Shown in pieces: positions 1 through 8,940 of a stretch of DNA of 8,940 nt (positions within the stretch are counted from its first letter, which is position 1; the number at the start of each line of letters is the position of its first letter). The notes beneath the pieces are model-generated. The model was given only the letters and a program-made list of their open reading frames with translations. It was not told the origin of the DNA and searched no databases. This stretch comes from a virus (taxonomy: Duplodnaviria; Heunggongvirae; Uroviricota; Caudoviricetes). Both the position numbers and the translations under genes were made by a program. The stretch lies in IMG/VR virus record IMGVR_UViG_2700989521_000019. The stretch is one strand, 5' to 3'.

Positions 1-1218
1 ATGAACAAACTGAGCGATACCTTGCTAAGGAAACTTCATGGTAAGCCAGCGGAGAAAAACACGTTTTATAGTGATGGCGGAAACCTGAGCGTGAAATATT
101 TAACATCAGGGAAATTGACCTGGTATTTCACATACAGGGCCGGAACGGGAAGGGAGACACGACCCGAACGCATTAAGCTGGGAAGTTATCCTGATCTGAG
201 CCTGAAATCAGCCAGGGAAAAAGCCGCCCAGTGTCGCGCATGGCTGGCAGAGGGGAAAAATCCACGTCATGAGCTTAATTACACCGTACAGGAAGCGTTA
301 AAGCCGGTAACGGTTGGCGATGCGCTCACCTACTGGCTTGAGTATTACGTAAAGGAAAACCGCGTGGATTATATCGCCCTGAAAAGGCGACTTAATAATC
401 ACGTAATACAGCAGATTGGTGCTATGCCGCTGGATAAATGCGAGCTACGGCACTGGCTGGCCTGTTTTGACCAGGTGGCAAAGCGAACGCCTGTTACTGC
501 CGGATTCGTGCTACAGGCGTGCAAACAGGCGCTTAAGTTCTGCCGTAGGCGGCGCTATGCAATCAGCAACGTTCTGGACGATCTGAACGTGGCGGACGTT
601 GGGAAAAAACCGGATATAAGCGAACGTGTCTTAAGTAACAAAGAACTTGGCGAATTATTGCAGGCACTGGACAAAAAAATATTCTCCCCTTACTACGTCG
701 CGTTAATCCGCCTCCTGATTGTCTTCGGAGCCAGAACGGTAGAACTGAGGTTATCGGAGATCGGGGAGTGGGATTTTACGGAAATGCTATGGACCGTTCC
801 GAAGGAGCACAGCAAAACGAAGGTCGCAATATTCCGGCCCATACCGGAAGCGATCCTGCCGTTCGTCACGCAGCTGGTGGAGCAGAACAGGCACACGGGC
901 TTATTGCTGGGGGAAGTGAAACAGGAGGCCAGCGTATCGCAGTATGGAAGATTAGCGCACAGGAGGCTTAATCATCCTCACTGGTCACTGCATGACATCC
1001 GGCGCACCTTTACAACCATGCTGAACGATTTAGGCGTTGATCCGCATGTCGTGGAGCAGCTTACAGGCCACCAGATGCCAGGAATGCAGCGAGTTTATAA
1101 TCATTCCCGTTATCTGGATGCTAAACGCAATGCGCTGGATATGTGGACGGAGCGGTTAGGGATACTGGCGGGAACACATGAAAACGTAACCACGCTACCA
1201 GTAGCCAGAAGAAAATAA
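1..1218 (+). CDS. int: Tyrosine recombinase / phage integrase, P4-like family (405 aa). Begins at window edge so the true start could lie upstream.
   Basis: N-terminal arm-binding-type region (LSDTLLRKLHGKP...FYSDGGNLSVKY...WYFTYR) typical of P4-family integrases; C-terminal catalytic signature with box I Arg (GARTVELR), HxxR (LHDIRRTF), GHQ and terminal Tyr (RVYNHSRY). Long uninterrupted ORF with the expected int-alpA neighbourhood. Confidence 0.9.
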   Translation: MNKLSDTLLRKLHGKPAEKNTFYSDGGNLSVKYLTSGKLTWYFTYRAGTGRETRPERIKLGSYPDLSLKSAREKAAQCRAWLAEGKNPRHELNYTVQEALKPVTVGDALTYWLEYYVKENRVDYIALKRRLNNHVIQQIGAMPLDKCELRHWLACFDQVAKRTPVTAGFVLQACKQALKFCRRRRYAISNVLDDLNVADVGKKPDISERVLSNKELGELLQALDKKIFSPYYVALIRLLIVFGARTVELRLSEIGEWDFTEMLWTVPKEHSKTKVAIFRPIPEAILPFVTQLVEQNRHTGLLLGEVKQEASVSQYGRLAHRRLNHPHWSLHDIRRTFTTMLNDLGVDPHVVEQLTGHQMPGMQRVYNHSRYLDAKRNALDMWTERLGILAGTHENVTTLPVARRK

Positions 1219-1235
1219 TTTTTTTCGTGTTTTTT

Positions 1236-1251
1236 CAGTATGCGCATACTG
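1236..1251. repeat. Perfect 16-bp palindrome CAGTATGCGCATACTG just downstream of the int stop; candidate protein-binding site
   Basis: Read directly: cagtatgc|gcatactg is its own reverse complement; preceded by a T-rich tract and followed by a partial repeat gtatatgcga. Confidence 0.5.
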
Positions 1252-1260
1252 TATATGCGA

Positions 1261-1310
1261 ACAGATACAACGTGCAACAATGAGCAACAATGTGGAACAA
1301 CCACGAACAA
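1261..1310. repeat. Five tandem 10-bp units each ending in (A)ACAA (acagatacaa cgtgcaacaa tgagcaacaa tgtggaacaa ccacgaacaa); helically phased repeat array
   Basis: Read directly; the 10-bp periodicity places AACAA on one face of the helix, consistent with phased binding sites or intrinsic bending, in the int-alpA intergenic region. Confidence 0.5.
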
Positions 1311-1584
1311 GAGGCGAAAAAGCATACAGATTTATAAGTGGCTGATTTTTAATGTGTCACTGGTTTTTTATACACTAGCGAATCACTCTTTAAAGAGCGA
1401 GAAAAAAGGCATGAAACAATATTTTATGCCTTTGTATTAACATGAATTTAAAATATTTTATTCTTACTGTTTCATTTTCTGTAAATCATACATCCTCAAT
1501 ATTTGCCATTCATCACTCTAGCGGGAACAATACGACACAATAAGACACCTGATGACTCTTTAAGAAACGAAAGGGGGGGCAATA

Positions 1585-1773
1585 GTGTTAAGCACTGATC
1601 GGTTTATACGTGAAAAAGAATGCGAAAAACTAACCGGCCTTAGCCGTACGTGTCGCTACCGCCTGGAAAAGGCCGGACAATTCCCATCACGTCGTAAACT
1701 TGGCGGTCGTTCCGTTGGCTGGTCTTTATCCGAGGTTCTGGCCTGGAAGGATAGCTGCAAGGCAGTTCATTAA
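1585..1773 (+). CDS. alpA: AlpA/Vis-family transcriptional regulator (prophage CP4-57-type regulatory protein / excisionase-like), 62 aa, GTG start
   Basis: Sequence FIREKECEKLTGLSRTCRYRLEKAGQFPSRRKLGGRSVGWSLSEVLAWKDS matches the AlpA-family pattern (LTGLSRxTIYRL...FPxPxKLGxRSVGWxxSEVxxW). Strong SD-like AAGGGGGGG 5 nt upstream of GTG 1585. Position immediately after int is typical. Confidence 0.8.
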   Translation: MLSTDRFIREKECEKLTGLSRTCRYRLEKAGQFPSRRKLGGRSVGWSLSEVLAWKDSCKAVH

Positions 1774-1919
1774 TCACGCTGGCGGCACGCAGCCGCCACA
1801 CATCAATCATCTGAACACAGAGCTATAACCATGAAGATTGAATATACGCCAGAACGTGGGCGGGGATTCGTTCGCCCTGGTGAAACTGAAAAACAACAAA
1901 ATTGGGGTTTTTCAGGTAT

Positions 1920-1948
1920 AAAAAAAGCGGCCCCGAAATGGAGCCGCC
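1920..1948 (-). terminator. Intrinsic terminator for the minus-strand unit (RHH-like gene and downstream)
   Basis: On the minus strand the RNA reads ggcggcuccauuucggggccgc followed by UUUUUUU: about 8-bp GC-rich stem (one G-U), 5-nt loop, 7-U tail. Confidence 0.5.
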
Positions 1949-2273
1949 TTTCTGAACAGATAACCCGCTGCGCCGTTTGTGTGTGTGATCCCAAACATAA
2001 GCACGGGGATGATAGCCGCTATCAGGCTGGTGGGCAATGCAATCAGTCTGGTTCAGTTCGTTGCCATACCTGCAATGAGCGCTTTTCCCTGTACTCTTTA
2101 AGGAATTGCTCAAGGGCAAAAGCACATGGTGCGAATCTTTCTGATTCATGCTCTATCTTTCTGCGCCGTCTTTTCCGTGCCGGTGATAATGTTTTGGTCA
2201 ATTCTTTATCGGTCATTGTGTTGTCCTGCATAGCAATGCGCCGTAATACCTCACACCACGGCGCTGATAGTGA

Positions 2274-2453
2274 TTATTCTGATTCTTTGGCCTTGCGGCG
2301 CTGGCGGCGTTTGATCTCGCCTTCAAGTGCCGAAACGATAAATTGCCCTGTACTTTCGCCATCTTCCTTTAAATTTTCTACAGCATCAGCTATTGCGTGT
2401 GGTACTCGAGCCTCAAGCTTTTTGGATTTTGCATTAACTGCTTTTGTTGCCAT
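2274..2453 (-). CDS. Small ribbon-helix-helix-like DNA-binding protein (59 aa), candidate repressor of the divergent promoter region
   Basis: Chosen start is the internal ATG (MATKAVNAKSKKLEARVPHAIADAVENLKEDGESTGQFIVSALEGEIKRRQRRKAKESE) with GAGGAA SD 7 nt upstream; the longer 106-aa ORF upstream part is hydrophobic low-quality sequence. Pattern beta-strand (KLEARVP), helix (HAIADAVENL), helix (STGQFIVSALE) resembles CopG/Arc RHH fold; basic C-terminal tail. Family assignment is from pattern only. Confidence 0.55.
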   Translation of the reverse strand: MATKAVNAKSKKLEARVPHAIADAVENLKEDGESTGQFIVSALEGEIKRRQRRKAKESE

Positions 2454-2474
2454 ATCTGATTTCCTCGTTATTAG

Positions 2475-2554
2475 GTGGCTGACAGTATACACACAAGAAA
2501 ACGGAAAAACACTATTGACGTGGCTGACACCCGTTACTAATATAGTGGCTGACA
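2475..2554. promoter_or_regulatory. Divergent promoter/operator region: three direct repeats GTGGCTGACA (2475-2484, 2520-2529, 2545-2554) overlapping a sigma70-like plus-strand promoter (-35 TTGACG 2515-2520, 17-nt spacer, -10 TAATAT 2538-2543)
   Basis: Read directly. Repeat 2 abuts the -35 and repeat 3 abuts the -10/TSS of the rightward promoter; repeat 1 lies in the leader/promoter zone of the leftward RHH-like gene. Promoter hexamers are by consensus matching only. Confidence 0.5.
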
Positions 2555-2647
2555 CCTTTATCAAGGTAATCGATGAAAAGACAAAGCCCCGCAAGTGTCG
2601 TTACCACTCGCAGGGCTTCTAACCAACAACGTAAACTAGGAGCCGTT

Positions 2648-2845
2648 ATGGTTGCTGTAAATCATATACCACACCTTGTACACACACAAACGGCCTTTGT
2701 GTGGCGTTTTCTGGCACTGAGTGCCGGAGAATCTCAAATCATCCACGTAACCGCCTGGACGGAACGCGAAGCGCGTAACCGTTGCCCGTCCGGTTGTGTT
2801 GCTGTATTTGCCGCCCGTATTCGTCAGGAGGTGCGCCATGATTAA
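2648..2845 (+). CDS. Small protein (65 aa), first gene of rightward operon; possibly Icd-like (cell-division-inhibitor-like) family, assignment uncertain
   Basis: ATG 2648 with TAGGAG SD 7 nt upstream; MVAVNHIPHLVHTQTAFVWRFLALSAGESQIIHVTAWTEREARNRCPSGCVAVFAARIRQEVRHD. The FVWRFLAL motif recalls small Icd-like proteins annotated in P4-like elements; from memory, not verified. Confidence 0.5.
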   Translation: MVAVNHIPHLVHTQTAFVWRFLALSAGESQIIHVTAWTEREARNRCPSGCVAVFAARIRQEVRHD

Positions 2846-3050
2846 TCTGTCACTTACTGACCTTAACCGCATTCAGTTTCGTGAGAAATTCACAGGGCAG
2901 CTACTGGTCAATGTGGATAAAGGTCGCGTGGTGTGTAATTACCACTTACCAGATGAAGCAATTGTCGCCACAAGGGAATCATTACAGGAAATCACAAAAC
3001 GTGCCGGAATGATTAACACGAATATTCAGGGGATGCTTTATGCACAATAA
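2838..3050 (+). CDS. Hypothetical protein (70 aa)
   Basis: ATG 2838 overlaps the stop of the upstream gene (translational coupling); AGGAGG SD 6 nt upstream. MINLSLTDLNRIQFREKF... No recognised family. Confidence 0.55.
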   Translation: MINLSLTDLNRIQFREKFTGQLLVNVDKGRVVCNYHLPDEAIVATRESLQEITKRAGMINTNIQGMLYAQ

Positions 3051-3279
3051 AACCACACCGGACGCAGCCGCCGAAGCCATCAAAACGCTGATGCACGCGC
3101 TGATTGATATTTCTGTTATCGCGGACAGGGCACATAAGCACGCCACCAGCGAAACAGAATATGCCGGTGCTTTCGTTCCTCACTCACTGGCTGTCATGCA
3201 ATTTAGTGCTGATACGGCGCTGAATGAGGCCAAAGCTATCCTGATTGCTGATTGTGAAAATGGGGGGGGTTATGCGTGA
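3040..3279 (+). CDS. Hypothetical protein (79 aa)
   Basis: ATG 3040 overlaps upstream stop (3048-3050); CAGGGG SD upstream. MHNKTTPDAAAEAIKTLMHALIDISVIADRAH... No recognised family. Confidence 0.5.
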   Translation: MHNKTTPDAAAEAIKTLMHALIDISVIADRAHKHATSETEYAGAFVPHSLAVMQFSADTALNEAKAILIADCENGGGYA

Positions 3280-3505
3280 TGATCGTTTTAATTCCCTGAA
3301 ACAGGAATTTTCCGGCGTTCCTGATGATGCGGCTGATGCGCTTTCGTCAATGCCAGAACTTATTAGAGCGGCTTTTTTCTTACTTTCCACGAGAGAATAT
3401 AAATCAACGGGGCTTGATGTACTGAATATCGCCGCCGATTATGCGGAATATGTGGCAGAGGCGCGTTATAGAAGAAAATTTCCTGAGGATGTAAGCCATG
3501 CGTGA
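3272..3505 (+). CDS. Hypothetical protein (77 aa)
   Basis: ATG 3272 preceded by a GGGGGGGG run (3262-3269); overlaps the previous gene by 8 nt. MRDDRFNSLKQEFSGVPDDAADALSSMPELIRAAFFLL... Start chosen by RBS; the ORF track start at 3245 is an alternative. Confidence 0.5.
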   Translation: MRDDRFNSLKQEFSGVPDDAADALSSMPELIRAAFFLLSTREYKSTGLDVLNIAADYAEYVAEARYRRKFPEDVSHA

Positions 3506-3731
3506 TATTTACCACCAAACAATAGACCGCGCATTTCTTGCACTTTCTCACAGTGAAAACATGATGGAAATATTGCGCATATGGCTTGAAACACTTGGCG
3601 ACAATGAACGCGACAAACAAAAATCAAGAATTGCCACAGCATTAATAACGCTTCTTGAGCCTGTAATAATGGAACTGCAAGAAATAGATCTATTGCACGA
3701 CAGATATAAAGAACAGCACACCGGAGAATAA
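3498..3731 (+). CDS. Hypothetical helical protein (77 aa)
   Basis: ATG 3498 overlaps the upstream stop; GAGG upstream. MRDIYHQTIDRAFLALSHSENMMEILRIWLETLGDNERDKQ... No recognised family. Confidence 0.5.
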   Translation: MRDIYHQTIDRAFLALSHSENMMEILRIWLETLGDNERDKQKSRIATALITLLEPVIMELQEIDLLHDRYKEQHTGE

Positions 3732-3736
3732 AAATA

Positions 3737-4036
3737 ATGAAACTTAAATATTCTGGCTTAACTGCCAGTGGCAACACTCACCCTAAATTTACGCGCGGTG
3801 ATATTTACCGCGACCAGTACGGCGGCACGGTAATGATTAAGGACGTGGAAGAACGGCGCGTAACCTACCGCCGTGAAGGTTACGAATATGATTGCGTGAT
3901 GCCTGTTTATCAGTTCCGGCGTGATTTTTCTCTGGTACAGACCGCGCCGCATAACGTGCCCACCAGCAACGCCAGGGCACGGGCAAACATCCAGAAGCTG
4001 AAAACCATGGTTAACGGATTCAGGGGCAAGAAATGA
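3737..4036 (+). CDS. Hypothetical protein (99 aa)
   Basis: ATG 3737 with GGAGAA SD; the stop overlaps the start of the ATPase gene (ATGA-type overlap at 4033-4036). MKLKYSGLTASGNTHPKFTRGDIYRDQYGG... No recognised family. Confidence 0.55.
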   Translation: MKLKYSGLTASGNTHPKFTRGDIYRDQYGGTVMIKDVEERRVTYRREGYEYDCVMPVYQFRRDFSLVQTAPHNVPTSNARARANIQKLKTMVNGFRGKK

Positions 4037-5433
4037 AAAGCGCACCGAACTTAAAAAAACAGCCTTACGACAAGATGACCGAAGTCATTATTTTTGCGGG
4101 TAGTGATGCCTGGGCACATGCGAAACAGTGGCAGGAACAGGACGGGCGACTGGCTGGCGATAATGTGCCTCCCGTTGTGCTGGCTGATGATCAACTGGAT
4201 GAACTGGCAGACCTGAGAATCATCGACGAGGGGCGCTATTGTGTCCGGCTGTACAAGGCAGGCCACATCAGGCCATCAAATATTAATGCCATTGCGCACA
4301 AGCTGGCGGCGGCGGGTGTAACTGATGCGAATTATTACCCCGAAGGGATGCACAGCCATATGCGGGAGAACTGGCGCGAATACCTGGAACGGGTGCGCGG
4401 GAAAGAGCCGGCGGAAGAAAAAAACCACCAGCGAAAAACCACGCTACCGATGAGCGTTGGATCTACCGGATACGACACGCAACTGGATTACGTGGTTAAG
4501 GGGATTATTCCGGCGGTATCGCTATGCAGCATATACGGGGCTAGCGGGTCCTATAAATCATTCCTTGCCGGATCGTGGGCGTGCCATGTTGCCACTGGTC
4601 GCCAGTGGGGAGGCCGCAGGGTTGCACATGGTGCGGTTCTCTATGTGGTTGGTGAAGGCGGTATAGGTGTTCCGCGTCGTGTAAAAGCCTGGGAGGTTGT
4701 GCACGATGAGCAGGTGAAAAATCTGTATCTGGTAAACCGCCCCATCTTTCCGGCTGCCCCGCTTGATGTTGATGAAATGGTTATCGCTGCCCGTCAGGTG
4801 GAGCGGGAAACGGGTAAACCTGTACGCATGATTATTCTGGATACGCTGGCGCGTTGCTTTGGTGGGAATGATGAAAATGATTCCCGTGATATGGGGGCGT
4901 TTATCCGTGGTTGTGACGAACTGAAACGACGCACAGGGGCCACGGTGCTGGTGGTTCACCATTCCGGCAAGGATGAGACGAAAGGCGCGCGCGGTTCCAG
5001 TGCATTTCGTGCTTCGCTGGATGCTGAATACCGGATACGCAGGGAGGACGCAGGAAGCGAAGCGCTGGTTATCTCATGCACCAAAATGAAGGACGCGGAG
5101 GAACTCAAAGAAGCCGCATATGACTTACGCGTGGTGGAGCTTTTTACCGACGCTGACGGTGAATTAATCACGTCGCTGGTGGTGGTGGATGATCCGCGCC
5201 CTCCTGTTGAACTGGAGCGCATCGAGGAGGCAGGGAACAAGACGGAAAACCATACCGCGCTATGGGGGTGCATCCGTTCACGCACACAGAACGGCGACAA
5301 GTGCACGATCCCGCTGTTACGTGATGACATGAAAAAGCTGGGGTATGAAATGAAAAACTTCCGGCGCTGGCTGTACAAGCTGGAAAAAGATGGGGTTATT
5401 CGTATCGATGGGGATGATGTAGCGCCGCTATAA
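4033..5433 (+). CDS. RecA-fold / AAA-type ATPase, RepA- or DnaB-like replicative helicase-initiator of the element (466 aa); no recognisable primase domain
   Basis: Walker A-like GASGSYKSF (YGASGSYKSFLAGSW), Walker B-like hydrophobic strand plus acidic residue (VRMIILDTLARCFGGNDEND), downstream VLVVHHSGKDETKGARGSSAF resembling DnaB/RepA-type motifs. About 160-aa N-terminal domain of unassigned function. Long ORF with AGGGG SD. Confidence 0.85.
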   Translation: MKSAPNLKKQPYDKMTEVIIFAGSDAWAHAKQWQEQDGRLAGDNVPPVVLADDQLDELADLRIIDEGRYCVRLYKAGHIRPSNINAIAHKLAAAGVTDANYYPEGMHSHMRENWREYLERVRGKEPAEEKNHQRKTTLPMSVGSTGYDTQLDYVVKGIIPAVSLCSIYGASGSYKSFLAGSWACHVATGRQWGGRRVAHGAVLYVVGEGGIGVPRRVKAWEVVHDEQVKNLYLVNRPIFPAAPLDVDEMVIAARQVERETGKPVRMIILDTLARCFGGNDENDSRDMGAFIRGCDELKRRTGATVLVVHHSGKDETKGARGSSAFRASLDAEYRIRREDAGSEALVISCTKMKDAEELKEAAYDLRVVELFTDADGELITSLVVVDDPRPPVELERIEEAGNKTENHTALWGCIRSRTQNGDKCTIPLLRDDMKKLGYEMKNFRRWLYKLEKDGVIRIDGDDVAPL

Positions 5434-5622
5434 AAGTGAGGAGCAAAAGCGAGGGGGATAGAAAGAGGGCCAAAATTAGCCCGCTCTCCCTCACTTTTCG
5501 ACCTGTATACATCCTCAAAAGTGAGGGGTAAAAAAATACTTATGAAACACACACATAGAAAAACCGAAAATCCCAACTGCGACGAAGTGAGACGCTTGAA
5601 AAAGTGAGGCGAAAAAGTGAGA
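5433..5622. repeat. Iteron-like cluster: six copies of core AAGTGAG (consensus AAAGTGAGG) at 5433-5441, 5489-5497 (inverted), 5518-5526, 5585-5593, 5601-5609, 5614-5622, plus degenerate copies (AAAGCGAGG 5446-5454); candidate ori or operator array
   Basis: Read directly in the 200-bp intergenic region between the replicative ATPase gene and the ssb-containing operon. Confidence 0.55.
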
Positions 5623-5633
5623 GGTTGCGAGAA

Positions 5634-5885
5634 ATGACCCAAAAACGCAGAGACAGAACAGAGCCAAAATATAAAGCGTTAGACATGACTGAGCACACCT
5701 TAAAGGTGGCAATCAGAACGATAGACCGCCACACGCGGGAAGGATACGCGAAGGAACATCCCGACCTGATAAGCGCATTCATGACCACGGTGGCGGCAAA
5801 CTTTGCCACGCTGACAGAACGGGAGATTGCCGAAGCGGAACAGGTAACAACCATCAACGTTAAAACCGGAGAGGTGGAATTATGA
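5634..5885 (+). CDS. Hypothetical protein (83 aa); start ambiguous (GTG 5604, ATG 5634 or ATG 5685)
   Basis: ORF in frame with plausible GAGAGG SD before ATG 5634; stop overlaps the ssb-like start. MTQKRRDRTEPKYKALDMTEHTLKVAIRTIDRHTREGYAKEHPDLISAF... No recognised family. Confidence 0.45.
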   Translation: MTQKRRDRTEPKYKALDMTEHTLKVAIRTIDRHTREGYAKEHPDLISAFMTTVAANFATLTEREIAEAEQVTTINVKTGEVEL

Positions 5886-6292
5886 CGGCACAGATAGCCG
5901 CTTACGGGCGGCTGGTGGACGACCCGCAGGTAAAACAGACCAGCAAGGGCACACCGATGACGCTGGCGCGTATGGCGGTATCTTTGCCATGCAGCCAGGC
6001 ACAGGACGGACAGGCGACGTTATGGTTATCGGTCATCGCATTTGGCAAACAGGCCGACTTCCTGGCTAAACATCAAAAAGGCGATGTTGCCAGCGTATCC
6101 GGCACGATGCAGGTAAGCCAGTGGACCGGACAGAACGGAGAAACGCGGCAGGGCTGGCAGGTTATCGCAGACAGCGTAATCAGTGCCCGCGCGGCACGTC
6201 CAGGCGGGAACAGACGCAAAACCACAGGCACACAGGGTAATCAGCCACCAGCGGGAGGCGATGACCCTTACGGTGATGATATTTCGTTCTGA
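5882..6292 (+). CDS. ssb: Single-stranded DNA-binding protein-like (SSB family), 136 aa, element-encoded
   Basis: N-terminal OB-fold-like pattern (IAAYGRLVDDPQVKQTSKGTPMTLARMAVSL...WLSVIAFGKQADFLAKHQKGDVASVSGTMQVSQWTGQNGETRQ), Gly/Gln/Pro-rich linker and acidic C-terminal tail DDPYGDDISF resembling the SSB tail DDDIPF. GGAG SD; start overlaps upstream stop. Confidence 0.7.
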   Translation: MTAQIAAYGRLVDDPQVKQTSKGTPMTLARMAVSLPCSQAQDGQATLWLSVIAFGKQADFLAKHQKGDVASVSGTMQVSQWTGQNGETRQGWQVIADSVISARAARPGGNRRKTTGTQGNQPPAGGDDPYGDDISF

Positions 6293-6302
6293 GGGGGTGA
6301 CG

Positions 6303-6575
6303 ATGGTACATGACCGCATAGCGGAGGAACTGGAGGCGAAAGGCTTTTACCGGAGGGCGGCGGCGCGATGGGGTGAAGTCATGCAGCTGGTGGAGACAGG
6401 CAAGGAACGGCATCACATCACGATGCGACGGCTGGAATGTTCAAGGAAGGCACAGAGGGCACCGGAGCCGCCGGATAATTTCGGAGACCTGAAAAAGGCA
6501 GTCGATCGCACTTATGCCGAAATGGGTATAGATGGTGCTGGTGATGAAATATGGCGCAATTACCAGGACAGCTAA
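6303..6575 (+). CDS. PerC-family transcriptional regulator-like protein (90 aa)
   Basis: Start ATG 6303 with GAGGGGG SD 5 nt upstream (the longer ORF from 6183 overlaps ssb and lacks an RBS). N-terminus AEELEAKGFYRRAAARWGEVM matches the conserved PerC motif (EEKGLWRRAAxRW) as remembered. Confidence 0.65.
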   Translation: MVHDRIAEELEAKGFYRRAAARWGEVMQLVETGKERHHITMRRLECSRKAQRAPEPPDNFGDLKKAVDRTYAEMGIDGAGDEIWRNYQDS

Positions 6576-6581
6576 TCAAAC

Positions 6582-6605
6582 AGCCGGAGAAATCCGGCTT
6601 TTTTT
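6582..6605 (+). terminator. Rho-independent terminator after the perC-like gene
   Basis: AGCCGGA-GAAA-TCCGGCT (7-bp stem, GNRA tetraloop) followed by a T6 run. Confidence 0.75.
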
Positions 6606-6701
6606 GCACCAGTTGAAACGGTATGGCGCATTACCGGGTTTTCGTCACGGTCAGGCATAGTTACTATCTGAAACAAACAGACACAACAGAGGAAAAAAAC
6701 A

Positions 6702-6926
6702 ATGCCGATGAAATTTGATGAGATATTAAAACAGCGTGATAAATACCATGCTGACAACATGGAGACGATGAGCATCAATGATTACCGCGCATTCCTGGAG
6801 ACGGGCGCACTGATTGAAAAGGATCAGCATGGTTTTGTGAGATGTGCTCTATCCGGTGAAATGCTGGCGGTAAATCCTGAACAGATAGATGCATTGATAG
6901 AATTTCTGAAAGAGATCAGAGACTGA
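6702..6926 (+). CDS. Hypothetical protein (74 aa)
   Basis: ATG 6702 with GAGGAA SD; MPMKFDEILKQRDKYHADNMETMSINDYRAFLETGALIEKDQHGFVRCALSGEMLAVNPEQIDALIEFLKEIRD; bounded by terminators on both sides. No recognised family. Confidence 0.55.
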   Translation: MPMKFDEILKQRDKYHADNMETMSINDYRAFLETGALIEKDQHGFVRCALSGEMLAVNPEQIDALIEFLKEIRD

Positions 6927-6945
6927 GCCAGCACACAGCACACAT

Positions 6946-6968
6946 AGCCGGAGCAATCCGGCTTTTTT
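6946..6968 (+). terminator. Rho-independent terminator, near-duplicate of the one at 6582-6605
   Basis: AGCCGGA-GCAA-TCCGGCT (same 7-bp stem, GNRA loop) followed by a T5 run. Confidence 0.75.
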
Positions 6969-7007
6969 GCGCCCAAAAAAAGCCCGGCGAGTCAGATTTC
7001 ATCAATC

Positions 7008-7208
7008 ATGGACAGCCTCCCGCTTACTATGCAAAGGAGCTTCCCACAGATTACCCCCGCCATGCTGGATAGGCTTAAAAGGGAAGTGGTTAAAGCCTGT
7101 AATGCCAGTGCCAGAGTTGCCGACAACCTCCCACAGATACTGGCTGATTACTTGAAAGAAACAACCGGAAACGTACCGGAAAAGTTGCTACAGAAGAAAG
7201 GCGAGTAA
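7008..7208 (+). CDS. Hypothetical protein (66 aa); weak call, start and RBS unclear
   Basis: ORF only; no convincing SD for ATG 7008, 7029 or 7062. MDSLPLTMQRSFPQITPAMLDRLKREVVKACNASARVADNLPQILADYLKETTGNVPEKLLQKKGE. Confidence 0.3.
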   Translation: MDSLPLTMQRSFPQITPAMLDRLKREVVKACNASARVADNLPQILADYLKETTGNVPEKLLQKKGE

Positions 7209-7463
7209 CAGACGCGCAATTATTGAACAAAACTGAGAAACGACATGAAAGCGTCATAAATCGCCATTTTAGATGATTACCGTGTCGTTTCTTTTTATTG
7301 TGTATCTATTTAAAAACAAATAGTTATGTTCGAGAAGTACCGACATGCTTTTTCCAGAAAAATTTTCATAAACAGATAAAAACCGCGAGGTCGCCGCCCC
7401 GTAACGGGCCATAATTCCAGGAAGGACCCGACGACACCAGACTATCAGAGCGATGGGGGCACA

Positions 7464-7745
7464 ATGACAGAAGCCGAACTACTGGGATTAATCCGCCGCG
7501 TTACCGGAATCAGCCAGCAGCATGACGAACAGGCCACGCAGCCGGACAGCGTGACCGCCGAAAATTACGCGCGTGTGGTTGCTGAGGTGATGCGCCGTGA
7601 TGGTATCCAGCTTAATGATGTGGATATGCGCAACATACGGATCCGCGTTCTTGAAATGCTGGCCTACAATCGCCGCGTGGCACTGTATCGGGAAACGGAG
7701 AAAATTACGTACCACTGGAAGAAGCCGGAGCGGTTACGGCGTTAA
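7464..7745 (+). CDS. Hypothetical protein (93 aa)
   Basis: ATG 7464 preceded by a GGGGG run; ORF with balanced composition (MTEAELLGLIRRVTGISQQHDEQATQPDSVTAENYARVVAEVMRRDGIQLNDVDMRNIRIRVLEMLAYNRRVALYRETEKITYHWKKPERLRR). No recognised family. Confidence 0.45.
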   Translation: MTEAELLGLIRRVTGISQQHDEQATQPDSVTAENYARVVAEVMRRDGIQLNDVDMRNIRIRVLEMLAYNRRVALYRETEKITYHWKKPERLRR

Positions 7746-7750
7746 CGAGT

Positions 7751-7800
7751 AGCGACATACCGTGACGGAGAGTGACAACCAGTGACACGCCGTGACAAAA
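7751..7800. repeat. Five tandem 10-bp units carrying core GTGAC/GCGAC (agcgacatac cgtgacggag agtgacaacc agtgacacgc cgtgacaaaa); helically phased repeat array
   Basis: Read directly, immediately after the stop of the 7464-7745 ORF; second 10-bp-phased array in the window (compare 1261-1310). Confidence 0.45.
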
Positions 7801-8574
7801 GACGGTTTAACCGTTAATTAAAAATTGACGGGATTTTGTGCTTTCCGGACGACGTGGCCAACGCCATTTTTTAGCGAAAAGTTCTGATTAAGGTCATTGT
7901 CTGAATGGTCATAATGACCACTCCTACAAAACAGGTAAAGCCCACCAGCCTGATTAACAGTTAACCGGAAAAAAATCCGGTAGCCCCGTTATGGGGATCC
8001 CCATATCAACATTAACGCCCCTCATGAATTAGCGCGCTTCCCCCTGGAAAGATGACCCGCCTGTATATTTCTTGTGTCTATTTGTTCCACGTTGTTTCAT
8101 ACAGTGCACCGAACGGTGTAGTCACTGGTGTAGTCATTTTGCGATTTATGGCACTTTTTGTAGTGAAAACCCCGTTTTTTCTTCCTTTGCTAATAATAAT
8201 GTCTTTTTCGCTCCGTCATCATAACGAAAATCAAACCGCTCAGGTAAAGAAGTGAAAATATTTTGAGTTAATTCTTAAGCTATGATACAAATCAGGCGTG
8301 TTCAACTACCGAGGACAATTATCATCCGCGATGACGAGAAGCAACACTGCGGATAATTGTAATATTATGGACAATTTGTTCAGGACCTTATTTTCAACAT
8401 TTACCCATCTTCGTACCTCATCCACTATCTTGCTCGTAGGTGAGCAGCACTGGCGCAACGCGCTTTAGTCCTTTCTTCTGCCTAAGCTTGCCCTATGCGC
8501 GGGGCTTGACCACTTTACTTTGATTTCGCTGAATTAAGCGAAAATTAAAATAATTCTCTTGCAGGAGAAGGACA

Positions 8575-8940
8575 ATGTATATTTATTGGATTTTATTAGG
8601 CCTGGCTATTGCTACAGAAATTACCGGTACGCTGTCAATGAAATGGGCGAGCGTCAGTGAGGGAAATGGCGGCTTTATTTTAATGCTGGTGATGATTTCT
8701 CTGTCGTATATATTTCTCTCTTTCGCCGTTAAAAAGATCGCCTTAGGCGTAGCTTATGCGCTGTGGGAAGGTATCGGTATTTTATTTATTACCTTGTTTA
8801 GCGTTTTGTTATTCGACGAAAGTTTATCGCTGATGAAAATTGCCGGGTTAACCACCCTGGTCGCCGGGATTGTGTTGATAAAATCAGGTACCCGTAAAGC
8901 GCGTAAACCTGAACTGGAGGTGAACCATGGCGCAGTTTGA
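8575..8940 (+). CDS. mdtJ: Multidrug/spermidine efflux SMR-family transporter subunit MdtJ (121 aa), complete
   Basis: Translation ([33 protein letters not shown]...[21 protein letters not shown]) matches Escherichia coli MdtJ as I remember it; small four-helix hydrophobic SMR protein; AGGAGA SD 7 nt upstream; stop TGA 8938-8940. Confidence 0.93.
8927..8940 (+). CDS. mdtI: Start of mdtI (SMR partner subunit), truncated by window end; only codons MAQF visible
   Basis: ATG 8927 overlapping the mdtJ 3-prime end, reading MAQF, consistent with the remembered MdtI N-terminus and the mdtJI operon arrangement. Only 14 nt visible. Confidence 0.45.

Follow-up and report, generated by a model that had tools for sequence, protein, structure and literature searches.

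A tqsA locus of Shigella dysenteriae very probably carries a decayed phage-inducible chromosomal island of the EcCI042/EcCICFT073 family

Is the compact element beside mdtJ in this locus a working minimal satellite, a new small replicon, or the remains of a larger island? The window, the whole stretch of 8,940 nucleotides that was analysed, was a 100% match to a Shigella dysenteriae draft contig (L016, the source contig). Comparison with published islands makes it very likely that the element is a decayed phage-inducible chromosomal island (PICI) of the E. coli EcCI042/EcCICFT073 family, lying in tqsA of S. dysenteriae. On these comparisons it is of a kind already known and not a new class.

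Alignment of window positions 1-6986 with the EcCI042 locus of E. coli 042 (L001 6001-12988) gave 99.9% nucleotide identity. EcCI042 (FN554766 1832521-1843554; 11 kb, in tqsA, att core ATAACAGCA, carrying rgdR and perC; PMC6092414 supplement) is listed as a PICI in Fillol-Salom et al. 2018, ISME J (PMC6092414). The first-pass annotation had recognised a PICI-type satellite, which this match bears out; it had also suggested a previously undescribed class of small integrative replicon, which the same match contradicts. From position 6979 onward the window aligned with L014, another intact 11-kb tqsA island (from L014 19366), and with L002 (from L002 14658); identity to L014 was 99.75% over 6979-8169. 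A single full-length parent was not found; the intact ancestor, as reconstructed, combines strain 042 on the left with L014 on the right.

Alignments to K-12, strain 042 and the flanking contig placed the element inside tqsA. The earlier placement upstream of mdtJ was thus correct about the neighbouring gene but not about the insertion point. Leftward of int, the source contig holds 187 bp of element beyond window position 1, then attL, the 3' part of tqsA and pntB, with attL and the left flank intact; int is therefore not part of a larger element extending to the left. Similarity to intact islands ran to 8169, giving a relic of 8,356 bp and not one of about 7.7 kb ending at 7800. The tqsA site was empty in E. 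coli K-12 by alignment and annotation. Alignment to this empty tqsA-mdtJ region defined the ends and the 9-bp core ATAACAGCA; core and junction, derived independently from the comparison of 042 with K-12, agree with the published EcCI042 core. Insertion away from a tRNA had been thought unusual, but tqsA with this core appears among the E. coli PICI attachment sites listed in the PMC6092414 supplement. At least 80% of the window was present in 324 of 5,426 complete E. coli genomes. Because so few genomes hold it and the K-12 site is empty, the element is accessory and not core conserved chromosome. The host DNA to its right is as follows.

8170-8940, plus strand: host DNA lying beyond the element, namely the tqsA-mdtJ intergenic region (including the upstream ORF mdtU, 8367-8468) and mdtJ; 99.1% identity to K-12 (L003 5907-5137), K-12 annotation, PF00893
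8575-8940, plus strand: mdtJ (PF00893)

Profile searches and an iteron count confirmed every component first listed for the element: int, alpA, RecA-fold helicase, iterons, SSB and PerC. Comparison with relatives showed all 17 retained ORFs to be intact. The integration, activation and control genes occupy the left part.

1-1218, plus strand: int, an intact tyrosine integrase with a P4-type arm-binding N-terminus (PF13356, Arm-DNA-bind_3; PF00589, Phage_integrase)
1219-1584: AT-rich int-alpA intergenic region (about 35% GC), from composition, promoter-like sites and 10-bp repeats
1585-1773, plus strand: alpA, activator of the island cycle (PF05930, E 5.4e-17)
2043-2453, minus strand: leftward pair of a 62-aa ORF (2043-2231) and a YlcI/YnfO-family protein (2274-2453), from NF041551 (E 1e-16), phrog_949, RefSeq annotation of strain 042 and conservation in relatives
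2454-2647: putative divergent control region, with 21-bp direct repeats at 2511-2531 and 2536-2556
2648-2845, plus strand: Icd-like protein (NCBIfam NF033153)
2838-3050, 3040-3279, 3272-3505 and 3498-3731, plus strand: four small conserved ORFs with no assigned function (PHROGs 340, 2512/5146, 24341 and 2196 listed for the 2648-3731 block)
3737-4036, plus strand: RgdR (DUF4222), 99 aa, RGD at residues 20-22 (PF13973, E 8e-24)

Int was 100% identical to Int of six other tqsA islands, and the exact 405-aa protein was indexed in 318 blocks of the collection. AlpA was 100% identical in L001, L002, L006, L008 and L014. Between the two genes, promoter-like sites were seen at 1437-1464 and 1503-1531 and tandem repeats at 1274-1300 and 1527-1548; by analogy with EcCICFT073 (PMC6092414), this region is probably a helper-responsive, autoactivated alpA promoter. 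A promoter-like site (2515-2543) overlapped the 21-bp direct repeats in what had first been called a switch region, and a hairpin lay at 2583-2619, suggesting divergent control. The 263-aa plus-strand ORF at 1831-2622, which overlaps the leftward pair, is probably spurious. The Icd-like gene and the four small ORFs (2648-3731) were all intact. RgdR matched ECs1581/C1493 of PMC3378721 in its length, its RGD motif and its location immediately before the replicase gene; RgdR is a published regulator of LEE/type III secretion and motility (PMC3378721).

The replication module and its cargo follow.

4033-5433, plus strand: intact RepA-family (DnaB/RecA-fold) replicative helicase-initiator (AAA_25, E 2.4e-43)
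5433-5622: replication origin with six AAAGYGAGR iterons, one inverted, directly 3' of the replicase (motif count, repeat families)
5634-5885, plus strand: 83-aa ORF (phrog_1231)
5882-6292, plus strand: SSB (PF00436)
6303-6575, plus strand: PerC-family regulator (PF06069)
6702-6926, plus strand: 74-aa ORF between two near-identical terminator hairpins (6577-6604 and 6941-6968)

The helicase was 100% identical to the L002 and L008 copies and gave a weak match to RSF1010 RepA (1g8y). Six copies of AAAGYGAGR fell within 5433-5622, compared with 0.30 expected in the whole window, and six were reached in none of 200 shuffles. The exact PerC sequence was found in a record named Shigella dysenteriae. 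By its distribution, the region of the 74-aa ORF (6577-6968) is an optional cassette: it was present in L001, L002 and L006 and not detected in L008, L009, L013 or L014.

Beyond this cassette the window departs from strain 042.

6979-6987: internal deletion junction, where the match switches from strain 042 to L014/L002
6987-7208, plus strand: in-frame Nu1-like small-terminase relic, residues 108-180 of 180 (C-terminal 73 residues; PF07471 positions 130-162; C-terminal parts only of phrog_57 and phrog_1790; translations compared)
about 7330-7430, minus strand: complete cos site, with cosQ GGGTCCTTCC, cosN GGGCGGCGACCT at 7388-7399 and a cosB R3-position segment
7464-7745, plus strand: conserved 93-aa ORF, function unassigned, last gene of the island (phrog_1561, E 1e-56)

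Relative to intact islands, the internal deletion spans about 2.8-3.0 kb. It removed a 68-aa ORF, a lambda-E-like capsid gene, a gpD-like (head-)decoration gene, a 137-aa ORF, the upstream cos site (cos1-equivalent) and codons 1-107 of the Nu1-like small terminase. Intact L014 encodes a PF03864 capsid protein, a PF02924 decoration protein, the 137-aa ORF and a 180-aa PF07471 small terminase. The junction flanks share the imperfect microhomology AAAGCxxG, and the junction was absent from the 5,426 complete E. coli genomes. The relic has lost the DNA-binding winged-helix domain, and a strong terminator hairpin stands directly upstream of it. Profile searches turned up neither an intact capsid gene nor an intact terminase gene in the window. 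The first-pass annotation, which saw no capsid or packaging genes, was right as to intact ones, but the small-terminase relic and the complete cos site persist. Its alternative of a decayed satellite proved correct: intact relatives with identical Int at tqsA carry the missing capsid and packaging genes.

The window holds a single exact match to lambda cosN (GGGCGGCGACCT). Alignment with lambda, phage phi4 of CFT073 and EcCICFT073 cos1 showed the cosB R3-position segment to be nearly identical to phi4. Judged against the cos1 and cos2 sequences of the PMC6092414 supplement, the surviving site is the equivalent of EcCICFT073 cos2, of helper type. The 93-aa ORF was 100% identical in L001 and L014.

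A second deletion, mapped like the first at base resolution, was found at the right end.

8104-8140, plus strand: right-arm repeat with tandem GGTGTAGTCA at 8115-8124 and 8127-8136 (38-bp match to the left copy)
8169-8170: right deletion junction (alignments to strain 042, K-12 and L014)

The repeat gave 38-bp matches to L001 5931-5968 and L016 1880-1917, the left copy lying between attL and int. GGTGTAGTCA occurred three times against 0.27 expected, and the arm repeats are probably integrase arm-type binding sites. At the junction 184 bp were lost: the last 41 bp of the island, the attR core ATAACAGCA, tqsA nucleotides 1-137 and 7 bp upstream of tqsA. The attR core was not found anywhere in the window, and the right junction was absent from the 5,426 complete E. 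coli genomes. Because the junction ORF recurs on 13 contigs, and every contig with a source name is S. dysenteriae, we consider the deleted variant a real feature of this lineage.

The published cycle (PMC6092414, PMC6739421) suggests what these losses mean. In intact relatives, alpA is turned on by a lambda-like, phi80-like or 21-like helper phage of the cos type; AlpA activates the island operon, and Int recombines attL with attR to excise the island. The adjacent iteron origin is then fired by the RepA-type helicase, working with an SSB that the island itself encodes. Concatemers enter helper capsids via the island cos sites, with an Rpp or small-terminase (TerS) homologue aiding packaging by redirecting the helper terminase.

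In the window element, two deletions removed the capsid and packaging genes and one of the two attachment sites. What remains is int, attL, alpA, the regulatory ORFs, rgdR, the replicon and origin, ssb, perC, one cos site and the arm repeats. Their integrity suggests that the relic has probably kept its response to a helper and its ability to begin replicating in situ. The missing attR core indicates that precise excision has very probably been lost, and the relic would therefore no longer be a transferable satellite. The decay appears recent, because the surviving ORFs are 98.8-100% identical to their counterparts in intact islands. Such decay fits the general genome erosion of Shigella.

Retention for host use, through RgdR/PerC, helper interference by the TerS fragment or a chromosomal cos decoy, could add to the decay explanation, though we think it unlikely. 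Both rgdR and perC are intact; RgdR homologues alter type III secretion and motility even without the LEE (PMC3378721), and virulence genes can come under the control of PerC-like proteins from islands (PMC11773190). The relic also retains small-terminase residues 108-180, and the C-terminal part of lambda TerS makes the contact with the large terminase, TerL (PMC6739421, PMC9026076). However, near-100% identity to mobile copies points to recent deletions with no sign of long-term retention, the terminator hairpin sits just upstream of the TerS fragment, and a PADLOC search of defence families gave no match.

It is very improbable that the element works as a minimal satellite, or represents a new class of small integrative replicon, requiring no capsid or packaging genes of its own and moving by means of int, alpA, its replicon and a single cos site alone. 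Every retained gene is intact, the helper-type cos site is complete, and some PICIs rely on the helper cos site alone (PMC6092414); but the island has lost its attR core along with its final 41 bp, and a truncated small-terminase gene at the internal junction is a sign of deletion, not design. The architecture also occurred in S. dysenteriae contigs and in none of the 5,426 complete E. coli genomes, and the left 7 kb is nearly identical to a published 11-kb island.

That both deletions are artefacts hiding a full 11-kb island is scarcely credible: the source is a draft assembly and complete E. coli genomes lack the junctions, but the right-junction ORF carries several protein accessions and its contigs include at least two NCBI assemblies (GCA_003572005.1, GCA_003572115.1), window 5779-8940, both junctions included, recurs independently in L017 at 99.97%, and the junctions lie in unique sequence, not in assembly-collapsing repeats.

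The proposed P4-like character did not hold, and a P4-like remnant dependent on a P2-type helper is highly implausible. Window and P4 share the P4-type integrase architecture, an AlpA/Vis-family regulator (alpA being distantly related to P4 Vis; PMC6092414) and compact size. However, Psu, Sid, Delta, Epsilon and an alpha-type primase-helicase were not found in the window, whose replicase is an AAA_25 RepA; the cos site, in which cosN matches lambda exactly, is of lambda/21 and not of P2 type; and full-length relatives carry lambda E/D-like and Nu1-like genes. No sign of a P4-style plasmid mode was seen in the window, and P4 is separated explicitly from PICIs (PMC6092414).

Capsid-forming PICIs (cf-PICIs, e.g. 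EcCIEDL933; bioRxiv 10.1101/2022.09.08.507074) are related through int: in other strains, islands at tqsA with the identical 405-aa integrase and the same alpA-to-perC left half bear modules of cf-PICI type (HK97 capsid, S78 protease, portal, connectors, HNH). None of these morphogenesis genes is in the window, whose relic packaging module belongs to the lambda E/D/Nu1 type.

EcCICFT073 and EcCIRM12579, the experimentally characterised E. coli cos PICIs at the ycfD(roxA)-phoQ site, are induced through AlpA by helpers of the lambda/phi80/21 type, carry a replicon made up of Pri-Rep and ori, and are packaged in a cos-dependent way (PMC6092414, PMC6739421). They have the same gene order as the window, largely the same genes, and rgdR and perC cargo; the EcCICFT073-type L002 and strain 042 are 99.8% identical over 6.7 kb. 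They differ in att core (GGACATATTT), in an integrase only 92% identical, and in being complete and mobile. The window is without the cos1 equivalent, the site on which Rpp-dependent transfer relies (PMC6739421).

EcCI042 has two cos sites to the window's one, and at 11 kb also holds attR, capsid-like and decoration-like genes, the 137-aa ORF and a 144-aa Rpp-type protein in place of the 180-aa Nu1-like small terminase from which the window relic derives. The two share the tqsA site, core and attL, the 99.9% identity over 1-6986, int, alpA, the Icd-like gene, rgdR, the RepA helicase, the iteron origin, ssb, perC, the 74-aa ORF, the terminal 93-aa ORF and the arm repeats.

Judged by sequence, the element in the window is a descendant of the EcCI042/EcCICFT073 PICI family. 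The best megablast match among 5,426 complete E. coli genomes was E. coli 042, in three pieces over 11.75 kb. Window 1-6986 was 99.9% identical to the 042 locus over 6,986 bp, with five substitutions and one 2-bp indel, and window 6979-8169 was 99.75% identical (1,191 bp) to an intact 11-kb island at tqsA, L014. The 042 counterpart block splits tqsA and lies between pntB and mdtJ; its annotation includes a major capsid protein and a head-decoration protein among other ORFs. EcCI042 is listed at FN554766 1832521-1843554 as an 11 kb element at tqsA with core ATAACAGCA (Fillol-Salom et al. 2018, PMC6092414), and its cargo is rgdR and perC (PMC6092414). The first-pass annotation had raised the possibility of a new class at an unusual site; the near-identity to a published island removes the first proposal and the listing of tqsA the second.

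Family matches recovered all of the genes that had been read from the sequence, namely int, alpA, a replicase, SSB, PerC and host mdtJ:

1-1218, tyrosine integrase with P4-type arm-binding domain, left end of the island
1585-1773, AlpA, alpA-type master regulator
3737-4036, DUF4222 protein (RgdR), just upstream of the replicase
4033-5433, RepA-type helicase (AAA_25), the replicase
5433-5622, iterons, directly after the helicase gene
5882-6292, SSB
6303-6575, PerC
8575-8940, mdtJ, host gene

The iterons proved real: six AAAGYGAGR copies fall within 5433-5622, compared with 0.30 expected per whole window, and none of 200 shuffles reached six. The left-to-right order of int, alpA and replicase with iterons is the PICI organisation and is the order seen in EcCI042 and EcCIRM12579. 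With this order and with two deletions mapped against intact islands, the earlier description of a decayed, PICI-like element was borne out; the kind is already known.

The DUF4222 ORF was assigned as RgdR because its size (99 aa), its RGD at residues 20-22 and its location beside the replicase on the upstream side fit ECs1581/C1493 RgdR, a 99-aa protein with RGD at residues 20-22 encoded next to the replicase (Flockhart et al., PMC3378721). A 93-aa ORF at 7464-7745 was ruled out as RgdR, since that description fits the DUF4222 ORF instead. The ORFs at 3040-3505 were considered as a frameshifted pseudogene of a 155-aa ORF of 042; this was rejected, as intact islands show both forms. The 263-aa plus-strand ORF that gene callers place at 1831-2622 matched no family and is oddly rich in S, R and C; RefSeq treats the plus-strand call in strain 042 as a pseudogene. 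Opposite it, on the minus strand at 2043-2453, a YlcI/YnfO-family gene and a conserved 62-aa ORF look like the real genes. A 74-aa ORF (6702-6926) sits between two terminator hairpins, 6577-6604 and 6941-6968, that are 89% identical. It was present in 042, in the island L002 at the ycfD(roxA)-phoQ site and in the tqsA island L006, and was not detected in tqsA islands L008, L009, L013 and L014. This ORF has the look of a moron-type cassette that recombination between the hairpins has added or removed. NCBIfam contributed just three names (YlcI/YnfO, Icd-like and SSB). In the window, a tRNA scan found none, an Rfam search at E up to 0.1 found no RNA family, and PADLOC assigned no defence family to ten small ORFs.

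Alignment with the empty tqsA region of K-12, a check proposed in the first-pass annotation, placed the crossover at the 9-bp core ATAACAGCA, tqsA nucleotides 129-137, in the gene that is the published PICI site. The core is present at attL, and no second copy, which would mark attR, occurs anywhere in the window; the ancestor had both att sites, and the relic has lost one of them. The left side was read from L016, a Shigella dysenteriae draft contig (GCA_003572005.1). To the left of int it carries only 187 bp of island; beyond these come an intact attL, the tqsA 3' part and pntB, and int is thus not part of a larger leftward element. The genes had thus been correctly observed, and the ends required correction: the relic runs from 187 bp left of int through window 8169, a length of 8,356 bp (L016 1763-10118). 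It falls short of the PICI size of about 11-15 kb because of the two deletions, which account for the whole shortfall, and only through them does it depart from PICIs in size and in having two att sites. A 38-bp repeat near both ends was rejected as the att repeat, since the K-12 comparison sets the crossover further out.

Tandem GGTGTAGTCA(C) repeats in direct orientation lie inside both island ends (window 8115-8136 and L016 1880-1917); the ycfD-phoQ islands have conserved them as well, in part as variants. Their probable role is that of arm-type sites for the integrase, and the cited PICI papers make no mention of them.

The internal deletion replaced about 3.0 kb of the 042 locus (L001 12989-15979) with 366 bp, window 6987-7352, consisting of the 3' portion of a gene for a Nu1-like small terminase and the sequence that follows it. 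In L014 the module runs in the order 68-aa ORF, PF03864 capsid, PF02924 decoration protein, 137-aa ORF, 180-aa PF07471 small terminase and 93-aa ORF. Two imperfect AAAGCxxG microhomologies flank the internal junction, at which small-terminase residues 108-180 are retained in frame and the winged-helix DNA-binding domain is lost. The right deletion removed 184 bp (L001 16798-16981), comprising the last 41 bp of the island, the attR core, nucleotides 1-137 of tqsA and the 7 bp before that gene, and at window 8169/8170 the island now directly abuts the region upstream of mdtJ. Because this deletion stops 405 bp upstream of mdtJ, the mdtUJI control region was probably spared; mdtU/YdgV, the ORF that precedes mdtJ in the mdtJI operon (K-12 b4777), is intact and maps to 8367-8468. 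None of the 17 retained ORFs is truncated, and each is 98.8-100% identical to its intact-island counterpart; decay was therefore by deletion only, and recent. The tqsA 3' remnant in L016 (833-1762) carries a further frameshift close to its 3' end, and the products listed for the ynfM region (about 13000-14400) do not include ynfM. Both observations are consistent with wider pseudogenisation around the locus.

The first-pass annotation had seen no packaging genes. None is intact, and apart from the small-terminase C-terminal relic no structural or lysis family of Pfam or PHROGs matched in the window; this relic and a cos site had been overlooked. The cos site is complete, on the minus strand at about 7330-7430, with cosQ GGGTCCTTCC and an exact lambda cosN at 7388-7399. 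Phage phi4 of CFT073 has a nearly identical R3-position segment, and by position and orientation the site is the counterpart of EcCICFT073 cos2. In PICIs of this type cos1 lies upstream of rpp/terS and is required for Rpp-dependent transfer (PMC6739421). The deleted stretch included the cos1 equivalent as well as the small-terminase half that binds DNA. A look-up of the 66-aa small-terminase relic ORF matched just two short Logan contigs, in which the lesion is a different one. In one of them (L004, 168-695) a separate 96-aa Nu1-like ORF comes before the 66-aa C-terminal ORF, the small terminase being frameshifted; in related islands the gene has thus also been inactivated by an independent route.

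The deleted variant was traced to Shigella dysenteriae. The window equals L016 1950-10889 at 100% identity, and a contig of a second assembly (L017) carries window 5779-8940, including both junctions, at 99.97% identity. A 67-aa ORF spanning the right junction occurred in 13 contigs, whose source-given names were all S. dysenteriae, and the exact PerC sequence of the window was likewise so named. Neither junction was present in any of the complete E. coli genomes searched (n = 5,426). At least 80% of the window was held by 324 of these genomes and the island right end lay beside mdtJ in 244; the site is empty in K-12 and in most E. coli, and the block is thus not core chromosome.

In intact relatives, lambda, phi80 or 21-like helper phages induce alpA, AlpA switches on the island genes, Int excises the island, Pri/Rep fires the adjacent origin, and concatemers are packaged via the island cos sites, with helper terminase redirected by Rpp or small-terminase homologues; helper-induced excision, replication, packaging and interference have been demonstrated (PMC6092414, PMC6739421). 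In the relic, induction and replication initiation may still work, to go by the intactness of the corresponding sequence. We infer that the loss of attR, the cos1 equivalent and the DNA-binding domain of the small terminase has put an end to precise excision and transfer. It is very improbable that the anchored relic serves as a fixed anti-phage locus, amplified in place upon infection by 21/lambda-type phages, with RgdR and PerC as domesticated regulators. The predicted parts kept would suit such a role: an inducible activator, a replicon, a helper-specific cos site and a TerL-binding small-terminase C-terminal fragment. Helper terminase would be diverted or poisoned, either by cleavage at the chromosomal cos or by a dominant-negative TerS fragment.

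As a recently decayed PICI, the element matters little beyond annotation. It provides a base-level example of PICI decay in Shigella, and illustrates that what is taken for a "compact satellite without packaging genes" may be no more than a known 11-kb PICI minus about 3 kb and one att site. Satellite boundaries and novelty are to be judged against intact relatives and the empty site.

The element is not P4-like, as had been suggested: P4 carries sid/psu/delta and an alpha primase-helicase, whereas no such family matched in the window, which has an AAA_25 RepA-like replicase and a cos site of lambda type, not P2 type. Nor is it a cf-PICI: the HK97 capsid, protease, portal, connector and terminase genes that a cf-PICI brings along are absent from the window. 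Ten intact islands carry the window Int. Across these strains (L006-L015, 10001-21218) the identical 405-aa Int at tqsA accompanies three replicase types (AAA_25 RepA, DUF927 and D5_N/DUF5906) and two unrelated packaging modules, lambda E/D/Nu1-like or a cf-PICI set of HK97 capsid, S78 protease, portal, connectors and HNH. Mosaicism at this single att site is strong, and as a by-product, one tqsA-specific integrase is seen to carry interchangeable replication and packaging modules of classical and cf-PICI type. EcCICFT073 and EcCIRM12579 are integrated at ycfD-phoQ with core GGACATATTT (PMC6092414), a core recovered independently from L002. The L001 and L002 integrases are 92% identical in protein and about 95% in DNA, with nearly alike island-side arms, and the chromosomal cores they use differ (ATAACAGCA in tqsA, GGACATATTT between roxA and phoQ); the pair could serve the study of target-specificity switching.

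Follow-up and report, generated by a model that had tools for sequence, protein, structure and literature searches.

The window analyzed here is a stretch of 8,940 nucleotides of viral DNA (IMG/VR record IMGVR_UViG_2700989521_000019). It is a decayed phage satellite of the PICI type, belonging to the EcCICFT073 lineage. It has 99.7% identity with the island inserted in tqsA of E. coli 042, which Fillol-Salom et al. 2018 included among the phage-inducible chromosomal islands they tested. The capsid module of the 042 island is replaced in the window by a different short segment, and 184 bp of 042, comprising the right att core and a 5' fragment of tqsA, are missing. Owing to these differences from 042, the copy in the window is probably immobile. 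Locus L007 encodes the same int and alpA products as CFT073 and has an identical int-alpA spacer. The integrase gene is annotated in E. coli 042 as a tyrosine recombinase. The AlpA protein matched PDB entry 8c3t, an 'AlpA family phage regulatory protein' (E 2e-6); a literature search on this entry found nothing relevant. To the right of alpA lie a DUF4222 gene and genes for a RepA-family helicase, SSB and PerC. The spacer between int and alpA is AT-rich, with 23-39% GC compared with 51% in the flanks. The features of this region and of the right att arm are as follows.

1 to 1218, plus strand: tyrosine integrase gene (int), P4-like, with an Arm-DNA-bind_3 N-terminal domain (Pfam PF13356, PF00589, PF22022).
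1219 to 1235: conserved T-rich run directly 3' of the int stop codon, nearly invariant in alignments.
1236 to 1251: perfect 16-bp palindrome CAGTATGCGCATACTG, lineage-specific.
1263 to 1310, plus strand: distal array of five 8-bp units in 10-bp phase (AGATACAA, TGCAACAA, AGCAACAA, TGGAACAA, ACGAACAA), candidate AlpA sites.
1335 to 1347, minus strand: IHF-like site, 28 bp past the final distal unit; its sequence, TAA-N4-cTGATT, departs from YAANNNNTTGATW at one base.
1403 to 1435: inverted repeat forming a hairpin, AAAAAGGCAT...ATGCCTTT, with T-runs on both strands.
1457 to 1485, minus strand: predicted promoter TTTACA-17-AATAAA that points leftward, back to back with that of alpA.
1503 to 1531, plus strand: predicted alpA promoter TTGCCA-17-AACAAT, with the -10 at 1526-1531 (promoter scan).
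1523 to 1553, plus strand: proximal array GGGAACAA, ACGACACAAT, AAGACACC in 10-bp phase (Tandem Repeats Finder, period 10).
1556 to 1575, plus strand: small hairpin CTCTTT-AAGAAACG-AAAGGG over the ribosome-binding site, with a GAAAC unit in the loop (invariant alignment columns).
1585 to 1773, plus strand: alpA, 62 aa, Phage_AlpA winged helix-turn-helix (Pfam PF05930, E 5e-17).
8072 to 8099, minus strand: right att-arm array TGAAACAA, TGGAACAA, AGACACAA in 10-bp phase, reading TTGT... on the plus strand.
8115 to 8137, plus strand: doubled 12-bp motif GGTGTAGTCACTGGTGTAGTCAT, candidate integrase arm-type sites.

The distal array has a strict geometry. Its ACAA cores start at positions 1267, 1277, 1287, 1297 and 1307, with a spacing of exactly 10 bp over 1267-1310. 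The first-pass annotation had described five phased AACAA copies; the five ACAA cores at exact 10-bp intervals stand, but only four copies are exact AACAA (at 1276, 1286, 1296 and 1306), the first being TACAA at 1266. An AACAG at 1260 is out of phase with the array. The extended unit is the 8-bp TGrAACAA, with the reverse complement TTGTTyCA, and the units follow one another head to tail about one helical turn apart, as in an array of excision-factor sites. When four AACAA in phase were sought and as many as 2 mismatches allowed, the window had 3 overlapping matches and 200 dinucleotide-preserving shuffles had none. For ACAA-N6-ACAA-N6-ACAA with up to 1 mismatch, 8 matches were found, compared with a shuffle mean of 0.12. 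The phased array is far beyond chance.

Conservation across relatives followed the same pattern. The series of int-alpA spacers was drawn from E. coli genomes and viral contigs with 67-100% identity, and the ACAA cores were invariant in a 10-sequence alignment covering this whole range. Across 29 distinct spacers, the core columns were 99.1% identical to the window, while the columns between the cores were only 73.9% identical (permutation p<1e-4). Five to six units were present in 28 of the 29 unique spacers scored. The copy number varied by whole 10-bp units, with one extra unit in L045 and six units in the EcCICFT073-type spacers. The phased repeats reported between int and alpA are therefore real and strongly conserved, and no shuffle reproduced them. 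The comparison with related elements that had been proposed for them showed cores fixed in register while the bases between them drift, a pattern that points to phased, sequence-specific protein-binding sites. A purely bent-DNA element, which had also been suggested, is not needed to account for the array. Every AACAA unit carries an invariant C and the conservation is base-specific, which argues for reading of the bases rather than for the intrinsic curvature of A-tracts. In more distant islands, where an ORF replaces the int-alpA spacer, the distal array was absent; AlpA systems in general can therefore do without it.

The same TGrAACAA unit occurs in both att arms and next to alpA, making four places in all. 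The right-arm array of the window is also present in 042 (L001 16700-16727) and in CFT073 (L107 15061-15088). On the left side, four TTGTTyCA units in 10-bp phase lie just upstream of int in 042 (L001 5899-5936). Each arm array is followed within a few bases by a doubled 12-bp motif, GGTGTAGTCACTGGTGTAGTCAC (two copies of GGTGTAGTCAC), found in the left arm at L001 5943-5966. The position of the att core, about ATAACAGCA, is ~90 bp (about 92) past the right-arm doubled motif and ~140 bp (about 143) before the left-arm one, by our own coordinate estimate. These positions of the doubled motifs relative to the core indicate that both arm arrays belong to genuine att arms. EcCICFT073 has the same arm layout around its roxA-phoQ site. 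The distal array, by comparison, is not in an att arm. It sits between int and alpA, ~1.27 kb from the att core and with the predicted alpA start site ~230-270 bp downstream of it, while its sister arrays stand beside the doubled motif in both arms.

The proximal array overlaps the predicted -10 element and the leader of alpA. It is conserved in the alignment, except that L003 is without one whole 10-bp unit. Clusters of two units were as frequent in shuffles (mean 3-4) as in the islands, so that only arrays of at least three units can be considered meaningful. Because two-unit matches are at noise level, the proximal array is backed by its conservation and not by statistics. On the minus strand, the T-rich run behind int resembles two degenerate units (TGAAAAAA, ACGAAAAA), also a two-unit match at noise level, and this likeness is only a suggestion. 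A further unit pair at 6669-6686 in the window is absent from CFT073. The small hairpin over the ribosome-binding site has a homolog in distant islands, a GC-rich hairpin carrying two CGAAC 10 bp apart.

The elements between the two arrays are also widely conserved. The predicted alpA promoter, in the form TTGCCA-17-(C/A)ACAAT, was found in all 55 unique spacers, as was the leftward promoter-like sequence TTTACA-16/17-(A/G)ATAAA. An IHF-like site (YAA-N4-TTGATW) was present in 54 of the 55, placed 28-30 bp after the last unit; one spacer measured 8 bp. The exact IHF consensus occurred only in spacers without the exact palindrome, and the window has no exact match. The hairpin at 1403-1435 looks like a bidirectional terminator, and together with the predicted leftward promoter it would give an RNA of ~50 nt, for which Rfam offered no family. 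One compensatory change, A:T to G:C, was read by eye from the alignment of type A with L008/L009. RNAalifold did not recover this hairpin, as an indel misaligned its 3' arm.

To see which protein reads which motif, we compared islands in which the integrase and AlpA have diverged separately. Between tqsA-type and roxA-type islands, 14 of the 33 integrase differences fall within residues 1-45, which diverge by 31%. The doubled motif differs between these two types in both arms (GTAGTCAC vs GTAGTTAA), whereas the AACAA/TTGTT units are identical. AlpA is 97% identical between the two types (value for L086), and the TTGTT arrays are unchanged. The reverse situation was encountered among islands from other genera, which were found through the AlpA alignment. 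There, L087 and L103/L108 have the same Int-N class and the same doubled motif, GTGTATCAC. However, the AlpA recognition helix reads CRTTRYIMEK in L087 and CRMHRYNLEK in L103/L108, and the arrays read GTTyG and GTAyA, respectively. In three motif classes, the site pair just upstream of alpA is the reverse complement of the island's own arm unit, with the two sites 10 bp apart (CGAAC twice, TGTAC/TTTAC and GrAACAA). The sequence of the unit therefore follows the excision factor and not the integrase in two dissociations drawn from few independent lineages. A search for a second independent example of the GTAyA class found only a close relative of L103.

The doubled motif behaves in the opposite way, changing with the N-terminal domain of the integrase. 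It also resembles the arm-type consensus of lambda: the lambda P' arm TTTGTTGCAACGAACAGGTCACTAT is similar to the island arm TTTGTGCAACGATCGGTGTAGTCACT, with an AGTCAC core common to the doubled motif. Assignment of the phased unit to AlpA and of the doubled motif to the arm-binding domain of the integrase is moderately well supported by these patterns. It remains a correlation, since it depends on essentially two dissociations and L108 is close to L103. Of the functions first proposed for the array, integrase arm-type sites are not supported and are better represented by the doubled GGTGTAGTCAC, while sites for a recombination directionality factor, or an upstream array for alpA, fit best, given a unit that is present in both att arms and covaries with AlpA.

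The palindrome next to the array gave a different picture. It is perfect, as first described, with two arms of 8 nt (CAGTATGC/GCATACTG) that are 100% complementary and have no loop, and each island has one copy. Perfect palindromes of at least 16 bp appeared in 12.7% of 1000 first-order Markov windows of equal size; the window itself contains another at 7990-8005. By statistics alone, the palindrome at 1236-1251 does not stand out. It is limited to one spacer type or sub-lineage and is absent from type B/C spacers, including that of EcCICFT073. The corresponding bases of EcCICFT073-type and related spacers form a further ACAAC unit (GCGGACAACG or similar), and 11 bp are missing there. Conservation of the palindrome columns (0.85) was about that of the spacer mean (0.84), and single-base variants broke the symmetry without compensation. 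The palindrome had been regarded as a separate dyad-symmetric site. It is indeed a distinct feature, but one confined to a single sub-lineage and conserved no better than the rest of the spacer. An intrinsic terminator does not fit, because the T-run precedes the palindrome on the plus strand and the A-run follows it on the minus strand; a terminator scan reported nothing at this position. That it serves as the operator of a repressor or inducer in that one sub-lineage, a weaker variant of the helper-phage reading discussed below, is doubtful. Overall, the palindrome is a minor, lineage-specific feature.

A LexA box was considered for the same place. The candidate TACTGTATATGCGAACAGAT at 1247-1266 overlaps the right half of the palindrome. 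On a home-made heterology index derived from 20 sites (box form CTGT-N8-ACAG), it scored a borderline 9.7, at the 5% level of shuffles and worse than all 20 training sites (0.3-9.6). It is absent from type B/C spacers, and no overlapping promoter was found. A second borderline score on this index, at 1358-1377, has CAC in place of the essential CAG. Some other readings of the region were set aside. RNA folding of 1219-1330 was unremarkable (z = -1.46), and Rfam gave no family at the gathering threshold and only two very weak matches at E<10. Two open reading frames overlap the array, at 1240-1440 on the plus strand and 1110-1325 on the minus strand. Both are broken in relatives by indels of 10 and 11 bp, so the region does not look coding.

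Taken together, these observations favor a reading in which the array is a set of phased sites for the island's own AlpA, forming a distal operator that joins the proximal array in the activation of alpA with the help of the IHF-like site. We put its probability at roughly 0.55. The proposed binder, AlpA, is a small winged-helix protein of the TorI/Xis type, acting both as excision factor and as transcription factor. AlpA of EcCICFT073 activates its own cloned promoter region and is needed for excision and replication (PMC6092414), and EcCIMP1 behaves similarly (PMC11773190). The spacer of EcCICFT073 has six units, and these may fall within the cloned region. Under the proposed mechanism, AlpA would bind the arm arrays beside the integrase arm-type sites and bend the DNA for excision. 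In the spacer, the little AlpA made at first would polymerize on the distal array in a cooperative manner. With the AT-rich DNA bent by IHF, the distal and proximal arrays together would switch the alpA promoter fully on. This switching would correspond to the known positive autoregulation.

Two points temper this mechanism. A direct activating role for the distal array is uncertain, given its distance from the predicted alpA promoter and the presence of the terminator-like hairpin and the predicted leftward promoter in between. EcCICFT073 AlpA did not alter the activity of the int promoter (PMC6092414), in spite of the arrays upstream of int. Binding of AlpA at the arm arrays, if real, would thus have no measured transcriptional effect there. 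We therefore leave room for other roles of the distal array, such as titration of AlpA to set a threshold for switching, or assistance in excision.

One alternative takes the units as arm-type sites for the N-terminal domain of the integrase, the distal array then being one more region where Int binds, with int or alpA under its control. The integrase does carry an arm-binding domain, the two att arms both contain the unit, a distribution shown by arm-type sites, and the study of helper-embedded (HE) PICIs left it undecided whether Int or AlpA binds the arm motif (PMC10111431). However, the doubled motif fits this part better: it is in both arms at roughly the HE-PICI geometry, resembles the lambda P' arm sites and, as described above, changes with Int residues 1-45. 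The AACAA-type unit instead changes with AlpA between L103/L108 and L087 within a single Int-N class, and we consider Int binding at the array improbable. Silencing is another explanation to which we give little credence. Here the array would be a curved, AT-rich element that nucleates H-NS on alpA without any dedicated sequence-specific binder. The base composition of the spacer and the 10-bp period would suit such an element, and there is a precedent in a Shewanella prophage, where an alpA promoter is silenced by H-NS (PMC8034616). The invariant C in AACAA is not what A-tracts would provide, though, and G/C-containing positions between the cores vary freely while the cores are fixed. The recurrence of an identical unit in the arms, covarying with AlpA, also speaks against it.

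A more consequential possibility is that the array is a docking site for a Xis/Cox-like protein from a helper phage or another foreign element, which triggers alpA in place of, or in addition to, the island's own AlpA. Such a protein would land on the distal AlpA-type sites and fire the first alpA transcription, after which AlpA would autoregulate. Helper phages lambda and phi80 induce alpA of EcCICFT073 through a factor left unidentified in that work (PMC6092414), and excisionases of co-resident elements cross-complement (PMC11773190). The lambda Xis sites are also TGT-containing repeats with a phase of ~10 bp (ATGTTGTG, ATGTAGTC). P2 Cox activates P4 PLL through phased cox boxes. Apart from TGT, however, the units have no sequence match to the lambda Xis sites. 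They covary with the island's own AlpA and its own arm arrays, which would not be expected if a foreign protein set the specificity. Helper docking is accordingly doubtful, both as a substitute for AlpA binding and as a first step that precedes it. Still less probable is that the array survives as a relic without function, left by an att arm that was duplicated or inverted. Read in reverse, an array followed by a dyad or doubled element does resemble an arm, and the more distant islands manage without the array, but the purifying selection specific to the cores across 29-55 distinct spacers is hard to reconcile with a relic. The distance to the IHF-like site is kept at 28-30 bp, and indels of whole units preserve the phase. 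Replication-origin iterons are the least likely of the explanations considered, with a very small chance of being correct. Iterons, too, are typically short direct repeats spaced in phase with the helix. The window, however, has a separate set, AAAGTGAGG, with at least 5 copies at 5432-5625 immediately downstream of the gene for the RepA helicase, the reported location of PICI origins (PMC6092414), and the AACAA unit is common to the att arms and not to that region.

The significance of these sites lies in the position of AlpA as the master switch of Gram-negative phage-inducible chromosomal islands. Our literature search found no paper mapping the DNA sites of AlpA in E. coli satellites, and none explaining how helper phages turn alpA on. 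The analysis yields a recognition unit, TGrAACAA, and a map of its sites in both att arms, at the distal array and next to the promoter, in which likely AlpA sites are separated from likely integrase sites. This map could help to annotate att sites and regulatory regions in related satellites, and the spacer provides a defined DNA fragment for seeking a helper-encoded inducer. Were helper docking true after all, it would constitute the helper-to-PICI induction signal of Gram-negative satellites, in the manner of P2 Cox on P4.

Elements of this type, in which a winged-helix excision factor with a second role in transcription binds phased sites, are already well known. The array is most likely a functional-looking example, ordinary in kind, that stands at a regulatory rather than a recombination position, within a site map not previously described. 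The closest parallel is TorI, an excision factor of the AlpA family; its structure has the same sequence as a phage excisionase that carries the AlpA-family annotation (PMC11773190). Five TorI sites are bound in attL of KplE1, with the cores GTTCG, GATCG and GTCCG; one block consists of three sites 2 nt apart and overlaps the int promoter beside the Int arm sites (PMC2951348). In the KplE1/HK620 recombination module, as in the islands, units with a 5-bp core and short spacing give a ~10-bp repeat, the blocks are in an att arm next to Int arm-type sites and over the int promoter, and int reads inward from attL. The GTTCG core is also used by several relatives of the island. Unlike the TorI blocks, the distal array lies outside the att arm, in the opposite orientation, with five to six units in an uninterrupted run. 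TorI also represses int, whereas EcCICFT073 AlpA was without effect on Pint.

RdfS and RdfS1271 of the Mesorhizobium symbiosis ICEs, together with BldC, are winged-helix proteins whose molecules assemble head to tail into filaments. In attP, RdfS occupies DNA beside an Int arm site, and at promoters it binds distal (~-170) positions and positions close to the ribosome-binding site and start codon; BldC stacks one protein per DNA turn (PMC11963761). By analogy, a single small winged-helix protein may serve both excision and transcription in the islands, through distal and proximal promoter sites. RdfS has no clear sequence motif and carries an extra N-terminal helix, while the island core is sharply defined. 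The two also differ in autoregulation, PICI AlpA being an activator of its own promoter and RdfS a repressor. Lambda offers three phased Xis sites (X1, X1.5 and X2) adjoining an Int arm site. These are in one arm only, with no known role at a distant promoter, and the N-terminal domain of lambda Int belongs to a Pfam family different from the Arm-DNA-bind_3 of the island. The AlpA of Pseudomonas aeruginosa, which acts as a Q-like antiterminator at a single GGGACG element between -35 and -10 and reads DNA by R128-H142 in its C-terminal helix-turn-helix, has only the name and the helix-turn-helix in common with the island protein. It was rejected as a model for the array, being a different and much longer protein than the 62-aa AlpA, with a single site.

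Among satellites, the helper-embedded PICIs have the same int-alpA module. They carry a doubled tgTGTATTGCa motif, a 12-bp tandem, in both attP arms, co-oriented, with the upstream copy ~81 bp and the downstream copy ~132 bp from the centre (Mageeney et al. 2023, PMC10111431). The island motif roughly matches this geometry at the distances estimated above. However, the HE-PICI motif TGTATTGC was stated to be absent from other PICIs, and here GGTGTAGTCAC occupies the equivalent position. The same paper reports phased arrays neither next to the doubled motif nor between int and alpA, the two settings in which the TGrAACAA unit is found in the present island.

Within the int-alpA spacer of the window, a leftward promoter-like element was present in every spacer compared, and two extra palindromes were found.

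1386-1397: perfect 12-bp palindrome CTCTTTAAAGAG
1397-1485, minus strand: leftward promoter-like element TTTACA-17-AATAAA (kept in 55/55 spacers) with its downstream stretch
1449-1460: perfect 12-bp palindrome TAAAATATTTTA

On the 3' side of the leftward element, a conserved stretch (TTTTAAATTCATG) is followed by a hairpin and then by a run of six T residues. From its sequence, this arrangement is predicted to yield a transcript of ~50 nt that runs divergently to alpA; no Rfam match was found for the predicted RNA. With the two extra 12-bp palindromes, the 366-bp spacer therefore holds three of the five longest palindromes of the window. We also noted two LexA-box-like sequences in this region. 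TACTGTATATGCGAACAGAT (1247-1266) was borderline, and CACTGGTTTTTTATACACTA (1358-1377), which is kept in all spacer types, has CAC at the essential CAG position.

In the islands from other genera (L080, L084 and L087-L104), a GC-rich hairpin with a T-run after it lies directly before the alpA start codon (locus positions ~3950-4000). The hairpin spans the alpA ribosome-binding site, and its loop contains a pair of AlpA-type cores at a spacing of exactly 10 bp. In many of these islands, paired GTGATATCAC palindromes lie further upstream of the hairpin, and int is separated from alpA by an ORF (170-340 aa) that is uncharacterised. Elsewhere in the window, two good AlpA-type units (TGAAACAA and AGACACAA), 10 bp apart, were seen at 6669-6686, past the PerC terminator and directly 5' of the ribosome-binding site of ORF 6702-6926. 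This pair is absent from CFT073 and is statistically at noise level.

The region at 5432-5625, which directly follows the gene for the RepA helicase, contains at least five AAAGTGAGG-type iterons and is likely the replication origin. Further repeated and symmetric elements were located towards the right end.

7762-7798: 10-bp-phased array of four GTGAC units (CGTGACGGAG AGTGACAACC AGTGACACGC CGTGACAAAA)
7990-8005: second perfect 16-bp palindrome, TATGGGGATCCCCATA, ~65 bp ahead of the right-arm array
8115-8137: doubled 12-bp motif (GGTGTAGTCAC x2), present in both att arms; also at 5943-5966 in the E. coli 042 island locus (L001), with doubled-motif counterparts at 3885-3908 and 15104-15127 in the CFT073 locus (L107)

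The GTGAC array follows a 93-aa ORF (7464-7745) and precedes the right-arm array by ~270 bp. It is a second kind of phased array, and because its core is unlike AACAA, its binder is probably a different one. The palindrome TATGGGGATCCCCATA is also carried by CFT073.

Compared with the 042 island, the window lacks 184 bp (L001 16798-16981; junction at 8166-8170), which contain the right att core and a tqsA 5' fragment. The capsid gene module of L001 (12989-15979) is swapped for a short unrelated segment (6987-7352). In spite of its intact int and alpA, the island has probably decayed and is probably fixed at its site.

In roxA-type islands, the doubled att-arm motif changes from GGTGTAGTCAC to GGTGTAGTTAAT, and this change accompanies one in integrase residues 1-45. 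The doubled motif likely constitutes the integrase arm-type sites, and it resembles the P' sites of lambda.

Follow-up and report, generated by a model that had tools for sequence, protein, structure and literature searches.

A candidate ribbon-helix-helix repressor-operator module with a putative antisense RNA layer in a Gram-negative PICI

The window, that is the whole 8,940-bp stretch of DNA analyzed here, is a Gram-negative PICI: an integrase gene (1-1218), alpA (encoding AlpA, 1585-1773), and a replication module containing an AAA_25/RepA helicase gene (4033-5433) follow one another, all rightward, and genes for SSB and PerC are also present. Over 96% of its length the window shares 99.7% identity with the island region of E. 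coli 042, and in strain 14EC001 capsid, protease, and portal genes come after the identical region. The features that concern us (Table 1) have the integrase gene and alpA on their upstream side. Downstream of a rightward promoter, P_R, lies an icd-like gene, also annotated by PGAP in the identical region of 14EC001, and then a rightward operon of closely packed genes, among them those for a RepA-type helicase, SSB, and PerC. These genes are the early/replication operon of a Gram-negative PICI, in agreement with an earlier note on this DNA, which had named the replication operon as the target of a genetic switch. A 701-bp query (window 2200-2900) was matched at least in part in 1429 of 5426 complete E. 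coli genomes, many of the partial matches being to the icd-like side alone; at least 80% of the query was matched in only 146 genomes.

Table 1. Features of the candidate regulatory module and its immediate neighbors; positions are those of the window
Feature	Position	Strand	Remarks
Small ORF 3' of the RHH gene	2043..2216	-	57 aa from MTDK; 62 aa from the first ATG (2231)
RHH protein gene (59 aa, YlcI/YnfO family; proposed repressor)	2274..2453	-	Conserved ORF, ATG at 2453
Ribosome-binding sequence of the RHH gene, GAGGAA	2461..2466	-	7 nt ahead of the ATG; read from the sequence
Operator O1 (candidate)	2475..2485		GTGGCTGACAG; on the -10 and predicted start of the leftward promoter
Leftward promoter P_L, -10 TATACT	2484..2489	-	Predicted start ~2477; without a good -35
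Rightward promoter P_R	2515..2543	+	-35 TTGACG 2515-2520, 17-nt spacer, -10 TAATAT 2538-2543 (promoter scan); predicted start ~2550
Operator O2 (candidate)	2520..2530		GTGGCTGACAC; fills the P_R spacer, starts on the final -35 base
Operator O3 (candidate)	2545..2555		GTGGCTGACAC; begins 2 nt past the -10, spans the predicted P_R start
Candidate cis-antisense RNA, ~80 nt	2574..2654	-	Antisense to the icd-like ribosome-binding site and start codon; ends predicted
Intrinsic terminator of the candidate antisense RNA	2574..2619	-	15-bp stem 2619..2583, then U-rich tract 2582..2574 (terminator scan)
Near-invariant TCTAACCA	2618..2625	+	Between the terminator hairpin and the ribosome-binding-site hairpin
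icd-like gene, first of the P_R operon	2648..2845	+	NCBIfam NF033153, E 5e-18; AGGAG ribosome-binding sequence 2638-2642
Predicted antisense promoter	2661..2689	-	-35 TTGTGT 2689..2684, 17-nt spacer, -10 TATGAT 2666..2661

Divergent from the operon, on the minus strand, is a gene for a 59-aa protein. The earlier note had read it as ribbon-helix-helix (RHH)-like, and we found the ORF to be real and conserved, with its own ribosome-binding sequence. The protein matches the NCBIfam family YlcI/YnfO (NF041551) with 60.6 bits against a cut-off of 30 (E 1.1e-16), and NCBI gives its homologues the name YlcI/YnfO. It models as an RHH protein, with a beta-alpha-alpha fold of ~45 residues. The N-terminal strand, K12-L13-E14-A15-R16-V17-P18, alternates between polar and hydrophobic residues, with R16 and P18 at least 90% conserved. 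In the turn that opens helix B (G-x-S/T/N), E33 is invariant, and G32, S34, and T35 are each at least 90% conserved. We take the strand to align with Q9/N11/R13-W-P of Arc, residues 12, 14, and 16 presumably being equivalent to Arc Q9, N11, and R13. The modeled fold, together with these sequence features, places the 59-aa protein in the ribbon-helix-helix (MetJ/Arc) superfamily. No Pfam family, including Arc (PF03869), was matched at E up to 0.1; a sequence search of the PDB returned two chance matches (E about 1-2) and a profile search none, and a Foldseek search of the model against the PDB gave weak E-values only. We did not observe a tblastn match to the RHH protein in 50,697 phage genomes, suggesting that it belongs to satellites and prophage remnants and not to sequenced phages. 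A 263-aa + strand ORF (1831-2622), which PGAP annotates in 14EC001 instead of the RHH gene, was judged spurious: it matches no family and crosses the promoters, and in O157:H7 its frame simply runs on into the icd-like gene.

The 10-mer GTGGCTGACA is present in exactly three copies, all on the + strand (2475-2484, 2520-2529, and 2545-2554), which confirms the three perfect repeats, at spacings of 45 and 25 bp, that had been described before. Elsewhere in the 8,940-bp window it was matched only with two mismatches, at chance level. The statistic "any 10-mer three times" was dropped, since at least three copies of some 10-mer anywhere in the window turned up in 454 of 2000 dinucleotide shuffles (23%) and are thus common. 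The significance lies in the clustering instead: three non-overlapping copies of any 10-mer within 100 bp were seen in 0 of 3000 dinucleotide-preserving shuffles. The three copies stand, but they are not simple direct repeats. Each is part of an 11-bp pseudo-palindrome (a dyad) of the form GTG-N5-CAC, designated O1, O2, and O3, and the idea that an RHH protein would here bind tandem direct repeats gives way to dyads that are most likely bound by one dimer each. No further operator copies were found elsewhere in the window or in the islands scanned. The O2-O3 spacings, 22-37 bp, are not helically phased, and cooperative binding is therefore not obvious. O2 and O3 fall within an imperfect 25-bp duplication.

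The near-consensus rightward promoter TTGACG/TAATAT of the earlier note was recovered by our promoter scan as P_R. Its relation to the repeats is different from the one described: the second and third repeats do not bracket the promoter but lie on it, one filling the spacer and the other covering the predicted start. The first repeat, previously assigned to the leader of the RHH gene, does lie on that side but overlaps a leftward -10-like TATACT and the predicted transcript start. The consensus promoter scan of the window missed P_L, which has no recognisable -35, and we therefore infer its -10. The adjoining CAGTATAC is conserved across operator classes, and the distance of O1 to the RHH ATG, 21-22 nt upstream, is kept in related loci. 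O1 is an imperfect site, through which we propose that the RHH gene is autoregulated via P_L.

These positions bear on the sign of regulation. It is very unlikely that the RHH protein activates P_R, or serves mainly to activate its own promoter as Mnt does at Pmnt, instead of repressing: repressors classically act from within the spacer and over the start site of a near-consensus sigma-70 promoter, and operator class A has no site upstream of the -35 at an activating position. The arrangement is consistent with repression of P_R.

The earlier note had proposed a search of other genomes for such triplets beside homologous small genes. We scanned genome, viral, and metagenome collections and collected 176 loci, ~135 of them with an intact gene and upstream region. 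These ~135 loci, spread across Enterobacterales (E. coli, Salmonella, Xenorhabdus, Pectobacterium, Serratia, Rouxiella, and Klebsiella), have a common layout: one site lies ~21 nt 5' of the RHH ATG by CAGTATAC, a second follows TTGAC(G), and a third follows TAnnnT. Both promoter elements of P_R are thus kept, with TAnnnT immediately before O3. The sites are conserved while the inter-site sequence is not, and the positions of the sites relative to the -35 and -10 are fixed. In three loci (L006, L044, and L011) one unit has been lost through inter-repeat recombination.

The small ORF downstream of the RHH gene is conserved in 76 loci, with the motif ERFAPCAF and a stop within only 1 of 76 tblastn hits, and is probably the second gene of the leftward operon. 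It has no Pfam or NCBIfam match, and its sole PHROG, phrog_21027, has no assigned function. An RHH protein next to a second small gene could be read as a type II antitoxin paired with that ORF, the dyads serving to autoregulate the pair and any control of P_R being incidental. We regard this as highly improbable. Two of the three sites lie on the P_R core promoter and not on that of the RHH gene itself, a C-terminal extension for toxin binding is missing from the 59-aa protein, and the downstream ORF matches no toxin family in Pfam, NCBIfam, or PHROG. Furthermore, the ORF is absent from Xenorhabdus, Pectobacterium, and Serratia loci that retain the RHH gene and the operators.

Comparison of the related loci showed that the GTG/CAC arms are nearly constant, whereas the 5-bp core falls into at least 10 classes, with one core per locus at all sites. 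The operator class corresponds without exception to the motif at residues 11-15 of the beta-strand (Table 2). The best protein predictors of operator class are columns 14 and 12, which are alternate positions of the strand and, with the invariant R16, those that face outward. Changes in one half of the core are mirrored by the dyad in the other (TC/GA, TT/AA, GA/TC), and the central base pair or the entire site may invert. Read from the aligned sites, these mirrored changes and flips are the expected signature of a two-fold symmetric dimer; a symmetric dimer requires such changes, and neither linkage nor gene conversion explains them. We note that the RHH gene adjoins the operators, so linkage alone would give co-inheritance. 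What carries the argument is therefore that all sites change in concert and with dyad symmetry, together with where the variable residues are located.

Table 2. Beta-strand motifs of the RHH protein and the operators found with them
Residues 11-15	Operator
KKLEA	GTGGCTGACAC
QALKA	GTGGGCCACAC
KR[FI]D[VA]	GTGTC[CG][GC]ACAC
KKIDV	GTGTC[TA]GACAC
QT[LIVF]AA	GTGTT[CG]AACAC
QK[LV]QA	GTGGA[GC]TCCAC
QQLNA	GTGCGATTCAC
LQVSV	GTGGTGTTCAC
QMTTV	GTGTATTTCAC
QKMSA	CTGGGTGCCAG

The same comparison addresses which protein the sites belong to. Among regulators of E. coli PICIs, experimental support exists for the Xis-like activator AlpA alone, and proteins of the Xis and AlpA types bind to repeated sites; the repeats might accordingly be sites for AlpA or for another island protein (Icd-like, small ORF, or integrase), with the RHH gene a bystander. 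However, AlpA, integrase, and RepA proteins at least 95% identical to those of the window each occur with three operator classes, and within operator class A the identity of AlpA ranges from 44% to 98% and that of the Icd-like protein from 36% to 100%. The small ORF is missing from many loci that keep the architecture, and only 2 of its 62 residues differ between the window and the O157:H7 island, despite their different cassettes (see below). Among the proteins compared, the operator class tracks residues 12 and 14 of the RHH strand and not AlpA, integrase, RepA, or the Icd-like protein. Binding by one of these other proteins is thus extremely improbable, and AlpA, which the earlier note had also put forward as a possible binder, is ruled out as the source of the specificity by comparing its identity with operator class. 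The least credible reading is that the repeats are host-factor sites or non-functional products of local duplication or gene conversion: the 25-bp duplication and the three loci that lost a unit by recombination speak for it, but a single host factor is excluded by the presence of at least four operator classes within E. coli itself, and conserved sites amid unconserved inter-site sequence, dyad-symmetric changes, and fixed positions relative to the -35 and -10 argue against duplication. As far as can be computed, the conserved layout and the co-variation of the core with the RHH strand support the repressor-operator switch suggested earlier.

The region also holds a candidate cis-antisense RNA, which lies within the segment described in the earlier note and was missed there. 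Its terminator hairpin is predicted to fold with -36.6 kcal/mol on the minus strand (z -4.46) and -26.7 kcal/mol on the plus strand (z -1.36), and in each of 40 non-redundant loci the hairpin of the minus strand is more stable than its plus-strand counterpart (mean -23.7 versus -17.4 kcal/mol). Where the minus strand has G-U pairs, the plus strand has C-A mismatches, and the A-run matching the antisense U-rich tract is at least 90% conserved. A plus-strand reading, as a leader hairpin, was rejected on the grounds that the minus strand folds better and on covariation. The predicted antisense promoter sits inside the first icd-like codons, and its -35 is weak and variable. A minus-strand TAnnnT is present in all 20 non-redundant sequence types, 43-46 nt away from TCTAACCA, with an offset of +7 or +13 relative to the ATG; the distance stays constant despite this offset, suggesting that the position of TAnnnT is linked to the terminator rather than to the reading frame.

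The predicted RNA forms two hairpins, and the loop of the 5' hairpin carries an anti-Shine-Dalgarno sequence. In helix 1 (columns 3-6 with 34-37), ACCA of TCTAACCA is base-paired to UGG of the start-codon region; a search for complementarity of TCTAACCA to another site in the window found none. An alignment of 29 sequences gave a consensus fold of -20.5 kcal/mol with 96.3% of cells paired and compensatory changes in 14 of the 20 pairs, values that none of 500 shuffles reached. The Rfam families C4 and isrK had no match in the window at E up to 1 and none at gathering score in 20 related loci, in keeping with the earlier view that this is not a switch of the P4 CI-RNA type. No Rfam family was matched in the module region of the window or of the 20 related loci. 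The sole Rfam match was an int-alpA RNA elsewhere in one locus (L014).

We also observed exchange of the region as a cassette. On either side of the module, O157:H7 islands of the EcCIEDL933 type share 98-99% identity with the window, but window 2272-2612 is replaced in them by another RHH gene (57 aa, Arc-like; phrog_228, E 1.5e-6; Pfam Arc, E 0.038) and two CATGGTAATTACC palindromes. This replacement between kept flanks suggests that repressor gene, operators, and hairpin move as a single unit, similar to the immunity regions of lambdoid phages. EcCICFT073, the prototype island and one studied by experiment, carries a class B module, with the YlcI/YnfO protein WP_000190587.1, the operators GTGGGGGACAG, GTGGGCCACAC, and GTGGGCCACAC, and the small downstream ORF; its module genes have the later-assigned locus tags C_RS30120 and C_RS30125.

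Overall, we consider it likely that positions 2274-2689 form a regulatory ("immunity") module of the PICI, consisting of an RHH repressor, three operators, and an antisense layer, with binding and the sign of regulation deduced from sequence. The RHH protein would be made from the weak leftward promoter and would most likely bind as one dimer per 11-bp dyad. Occupancy of O2 and O3 would keep RNA polymerase off P_R, so that the icd-like gene, RepA helicase, SSB, and PerC stay silent and the island quiescent, while occupancy of O1 would cover the RHH gene's own -10 and start and so limit RHH synthesis. Recognition would be Arc-like, with strand residues 12, 14, and 16 in the major groove: the invariant R16 may read the constant GTG/CAC arms, and the variable residues 12 and 14 the variable core. 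As a second layer, a constitutive cis-antisense RNA of ~80 nt, starting just inside the icd-like gene and ending at the strong terminator immediately to the right of O3, would prevent leaky P_R transcripts from being translated. How the module might be derepressed is speculation: alpA transcription heads toward the opposite-strand RHH gene, and read-through or an anti-repressor is possible.

In its logic the proposed switch is closest to P22 immI, with its Mnt and Arc RHH repressors, Pant, and the sar antisense RNA. It differs in protein family, the window protein having no Pfam Arc match; in its operators, which are three separate 11-bp dyads 22-45 bp apart here and one 17-21-bp operator bound by a tetramer in P22; and in what is controlled, icd-like and replication genes of a satellite here and an antirepressor in a phage there. 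The Stl/Rpr repressors of SaPIs and Gram-positive PICIs likewise lie between the integrase side and the replication operon with divergent promoters, and share the proposed role of keeping the island silent until a helper phage acts. However, Stl is a large helix-turn-helix protein with sensor domains that bind phage proteins, whereas the RHH protein has 59 aa and no obvious sensor domain, and Gram-negative islands additionally require AlpA. In P1/P7 immI (c4 RNA, icd, ant) and with the P4 CI RNA, an icd-type gene likewise opens the operon and has its ribosome-binding site targeted by a small antisense RNA; unlike the candidate antisense RNA here, c4 and CI arise by processing of the sense transcript and work in trans, on short target boxes. 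Omega of pSM19035, which is grouped with CopG and ParG, binds contiguous 7-bp heptads cooperatively, in contrast to the non-contiguous 11-bp dyads of the window. YlcI (DLP12 prophage) and YnfO (Qin prophage) of E. coli K-12, after which the family is named, belong to the same NCBIfam family as the window protein. K-12 YlcI matches DUF3950, and its gene is divergent from its neighbor, as here. We rejected K-12 ylcI as an instance of the same architecture on context: it lies beside nohD in a lambdoid late region and has neither an icd-like gene nor a GTG-N5-CAC triplet.

RHH repressor-operator switches are known as a kind; what is new here is a candidate for such a module in Gram-negative PICIs. 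Helper-phage induction and transfer have been published for both EcCICFT073 and EcCIEDL933. The literature calls Gram-negative PICIs unidirectional, with an unclear repressor, and later papers list YlcI/YnfO merely as an accessory "prophage-associated protein"; outside subscription-only papers, we found no description of this module. AlpA activates the genes downstream of itself. In EcCICFT073 it is required, and its over-expression is sufficient for induction, so any repression must be overridable by AlpA. The published model of this island needs the activator AlpA alone, which counts against the repressor reading.

The RHH protein is a candidate master repressor of Gram-negative PICIs, on the strength of binding and repression predicted from sequence comparison. 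A broader proposal, which we put forward tentatively and hold to be somewhat short of an even chance, is that RHH proteins of the YlcI/YnfO type fill the vacant role of master repressor in these islands, as functional counterparts of SaPI Stl, that operator classes correspond to immunity groups among islands residing together, and that helper phages induce the island by defeating both repressor and antisense RNA, either directly or by way of AlpA-driven read-through that is antisense to the RHH gene. If true, this would supersede the present "activator only, unidirectional" view of Gram-negative PICIs and would give the YlcI/YnfO (DUF3950-related) family its first function. At least 10 matched repressor/operator pairs are predicted, with a recognition code at residues 12 and 14, and they may be of use as orthogonal parts. 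Gram-negative PICIs, which are widespread, mediate gene transfer and interfere with phages, and their prototype EcCICFT073 itself holds the divergent RHH gene, cognate candidate operators, and the predicted antisense RNA. The module is thus a testable candidate for what silences Gram-negative PICIs.

We examined how the candidate operators of the ribbon-helix-helix (RHH) gene are arranged across related loci. An alternative arrangement was found in class QTVAA (L095, L141 and ∼45 gut-metagenome loci), one of the classes that pair an operator core with RHH beta-strand residues 11-15. These loci have no operator site at the start of P_L, the predicted leftward promoter of the RHH gene; an additional GTGTTCAACAC adjoins the -35 element of P_R, the predicted rightward promoter, on its upstream side, where the P_L -35 would fall. 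Four operator sites are present in each of L053 and L115. We also observed natural deletion variants: in two Xenorhabdus loci, L006 and L044, exactly the 25-bp unit bearing O3, the third operator, is missing, and in L011 the right end of O3 is joined to O1, the first, and P_R is entirely gone. All three deletions look like products of recombination between operator copies.

The P_R transcript carries a small 5'-terminal hairpin (window 2551-2567), in which CACC, the right arm of O3, together with the next TT(G), base-pairs with a (C)AAGGT(G) lying downstream; it was seen repeatedly at equivalent positions in many loci. This hairpin could serve as a 5' stabiliser or as an additional half-site. 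Further downstream, on the opposite strand, we found a conserved candidate cis-antisense RNA with a predicted promoter and a terminator of its own (see the table), which covers the icd-like start codon together with its ribosome-binding site. Its structure was strand-specific in 40 of 40 loci, with G-U pairs in the minus strand, and it matched no Rfam family.

Features of the RHH region in the window and in two E. coli islands
Feature	Sequence	Coordinates	Strand	Remarks
Open frame, 263 aa	window	1831-2622	plus	antisense to RHH gene
Small basic ORF	window	2043-2231	minus	downstream of RHH gene
Candidate cis-antisense RNA	window	within 2574-2689	minus	∼80 nt, conserved
-10 of its own predicted promoter	window	2666..2661	minus	TATGAT
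Its strong terminator	window	2619..2583	minus	followed by U-run
Class B RHH gene	L183 (EcCICFT073)	7474-7653	minus	
Candidate operators	L183 (EcCICFT073)	7685, 7720, 7743		
Replacement RHH gene	L180 (O157:H7 F8797)	3248..3075		different, 57 aa, Arc-like
Replacement sites, CATGGTAATTACC	L180 (O157:H7 F8797)	within 3073-3343		palindromes, n = 2

The small basic ORF likely starts at MTDK (2216) and probably shares a transcript with the RHH gene. Its ERFAPCAF motif is kept in 76 loci, and a stop was present in only one of the 76 tblastn matches. No known family was matched by this ORF, and loci not of the E. coli type do not carry it. The 263-aa plus-strand frame traverses both promoters, and PGAP annotates it instead of the RHH gene in strain 14EC001. 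This frame is probably not a gene, as no family match was obtained for it and its O157:H7 counterpart reads straight on into the icd-like gene.

Elsewhere in the window (5432-5643), directly 3' of the RepA helicase gene, AAAAGTGAGG occurs three times (5433, 5518 and 5601; spacing 83-85 bp) inside 17-nt imperfect repeats that are probably replication-origin iterons. Three widely separated copies of CGGCTTTTTT (3370, 6596 and 6960) are possibly terminator tails between gene blocks.

At 99.7% identity, the window aligns in three pieces over 11.7 kb with the island of E. coli 042 (NC_017626.1 1831607-1843358). The island in the window therefore appears to be a ∼2.8 kb shorter form of the 042 island that ends beside mdtJ. 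The int-alpA RNA (Rfam RF02996) was detected in a Pectobacterium brasiliense island (L014 347-413, 60.9 bits) and was not found in the window. The ylcI gene of E. coli K-12 (DUF3950; L181 16252-16834, DLP12 prophage) lies in a context unlike that of the PICI module; it is divergent from nohD across the cos region, and has an unrelated inverted repeat upstream (ATCAATTAATACG / CGTCATAATTGAT).

The module is also present in EcCICFT073, the prototype Gram-negative PICI, of E. coli CFT073 (L183 7243-7860), where another small gene, likewise leftward, accompanies it. These genes received locus tags later and go unmentioned in the paper characterising the island. In E. coli O157:H7 F8797 (L180), the interval 3073-3343 is equivalent to window 2272-2612; here the RHH gene, operators and hairpin have been swapped as one block for another RHH gene with palindromes of its own, and the flanks retain 98-99% identity to the window. 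Between the window and L180, the proposed immunity cassette has been exchanged as a module.

Follow-up and report, generated by a model that had tools for sequence, protein, structure and literature searches.

The window (the whole 8,940-nt stretch of DNA analysed here) carries six small open reading frames (ORFs) at 2648-4036 that lead into a gene for a RepA-family helicase. A sequence-only reading had singled out these ORFs, and the coordinates it gave were all confirmed. The coding features, and those that lie among or behind them, are as follows.

1-1218: int, integrase gene at one end, 91-94% identical to its CFT073 counterpart
1585-1773: alpA, after int and in the same orientation (PF05930, 5e-17), 91-94% identical to its CFT073 counterpart
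2274-2453, minus strand, divergent from the operon: YlcI/YnfO-family ribbon-helix-helix (RHH) protein, 59 aa (NF041551, 1e-16; phrog_949; weak Arc-like match)
2648-2845, plus strand: ORF1, Icd-like leader cistron, 65 aa (NF033153; phrog_29966/1743/6196; dN/dS 0.37)
2838-3050, plus strand: ORF2, 70 aa (phrog_340, 1e-23; dN/dS 0.45, from one pair only)
3040-3279, plus strand: ORF3, N-terminal module, acidic, 79 aa (phrog_2512 positions 1-76 of 154; phrog_5146; dN/dS 0.21)
3262-3269, plus strand: poly-G tract, G8 in the window
3272-3505, plus strand: ORF4, C-terminal module, acidic and helical, 77 aa (phrog_2512 positions 78-154; phrog_24341; dN/dS 0.17)
3498-3731, plus strand: ORF5, acidic and helical, pI 5.1, 77 aa (phrog_2196, 1e-42; dN/dS 0.24)
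3737-4036, plus strand: ORF6, DUF4222 (PF13973), basic, pI 10, 99 aa
4033-5433, plus strand: RepA-family helicase, AAA_25, 466 aa, last cistron of the predicted coupled chain (PF13481, 2.4e-43; phrog_2850)
5432-5624, just 3' of the helicase gene: iteron-like repeats AAAAGTGAGG, at least five copies, candidate replication origin
5634-6604, plus strand: rest of the transcription unit, with an 83-aa phrog_1231 protein, SSB and a PerC-family regulator
6583-6604, plus strand: terminator-like hairpin and T run, AGCCGGAGAAATCCGGCTTTTTT, as read from the sequence

The element and its relatives

The element is a Gram-negative PICI of the EcCICFT073 type inserted in tqsA, which agrees with the earlier view of it as a phage satellite. 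Positions 1-6986 are 99.9% identical to E. coli 042. The layout is that of EcCICFT073, namely int, alpA, a leftward orf57 with the YlcI/YnfO gene, an Icd-like gene, small ORFs, DUF4222 and a replicase, followed by an 83-85-aa ORF, SSB and PerC. As expected of a PICI, integrase and alpA share one orientation, and the element has its own replication gene with a candidate origin directly 3' of it; these iteron-like repeats are where PICI origins are reported to lie (PMC6092414). Genes for packaging hijack (rpp, capsid homologue) are missing from the window, unlike EcCICFT073. A 3-kb segment that in 042 and CFT073 holds homologues of the major capsid, head-decoration and rppA (c1503) genes is replaced by 366 bp, and the window's copy of the island looks degraded. 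Induction, replication and transfer dependent on a helper phage have been demonstrated for EcCICFT073 only, where AlpA is the activator of these early genes (PMC6092414).

Divergence from EcCICFT073 is uneven along the operon. ORF4, ORF5 and ORF6 are 87-92% identical in the two elements, whereas ORF1 is only 46% and ORF3 only 52% identical, and an unrelated 76-aa gene stands in place of ORF2. The replicases differ in kind, a RepA-type helicase in the window and a P4-alpha-like primase in CFT073. Only the first ~125 aa are common to both, the helicase being 62% identical over this stretch to the N-terminus of the otherwise unrelated CFT073 Pri.

Hundreds of E. coli genomes carry the operon, as do ~80 related loci and the model PICI, EcCICFT073, and so it is not itself new. 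It had been suggested that the gene set be followed across related elements; the chain recurs in the ~80 loci, which keep it despite unrelated integrases and differing replicases. The RefSeq records of E. coli 042 and CFT073 list these genes too. A blastn search with 2200-5500 found no relative among deposited phages, and a scan of species-representative genomes returned a single further locus, in Shigella, which indicates a family restricted to elements of the Escherichia/Shigella type. Our literature search found no paper characterising these small ORFs.

Architecture and coding status of the small genes

Neighbouring stops and starts in the chain overlap by 4-11 nt. The overlap is 8 nt for ORF1/ORF2 (ATGATTAA), 11 nt for ORF2/ORF3 and 8 nt for both ORF3/ORF4 and ORF4/ORF5; ORF5 and ORF6 are separated by a 5-nt gap, and ORF6 and the RepA-family helicase gene overlap as ATGA. 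A Shine-Dalgarno-like motif precedes every start of the six ORFs. This stop/start chain, running as it does into the helicase gene, argues for the tightly coupled operon upstream of a replicative ATPase that the sequence-only reading had described. Since the start of each cistron overlaps or adjoins the stop before it, ribosomes from ORF1 would be handed down the chain.

All six ORFs evolve under purifying selection, with pairwise dN/dS of 0.17-0.45 compared with 0.20 for RepA and 0.18 for SSB. RefSeq annotation, recurrence in ~80 loci and these ratios together show that the six are more than chance ORFs. Apart from the first gene, no known family had been recognised among them. That claim failed, as DUF4222/PF13973, phrog_340, phrog_2512 and phrog_2196 were all matched, although the PHROG families of ORF2, ORF3/4 and ORF5, and DUF4222, are catalogued without known function. 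The matches do not turn the six into a set of housekeeping replication proteins, the outcome that had been named as counting against undescribed biology here. Sequence searches with ORF2, the ORF3/4 profile and ORF6 found no relatives of solved structure.

The tentative assignment of the first gene to the Icd-like proteins was upheld: ORF1 scores 64.8 bits against NF033153 (cut-off 25; E 5.2e-18). The label is a profile assignment only, because tblastn with ORF1 found neither P1 Icd nor a P1-type phage; it matched one 16.5-kb record. No membrane helix is predicted for ORF1 (GRAVY 0.02), which is possibly a division inhibitor or a leader peptide. The ORF2 slot is variable, with a 122-127-aa relative in some elements and nothing in others, besides the CFT073 replacement. 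ORF5 is carried by most related loci. ORF6 belongs to DUF4222 (83.3 bits against PF13973, cut-off 27) and is invariably directly upstream of the replicase gene. It is predicted to fold as a Tudor/SH3/KOW-like beta-barrel with a C-terminal helix. The matches of a fold search, to uncharacterised phage proteins and to generic barrels of the Tudor/KOW/SH3 kind, assign a fold and not a function; the most likely binding partner of the barrel is nucleic acid or the replicase. With ORF6 as query, tblastn gave only weak matches among deposited phages, in a few temperate ones. A candidate identity of DUF4222 with the N-terminal domain of P4 orf151 was unconvincing (hhalign probability 14.5%) and is a weak lead only.

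ORF3 and ORF4 are joined or split by a poly-G tract

ORF3 and ORF4 represent two modules of a single family, phrog_2512, and the length of the poly-G tract decides whether these are joined or split. E. coli 042 has G10 and a fused ORF3/ORF4; the window has G8 and the modules are split. G7 and G10 give the fused frame, in which the tract encodes Gly-Gly-Gly, and G8 and G9 give the split frame, in which the tract, read from GGGGGGGGTTATG, looks like the Shine-Dalgarno site of ORF4. The difference between the window and 042 means that six genes are one allelic state of a five-or-six-gene operon. The count in the sequence-only reading is correct for the window, where all six ORFs are real, but does not extend to the many relatives, including 042, in which ORF3 and ORF4 are a single gene of 154-155 aa.

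Complete E. coli genomes contain G7 (359), G8 (72), G9 (28) and G10 (9); the IMG/VR loci contain G7 (23), G8 (18), G9 (15), G10 (4), G11 (1) and interrupted tracts (4). As in contingency loci, this G7-G11 coding tract changes length far faster than its flanks, differing inside 8 of 11 groups with near-identical flanks. Sequencing errors in long-read or 454 assemblies could account for part of the variation. The tract departs from contingency loci in that it does not switch a gene ON or OFF: out-of-frame lengths leave two intact ORFs with their own starts, and the toggle is between a fused protein and two separately translatable modules.

Alternatively, the window might have one 155-aa gene whose split is due to a dead frameshift, making it a pseudogene, or to a sequencing error. 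The gene is intact in 042, which is 99.9% identical, but CFT073 has the same G8 split. In-frame G7 is the commonest length in complete genomes, yet the exact 79-aa product occurs on 912 contigs and the exact 77-aa product on at least 1000. Homopolymers are prone to sequencing error, but the split frame is also fixed by interrupted tracts (GGGGGTGG), distant relatives are natural stand-alone halves that have no G tract, and some loci have another gene between the halves. Many stand-alone ORF4 homologues begin at precisely the Met of ORF4. The island in the window has already lost its capsid and rppA module; both halves nevertheless show dN/dS of ~0.2, and ORF4 retains its own ATG and Shine-Dalgarno-like tract. 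A dead or misread gene is very improbable on these data, and we treat ORF3 and ORF4 as genuine modules.

The family is narrow: a search of 1.84 billion representatives yielded 50 clusters. Structure prediction had been recommended for each protein; the AlphaFold2 model of fused ORF3/4 places helices at 9-37 and 39-73 with low confidence (pLDDT 54), too poor for a fold search, and ORF3 is predicted to be a helical hairpin. ORF3, ORF4 and ORF5, all acidic and helical, most likely bind other proteins. A 24-residue BLAST/hhalign resemblance that would have made ORF3 a P4 epsilon-like derepressor vanished in profile-profile comparison (probability 1.5%).

The control region and a candidate repressor

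The segment between the RHH gene and ORF1, together with the first ORF1 codons, contains the following predicted features.

2475-2554: control region with three 10-bp direct repeats GTGGCTGACA at 2475, 2520 and 2545
2515-2543, rightward: sigma-70-like promoter from a promoter scan, with -35 TTGACG (2515-2520), a 17-nt spacer and -10 TAATAT (2538-2543)
2575-2654, minus strand: predicted cis-antisense RNA of ~80 nt over the ORF1 start
2583-2619, minus strand: terminator hairpin of the antisense unit, then a U-rich tail
2618-2625, minus strand: conserved antisense motif UUGGUUAGA (plus strand TCTAACCA)
2661-2666, minus strand: antisense -10 box TATGAT, within ORF1 codons 5-7

The operon had been supposed to be driven by a switch promoter, and a region of switch-like appearance is indeed present, in which the sigma-70-like promoter lies under the three GTGGCTGACA repeats. 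In relatives the repeats occupy the same positions with allele-specific central bases (GTGGGCCACA, GTGTTCAACAC, GTGTAAGACAC and CTGGAATCCAG), the CFT073 version being GTGGGCCACA. Across loci the alleles of the RHH protein co-vary with the operator repeats, and this co-variation makes the YlcI/YnfO protein a repressor candidate that would bind them. Its gene is upstream of the Icd-like gene in 54 of 68 units of the hairpin type and is found in C4-type loci as well. The published controller is AlpA, an activator, and no repressor is named (PMC6092414).

A predicted antisense RNA over the ORF1 start

The ~80-nt minus-strand unit is predicted to be a cis-antisense RNA covering the start of ORF1. 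The 5' part of this RNA is complementary to the ORF1 AUG and Shine-Dalgarno site. The minus strand folds with -36.6 kcal/mol (z -4.8), compared with z -0.9 for the plus strand. In a covariance-model alignment 97.6% of cells pair and both sides have changed at 8 of 13 pairs, a result matched by none of 500 shuffles; all 83 matches to the model are on the minus strand. Every one of the 53 unique units has the -10 box at a fixed distance, even where the opposing Icd-like ORF is a remnant, and the covarying terminator hairpin and U tail are likewise kept. The antisense -35 is poor, and the promoter would rely on an extended -10, seen in 27 of the 53 units. The unit is identical in CFT073. It has no match in Rfam: neither an E-value scan of the whole window nor a permissive one of 2540-2700 rose above noise.

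The hairpin lies in the stretch from the promoter to the ORF1 ribosome-binding site, the predicted 5' leader, and could instead act on the plus strand as an operon leader element, with no antisense RNA made; it might serve as an attenuator or antitermination site, affect processing or stability, or be the target of a C4/CI-type RNA. In C4-type loci a sequence like the adjacent C-rich CTAACCA(A/C)CAACG immediately precedes the Icd-like ribosome-binding site, and the unit is itself upstream of isrK/C4. The pairing nevertheless favours the minus strand: ~13% of paired cells are G-U there and would be A-C mismatches on the plus strand, and the minus strand gives the better fold in 27 of 31 variants, with a mean gain of ~5.6 kcal/mol. 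The U-rich tail and fixed-distance -10 box belong to the minus strand only, and the plus strand has no T run after the hairpin. A plus-strand element is thus improbable, and the cis-antisense RNA is the interpretation carried forward here.

Discussion

In satellite phage P4, the sense strand encodes the CI RNA (Rfam C4), which acts on seqA/seqC. The head of the P4 alpha operon resembles that of the window. Residues 84-131 of the P4 'cI ORF' match the Icd-like model (7.7e-21), as ORF1 does; eps and orf151 follow with 8-nt overlaps each, then cnr and alpha, and the window chain likewise ends in a replicase. Both have a Vis/AlpA homologue upstream (AlpA and P4 Vis are 45% identical), and CFT073 Pri is 40% identical to P4 alpha. 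Entry to the operon would be under RNA control in both, but by the CI RNA in P4 and in the window by a predicted cis-antisense RNA together with an RHH protein and its putative operators. No C4 or isrK RNA was matched by Rfam in the window. C4 and isrK do occur before the Icd-like gene in seven sibling loci (L011, L017, L019, L035, L067, L074 and L083), in line with published sibling PICIs in which these two RNAs precede that gene (PMC10111431).

Two further systems bear a likeness to the predicted design. In the immI operon of P1 (c4 RNA, icd, ant) a small RNA blocks translation of the leader icd, on which the downstream genes depend through overlapping stops and starts. The sar RNA of P22 is cis-encoded opposite the ribosome-binding site that it covers. 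By analogy, the window would have an Icd-type leader ORF gated by a small RNA, as in immI, and an RNA encoded in cis opposite the covered site, as for sar. Unlike immI, no antirepressor gene follows, the cargo being a replication module, and no C4-family RNA lies upstream on the same strand; the predicted RNA is in no Rfam family.

We propose that the region is probably the early (replication-entry) operon of an EcCICFT073-type PICI, built like that of P4 alpha, with RHH and antisense gating of coupled cistrons. Transcription would start at the sigma-70-like promoter, whose -35 and +1 regions would be covered by 10-bp operators for the divergent YlcI/YnfO RHH protein. The Icd-like ORF would be the leader cistron, from which ribosomes would pass through ORF2, ORF3, ORF4, ORF5 and DUF4222 to the RepA-type helicase, with SSB and PerC behind. 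An antisense RNA with its own promoter inside ORF1 would mask the ORF1 ribosome-binding site and so silence the whole chain, and with it satellite replication, until induction. The gating logic would be that of c4/icd/ant in P1 and of CI in P4, exerted by a different RNA. Slippage in the poly-G tract would toggle the ORF3 and ORF4 modules between fused and separate working states, with the tract serving as the ribosome-binding site of ORF4 when they are split. The small proteins themselves would be satellite-specific accessory factors.

A different role for the small proteins was favoured by the sequence-only reading, in which genes at this position are directed at the helper, as P4-epsilon-like derepressors, anti-phage proteins or interference factors. 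The small ORFs do take the position of eps/orf151/cnr in the P4 alpha operon, but no window ORF gave a Pfam match to Derepression or DUF5375, that is, to P4 epsilon (PF25738) or Cnr, and BLAST with the P4 proteins showed no cnr similarity. ORF3, ORF4 and ORF5 have the small, acidic, helical make-up common in protein inhibitors; against this, the ORF3 and P4 epsilon families are unrelated by hhalign (probability 1.5%) and PADLOC returned no match for any ORF. The ORF2 slot varies between elements as accessory or arms-race genes do, and the ORF3/4 family is very narrow, yet the core genes are kept across differing integrases and replicases under ordinary purifying selection. The known interference factor of EcCICFT073 is RppA, which is encoded elsewhere on the island (PMC6739421). 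The suggestion found no support in these comparisons and is rather unlikely; accessory factors of the satellite are preferred.

The new points are the joining or splitting of ORF3/ORF4 by poly-G, the RHH/operator co-variation and the predicted antisense RNA. A bolder reading is speculative and, in our estimate, doubtful: that Gram-negative PICIs of this family are silenced by an undescribed two-layer lock, made of an allele-specific YlcI/YnfO-type RHH repressor and the ~80-nt cis-antisense RNA, and that selection maintains the poly-G tract as a contingency switch.

Virulence and defence genes travel on PICIs, which are widespread satellites. This operon is frequent and has been annotated before, and its biological pay-off hinges on experiments. 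There is a caution for annotation, as pipelines may label such split genes frameshifted. The founding 2018 paper on Gram-negative PICIs left the existence of a master repressor unclear (PMC6092414), and AlpA is the only activator known. The present analysis provides three testable candidates in EcCICFT073 itself, namely the RHH repressor, the antisense RNA and a leader-ORF design common to P4 and P1. To these it adds an unusual hypermutable G tract that appears to toggle one chain and two chains while doubling as a putative ribosome-binding site. If the two-layer lock is real, the antisense layer would be a gate resembling type-I toxin-antitoxin systems that replaces the C4/CI RNA of P1 and P4, and switching between fused and split ORF3/ORF4 would alter the effect of the satellite on its helper or host.

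The operon and its genes

On sequence evidence, the six small ORFs that precede the RepA-family helicase gene (4033-5433) are real genes. The sequence-only reading had placed them, and the overlaps between their stops and starts, exactly where they are found:

2648-2845, ORF1
2838-3050, ORF2
3040-3279, ORF3
3272-3505, ORF4
3498-3731, ORF5
3737-4036, ORF6

Successive overlaps from ORF1 to ORF5 measure 8, 11, 8 and 8 nt; ORF5 and ORF6 are the sole separated pair (5-nt gap), and ORF6 overlaps the helicase gene by 4 nt. A Shine-Dalgarno-like motif precedes all six starts. RefSeq annotates the same ORFs in E. coli 042 and CFT073, around 80 related loci carry the same gene chain, and each of the six has a pairwise dN/dS between 0.17 and 0.45 when alleles are compared, in line with the nearby genes for the RepA helicase (0.20) and SSB (0.18). 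The operon belongs to a known satellite family, in which it is common and has been annotated before.

ORF1, tentatively called Icd-like from the sequence, does match the Icd-like profile NF033153 (5e-18). It was also said that no family could be recognised beyond ORF1; this fails for assignment, as ORF6 is DUF4222 (8e-24), ORF2 falls in phrog_340, ORF3 and ORF4 in phrog_2512 and ORF5 in phrog_2196, but it holds for function, as all three PHROG families lack a known one.

DUF4222 lies directly upstream of the replicase gene in every locus, both before RepA-type helicases and before P4-alpha-like primases. The helicase and the CFT073 primase, unrelated elsewhere, have sequence in common only in their N-terminal ~125 residues (window 4033-4400), at 62% identity. 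This replicase domain travels with the upstream DUF4222-ORF5-ORF4 block (82% nucleotide identity over 3045-4398). The ORF2 slot varies among loci: it contains either ORF2 itself, a longer relative of ORF2 or a 76-aa gene unrelated to it, or else is empty.

Identity and state of the island

Window 1-6986 shares 99.9% identity with an E. coli 042 island that is inserted in tqsA and adjoins mdtJ. In that genome tqsA is present as two pseudogene fragments. The parts of the window that bear on this insertion are 1-1218 and 8575-8940; its first base falls 12 nt into the integrase gene as annotated in RefSeq. The layout is that of EcCICFT073, the model Gram-negative phage-inducible chromosomal island (PICI): int and alpA, followed by a leftward pair (one gene a 57-aa ORF, the other coding for a YlcI/YnfO-family protein) and a rightward operon ordered Icd-like gene, small ORFs, DUF4222, replicase, 83-aa ORF, SSB and PerC. 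In EcCICFT073 the genes of this layout are activated by AlpA, and as of that paper a master repressor was not known (PMC6092414). The control and replication features of the window are:

2043-2216, minus strand, conserved 57-aa ORF downstream of the RHH gene, hypothetical in CFT073, no family
2274-2554, divergent YlcI/YnfO ribbon-helix-helix (RHH) gene and GTGGCTGACA repeats
2515-2543, rightward, sigma-70-like promoter (TTGACG, 17 nt, TAATAT)
2575-2666, minus strand, predicted antisense unit: -10 box, complement of the ORF1 start codon and Shine-Dalgarno site, motif UUGGUUAGA, covarying hairpin, U tail
5432-5624, iteron-like repeats AAAAGTGAGG, at least five copies, directly 3' of the helicase gene

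At 6987-7352 the window has 366 bp where E. coli 042 and CFT073 have ~3 kb. The lost segment encodes the major-capsid homologue, a head-decoration protein and RppA (c1503), which packaging requires. Lacking it, the island in the window is probably decaying and no longer transferable. The iteron-like repeats, which partly extend into the start region of the next ORF, are a candidate replication origin, and their position directly after the helicase gene fits that published for PICI origins. Two near-identical terminator-like hairpins (AGCCGGAG.AATCCGGCTTTTTT) occur at 6577-6604, after PerC, and at 6941-6968, after a 74-aa ORF (6702-6926).

A repressor candidate and its repeats

Three GTGGCTGACA repeats flank and overlap the rightward promoter. 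Across loci their positions are kept while their central bases vary in step with the YlcI/YnfO RHH allele, which makes the RHH protein a candidate immunity-type repressor; setting alleles against repeats directly gives five putative repressor-operator pairs. Such a pattern is typical of an immunity repressor and its operators, and we infer that the protein binds the repeats. The 57-aa leftward ORF is probably co-transcribed with the RHH gene.

A predicted antisense RNA over ORF1

Between the promoter and the ORF1 ribosome-binding site lie a hairpin (2583-2619) and then an invariant motif, both identical (100%) in the window and in CFT073, although the sequences around them are not. The strand-specific fold, covariation, U tail and conserved -10 box predict a cis-antisense RNA of ~80 nt that covers the ORF1 AUG and Shine-Dalgarno site. 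Folding z is -4.8 on the minus strand against -0.9 on the plus strand, and the minus strand folds better in 27 of 31 variants. A covariance model finds 83 copies, the minus strand in all; 97.6% of cells in its alignment pair, with both-side changes in 8 of 13 pairs. None of 500 shuffles equals this pairing and covariation; in slid controls, pairing never exceeds 53%. That the hairpin acts instead on the plus-strand leader, between promoter and ribosome-binding site, is unlikely: ~13% of cells are G-U in the minus-strand hairpin and become mismatches on the plus strand, and the U-rich tail follows the hairpin on the minus strand.

Every one of the 53 unique units has an antisense -10 box (TATGAT, TATAAT or TATGCT), often accompanied by an extended -10 TG, at 35-37 nt before the motif. 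The box lies within the opening codons of the Icd-like ORF. Its nucleotide string is kept even at loci that read through it in another frame, and in sibling loci the whole unit is found opposite what is only a remnant of an Icd-like start. Some loci (L033, L035, L036, L039, L044, L083) have a second copy ~750 nt upstream of the first (e.g. L035 4403-4465), once more facing an ORF start that looks Icd-like (MAIKEHSLLFIHTQT...). No Rfam family matches the unit.

ORF3, ORF4 and the poly-G tract

In E. coli 042, ORF3 and ORF4 form one 155-aa gene, the sole difference being G10 in place of the window's G8 at 3262-3269. The tract is hypervariable. Counted in complete E. coli genomes whose 25-nt flanks are identical, it is G7 in 359, G8 in 72, G9 in 28 and G10 in 9; among IMG/VR loci the counts for G7 to G11 are 23, 18, 15, 4 and 1, and a further four have interrupted tracts in which the split frame is fixed. 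Length differs within 8 of 11 groups of near-identical flanks (430 nt, two bases' difference at most).

A dead frameshift or sequencing error could also split the gene, but we regard this as improbable. The exact 79-aa product of ORF3 is found on 912 contigs and the exact 77-aa product of ORF4 on at least 1000, and CFT073 has the same G8 allele, all of which speaks against a one-off error. Both ORFs are under purifying selection. phrog_2512 covers the two, and each half also has its own PHROG. The family is very small: clustered at 50% identity, it accounts for 50 clusters in a set of 1.84 billion representatives. Its distant members are natural stand-alone N- or C-halves that lack the G tract; in one distant lineage the fused and split forms are the same nucleotide string in two reading frames. 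A 127-aa ORF2-like gene separates the ORF3-like and ORF4-like genes in L054, L056, L058, L059, L062 and L066. Some database proteins have an ORF2-like N-terminus fused to the ORF4 module (P0232). A weak AF2 model shows two helical parts joined by a linker that is Gly-rich and disordered. In the split state the ORF4 ATG lies two bases past the G run, which can therefore serve as its Shine-Dalgarno site. From these sequence comparisons we conclude that ORF3 and ORF4 are probably two modules that work fused or apart, toggled by slippage.

Relation to P4 and P1

In L011, L017 (e.g. 3003-3191), L019, L035, L067, L074 and L083, Rfam isrK and C4 RNAs separate the hairpin unit from the Icd-like gene, and such RNAs before the Icd-like gene of sibling PICIs have also been noted elsewhere (PMC10111431). 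Since these islands also carry the hairpin unit, two RNA-control designs appear to coexist within one family. The old 'cI ORF' of phage P4 contains an Icd-like domain (7.7e-21) and is followed by eps and orf151, each with an 8-nt overlap, then cnr and alpha; the window's AlpA resembles P4 Vis, and CFT073 Pri resembles P4 alpha. The Icd-like head, the overlap chain, these resemblances and the sibling RNAs suggest that the window's operon is a variant of the P4 alpha operon and P1 immI design, in which an RNA-gated Icd-type leader cistron would head a coupled chain ending in the replicase. The middle genes, in contrast, have no detectable homology to P4 eps, orf151 or cnr; profile comparison rejected eps, and orf151 is a weak lead.

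Model for the operon

We propose, with moderate confidence, an early operon gated by a repressor and an antisense RNA, whose cistrons are translationally coupled and whose small products would assist satellite replication or host take-over. It seems doubtful that the small proteins are helper-directed derepressors or interference factors. None of the six ORFs matches a PADLOC model. In searches for relatives, ORF2, the ORF3/4 profile and ORF6 find no match among PDB sequences, and deposited phages yield a few weak matches to the operon sequences and otherwise none. New here are the switching of ORF3 and ORF4 between fused and split states by the poly-G tract, the pairing of repressor alleles with operators and the conservation of the antisense unit, each directly testable in EcCICFT073; the pairing gives this PICI family, for which no immunity-type repressor has been described, a candidate for one.

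Follow-up and report, generated by a model that had tools for sequence, protein, structure and literature searches.

A candidate PICI replication origin of short iterons downstream of a RepA-family helicase gene in Escherichia coli

The island and the closest described replicons

Origins of Gram-negative PICIs are found immediately 3′ of rep, where one iteron set stands on each side of an AT-rich region, and rep- and ori-dependent plasmid maintenance has been shown for EcCICFT073 (Fillol-Salom et al. 2018, ISME J, PMC6092414). The island EcCIRM12579 is listed in the same paper (PMC6092414), and the DNA studied here, a stretch of 8,940 nt that we call the window, is 99.5% identical to this reference island over positions 2576–6986. 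EcCIRM12579 also carries the very rep-ori described below. Judged by its sequence, the window is an E. coli Gram-negative PICI with unidirectional genes, which carries int, an AlpA-like regulator gene, Icd-like genes, a DUF4222 gene, the RepA-family helicase gene (rep), a gap, an 83-aa gene, ssb and perC. The att site of the island is the PICI att at tqsA-mdtJ, and the published att cores GGACATATTT and ATAACAGCA were not found in the window. Close relatives carry an Icd-like pseudogene. EcCICFT073-type PICIs have the same gene order, with DUF4222 upstream and the 83-aa gene, ssb and perC downstream. However, the EcCICFT073 Rep is an SF3 helicase (D5_N, DUF5906, Pox_D5) accompanied by CTGTCTACC iterons in both orientations, whereas the Rep of the window is an unrelated, RepA-like protein of the SF4/RecA-fold type and its AAAAGTGAGG iterons are nearly all co-oriented. 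Fig. 2a aside, this iteron sequence is absent from the text and supplements of PMC6092414, and a search of the literature for this iteron, EcCIRM12579 and RepA-type PICI replicons returned nothing specific.

SaPI Reps combine initiator and helicase in one protein and read 5–6-nt iterons downstream of rep through a C-terminal winged helix; 6–12 such iterons directly follow the rep ORF, grouped around an AT-rich tract in the middle and pointing oppositely on its two sides, and these Reps need no loader (Qiao et al. 2022 NAR, PMC9371898). They are AAA+ helicases described as resembling the SF3 and MCM groups, and they reportedly prefer to translocate along the leading strand (PMC9371898). SaPI origins are also cited to Ubeda et al. 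2007 PNAS. The present locus resembles SaPI in its proposed single initiator and helicase, its predicted C-terminal winged helix and its short iterons after rep around an AT tract, but differs in the RecA-fold SF4-type ATPase, which has no sequence relationship to SaPI Rep, and in having one inverted copy only. SF4 helicases run 5′→3′, and thus a polarity opposite to that of SaPI Rep is expected here.

Like the present island, P4 is a satellite of phages of enterobacteria; its alpha protein is multifunctional, and the C-terminal domain of alpha binds short iterons. Its origin comprises ori and a distant crr with type I iterons TGTTCACC, and alpha unites primase, SF3 helicase and C-terminal binding domain. 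The initial annotation had judged that the motif of the present cluster is not the P4 octamer, and this proved correct: the motif is AAAGTGAGG, TGTTCACC is absent from the origin region, Rep is without primase or SF3 domain, and there is a single origin beside rep. Iterons of the sequence TGTTCACC, which we take to be the P4 octamer, are instead found in the sibling PICI L171, together with a different Rep.

RepA of the IncQ plasmid RSF1010 is a helicase only, without a DNA-recognition domain, while RepC binds 20-bp iterons and RepB′ primes. The present Rep shares with it the ATPase domain family PF13481 only, and differs in that a predicted winged helix is fused to the helicase and that the iterons are 9–10 bp long. 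Classical iteron plasmids (Rep_3, WH1-WH2; pPS10, F, R6K, RK2) have 17–22-bp iterons in helical phase as well as DnaA boxes, and their Rep is a non-helicase initiator that recruits DnaB. A predicted winged helix, direct iterons beside an AT-rich region and an inverted iteron repeat are common to these plasmids and the window; in contrast, the iterons here are spaced by 10–17 bp, a DnaA box is absent and the candidate initiator is itself a helicase.

Architecture of the repeat cluster

The repeats and the genes around them have the following positions in the window:

3737–4036, + strand: DUF4222 gene, always directly upstream of rep with any Rep type
4033–5433, + strand: rep, 466-aa RepA-family (SF4, RecA-fold) helicase (Pfam AAA_25, PF13481, E = 2.4e-43), the proposed initiator-helicase
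5432–5441, + strand: iteron 1, exact AAAAGTGAGG, overlapping the last two bases (5432–5433) of the rep TAA
5445–5454, + strand: iteron 2, AAAAGCGAGG, one mismatch, 13 bp after iteron 1
5459–5463, + strand: decayed third left-hand copy, TAGAA here and GTGAG/GTGGG in aligned relatives
5489–5498, − strand: iteron 4, inverted, CCTCACTTTT on the top strand, forming with iteron 5 a 40-bp imperfect palindrome
5504–5511, unstranded: TGTATACA, a palindrome at the centre of the two diverging iterons, conserved in relatives
5517–5526, + strand: iteron 5, exact AAAAGTGAGG
5527–5583, unstranded: AT-rich tract, 32–34% GC in 50-nt windows against ~50% around
5584–5592, + strand: iteron 6, GAAGTGAGA, weak copy with intact GTGAG core
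5600–5609, + strand: iteron 7, exact AAAAGTGAGG
5613–5622, + strand: iteron 8, AAAAGTGAGA, one mismatch, 13 bp after iteron 7
5627–5631, + strand: weak last copy, GCGAG (GTGAG/GTGGG in relatives), right end of the swapped rep-ori cassette
5634–5885, + strand: 83-aa gene, first after the origin, common to islands with other Rep/iteron types
5882–6292, + strand: ssb, part of the replication module (Pfam SSB, E = 1.7e-16)

The 9-mer AAAGTGAGG occurs four times exactly, with three direct copies (5433–5441, 5518–5526 and 5601–5609, + strand) and one inverted copy (5489–5497, − strand), and twice with one mismatch, as AAAGCGAGG at 5446–5454 and AAAGTGAGA at 5614–5622 (both + strand). The initial count of five direct copies and one inverted copy is therefore right if one mismatch is allowed, but among exact copies only three are direct. 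Six copies do lie within 190 bp: all matches with ≤1 mismatch on both strands fall in 5433–5622 and none elsewhere in the 8,940-nt window, where 1.9 would be expected window-wide. At least two weaker copies come in addition, as had been noticed, namely GAAGTGAGA at 5584–5592 and a GCGAG core at 5627–5631, and 5400–5650 contains nine AAAAGTGAG-like sites. In the 201-nt region the largest 9-mer family (≤1 mismatch, both strands) has six members, compared with a maximum of four in 1000 first-order Markov simulations with the composition of this region. The rep stop codon TAA occupies 5431–5433, its last base being inside the first AAAGTGAGG copy, and the ATG of the next gene is at 5634, so that the initially annotated interval 5433–5633 is the exact intergenic gap. 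The repeats fill this gap of ~200 bp between rep and the 83-aa gene, after which ssb follows, and hence do stand between the ATPase gene and the ssb-side genes.

Two iteron sets flank the AT-rich tract, the left one at 5432–5526 and the right one at 5584–5631. The only inverted copy (5489–5498) forms a pair with the copy at 5517–5526, leftward of the AT tract, whereas the outer arrays both point the same way; this arrangement is kept in every genus examined. In Escherichia, Xenorhabdus, Kosakonia, Serratia and Pantoea, the iterons begin at the stop codon with two or three direct copies, followed by an inverted copy at ~+60, a TGTATATA-like centre at ~+75, a direct copy at ~+90, the AT-rich tract, and three to five direct copies up to ~+200. 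E. coli alignments place the ATG of the next gene directly after the last iteron copy, and among 57 distinct sequences of the E. coli type the iteron columns hardly vary, in contrast to the spacers, the sole split column being the fourth core base. Whatever their iteron type, relatives keep TGTATA(T/C)A or CATATATA at the position of the TGTATACA centre, which is a candidate for a melting nucleus or a common-factor site. The AT-rich tract varies in sequence among relatives but keeps its length and AT-richness, and we propose that it is the DNA-unwinding region. No DnaA box (≤1 mismatch), IHF site, oriC-type 13-mer or GATC cluster of note was found, and the lack of DnaA box, IHF site and GATC cluster fits a self-contained initiator. 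An Rfam scan of the whole window gave no match, thus an RNA element is not indicated.

Alternatively, the repeats could be an operator only, through which the winged helix or another regulator controls the downstream ssb-perC-packaging genes, with replication starting elsewhere or depending on the helper phage. Rep proteins of iteron plasmids do use inverted repeats as autoregulatory operators, one inverted pair here is a 40-bp palindrome, and the array ends 2 bp before the ATG of the next gene. Against this, a scan of 5200–5900 found no sigma-70-like promoter on either strand, and the predicted binding domain is fused to a replicative-type helicase. A terminator scan of the same segment gave one weak minus-strand terminator-like hairpin only, at chance level. 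Moreover, 9–11 copies split around an AT-rich tract make up the layout of an origin and not of an operator, transcription of the island runs in one direction across the gap, and the published PICI replicon has its origin exactly here (PMC6092414). We consider an operator-only function very unlikely; a dual role of the repeats in origin function and regulation is possible.

The Rep C-terminal domain and co-variation of residue 442 with the iteron core

Two parts of rep bear on recognition of the iterons:

5230–5430, + strand: coding region of the predicted C-terminal winged-helix domain (AF2 model)
5356–5358, + strand: codon AAC for Asn442, which directly precedes the recognition helix and is proposed to set the specificity for the fourth GTGNG base

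The rep product is named ‘helicase RepA family protein’ in RefSeq; it has a weak sequence match to RSF1010 RepA (PDB 1g8y), and its structural matches by Foldseek are RecA-fold proteins (RadA/Rad51). The predicted layout comprises an N-terminal domain (~aa 1–120) that is common to SF3-type PICI Reps, the ATPase (aa 148–315) and a C-terminal winged helix (aa ~400–466). Because the full-length AF2 model was poor (pLDDT 66) and its Foldseek search returned RecA-fold matches and noise only, the C-terminal domain was modelled separately, and the model of aa 392–466 reached a mean pLDDT of 85, with predicted helices at aa 405–419, 426–435 and 443–452 followed by a beta hairpin at 456–465. The top listed PDB matches of this domain in Foldseek were mostly winged-helix DNA-binding proteins (LexA, ArsR, Fur, DtxR/IdeR, ORC, DnaD). 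Their TM-scores against the query were mostly 0.5–0.72 and the E-values weak (0.05–0.3) for a domain of 75 aa, so that it is the consistency of the matches and the TM-scores, rather than the E-values, by which the domain is confidently predicted to be a winged helix. Pfam searches gave no matches for the N-terminal 132 aa and C-terminal 75 aa of Rep or for the downstream 83-aa protein, and found no D5_N, SF3 or primase domain in Rep; Pfam domains typical of a separate initiator or primase were absent among the ORFs scanned.

Across 136 distinct relatives from many enterobacterial genera the architecture is conserved, and where the fourth base of GTGNG differs, it does so in every copy at once. 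In the 120 relatives informative for co-variation, this base follows residue 442 without exception: Asn has GTGAG in 52 of 52 cases, His has GTGGG in 36 of 36, Ser has GTGCG in 7 of 7 and Lys has GTGGG(GG) in 25 of 25. An example of a G-type origin is that of L006, with AAAAGTGGGG. Excluded from the count were 14 loci in which no single core reached four copies; those of them that were inspected proved to be contig ends, origins that are truncated or interrupted, or variants of the core, and the rule holds against all of these. Column 442 is the only column of the C-terminal domain with a normalised mutual information of 1.0, and on the tree of the ATPase core the two characters, residue and base, change at least 22 and 21 times. 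Linkage alone was rejected as the cause of the co-variation, because columns 454–466, which are physically nearer to the iterons than column 442, correlate poorly with them (mutual information 0.02–0.39). The pairings of Asn with adenine and of His or Lys with guanine fit general amino-acid/base preferences. Islands with two tandem origins of different specificity also occur (L009), and among co-resident islands, on contigs of the same genome, both same-type and different-type pairs were seen.

Two neighbouring gene products were considered as iteron readers and rejected. An identical DUF4222 protein (WP_000770163.1) accompanies A-type, G-type and CTGTCTACC iterons and is thus not the reader, and the gene of the 83-aa protein is ~87–93% identical in islands with other Rep types; since it is common to islands of other Rep and iteron types, its product is not the specificity partner.

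Cassette exchange and the proposed mode of replication

In comparison with the CFT073/Nissle-type island, homology extends to window position 4398 and resumes at 5632, and between these points the other island has an SF3 Rep (D5_N, DUF5906, Pox_D5) and CTGTCTACC iterons. Helicase core, C-terminal domain and iterons are thus exchanged as one cassette with SF3-type Rep genes and other iterons. PICIs do carry cos or pac sites (PMC6092414), and the repeats might be such a packaging site, or a recombination site, unrelated to replication. However, the repeats co-vary with the helicase C-terminal domain and not with terS or integrase, they swap together with rep while the packaging genes stay unchanged, and the window keeps them though most of its packaging module is deleted, which makes this explanation extremely improbable.

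The reading as a replication origin is supported computationally by position, architecture, comparative behaviour and literature. We therefore take 5432–5632 to be the PICI ori and the upstream helicase to be initiator and replicative helicase at once, with its winged helix reading the iterons, at a probability of roughly 0.85. The candidate origin beside the ATPase gene that had been proposed by analogy with PICIs and plasmids is upheld by the published PICI layout, the predicted winged helix and the residue–base co-variation. In the proposed mechanism, the C-terminal winged helix would bind the iterons of sequence AAAAGTGAGG, the A of their GTGAG core being read by Asn442, where the recognition helix starts. 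Rep protomers bound in this way would come together on both arrays as well as on the diverging iterons that have TGTATACA between them, the AT-rich tract at 5527–5583 would then melt, and the SF4-type ring would load itself without DnaA or a separate loader. The SSB of the island may coat the strands, and host primase and polymerase would complete replication.

The origin may be of this kind but a decaying relic that no longer fires in this island. Three of ~10 copies are degenerate compared with relatives, the island is without the capsid, decoration and most terS genes that are present in L001 and L168, close relatives have the Icd-like pseudogene, and variants with a clear deletion of the origin occur elsewhere (L131). 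Yet the 466-aa ORF of rep is intact, and iterons remain on either side of the AT tract, four of them perfect and two near-perfect. In addition, the 20 best-matching records contain this 451-nt sequence at 100% identity, and 370 complete E. coli genomes contain it at ≥99% identity; islands whose packaging genes are intact are among these matches. A non-firing relic is very unlikely, while the degenerate copies (5446, 5459–5463, 5584, 5627) and the lost capsid and terS genes could mean that the origin copy here is weakened.

Because origins of this kind have already been described for PICIs, the finding of a very probable origin at 5432–5632 is sound but largely expected, and the initial suggestion that initiator and iterons may form a distinct pair holds for the Rep family and the iteron sequence but not for the kind of origin. 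Modestly novel are the SF4-type initiator-helicase and the pattern of one-residue, one-base specificity. We give even odds to a wider proposal, that these replicons are a distinct self-loading class in which an SF4 helicase (DnaB/RepA-like, 5′→3′) acquired a winged-helix reader with the code Asn-A, His/Lys-G and Ser-C, and that by switching the code again and again (the ATPase tree has at least 21 co-changes) islands become mutually orthogonal satellite replicons. If this is true, N442H alone combined with A-to-G iterons would re-target replication, and the system would offer a simple model of initiator–origin co-evolution and a kit of orthogonal mini-replicons. The comparative data give a testable specificity rule, that of residue 442 and the fourth core base.

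The analysis locates the probable origin and likely initiator of a PICI type that is present in many E. coli genomes, its rep-ori type being found in at least 636 of the 5426 complete genomes searched, including O157:H7 and other Shiga-toxin-producing strains. It also shows that there is one fixed position at which PICIs swap cassettes of helicase and origin, although the helicases belong to unrelated superfamilies. The virulence regulator PerC is encoded on islands of this type, and such an origin lets them amplify after helper-phage infection and spread.

Repeats and layout of the gap downstream of rep

The 200-bp gap between the helicase gene and the 83-aa gene holds a genuine repeat cluster. 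Its features and neighboring genes are as follows.

Features of the gap and its gene context (9-mer starts from a both-strand search of the window)
1-1218, P4-family tyrosine integrase
within the window, AlpA-like regulator and Icd-like genes
3737-4036, DUF4222 gene
4033-5433, rep, RepA-family helicase of 466 aa (Pfam AAA_25, E=2.4e-43)
starts 5433, 5518 and 5601, + strand, exact iteron 9-mer AAAGTGAGG
start 5446, + strand, one-mismatch iteron AAAGCGAGG
5459-5463, decayed third left-hand copy, now TAGAA, present as an iteron in relatives
start 5489, - strand, exact AAAGTGAGG
5527-5583, AT-rich tract
5584-5592, weaker iteron copy GAAGTGAGA
start 5614, + strand, one-mismatch iteron AAAGTGAGA
5627-5631, weaker iteron copy, GCGAG
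5634-5885, 83-aa gene
5882-6292, ssb
after ssb, perC

In the 201-nt region the largest 9-mer family had 6 members, whereas 1000 Markov simulations never gave more than 4, and beyond these six no copy of AAAGTGAGG with one mismatch or fewer was present on either strand of the whole 8940-nt window. The initial annotation had counted five direct copies and one inverted copy, which holds if two of the five direct ones may each carry a mismatch, but not for exact repeats throughout. The true repeat unit is one base longer than the 9-mer, AAAAGTGAGG. On the left, the TAA stop codon of rep is overlapped by the first copy; on the right, 2 nt separate the end of the last weak copy from the start codon (ATG, 5634) of the 83-aa gene. 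Rightward from the rep stop, two good direct iterons 13 bp apart and the decayed copy are followed by a spacer, and then by an inverted iteron (5489-5498) and a direct iteron (5517-5526) that form a 40-bp imperfect palindrome with the centre TGTATACA (5504-5511). The AT-rich tract comes next, with 32–34% GC versus ∼50% in its surroundings, and to its right are four further co-oriented copies (5584, 5600, 5613, 5627).

Scans of the gap detected neither a DnaA box nor an IHF site, the Rfam scan matched no family, and the promoter and terminator scan gave no sigma-70-like promoter and no convincing terminator. Because a promoter is absent and the repeats are laid out as in an origin, it is very unlikely that they serve as an operator only, while a dual role as origin and operator is possible.

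The origin architecture is conserved across genera. We collected 166 loci related to the helicase from E. coli genomes, GTDB species representatives (genera including Xenorhabdus, Kosakonia, Kluyvera, Pantoea, Serratia, Pectobacterium, Morganella and others) and IMG/VR; with each pairing of C-terminus and downstream DNA counted once, 136 distinct ones were obtained. The iterons of representatives from five genera begin at the stop codon with two to three direct copies, followed by an inverted copy at ∼+60, a TGTATATA-like centre at ∼+75, a direct copy at ∼+90, an AT-rich tract, and three to five direct copies to ∼+200; E. coli relatives have the start of the next gene immediately behind the last copy. 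Across 57 distinct E. coli-type sequences, near-invariant iteron columns and a near-invariant centre stand beside freely varying spacers. Within the iterons a split is seen at one column only, that of base four in the GTGNG core, and in the alignment of relatives this base switches in every copy together, inverted copy included.

Xenorhabdus beddingii (L009:3587-4015) carries two complete tandem origins downstream of a single helicase gene, the first with GTGAG iterons cognate to its Asn-type helicase and the second with GTGGGG/ATGGGG iterons in the same architecture; the tandem origin may have been left behind by an exchange of cassettes, or may allow replication by the helicase of a co-resident island. 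In the deletion variant L131:3917-3955 the left and right arrays are fused and ∼160 bp are gone, including the inverted pair, the TGTATA centre and the AT-rich tract, probably through recombination between iterons.

A helicase residue that tracks the iteron core

The C-terminus of the helicase (residues 392–466) is a predicted winged-helix domain. The AlphaFold2 model (mean pLDDT 85) has three helices and then a beta hairpin, and a Foldseek search of the PDB listed mostly winged-helix DNA-binding domains at the top (LexA, ArsR, Fur, DtxR/IdeR, ORC, DnaD), with TM-scores versus the query mostly 0.5–0.72, probabilities mostly 0.8–0.99, and E-values that were weak (0.05–0.3) owing to the small size of the domain. 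Modelled at full length, the protein gave a poor prediction (pLDDT 66) that supports a RecA-fold core and nothing further, consistent with the Pfam match and a weak sequence match to RSF1010 RepA.

The fourth core base tracks one helicase residue, aligned with Asn442 (codon 5356-5358), which directly precedes the third, recognition helix (443–452).

Residue at position 442 and iteron core
Asn, GTGAG, 52/52 loci
His, GTGGG, 36/36 loci
Ser, GTGCG (GTGCGGC), 7/7 loci
Lys, GTGGG (TGGGGGA), 25/25 loci

These counts leave out 14 loci in which no single core occurred four times or more; the ones inspected proved to be contig ends, origins that are truncated or interrupted, or variant cores, with no case against the rule. 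On a tree of the ATPase core only, the residue changes at least 22 times and the iteron base at least 21 times, and normalised mutual information reaches 1.0 at column 442, alone among C-terminal-domain columns, while columns 454–466, physically nearer to the iterons, score just 0.02–0.39. Thus, simple linkage is ruled out as the cause of the co-variation. In protein–DNA recognition generally, Asn has a preference for adenine, whereas His and Lys prefer guanine. Relatives with KHLKRW and KNMRRW helices (Leu/Met at 443 and Lys at 444; e.g. L007 and L002) show a relaxed base after GTGNG (GTGGGC/A, GTGAGT/C), and Phe-Arg helix variants retain GTG(A/G)GG; there are hints that further recognition-helix residues read this base.

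Cassette exchange and the host island

The downstream genes from 5627-5632 onward are common to many E. coli islands that have neither the helicase nor the repeats of the window. In the Nissle/CFT073-type island, homology runs through DUF4222 and the first ∼120 rep codons to 4398, breaks, and restarts at 5632, and between these breakpoints stand an SF3-type Rep (D5_N, DUF5906, Pox_D5) and then CTGTCTACC iterons. We therefore conclude that helicase core, recognition domain and iterons are swapped as one unit, whose right boundary coincides exactly with the end of the array. A third island variant has TGTTCACC iterons, which we take to be the P4-type iteron (P4 ori octamer). At the equivalent position after an SF3-type Rep, sibling PICIs carry TGTTCACC in both orientations (L171:3147-3399) and CTGTCTACC/GGTAGATAG (L169:3203-3433). 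Because the DUF4222 protein is identical in islands with GTGAG, GTGGG and CTGTCTACC iterons, and the 83-aa gene is likewise common to islands of different iteron types, neither product is the iteron reader. A role in packaging or recombination runs counter to what the repeats co-vary and travel with, and can practically be dismissed.

The first ∼120 residues of the window's SF4-type Rep recur (87% nucleotide identity, window 4033-4398 versus L169:1435-1809) in the SF3-type 'DNA primase family' Rep carried by CFT073/Nissle-type islands, an otherwise unrelated protein; this alpha/beta fold (pLDDT 70–90) gave zero Pfam matches, and with the always-adjacent DUF4222 gene it may be a constant part of the replication module.

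Segment 5300-5750 is carried at ≥99% identity by 370 complete genomes of E. coli, and many of these are O157:H7 strains. EcCIRM12579 (O55:H7 RM12579), one reference Gram-negative PICI in the table of Fillol-Salom et al. 2018 (PMC6092414), matches window 2576-6986 at 99.5% identity. The window's island lies at tqsA-mdtJ (mdtJ is ORF 8575-8940), another PICI attachment site, and not at ycfD-phoQ, the site of EcCIRM12579 and the O157:H7 island (L168, L001); published att cores had no match within the window. Close to the right end of the island, immediately beyond its final ORF, a 16-nt repeat occurs three times at 7751-7796 (AGCGACATACCGTGAC, AGTGACAACCAGTGAC, AGTGACACGCCGTGAC), and could represent integrase/excisionase arm sites or a packaging signal. 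Compared with EcCIRM12579 and the O157:H7 island, the genes for major capsid and head decoration are missing here, as is most of terS (window ∼6986 and 7747-8165). We are somewhat less sure that the origin fires in this partly degraded island than that it is read by the helicase, and a decayed, silent origin here is possible though improbable.

Relation to known origins and proposed mechanism

In PICIs the origin follows immediately 3′ of rep and has an AT-rich tract between two iteron sets, and rep-ori of EcCICFT073 maintains a plasmid in dependence on both rep and ori (PMC6092414). In SaPIs, Rep is an initiator-helicase that loads itself and reads the iterons through its C-terminal winged helix (PMC9371898). 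The window's putative origin agrees with the SaPI/EcCI type in the features that can be tested, except that iteron orientation across the AT tract differs and follows its own conserved arrangement. P4 ori/crr, the IncQ replicon and the classical iteron-plasmid origin were rejected, as tests for defining features of each came out negative. Thus the initial proposal of a candidate replication origin beside the helicase-like ATPase is supported by the conserved layout, the residue–base co-variation, the cassette exchange and the fit with the PICI literature, and we put the probability that the gap is an origin read by the adjacent helicase at roughly 85%.

What this analysis establishes is the repeats and their conserved layout, the prediction of a winged helix, the residue–base co-variation and the exchange of cassettes; the steps of binding, melting and loading are inferred for this locus. 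Rep protomers would bind the iterons via the winged helix, in which Asn442 would read the A, and would assemble on both flanks of the AT tract; the assembly would then melt either this tract or the centre TGTATACA and, needing neither DnaA nor a loader, load as an SF4 ring, and the island's SSB with host primase and polymerase would complete the replisome.

This is a known kind of origin and the window's example is new, though possibly already drawn in Fig. 2a of PMC6092414, which displays iterons of 'several E. coli PICIs'; our literature searches found no paper on a RepA-type PICI Rep, the AAAGTGAGG iteron or the residue–base rule. Characterised PICI replicons use an SF3 or MCM-like AAA+ helicase, whereas here an SF4/RecA-fold RepA-like helicase is fused to the origin reader. 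With the odds about evenly balanced, Rep may be a self-loading SF4 initiator-helicase with a naturally switchable specificity code of one residue and one base.

Follow-up and report, generated by a model that had tools for sequence, protein, structure and literature searches.

EPEC PerC (BfpW), which is encoded in the perABC operon of the EAF plasmid pMAR2, is an activator of LEE1. The related proteins PchA, PchB and PchC (group 1 Pch) are encoded by lambdoid prophages of EHEC. Activation of LEE1 by PchA depends on H-NS/StpA/Hha silencing being in place; PchA lowers H-NS occupancy there, and it did not co-precipitate H-NS (PMC4764244). The group 3 protein PchE of O157:H7 has been reported to behave otherwise: it has little effect on LEE (Iyoda and Watanabe 2004; Porter 2005; both as cited in PMC6265319 and PMC11773190), and LEE1-lacZ fusions were not affected by the PerC-like genes that EcCIEDL933 and EcCICFT073 carry (Porter 2005, as cited in PMC11773190). 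The phenotypes known for PchE come from plasmid overexpression in O157:H7 (strain PA20); those of deletions were weak, about 2-fold (PMC6265319, PMC7369912). On overexpression of pchE, csgD decreased more than 7-fold and csgA more than 280-fold, Congo-red binding was lost in a ler-independent way, and both biofilm and adhesion to HEp-2 cells were diminished (PMC6265319). Overexpression also raised fliC about 20-fold, flhDC more than 2-fold and motility, with stpA decreasing 2.5-fold (PMC7369912). The native gene shows basal expression in uninduced cells, which falls 3- to 7-fold upon SOS induction (PMC6265319, PMC7369912).

PerC homologs have also been described on PICIs of E. coli (PMC6092414, PMC11773190, PMC13612085), and a PchE-type PerC gene on a satellite is already known, PchE having been studied experimentally. 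Some PICI homologs activate LEE according to PMC6092414, and EcCIMP1_025 represses LEE1 in C. rodentium (PMC11773190). The role of AlpA in activation of PICI genes is taken from EcCICFT073; PICI origins sit 3' of the rep gene, and induction depends on helper-driven alpA expression and not on SOS (PMC6092414). Among these islands, helper-phage induction and mobilisation are on record for EcCICFT073 alone (PMC6092414). The island of E. coli 042 was named EcCI042 and is related to EcCICFT073, both being equated with O-island 51 (Fillol-Salom et al. 2018, PMC6092414).

In this work, we analysed an 8,940-nucleotide stretch of viral DNA (IMG/VR record IMGVR_UViG_2700989521_000019), referred to below as the window, which carries a PerC-family gene directly behind ssb. 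Most probably this gene is a pchE ortholog, carried as optional cargo by an EcCI042/EcCICFT073-type PICI in tqsA and serving as a modifier of host physiology. The features of the window are collected in Table 1.

Table 1. Features of the window in order of position
Feature	Position	Strand	Basis and remarks
Tyrosine integrase gene	1..1218	+	Pfam Arm-DNA-bind_3 and Phage_integrase; start annotated in 042 is 12 nt upstream of the window
alpA, AlpA-family activator of PICI genes	1585..1773	+	Pfam Phage_AlpA, 61.8 bits
Several small ORFs	between alpA and 3737		
rgdR ortholog, DUF4222, 99 aa	3737..4036	+	Pfam DUF4222, 83.3 bits; RGD at residues 20-22; 80% identity to ECs1581
RepA-family helicase gene, satellite replication protein, 466 aa	4033..5433	+	Pfam AAA_25, 148.5 bits; phrog_2850, 887 bits; annotated in 042 as 'helicase RepA family protein'
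Iteron-like repeats, AAAAGTGAGG or AAGTGAG core	5432..5624	.	Repeat search; five direct copies and one inverted, flanking an A+T-rich stretch
orf83, first cistron of the orf83-ssb-perC unit, ECs1586 homolog	5634..5885	+	phrog_1231, 176 bits; same start annotated in E. coli 042
ssb, satellite single-stranded-DNA-binding protein, ECs1587 homolog, 136 aa	5882..6292	+	Pfam SSB, 60.6 bits; TIGR00621, 57.3 bits
Shine-Dalgarno-like GGGGGTG, purine-rich	6293..6299	+	Read from sequence; 3 nt 5' of the perC ATG, directly past the ssb stop
perC-family gene, pchE ortholog (group 3 Pch), 90 aa	6303..6575	+	ATG at 6303, TAA at 6573-6575
Intrinsic-terminator-like hairpin AGCCGGAGAAATCCGGCT, then TTTTTTT	6582..6606	+	Terminator scan; begins 6 nt past the perC stop
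orf74, ECs1589 homolog	6702..6926	+	phrog_1957, 144 bits; same position in Sakai Sp7 and 042
Second, near-identical hairpin AGCCGGAGCAATCCGGCT and T-run	6946..6969	+	Terminator scan and alignment with the first hairpin; 3' of orf74
Small-terminase-like gene, 3' remnant	7008..7208	+	Last 66 of about 170 codons; phrog_1790 and phrog_57 match at C-terminal profile positions only
orf93, last conserved satellite gene, ECs1599 homolog	7464..7745	+	phrog_1561, 190 bits
Host gene mdtJ	8575-8940		

The satellite element and its packaging region

The element takes up about 8.2 kb between tqsA and mdtJ, and in E. coli 042 it is tqsA that the island interrupts. Positions 1-6986 of the window are 99.9% identical to E. 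coli 042 at the nucleotide level. The features by which PICIs of Gram-negative bacteria are recognised are present, namely int, alpA, an own replicon with its probable origin 3' of rep, a size within the range of about 8-15 kb and site-specific insertion, and there are no lysis or tail genes. Judged by its sequence, the element is a PICI of the EcCI042/EcCICFT073 type inserted in tqsA, a member of a described family, and the proposal that the PerC-like gene travels on a horizontally acquired element is thereby borne out. The repeat region located 3' of the helicase gene is probably the replication origin; it lacks a conserved counterpart in Sakai Sp7, where the replicon is another one.

The element of PchE (OI-51, CP-933C, Sakai Sp7 = EcCIEDL933) is, like that of the window, an int/alpA/rgdR satellite. 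The two differ in the replicon, which has a RepA helicase in the window element and a primase in the PchE element, and in the integration site, which is tqsA in the former and beside phoQ in the latter. Furthermore, the head/packaging module is deleted in the window element, unlike in the PchE element. Positions 5632-6967 of the window are 93.9% identical to Sakai Sp7/OI-51 at the nucleotide level, and orf93 shares 92.6% nucleotide identity with Sakai Sp7 15542-15824.

The left breakpoint of the deletion, which amounts to about 3 kb, lies at 6986/6987. In E. coli 042 and in PE164 this region holds genes for a major-capsid homolog and for head decoration together with adjoining ones, and in PE164 terS as well; in the window, positions 6987-7352 alone stand in their place. 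Of the intact packaging and interference functions expected of a PICI (capsid homolog, decoration protein, TerS/Rpp), what remains is the 66-codon 3' remnant of terS, the product of which matches the C-terminal end of PE164's 170-aa ORF over all 66 residues but one. At the right junction, the 042 island has a 184-bp stretch that is missing from the window. Based on these comparisons, the window copy is probably a deletion derivative whose packaging and interference functions have been lost. The deletion is not an assembly artefact: a Logan contig of run SRR6929856 matches the window at 100% identity, and chromosome CP026840.1 does so at 99.99%. In the set of complete E. coli genomes no record spans the whole window, the best coverage being 96%.

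The PerC-family protein and its named relatives

The product of the gene matches the Pfam PerC family (PF06069) with E=4.3e-42 and 142.7 bits (cut-off 22.6). The alignment takes in residues 1-89 and profile positions 1-89 of 90, which is the full length; the product also matches phrog_994 of PHROG (155.7 bits). Since the similarity spans the full length, it is not limited to a short N-terminal motif. The PerC family is small, with 97 clusters (50% identity) at E<=1e-3. Wherever at least 80% of the 108 relatives compared share a residue, the window protein keeps it, namely D4, A7, E8, L10, E11, G14, R17, R18, A19, A20, R22, W23, V26, R36, R42, R43, C46, M74, G75 and R85. At position 33 the window allele has Gly in place of the Asp of 78 out of 108 relatives, and the activity of this G33 allele could differ from that of its D33 relatives. 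The family assignment made in the original prediction is confirmed at the sequence level, the gene encoding a genuine full-length PerC-family protein of the PchE (group 3) type.

The start was taken as 6303 because the additional residues of a GTG-start alternative overlap ssb and lie outside the family profile. This longer ORF (6183-6575, 130 aa) was rejected, the profile as well as the PchE annotation beginning at 6303. None of the ORFs overlapping perC (6532-6660 on the plus strand; 6418-6609, 6180-6416 and 6026-6319 on the minus strand) has a Pfam match at E<=1.

Four reference proteins were used for comparison: EPEC PerC (pMAR2, E2348/69), PchA ECs1091 (Sakai Sp4), PchE ECs1588 (Sakai Sp7) and EcCIMP1_025 (E. 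coli MP1). With PchE of O157:H7 Sakai the window protein shares 80 of 90 residues (89% identity) in a gap-free alignment, both proteins being 90 aa long; G33, where PchE has D, is one of the ten substitutions. The protein of EcCI042 (WP_000233304.1; E. coli 042, also PE164) is 99% identical (89/90 residues), D33G being the sole change in the window. Alignment to PerC and the Pch proteins, which had been suggested as a check of the family assignment, gave full-length similarity in both cases and not an N-terminal motif alone. EPEC PerC (89 aa), a member of the same Pfam family, is 39% identical over residues 2-90 (BLASTP, E=7e-24), with the motif KGFYRRAA-RW identical. PchA is 41% identical over residues 1-90 (BLASTP, E=6e-26), where the alignment stops; at 104 aa, PchA extends further by a C-terminal tail of 14 residues that is absent from the window protein. 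The gene of PchA is located in a lambdoid prophage (the lambda-like Sp4) beside lysis genes, whereas that of the window protein is on a PICI. The C-terminal extension, the close identity and the lambdoid-prophage location, by which the group 1 proteins PchA/B/C are distinguished, are all absent here. EcCIMP1_025, a PerC-family protein borne by the PICI EcCIMP1, is 46% identical to the window protein, and its gene, unlike the perC of the window, has no adjoining ssb.

The AlphaFold2 model (21 homologs; mean pLDDT 81.6) consists of five helices at residues 5-13, 16-27, 33-51, 60-73 and 79-87, of which the first three are predicted at pLDDT >90. A sequence-profile search of the PDB with the window protein gave nothing below E=0.5, and a Foldseek comparison of the model with the PDB gave no match at E<1. 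The model has no recognisable classical DNA-binding fold. Foldseek also returned partial matches of low rmsd, but these involve TPR-like helix pairs of a generic kind, and no weight was given to them.

Residues 7-52 also align weakly to the whole profile of the ANR family (e.g. Aar; NCBIfam NF033650; E=4e-4, 20.1 bits), whose members are, as the window protein, small and helical. The protein could thus be conceived as an ANR-like anti-activator or repressor akin to EcCIMP1_025, with H-NS or activators of the AraC family as its binding partners and with genes for virulence or adhesins being silenced. The identity to EcCIMP1_025, a silencer of LEE1-lux in C. rodentium, is in line with such a role, as are the repression of csgD, lpfA1 and eae by overexpressed PchE (PMC6265319, PMC7369912) and the three-helix N-terminal unit, the confident part of the model, which is roughly as long as the ANR profile with its 54 positions. 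We nevertheless consider an ANR-like repressor improbable, as the score is under the curated cut-off of 32 bits for membership and two activators, PerC and PchA, score just as weakly (18.2 and 13.6 bits), with PchE at 17.9 bits. Moreover, the conserved C-terminal half of the 90-aa protein is left uncovered by the profile, and PchE strongly activates flagellar genes. For the same reason, that the two activators score equally weakly, the ANR match was rejected as a means of discriminating repressors from activators; in sequence terms it is a distant resemblance of the whole family, uninformative on this question.

Transcription unit and distribution of perC

The order ECs1586-ssb-pchE-ECs1589 of Sakai Sp7 is the same as in the window, and in both the gap from the ssb stop to the ATG of the next gene is 10 nt. 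The hairpin 3' of perC folds as RNA with -13.3 kcal/mol (z = -3.4), the one 3' of orf74 with -15.9 kcal/mol (z = -4.8), while the terminator scan gave no plus-strand site from the helicase gene up to perC. A scan of the plus strand of 5434-5633 for the sigma-70 consensus gave no promoter for the orf83-ssb-perC unit, the transcription of which may begin in this region or run through from the helicase gene. In O157, RNA-seq and 5'RACE of the ortholog revealed one polycistronic ECs1586-ECs1587 (ssb)-pchE RNA, the transcription start of which maps 10 nt upstream of ECs1586 (PMC7369912). Homology of Sakai Sp7 with the window begins at the start codon of orf83, and the O157 promoter region, a replicon-specific intergenic sequence, is not conserved in the window. 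Because of the 10-nt gap after ssb and the terminator hairpin directly 3' of the gene, perC very probably forms the 3'-terminal cistron of the transcript that carries ssb. The predicted co-transcription with ssb is thus supported by the sequence and, by analogy, by the 5'RACE published for O157.

The orf83-ssb-perC-orf74 module (at least 80% coverage) was found in 536 out of 5426 complete E. coli genomes, in 353 of them at an identity of at least 99%. Near-identical copies (99.8% nucleotide identity) are present in genomes of O26:H11 (11368), O145 and O157:H7. These serotypes include LEE-positive EHEC. The exact perC protein of the window occurs in 81 blocks of a public assembly index.

How constant the gene is was surveyed in 80 IMG/VR loci with a near-identical ssb (SSB identity of 85% or more). 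A PerC-like gene (72-99% identity) follows ssb at a distance of 13-15 nt in 70 of these, and it is missing in 10. Seven of the latter were examined. In five, those with a clear junction, the same hairpin as in the window (GGCCGGAGAAAATCCGGC and a T-run) comes within 8-10 nt of the ssb stop, with capsid genes directly behind it in four (L052, L059, L072 and L074). In a capsid-forming relative (E. coli E2528-C1), a ProQ/FinO-family gene is located 3' of ssb in place of perC. The accessory genes recorded for PICIs of Enterobacter include both PerC and ProQ/FinO (PMC13612085). Since 10 of the 80 loci do without perC and ProQ/FinO takes its place elsewhere, the gene is, as far as such comparisons go, optional cargo: common, dispensable, at a variable position and outside the replication machinery despite its place in the operon. 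It was also observed that orf74 travels with perC, both being missing from loci of the L052 type.

The same data bear on the question whether perC serves the satellite itself. Co-expressed with the replication genes, its product might turn on satellite morphogenesis and packaging or the late genes of the helper phage, and the position of the gene at the boundary of the replication and capsid/packaging modules, its tight linkage to ssb in 70/80 loci and its conservation across satellites with differing replicons and packaging modules would suit such a regulator. Against this, those perC-less loci that were examined keep their capsid genes, a capsid-forming relative has ProQ/FinO instead, and a terminator separates perC from the downstream genes. 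The O157 gene is expressed without induction and is lowered by SOS, and in the window the packaging module is deleted yet perC is intact, the exact allele being present in the 81 blocks of the assembly index given above. A regulator of the satellite life cycle is therefore very unlikely, and optional cargo remains the reading that we prefer.

A more speculative idea, to which we attach rather little credence, is that small global regulators are exchanged at the position behind ssb, a slot occupied mostly by PerC/PchE, sometimes by ProQ/FinO and otherwise by nothing, with a reused terminator hairpin (GCCGGAG-AAATCCGGC and T-run) as its boundary. The regulator in the slot would retune the surface behaviour of the host (curli off, flagella on) for the spread of the satellite or its helper, and not LEE virulence.

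Predicted action on the host

The reading of the gene as a pchE ortholog implies an action on the host. Its product is probably a small all-helical regulator which would act in trans on chromosomal regulons of the host, being dispensable for the satellite and having neither a replication or packaging function nor the role of a LEE master switch. By analogy to PchE, csgD, curli and biofilm would be repressed, flhDC/fliC and motility raised and stpA lowered, with a small effect on ler/LEE. The cross-talk with host circuits expected in the original prediction is in this respect plausible, as the ortholog, when overexpressed, shifts curli, flagella and stpA; what does not hold is ler/LEE as its target.

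The gene had been suggested to act as a PerC/PchABC-like activator of ler, so that carriage or induction of the element would switch on LEE type III secretion. Full-length similarity to PerC and PchA is compatible with this, as are the occurrence of the same module in O26:H11, O145 and O157:H7 genomes, the 2.1-fold increase of ler upon pchE overexpression (PMC7369912) and the statement that LEE is activated by some PICI PerC homologs (PMC6092414). In the same overexpression experiment, however, eae decreased 2.7-fold (PMC7369912), and PchE, at 89% identity to the window protein, is reported to have little or no effect on LEE1 and the LEE operons (Iyoda and Watanabe 2004 and Porter 2005, as cited in PMC6265319 and PMC11773190). 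The window protein is also devoid of the C-terminal tail of PchA, the related EcCIMP1_025 represses LEE1, and the LEE1 activator mapped on OI-51 by Flockhart et al. is RgdR (ECs1581) and not PchE (PMC3378721). We regard a ler activator as quite unlikely. Neither did the suggested tie between element induction and host gene expression find support, the expression of the ortholog being basal and decreasing on SOS induction, contrary to what such a tie would predict, although PICIs are induced through helper-driven alpA expression and not through SOS (PMC6092414).

A PerC-family label on a satellite should accordingly not be taken to mean activation of LEE: curli and flagella are what the nearest ortholog with experimental data acts on, and the LEE-activating gene of this family of elements, rgdR, is itself present in the window. 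Apart from correct annotation, the perC of the window is of little significance.

As to how a PchE-like protein would work, it may alter nucleoid-associated silencing complexes or partner regulators, in the manner of PchA, which relieves silencing by H-NS/StpA/Hha, and of the distantly similar ANR proteins. The general mode of action shared by PchA and the window protein is likely modulation of silenced chromatin, as judged from the PchA data (PMC4764244), and we infer this mechanism by extrapolation from PchA at 41% identity and from the sub-threshold ANR match. Two findings speak against this mechanism: H-NS was not co-precipitated by PchA (PMC4764244), and motility goes up with PchE, which simple H-NS antagonism would not predict.

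Regulatory genes of the element

The protein encoded by the DUF4222 ORF shows 80% identity to ECs1581, the RgdR protein of the E. coli O157:H7 Sakai satellite Sp7 (O-island 51), where RgdR activates LEE1 and represses motility (PMC3378721). The known LEE cross-talk gene in the window's element family is rgdR and not the PerC-like gene (perC), for which the original prediction had suggested such a role as a possibility. In the PerC-like gene, codon 33 (6399-6401) specifies Gly, while among the family members Asp is found in 78 of 108 and Glu in 11 of 108. This residue opens helix 3 in the predicted structure of the protein, and the Gly33 allele is widespread: the public assembly index has it in 81 blocks.

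Features of the satellite island in the window
Feature	Position	Strand	Remark
263-codon ORF after alpA	1831-2622	+	in E. coli 042 annotated only as truncated pseudogene
YlcI/YnfO-family gene	2274-2594	-	annotation; opposite strand to the 263-codon ORF
Icd-like gene	about 2646-2845		annotation; next after the 263-codon ORF region
DUF4222 ORF, rgdR ortholog	3737-4036	+	99 aa, RGD at residues 20-22
Terminator hairpin 1	6582-6606	+	after perC
Terminator hairpin 2	6946-6969	+	after orf74
terS-like 3' remnant	7008-7208	+	66-codon ORF within 6987-7352

Putative replication origin

Between the helicase gene and orf83, at 5432-5624, AAAAGTGAGG or its AAGTGAG core occurs in five direct copies and one inverted copy, which surround an A+T-rich stretch; this region is probably the replication origin of the satellite. 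Sakai Sp7, whose replicon is of the primase type, carries unrelated repeats instead.

Optional genes downstream of ssb

The optional genes perC and orf74 are flanked by repeats of a near-identical terminator hairpin, GCCGGAG-A/C-AATCCGGC followed by a T-run, and in five related loci devoid of both genes (L052, L059, L072, L074 and L078) nearly the same hairpin lies directly 3' of ssb, at about 2915-2945. The hairpin repeats could serve as recombination points in the gain or loss of optional genes. The related, capsid-forming satellite of E. coli E2528-C1 (NZ_CP035870.1, locus L008) shares with the window a homologous orf-ssb pair, but there ssb is followed by a ProQ/FinO-family gene (6640-7170 of L008) in the slot of perC.

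Deleted packaging region and insertion site

Compared with E. coli 042 and PE164, the window lacks about 3 kb and has 6987-7352 in their place. The genes lost are a capsid homolog, a head-decoration gene and one hypothetical gene, and in comparison with PE164 also the 5' part of the terS-like gene. As judged from this gene content, packaging and interference functions have probably been lost from this island copy. The identical deletion is found in CP026840.1 and several draft assemblies.

The island is inserted in tqsA, which encodes the AI-2 exporter, and disrupts this gene. At the right junction of the island (about 8165-8170) a 184-bp stretch of the E. coli 042 locus (L001 13798-13981), which in that strain contains the remaining 5' fragment of tqsA, is also absent. 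In one draft genome (GCA_000193895.2, AERM01000008.1, locus L091, 4240-8583) the ssb-perC-orf74-orf93 island end, severed on its left side by IS elements, adjoins otsBA and flhDC in place of the remaining satellite.

Follow-up and report, generated by a model that had tools for sequence, protein, structure and literature searches.

The 8,940-nucleotide stretch of DNA analyzed here (the window) belongs, by gene content and sequence identity, to the phage-inducible chromosomal islands (PICIs) of E. coli, and within these to the EcCI042/EcCICFT073 type. Over positions 1–6986 it shares 99.9% identity with the E. coli 042 island, which is located between tqsA and mdtJ, and with an O157:H7 island. 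Both islands are annotated with an integrase, an AlpA-like regulator, a RepA-family helicase, an SSB and a PerC-family regulator, after which come a major-capsid homologue and a head-decoration protein; in this comparison a small terminase subunit is annotated in the O157:H7 island only. We find Pfam matches to AlpA, a RepA-type AAA_25 domain, SSB and PerC in the window, which has int, alpA, the replication gene, ssb and perC in common with EcCI042, EcCICFT073 and EcCIEDL933 (PMC6092414; PMC6739421; 10.1101/2022.09.08.507074). EcCICFT073 and EcCI042 have been described as Gram-negative PICIs (PMC6092414), and EcCIEDL933 typifies the capsid-forming PICIs, which carry an HK97-type capsid module (10.1101/2022.09.08.507074). 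The features by which Gram-negative PICIs are recognized (int, alpA, a replication gene with adjacent ori, an accessory perC, a cos region, ∼10–15 kb in size, and a specific chromosomal site) assign the window to this group, although its packaging module is partly deleted.

Judged by gene order, perC is the last gene of the island's early block (alpA-rep-ssb-perC). Copies that are 99.9% identical to it carry the RefSeq name PerC family regulator, and its homologue in Sakai Sp7 is named pchE. Its stop codon (6573–6575) is followed after 6 nt by a hairpin, T1, and a second hairpin, T2, begins 19 nt after the stop codon (6924–6926) of a small open reading frame, ORF74 (Table 1). The first-pass annotation had noted two such hairpins with a common stem, GAAA and GCAA loops of GNRA form, and a 74-amino acid reading frame between them; all of these elements are present. 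Sakai Sp7, an EcCIEDL933-type island, has the order pchE-T1-ECs_1589-T2, followed by an HK97-type capsid gene. Neither the word "terminator" nor a gene number matching ORF74 occurs in the full text of the PICI and capsid-forming PICI papers (PMC6092414; PMC6739421; 10.1101/2022.09.08.507074), and a paper on PchE mentions neither terminators nor this small gene. In identical islands, RefSeq annotates a 42-amino acid "hypothetical protein" (WP_001301569.1) at the position of window 6532–6660 (+). The annotated gene lies over the 3′ end of perC in a different reading frame and then crosses T1, and it is therefore probably a spurious gene call.

Table 1. Features at the junction of the early block and the packaging module
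Feature	Position in window	Strand	Description
perC-family gene (pchD/pchE group)	6303–6575	+	Pfam PerC, E 4e-42
T1, predicted intrinsic terminator, repeat copy 1	6582–6605	+	7-bp stem AGCCGGA/TCCGGCT, GAAA loop, 6 T
Cassette leader/spacer	6606–6701	+	GAGG Shine-Dalgarno sequence at 6689–6692; GC 0.42; mean pairwise identity 0.97 (37 distinct cassettes)
ORF74, conserved small protein, 74 aa	6702–6926	+	phrog_1957; ECs_1589 in Sakai Sp7
T2, second copy of the same predicted terminator	6946–6968	+	Stem AGCCGGA/TCCGGCT, GCAA loop, 5 T
T3 remnant (AAAAAAAGCCCG) of a predicted bidirectional terminator hairpin	6975–6986	+	BLAST break-points; deletion junction 6986/6987
terS remnant, in-frame C-terminal 66 aa of a Nu1-like small-terminase homologue	7008–7208	+	phrog_57, phrog_1790; weak Pfam Phage_Nu1 match

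Past T2, the window departs from intact islands, where T2 is directly followed by the long bidirectional hairpin T3 (AAAAAAAGCCCGATAAGG...CTTATCGGGCTTTTGC; positions 9881–9912 of the intact island L001, and also found in L003) and then by the capsid module. T3 and T2 fold together at −35 kcal/mol. A deletion of ∼2.7–3 kb relative to the intact islands begins 18 nt past T2, inside T3, and ends inside the small-terminase-like gene, the junction in the window corresponding to L001 9887 / about 12634 and to L002 10988 / 13980. The terS remnant aligns to L001 from 12634 onwards, inside the annotated terS gene. Compared with the described PICIs, the window copy thus lacks the capsid-homologue module: the deletion takes away T3, the promoter region of the capsid module, the homologues of the capsid and decoration proteins, and the first (N-terminal) two-thirds of the small-terminase-like gene. 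Microhomology (AAAGC..G) is seen at the junction, and a 261-nt query spanning it is matched at ≥80% coverage nowhere in 5426 complete E. coli genomes. The terS remnant is 98.6% identical to Nissle/UPEC-type islands vs only 89% to the O157 island; a PDB sequence search asking whether the deleted small-terminase-like gene is that of the published Rpp protein found no match. By eye, we located a TTGCAT-16-TATAAT element 3′ of T3 (L001 9995–10022), which has a perfect −10 hexamer and precedes the first gene of the capsid module by ∼55 nt. Our promoter scan missed this element, its −35 hexamer matching at 3/6 positions, and the region is deleted in the window. Further downstream, a 94-nt segment (7312–7405) with 90% identity to the cos/terminase-gp1/IHF region in phage 21 and related phages is presumably the cos site of the island; intact islands contain a partial inverted copy of window 7366–7430.

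Two copies of a predicted terminator

The hairpin of T1 (AGCCGGAGAAATCCGGCT, 6582–6599) and that of T2 (AGCCGGAGCAATCCGGCT, 6946–6963) each run directly into a T-run (6600–6605 and 6964–6968, respectively). Both are found on the + strand by a terminator scan, as stems of 7 pairs (5 G-C) closed by a 4-nt loop, and RNA folding yields −13.3 kcal/mol for T1 (z −3.4) and −15.9 kcal/mol for T2 (z −4.8) in comparison with shuffled sequences. Both elements have the attributes of intrinsic terminators, namely a G+C-rich, stable stem-loop, a 3′ U tract, and a site just past a stop codon in the orientation of the gene, and we classify them as predicted Rho-independent terminators at which termination would occur. 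An Rfam search of 6300–7500 at E values up to 1 returned only a chance lncRNA match inside perC.

T1 and T2 resemble the Rho-independent terminators of E. coli and its phages in their G+C-rich 7-bp stem, GNRA tetraloop and 5–7 U tract, located shortly after a stop codon on the coding strand, and in the tandem arrangement of T2 and T3 before the next operon in intact islands. They differ from ordinary ones in that a single stem sequence is fixed across a satellite family behind different last genes and here occurs twice, 364 nt apart. With up to 2 mismatches allowed, the pattern AGCCGGANNNNTCCGGCT has exactly two matches in the window, T1 and T2; 0.04 matches are expected by chance, and none of 200 shuffled sequences contained two or more. 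A repeat search returned one family of direct repeats (6577–6604 and 6941–6968; 28 nt, 89% identity, spacing 364), and by eye the likeness extends through TTTTT(T)GC(A/G)CC to about 6609 and 6972. The two hairpins are clearly of common origin, and their earlier description as duplicated punctuation is apt. We also noted a weak terminator-like hairpin at 6619–6636 (CGGTA..TACCG followed by GGTTTTCG), 20 nt after T1 and inside the conserved leader of ORF74.

The hairpin across the island family

We examined 80 IMG/VR loci with PerC relatives (73–99% amino acid identity) and three loci from complete genomes. The hairpin is present 8–19 nt past the last aligned perC codon in 81 of the 81 loci for which downstream sequence is available, with at most 2 substitutions, and a T-run follows it in all related loci listed. 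Four loops occur (GAAA, GCAA, GTAA and GGAA only), with all variation confined to position 2, where each of the four bases is seen, and with every loop still of GNRA form. In the perC-linked loci the stem is invariant apart from rare single changes, and there are zero compensatory changes in >150 copies. Since the stem never varies, covariation speaks neither for nor against an RNA structure and leaves room for sequence-specific recognition; only the pattern of the loop carries information.

Islands without perC have the same hairpin. An exact-pattern scan of viral contigs located it after ssb in 30 loci and after a p83-family gene in 8 loci, 15–18 nt past the end of these genes (15 nt after the ...IPF stop of ssb). 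In the perC-less PICIs L217, L245, L163, L145 and others, the early block is closed directly after ssb (..GDNIPF, stop) or the p83-family gene (..VKSAGE, stop). Because the same hairpin closes these islands after ssb or the p83-family gene, perC looks like an optional gene that has been added upstream of a fixed terminator. At least three kinds of capsid module are found 3′ of the hairpin: a lambda-like capsid with decoration protein, an HK97-like capsid with protease, and a ClpP-capsid fusion. In BLAST comparisons with other genomes, the alignment ends at window position 6603–6604 or 6967, inside the two T-runs. On this comparative evidence, early operons throughout the PICI family end in this conserved hairpin, whatever their last gene, and it is not confined to the small-gene cassette.

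The identical hairpin (AGCCGGAG-N-AATCCGGCT plus T-run) also stands behind unrelated genes in ∼40 unrelated viral contigs with a mean GC of 0.41. In these contigs (among L137–L254, e.g. L152, L147, L143 and L153), an upstream A-tract is frequent, as in bidirectional terminators. Their hairpins are probably a convergent reuse of a good terminator design.

According to the modular theory of lambdoid phages, attributed to Susskind and Botstein, and to later observations on boundary sequences, "linker" sequences at module boundaries have reportedly been proposed for lambdoid mosaicism. The hairpin is like these linkers in being a short conserved sequence at which homology switches, three or more capsid modules being joined here to the same early block. 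Unlike them, it has an obvious function of its own, that of a predicted terminator, which could explain its conservation without a role in recombination. The hairpin repeat (18–28 bp) is near the lower limit for homologous recombination, and some exchange points lie outside the hairpin.

A facultative cassette containing ORF74

The segment 6606–6945 is present in 541 of 5426 complete E. coli genomes, and the perC region in 1052 of them. Within the IMG/VR perC set, 36 loci contain ORF74 and 45 lack it, both states occurring with lambda-like and with HK97-type capsid modules. All ORF74-positive loci are ordered perC-T1-ORF74-T2, and the upstream gene is perC in 39/39 informative loci. In matched pairs of islands, the difference amounts to exactly one hairpin and the ORF74 segment. 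Thus, L115 (with ORF74) and L119 (without) are 100% identical in the 400 nt upstream and 98% identical in the 400 nt downstream; the values are 99 and 99% for L136 (with) and L134 (without), and 98.8 and 96.2% for L062 (with) and L057 (without). The sole hairpin of the ORF74-less partners has the upstream flank of T1 and the downstream flank of T2, and the pairs are compatible with deletion between the repeats and with insertion alike. A comparison of relatives for presence or absence of 6606–6968, as proposed in the first-pass annotation, hence yields two states, perC-T-ORF74-T or perC-T alone, with end-points inside the hairpin copies; relatives that uniformly carry a single terminator, with the small gene in another context, are not what we find.

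Across 37 distinct sequences with ORF74, pairwise identity averages 0.87 in the 3′ part of perC, 0.97–0.99 from T1 through ORF74, 0.59 just before T2, and 0.55 further downstream. The cassette thus varies less than the backgrounds in which it is found, which argues for exchange between islands and not only for repeated loss. On the right-hand side, the switch between capsid-module types falls in the last ∼30 nt of ORF74 and its 3′ UTR and not exactly at T2. As defined by these comparisons, a 364-bp unit (one hairpin copy, the 96-nt leader and ORF74) is a facultative cassette at the junction of the early and capsid modules.

ORF74 matches phrog_1957, a family without assigned function, over its full length (E 2.3e-42; residues 1–74 on profile positions 1–74 of 82). 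An exhaustive protein search returned about 17 cluster representatives with 31–43% identity and lengths of 66–106 amino acids; relatives at ∼40% identity come from this search, the word-indexed search having returned only relatives with ≥66% identity, nearly all of them >90%. Between diverged E. coli alleles, pN/pS is 0.08–0.22, a signature of purifying selection by which ORF74 qualifies as a real gene. Homologues in Serratia, Enterobacter, Leclercia, Phytobacter, Gilliamella and Citrobacter are located between the replication gene (or an iteron-rich origin) and an HK97-type capsid module. These distant loci are without perC or ssb, and their downstream hairpins are different. In Enterobacter, Leclercia and Phytobacter (L049, L050 and L051, about 3870–4000), iterons of the GTGCGGC(A/G) type, presumably the replication origin of the satellite, lie upstream of the ORF74 homologue, which directly follows the iteron run with no terminator between them.

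The AlphaFold2 model of ORF74 (pLDDT 83) folds into a helix-helix-short strand-helix arrangement, for which Foldseek searches of the PDB and BFVD returned no significant match. A search of PDB sequences with the ORF74 profile yielded a weak match to residues 82–121 in the recognition domain of the nicking endonuclease N.BspD6I (E 2e-4), which we treat as a lead only. In the exhaustive search, the central part of ORF74 (residues 21–57) is matched in seven separate stretches of a 1383-amino acid protein, P0019. The core of ORF74 may be a reusable small domain, possibly one that binds nucleic acids.

Proposed expression and exchange of the cassette

We consider it rather probable that duplicated junction terminators bound a facultative ORF74 cassette that is gained and lost by recombination in the repeats, and this is our best explanation of the locus as a whole. 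T1 and T2 would be two copies of the terminator at the end of the early alpA-replication-ssb-perC operon, where this operon meets the packaging/capsid module. T1 would stop early-operon transcripts past perC and T2 would end the ORF74 transcript, and in intact islands T2 and T3 together would insulate a separately promoted capsid module. Bounded by ∼28-bp direct repeats, the unit would for this reason tend to be lost when T1 and T2 recombine or when slippage occurs between them. Recombination between islands would bring it back, with the result that it now resides in diverged perC backgrounds and before two different capsid modules.

Expression of ORF74 itself may depend on transcripts that read through T1, partially or under regulation, when the island is induced, and may stay at a level below that of the early genes. 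We favor read-through because there is no recognizable promoter and because the distant homologues directly follow a replication gene. At the threshold of our scan (9 of 12 positions), no sigma-70 promoter is found in 6600–6701; the best match in the leader, TTTTCG (6639)-17-TACTAT (6662–6667), reaches 7/12, a consensus-based score that an activator-dependent promoter could escape. A weak or activator-dependent promoter for ORF74 is indeed a serious alternative because the leader is conserved, to the same degree as ORF74, and because the linkage to perC is strict. Such conservation of the leader could reflect a promoter that is unrecognized or activator-dependent. T1, moreover, looks strong (perfect stem, 6–7 U), and read-through may accordingly be low enough for such a promoter to be needed.

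The first-pass annotation proposed a moron-like, independent transcription unit that arose by insertion or local duplication. The moron concept is said to come from comparisons of HK97 and HK022 by Juhala, Hendrix and colleagues, in which an extra gene with its own promoter and terminator was reportedly found between conserved genes. Like the lambdoid morons, the cassette is a small extra gene that is precisely absent from the same position in some relatives, is of odd base composition (GC 0.43 vs 0.55 for perC, 0.59 for ssb and 0.54 for repA; GC3 0.47 vs 0.57–0.62), and has its own downstream terminator, T2. Unlike them, it has no recognizable promoter on consensus grounds, it is bounded upstream by another copy of the same terminator and not by a promoter, the ORF74 family is a long-standing resident of the junction, and the host element is a satellite and not a phage. 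The cassette works partly like a moron and is not a typical one. From the earlier proposal we thus retain the discrete indel unit, its low GC, its own terminator and the shared origin of the hairpins, but not the promoter in 6606–6700 or the notion of ORF74 as foreign cargo, its family being resident at this junction in six other genera.

In its classical form, a moron at this site would be an autonomous ORF74 unit with its own promoter in 6606–6700 and with T2, which entered from outside the satellite lineage and whose expression in the quiescent island profits the host or the island. Such a unit would fit the presence or absence of the segment between otherwise near-identical islands, its GC content below that of the neighboring genes, the Shine-Dalgarno sequence and terminator that belong to ORF74, and the conserved leader; the gene upstream in every informative locus encodes an activator-family protein, PerC, so that an activator-dependent promoter is conceivable. 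We nevertheless regard this reading as doubtful. The best sigma-70 match stays below the scan threshold, a tblastn search of 50,697 deposited phage records found no copy of ORF74, and satellites of at least six other genera have homologues at this very junction of replication and capsid modules, which marks the gene as a component of the lineage and not as imported cargo.

A further possibility assigns the hairpin a regulatory role as well. The AlpA family of Pfam includes a processive antiterminator in Pseudomonas aeruginosa. The hairpin might then serve the whole satellite family both as a checkpoint under regulation and as a point of exchange: in the quiescent island, T1, T2 and T3 would keep transcription out of ORF74 and the packaging module, read-through of all three, driven by the island's master regulator AlpA upon induction by a helper phage, would produce one early-to-late transcript, and the 18–28 bp of shared homology would serve for the swapping of perC, ORF74 and capsid modules. 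We found no literature linking AlpA, antitermination and PICIs, and we hold this more elaborate scheme to be unlikely.

We consider it very unlikely that the 18-bp perfect palindrome acts primarily at the level of DNA or is recognized by a protein, as an operator for a dimeric regulator or a recombination or cassette-junction site, and is a terminator only incidentally. The stem does remain invariant, free of compensatory substitutions, while the flanking genes diverge to 73% amino acid identity, and it coincides with the mosaic break-points and with the end-points of the cassette. Yet the element is always found on the coding strand, 5–20 nt past a stop codon and with a T-run after it, and the loop keeps its G, A and A and varies only at position 2, which fits a GNRA tetraloop in RNA and not a palindromic DNA site. 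Its recurrence with a T-run behind unrelated genes in the ∼40 low-GC viral contigs points to a generic solution for a terminator, and no recombinase specific for the hairpin is evident. Independent convergence of two unrelated terminators on the same 7-bp stem, with no common origin or cassette behavior, does happen at database scale, as the unrelated viral contigs illustrate, but for T1 and T2 it is effectively refuted by the shuffle expectation for the window, by a likeness that reaches into the non-structural flanks over 28 nt or more, and by the recurrence of the precise one-hairpin-plus-ORF indel in several lineages.

Intrinsic terminators and moron-like cassettes are familiar, and the cassette bounded by duplicated junction terminators does not overturn current views; it is a new documented example, and a tidy one, of fairly ordinary modular evolution. 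If our reading is right, the early and packaging modules of E. coli PICIs and capsid-forming PICIs would be separated by a defined transcriptional boundary, and the shuffling of accessory genes and capsid modules would have a simple physical explanation. The direct repeats, 364 nt apart, predict a spontaneous deletion that would be easily measured. ORF74 (ECs_1589 in O157 Sakai) is flagged as a conserved gene that is naturally variable in its presence or absence, and the hairpin provides a practical landmark for the annotation of these islands.

Follow-up and report, generated by a model that had tools for sequence, protein, structure and literature searches.

The window analysed here, the whole 8,940-nucleotide stretch of DNA, is E. 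coli chromosome with an integrated satellite. Its first gene, int (1-1218), encodes Arm-DNA-bind_3 and Phage_integrase domains, and Pfam and PHROG matches place alpA at 1585-1773, a RepA-type helicase gene at 4033-5433, and SSB and PerC genes between the helicase gene and a terminase remnant, the C-terminal part of a Nu1-type small terminase (7008-7208). The last gene of the element, on the plus strand at 7464-7745 (stop codon 7743-7745), encodes a 93-aa protein of phrog_1561, and mdtJ starts at 8575. Directly after the helicase gene lies the element’s own origin, in which two AAGTGAGG iteron sets flank an AT-rich stretch (5433-5625, plus strand), the architecture described for Gram-negative PICIs (GN-PICIs), where two iteron sets flank an AT-rich region just after pri-rep (Fillol-Salom 2018, PMC6092414). 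An exact lambda-type cosN, GGGCGGCGACCT, is present in inverted orientation (‘cos2’, 7388-7399, minus strand) together with CosB-like inverted GAAACGACA/TGTCGTTTC elements at ~7240-7295. Intact relatives carry a second cos, on the plus strand upstream of terS, and two cos sites are also found in EcCICFT073 (PMC6092414, PMC6739421).

Of the features that define GN-PICIs (PMC6092414), the element has int, alpA, a pri/rep gene with an adjacent two-set iteron origin and a lambda-like cos, and, with the annotation of relatives included, a size of ~8-15 kb and an absence of tail and lysis genes. Flanking att direct repeats are not found in the window, as the att core ATAACAGCA is absent from it. The element is a defective lambda-cos-type GN-PICI satellite inserted in tqsA.

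The right boundary was established by comparison with an intact element in tqsA (L001, strain STEC17-183), which is flanked by a duplicated 9-bp core, ATAACAGCA, relative to an empty site of the K-12 type (L002). Compared with L001, the window lacks the DNA corresponding to L001 8834-11587 and with it the genes for the major capsid and decoration proteins, the plus-strand cos and a 5′ portion of terS. The comparison with an uninterrupted site that the original prediction had proposed shows where host homology resumes: the empty site aligns with window positions 8170-8940 only, homology starts exactly at 8170, 6 bp upstream of the tqsA start codon, and nearly all of 5426 complete E. coli genomes likewise match 8170-8940 only. 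The stretch at 7751-8050 is not conserved mdtJ upstream DNA. It had been taken for the presumed right boundary of the element, and it is indeed element DNA close to that boundary, but the junction itself lies at 8169/8170. A regulatory hub upstream of mdtJ, which had also been suggested, is not supported, as the upstream region of mdtJ/ydgV is host DNA that begins at 8170, past the repeats.

At this junction 184 bp are deleted relative to intact relatives, comprising the last 41 bp of the element, the att core and the 5′ 129 nt of tqsA. The window’s 8169|8170 junction occurs in none of the complete genomes, in which the best matches are all split in two and span 305 bp. A direct repeat of the att sequence had been expected in the window’s right end, and the core as defined from L001 is missing there. 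Because the right-hand core is deleted, the window copy is defective, and given the loss of the att core, the right-junction DNA and the L001 8834-11587 segment, the element is a decayed copy that cannot excise. The stretch at 7751-8050 is a non-coding mosaic spacer at the element’s right end, bounded by the last gene on one side and by the integrase arm sites on the other, and is neither attR nor host regulatory DNA.

An iteron-like array of five units with a 10-bp period starts 7 bp past the stop codon of the last gene (ORF 7464-7745) and, with its tail AAAAGACGGT, occupies 7752-7806 on the minus strand, on which it reads TGTCAC every 10 bp. Direct reading bears out the earlier claim of five phased 10-mers after the last ORF, the first unit having the core GCGAC (7752-7756) and the other four GTGAC (at 7762, 7772, 7782 and 7792), at a spacing of exactly 10 bp. 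The pattern GTGAC-N5-GTGAC-N5-GTGAC, with at most one mismatch, has three overlapping matches in the window against 0.00 expected from 200 dinucleotide shuffles. A lag-10 self-similarity scan of all 8940 bp returned two arrays only, at 1249-1324 and 7748-7802 (shuffles, ~0.02), in agreement with the description of this array as the second of its kind, and TRF reported a period of 10 at 7771-7798. An iteron array of the phage-initiator type calls for three or more helically phased direct repeats that share a short core, and five such units are present here. The GTGAC core had further been likened to the operator repeat at 2475-2554; the pentamer TGACA is shared, but the likeness goes no further, and the operator copies (GTGGCTGACA, at 2475-2484, 2520-2529 and 2545-2554) are spaced by 45 and 25 bp and are not phased.

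Downstream of the array the spacer is rich in inverted repeats. Counting arms of at least 6 nt and loops of at most 7 nt, seven nested repeats (four distinct) are present compared with 0.61 ± 1.0 in 500 shuffles, none of which reached the observed number, and 7751-8050 is the densest 300-bp stretch of the window in this respect. All four palindromes of the original prediction are there, at a density far above chance, and two of them are longer than it stated; its description of the stretch as non-coding also holds, as no ORF of at least 40 aa lies wholly inside 7753-8051. The palindrome ACGGTT-T-AACCGT (7802-7814) marks the 3′ edge of the array module, after which comes a short AT-rich patch (7797-7828, ~65% AT); the palindrome is intact in relatives L001, L003 and L013 but disrupted, with no compensatory change, in L004 and L012. 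Next comes a weakened intrinsic terminator (7850-7872, plus strand), a terminator-like site at 7854-7867 followed by a T run. In L001, L003, L004 and L012 this plus-strand terminator consists of ATGACGTGRCCAACGTCA followed by T6, and the window differs by a single T-to-C change, with ACGCC for ACGTC; in relatives with the array, the terminator is 55 bp downstream of it. The hairpin TGGTCAT-A-ATGACCA (7906-7920) recurs as a module in relatives and shows co-variation of its arms, with changes on both sides in three of five pairs (GC/CG/UA, AU/GC and CG/GC).

A conserved block, the ‘F’ module, extends over 7964-8005 and combines ACCGGA-A6-TCCGGT (7964-7981, one pair longer than first given), CCCC-GTTAT-GGGG and a perfect 16-bp palindrome, TATGGGGATCCCCATA (7990-8005), of which only a 10-bp core had been noted. 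This module is conserved even in L254 and L013, whose integrase, AlpA and arm repeats differ, and RNAalifold support for it is weak (-9.8 kcal/mol). In relatives, the spacer between the 93-aa gene and the arm is likewise a mosaic built from modules, among them tandemly arranged GGTAAC..TGATATT units that differ in the perfect palindrome they contain and are missing from the window. A sigma-70 promoter scan returned none in 7400-8600. The palindromes would best be regarded as modules separate from the array: a weakened terminator closing the late operon, a hairpin with co-varying arms, and the conserved palindromic block.

Alternatively, the entire stretch could act at the RNA level, as a structured 3′ UTR of the late operon made up of hairpins and a terminator, in which case the array would have no DNA-binding role; in the circular form of the element, transcription could read through towards int. 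The terminator that follows the array in relatives agrees with such a role, as do the compensatory and G-U changes in the 7906-7920 hairpin and in the hairpins upstream of it in relatives. Direct repeats whose 5-nt core does not vary and whose period is strictly 10 bp, however, give no RNA structure, the consensus fold is weak, the array has the opposite orientation in relative L011, and Rfam covariance models gave no match at E ≤ 1 anywhere in the window. We therefore regard an RNA-level role as improbable.

Likely integrase arm sites lie further to the right. Three 10-bp-phased TTGTnnC sites (8072-8098, plus strand) are followed by two copies of GGTGTAGTCA with a 12-bp period (8115-8136, plus strand), the candidates for arm-type sites of the integrase. 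In intact relatives, each of the two arms contains three to four phased TTGTnnC sites and then two copies of GGTGTAGTyA; the window’s sites are the right-arm copy. The TTGTnnC motif recurs in the left arm of these relatives and also upstream of alpA, and the same GGTGTAGTCA pair lies beside int in their left arm. Window positions 8082-8140 are 81% identical to the left arm of L001, which adjoins int. The first 10-bp array of the window, five copies of TTGTTSC (1264-1310, minus strand), is located between int and alpA, and a further pair (1524-1540) lies upstream of alpA. With at most one mismatch, TTGTnnC-N3-TTGTnnC has 12 matches in the window compared with 0.81 expected, and the TTGTnnC matches cluster in intergenic DNA (1264-1310, 1524-1540, 6660-6686 and 8072-8098), while 12.7 kb of L001 host DNA holds one match to the pattern.

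The phased TTGTnnC motif is kept, with changed spacers, in the satellites L010 (phoQ/roxA) and L011 (abgR/smrA), in which the region is ~73-75% identical to the window and Int and AlpA are 85-91% and 92-94% identical to the window’s proteins, respectively. TTGTnnC arrays are absent from L254, whose arm repeats are AGTTATACG and whose Int and AlpA share 25% and 28% identity, respectively, with those of the window. Because the TTGTnnC arrays are kept with Int and AlpA of the window’s type and are absent from L254, they are candidate Int and AlpA sites. AlpA is reported to activate its own promoter (PMC6092414), and candidate AlpA sites upstream of alpA fit this activity. No description of AlpA boxes was found in the literature searched.

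These sites bear on whether the GTGAC array could itself be part of attR/attP, as integrase arm-type sites or as phased sites for an AlpA/Xis-like directionality factor. Direct repeats in phase with the DNA helix typify arm sites as well as the sites of Xis-, Cox- and Apl-type factors, as established for lambda Xis and P2 Cox. Moreover, a few GTGAC arrays in IMG/VR lie 120-500 bp upstream of integrase genes, and the minus-strand units of the array loosely fit TTGTnnC. Against this, the same array is present in L254 despite the unrelated Int (25%), AlpA (28%) and arm repeats (AGTTATACG) of that satellite, is missing from L004-L007 and L010, which have arms of the window’s type, and has no copy in left arms. 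In intact relatives the att core is ~415-460 bp to the right of the array, a distance that also tells against the earlier proposal of an attR with arm sites in the 7751-8050 stretch, the likely arm sites being those at 8072-8098 and 8115-8136 instead. Better candidates are the TTGTnnC arrays, whose occurrence follows Int/AlpA type, and the GGTGTAGTCA repeats, each of which is found in the two arms, and we consider it very unlikely that the GTGAC array serves integration or excision. A common function of the window’s two phased arrays, both of which fit TTGTnnC on the minus strand, was also rejected, as L254 has the GTGAC array without TTGTnnC, the invariant bases of the two arrays differ, and TTGTnnC-type phased arrays are generic in viral contigs.

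The GTGAC array is present in 282 of the 5426 E. coli genomes, in satellites that sit at the tqsA, phoQ, yejO/tRNA-Pro and smrA sites. In nearly every satellite examined it lies behind the 93-aa gene, either immediately or with spacer units in between; the exception is L011, in which it is inverted. The array is absent from the close relatives L004-L007 and L010. Its presence does not track the type of Int, AlpA or helicase/primase or the packaging module. Among eight variants, the core GTGAC(A) is invariant and all substitutions but one fall in unit positions 7-10, the single core exception being the GCGAC first unit of the window’s type; copy number is four or five, L015 is short of exactly one 10-bp unit, and the tail AAAAGACGGT is invariant among relatives. 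As many functional-looking relatives lack the array, it is dispensable. By its distribution and its pattern of variation, the array behaves as a selected, mobile accessory module.

This variation also bears on a non-functional origin, in which the array would be a relic, a fragment of a prophage initiator gene that was captured by recombination and is now drifting. PICIs do capture late genes of their helpers (PMC10111431), and the window element is itself decayed, with its capsid genes, cos1 and attR all lost and a GCGAC first unit in its array. The flanks of the array, though, have no homology to initiator genes, and the tblastn matches were all weak (E ≥ 0.04), covered the array and the DNA 3′ of it and are explained by the repeat. 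Furthermore, in the eight variants the substitutions fall in spacers save for the GCGAC unit, copy number shifts by whole units, and the array persists in at least four integration-site lineages. A drifting relic consequently seems to us highly improbable.

Two roles within the satellite’s own life cycle were rejected. For a packaging site (cosB/pac), the exact cosN is at 7388-7399 with the cosB-like elements on its other side, and the array occurs with packaging modules that are Nu1-type or not identified and is absent with one P27-type TerS-TerL. For the satellite’s own origin, the canonical PICI origin is at 5433-5625; the window and L001 share the array with unrelated helicase/primase bodies, and L010, with an L001-type primase, lacks it. 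The array resembles the GN-PICI origin in that both place iterons in a PICI, but the origin structure here is the AAGTGAGG one at 5433-5625, and the GTGAC array is a second, unrelated array.

It is also conceivable that the array binds some other protein, either a host winged-helix regulator with tandem sites of the PhoB/OmpR type or a satellite protein such as the 93-aa product. Response regulators bind head-to-tail direct repeats, and the pho-box half-site CTGTCAT/C resembles TGTCAC; Pho boxes, however, have an 11-bp period and A/T spacers, compared with a 10-bp period and G+C-rich spacers in the array. For the 93-aa product, the position of its gene ahead of the array in nearly all satellites examined (L011 excepted) is suggestive, but the gene is equally common in relatives that lack the array. 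The protein has no match in Pfam, NCBIfam or PDB sequence searches, and its single-sequence AF2 model, a three-helix protein with a pLDDT of 73, matched no fold at E ≤ 0.001 and no HTH; a scan of the genome contigs for the protein returned a single locus. Overall, binding by such a protein appears unlikely.

What the GTGAC array looks most like is the origin iterons found within the initiator genes of many temperate phages, including Rac/Stx-like lambdoid prophages of E. coli, in which these genes take the position of lambda O. When IMG/VR was scanned for the exact pattern of four GTGAC units with a 10-bp period, at least 120 loci were obtained. Among the matches listed, 53 of 79 non-redundant arrays, i.e. 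two-thirds, are inside an ORF of at least 90 aa, and all 53 of these ORFs are on the strand opposite to GTGAC, reading the array as GTCAC. The array is towards the middle of most of these ORFs, commonly at residues 120-190 (residues 44-56 in the enteric L016 type), where it encodes ..SRxVTxxH.. before an acidic linker. Most of the 49 array ORFs scanned among the matches listed belong to replication-initiation PHROGs, chiefly phrog_3729 (20) and phrog_1408 (14), with others in phrogs 2509, 9474, 5810, 1032 and 345 (O-like) and a DnaD-like loader, and Pfam DnaT and Phage_rep_org_N are matched by array ORFs as well. With the origin embedded in the gene of its initiator, this arrangement is that of the lambda paradigm. 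Phased GTCAC arrays with a 10-bp period are hence a widespread signature of one family of initiator N-domains.

The enteric representative of this family (L016, and L286 in O157:H7) is encoded in a lambdoid prophage at the lambda-O position, with cro and the cII-like ydaT on one side and ‘replication protein P’ on the other. Its gene contains six GTCAC at spacings of 10, 10, 10, 11 and 11 and a second, mid-gene block of four to five more GTCAC followed by AT-rich DNA, and one of the blocks shares 17 nt, TGTCACGGCGTGTCACT, with the satellite array. The N-terminal part of this initiator is found in 2186 of the 5426 E. coli genomes (40%), in up to five copies per genome. In ydaU of Rac-SA53 the DnaT-like C-terminal part is the same but the N-domain is another one, and the gene contains a single GTCAC and no phased array, which indicates that the array goes with the N-terminal DNA-binding domain. 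The satellite array matches the arrays of this initiator family in core, period and copy number (TGTCAC, 10-11 bp, blocks of four to six), with a likeness to the enteric iterons that is limited to TGTCAC(G), as the prophage consensus is TGTCACGAC and the satellite spacers differ.

A cognate initiator was found neither by tblastn nor with a profile HMM built from the 49 initiators in the satellites searched (window, L001, L009, L010, L011 and L254), while a prophage control gave E = 4e-59; as no cognate initiator is present in cis, we term the array ‘orphan’. BLAST of the array region against deposited phages returned chance matches only. GTGAC arrays also occur in other contexts among the matches listed, upstream of integrases (L062, L102 and L103) and between terL and portal genes (the L028 group), so binders other than an initiator are conceivable.

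Weighing these data, we tentatively propose that the array consists of orphan iterons to which the initiator of a helper or competitor phage would bind in trans, next to palindromes that would be terminator and hairpin modules of a mosaic spacer. Given that the satellite has its own, different origin and no initiator of this kind, the initiator would most likely be supplied in trans. While the array coincides with phage iterons in motif, phasing and copy number, we infer both its binding by a phage initiator and the consequence of that binding. In the proposed mechanism, the array would capture the initiator of a helper or competing prophage via its N-terminal winged-helix ‘replisome organiser’ domain. 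The outcome could be recruitment, with helper-driven replication of the satellite, or titration of the initiator once the satellite has been amplified, as with plasmid incompatibility loci. A function as an auxiliary origin is weakly supported: the AT-rich DNA after the array is short (~30 bp at 65% AT) and, relative to iteron polarity, lies on the side opposite to that of the prophage mid-gene array, and no DnaA box was found near the array.

A broader and rather unlikely extension of this proposal is that the right-end spacers of these E. coli PICIs form a cassette-like ‘library’ of helper-phage replication-origin mimics, in combinations that differ by satellite. Its elements may include the GTCAC-type iteron array of the window, lambda-O-type palindromes (CCTCAATTTGAGG, ATCCCCCATTGGGGGA) within the GGTAAC...TGATATT units and other phased repeats (ACTACG). 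A scan for lambda-type palindromic iterons (two copies of CCTCAA-N3-GAGG) indicates that such palindromes are phage iterons elsewhere, the best match, L260, being at the end of a high-GC contig. If such a library exists, a satellite could recruit or titrate the initiators of whichever lambdoid helper or competitor it met, a DNA-only layer of interference or hijacking that is not yet described for phage satellites.

The locus anatomy is corrected in any case, with the true boundary fixed, the loss of attR demonstrated, and the arm sites, own origin and cos site placed. It is by means of proteins that satellites are known to hijack the capsids, terminases and inducers of their helpers. If the proposed binding is correct, a cis-acting DNA array that captures the helper initiator would add a protein-free layer to satellite-helper conflict and would allow a prediction of the prophages that any one PICI exploits or inhibits. 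The literature searched yielded no description of helper-type iterons, or of helper-iteron mimicry, in PICIs.

Several known systems provide points of comparison. Lambda attP arm sites and Xis/Cox-type arrays are, like the GTGAC array, phased direct repeats near an integrase-mediated junction, but the GTGAC array does not track Int/AlpA type, is not matched by a copy in the other arm, and relatives can do without it. The iterons of lambda-type origins in the O gene are closer, as they consist of four to six short, helically phased repeats bound by the N-terminal domain of the initiator, and the same TGTCAC core, period and copy number are found in O-position initiator genes of E. coli prophages. 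In contrast to these origins, the satellite array is intergenic, with no initiator in cis and no clear unwinding element on the expected side. The proposed decoy mode has a parallel in plasmid iteron ‘incompatibility’ loci (P1 incA and the auxiliary iterons of F and RK2), iteron clusters outside the origin that bind the initiator and titrate or handcuff it; plasmids, however, control their own initiator in this way, whereas here the initiator would be that of a helper or competing prophage. Finally, begomovirus satellites are replicated in trans by the Rep of their helper virus and likewise exemplify satellite DNA that depends on a helper initiator in trans, although theirs is single-stranded DNA replicated by a rolling-circle mechanism in plants, while the PICI also has its own replicon.

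At the right junction of the element (window 8169-8170), 184 bp are missing relative to all of the relatives at the tqsA site: the end of the element, the att core ATAACAGCA and the first 129 nt of tqsA. As a result of this loss, tqsA is disrupted twice over and the element can no longer excise. The junction occurs in none of 5426 complete E. coli genomes. A second deletion point, at window 6986, corresponds to positions 8834-11587 of L001, an intact relative at tqsA. Lost here are the genes for the major capsid and head-decoration proteins, neighbouring genes, the 5' portion of terS (Nu1-type) and the cos site on the + strand, leaving an inverted copy (7388-7399) as the sole cos in the window.

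Intergenic DNA of the element and both att arms carry a network of 10-bp-phased TTGTnnC sites (window 1264-1310, 1524-1540, 6660-6686 and 8072-8098; L001 1374-1410). This network accompanies Int and AlpA of the window type, and its sites are probably binding sites for AlpA and/or Int. Satellites at three chromosomal sites, tqsA (L009), roxA/phoQ (L010) and abgR/smrA (L011), have near-identical left arms and near-identical right arms, and their integrases are 85-91% identical; across these satellites, specificity for the target seems to have shifted and recognition of the arms to have been conserved.

The element's replication origin (window 5433-5625) lies directly 3' of the gene for a RepA-type helicase (4033-5433), and its AAGTGAGG-type iterons form two sets (5433-5530 and 5585-5624) flanking an AT-rich stretch. 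The helicase and the D5-type primase of L001 (5412-7166) have in common only a 125-aa N-terminal domain, at 62% identity, whereas the bodies fused to it are unrelated.

In relatives, the spacer between the 93-aa last gene and the right arm holds tandem GGCGCGGTAACTnnyTGATATTyyCG units (L003 2531-2830, L005 2531-2990 and equivalent positions in L007, L010, L012 and L013), which are missing from the window. After each unit comes a perfect palindrome that differs from unit to unit (CCTCAATTTGAGG, GCGCAAAATTGCGC, GCGAAAATTTTCGC or ATCCCCCATTGGGGGA). Some IMG/VR phages (L260, L266 and L279) have lambda-O-type iterons that are palindromes of the form CCTCAA-N3-GAGG, and the spacer units may be additional mimics of helper origins.

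GTCAC-type arrays also occur elsewhere. The satellite at smrA carries one at its right end (L011 24640-24760), inverted relative to that of the window. The units of this array (TGTCACGAT, ATGTCACGGC and GAGTCACGAT) are nearer the prophage consensus, and a second phased repeat, ACTACG in four copies, follows it. In a separate group of IMG/VR phages (L028, L017, L049, L051, L107 and L129), AAACGGTGACA/TTCAGTGACA is present in a variable number of copies (4-9) in the DNA that separates the large terminase gene from the portal gene.

The original prediction saw in the GTGAC core a partial resemblance to the TGACA part of the repeat at window 2475-2554; that repeat is unrelated to the GTGAC array. 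The repeat, GTGGCTGACA, occurs three times (2475, 2520 and 2545), flanking a TTGACG-17-TAATAT promoter, and the triplet looks like a classic operator set. On one side of the promoter is a divergent gene of the YlcI/YnfO family (minus strand, 2274-2453) and on the other an Icd-like operon.
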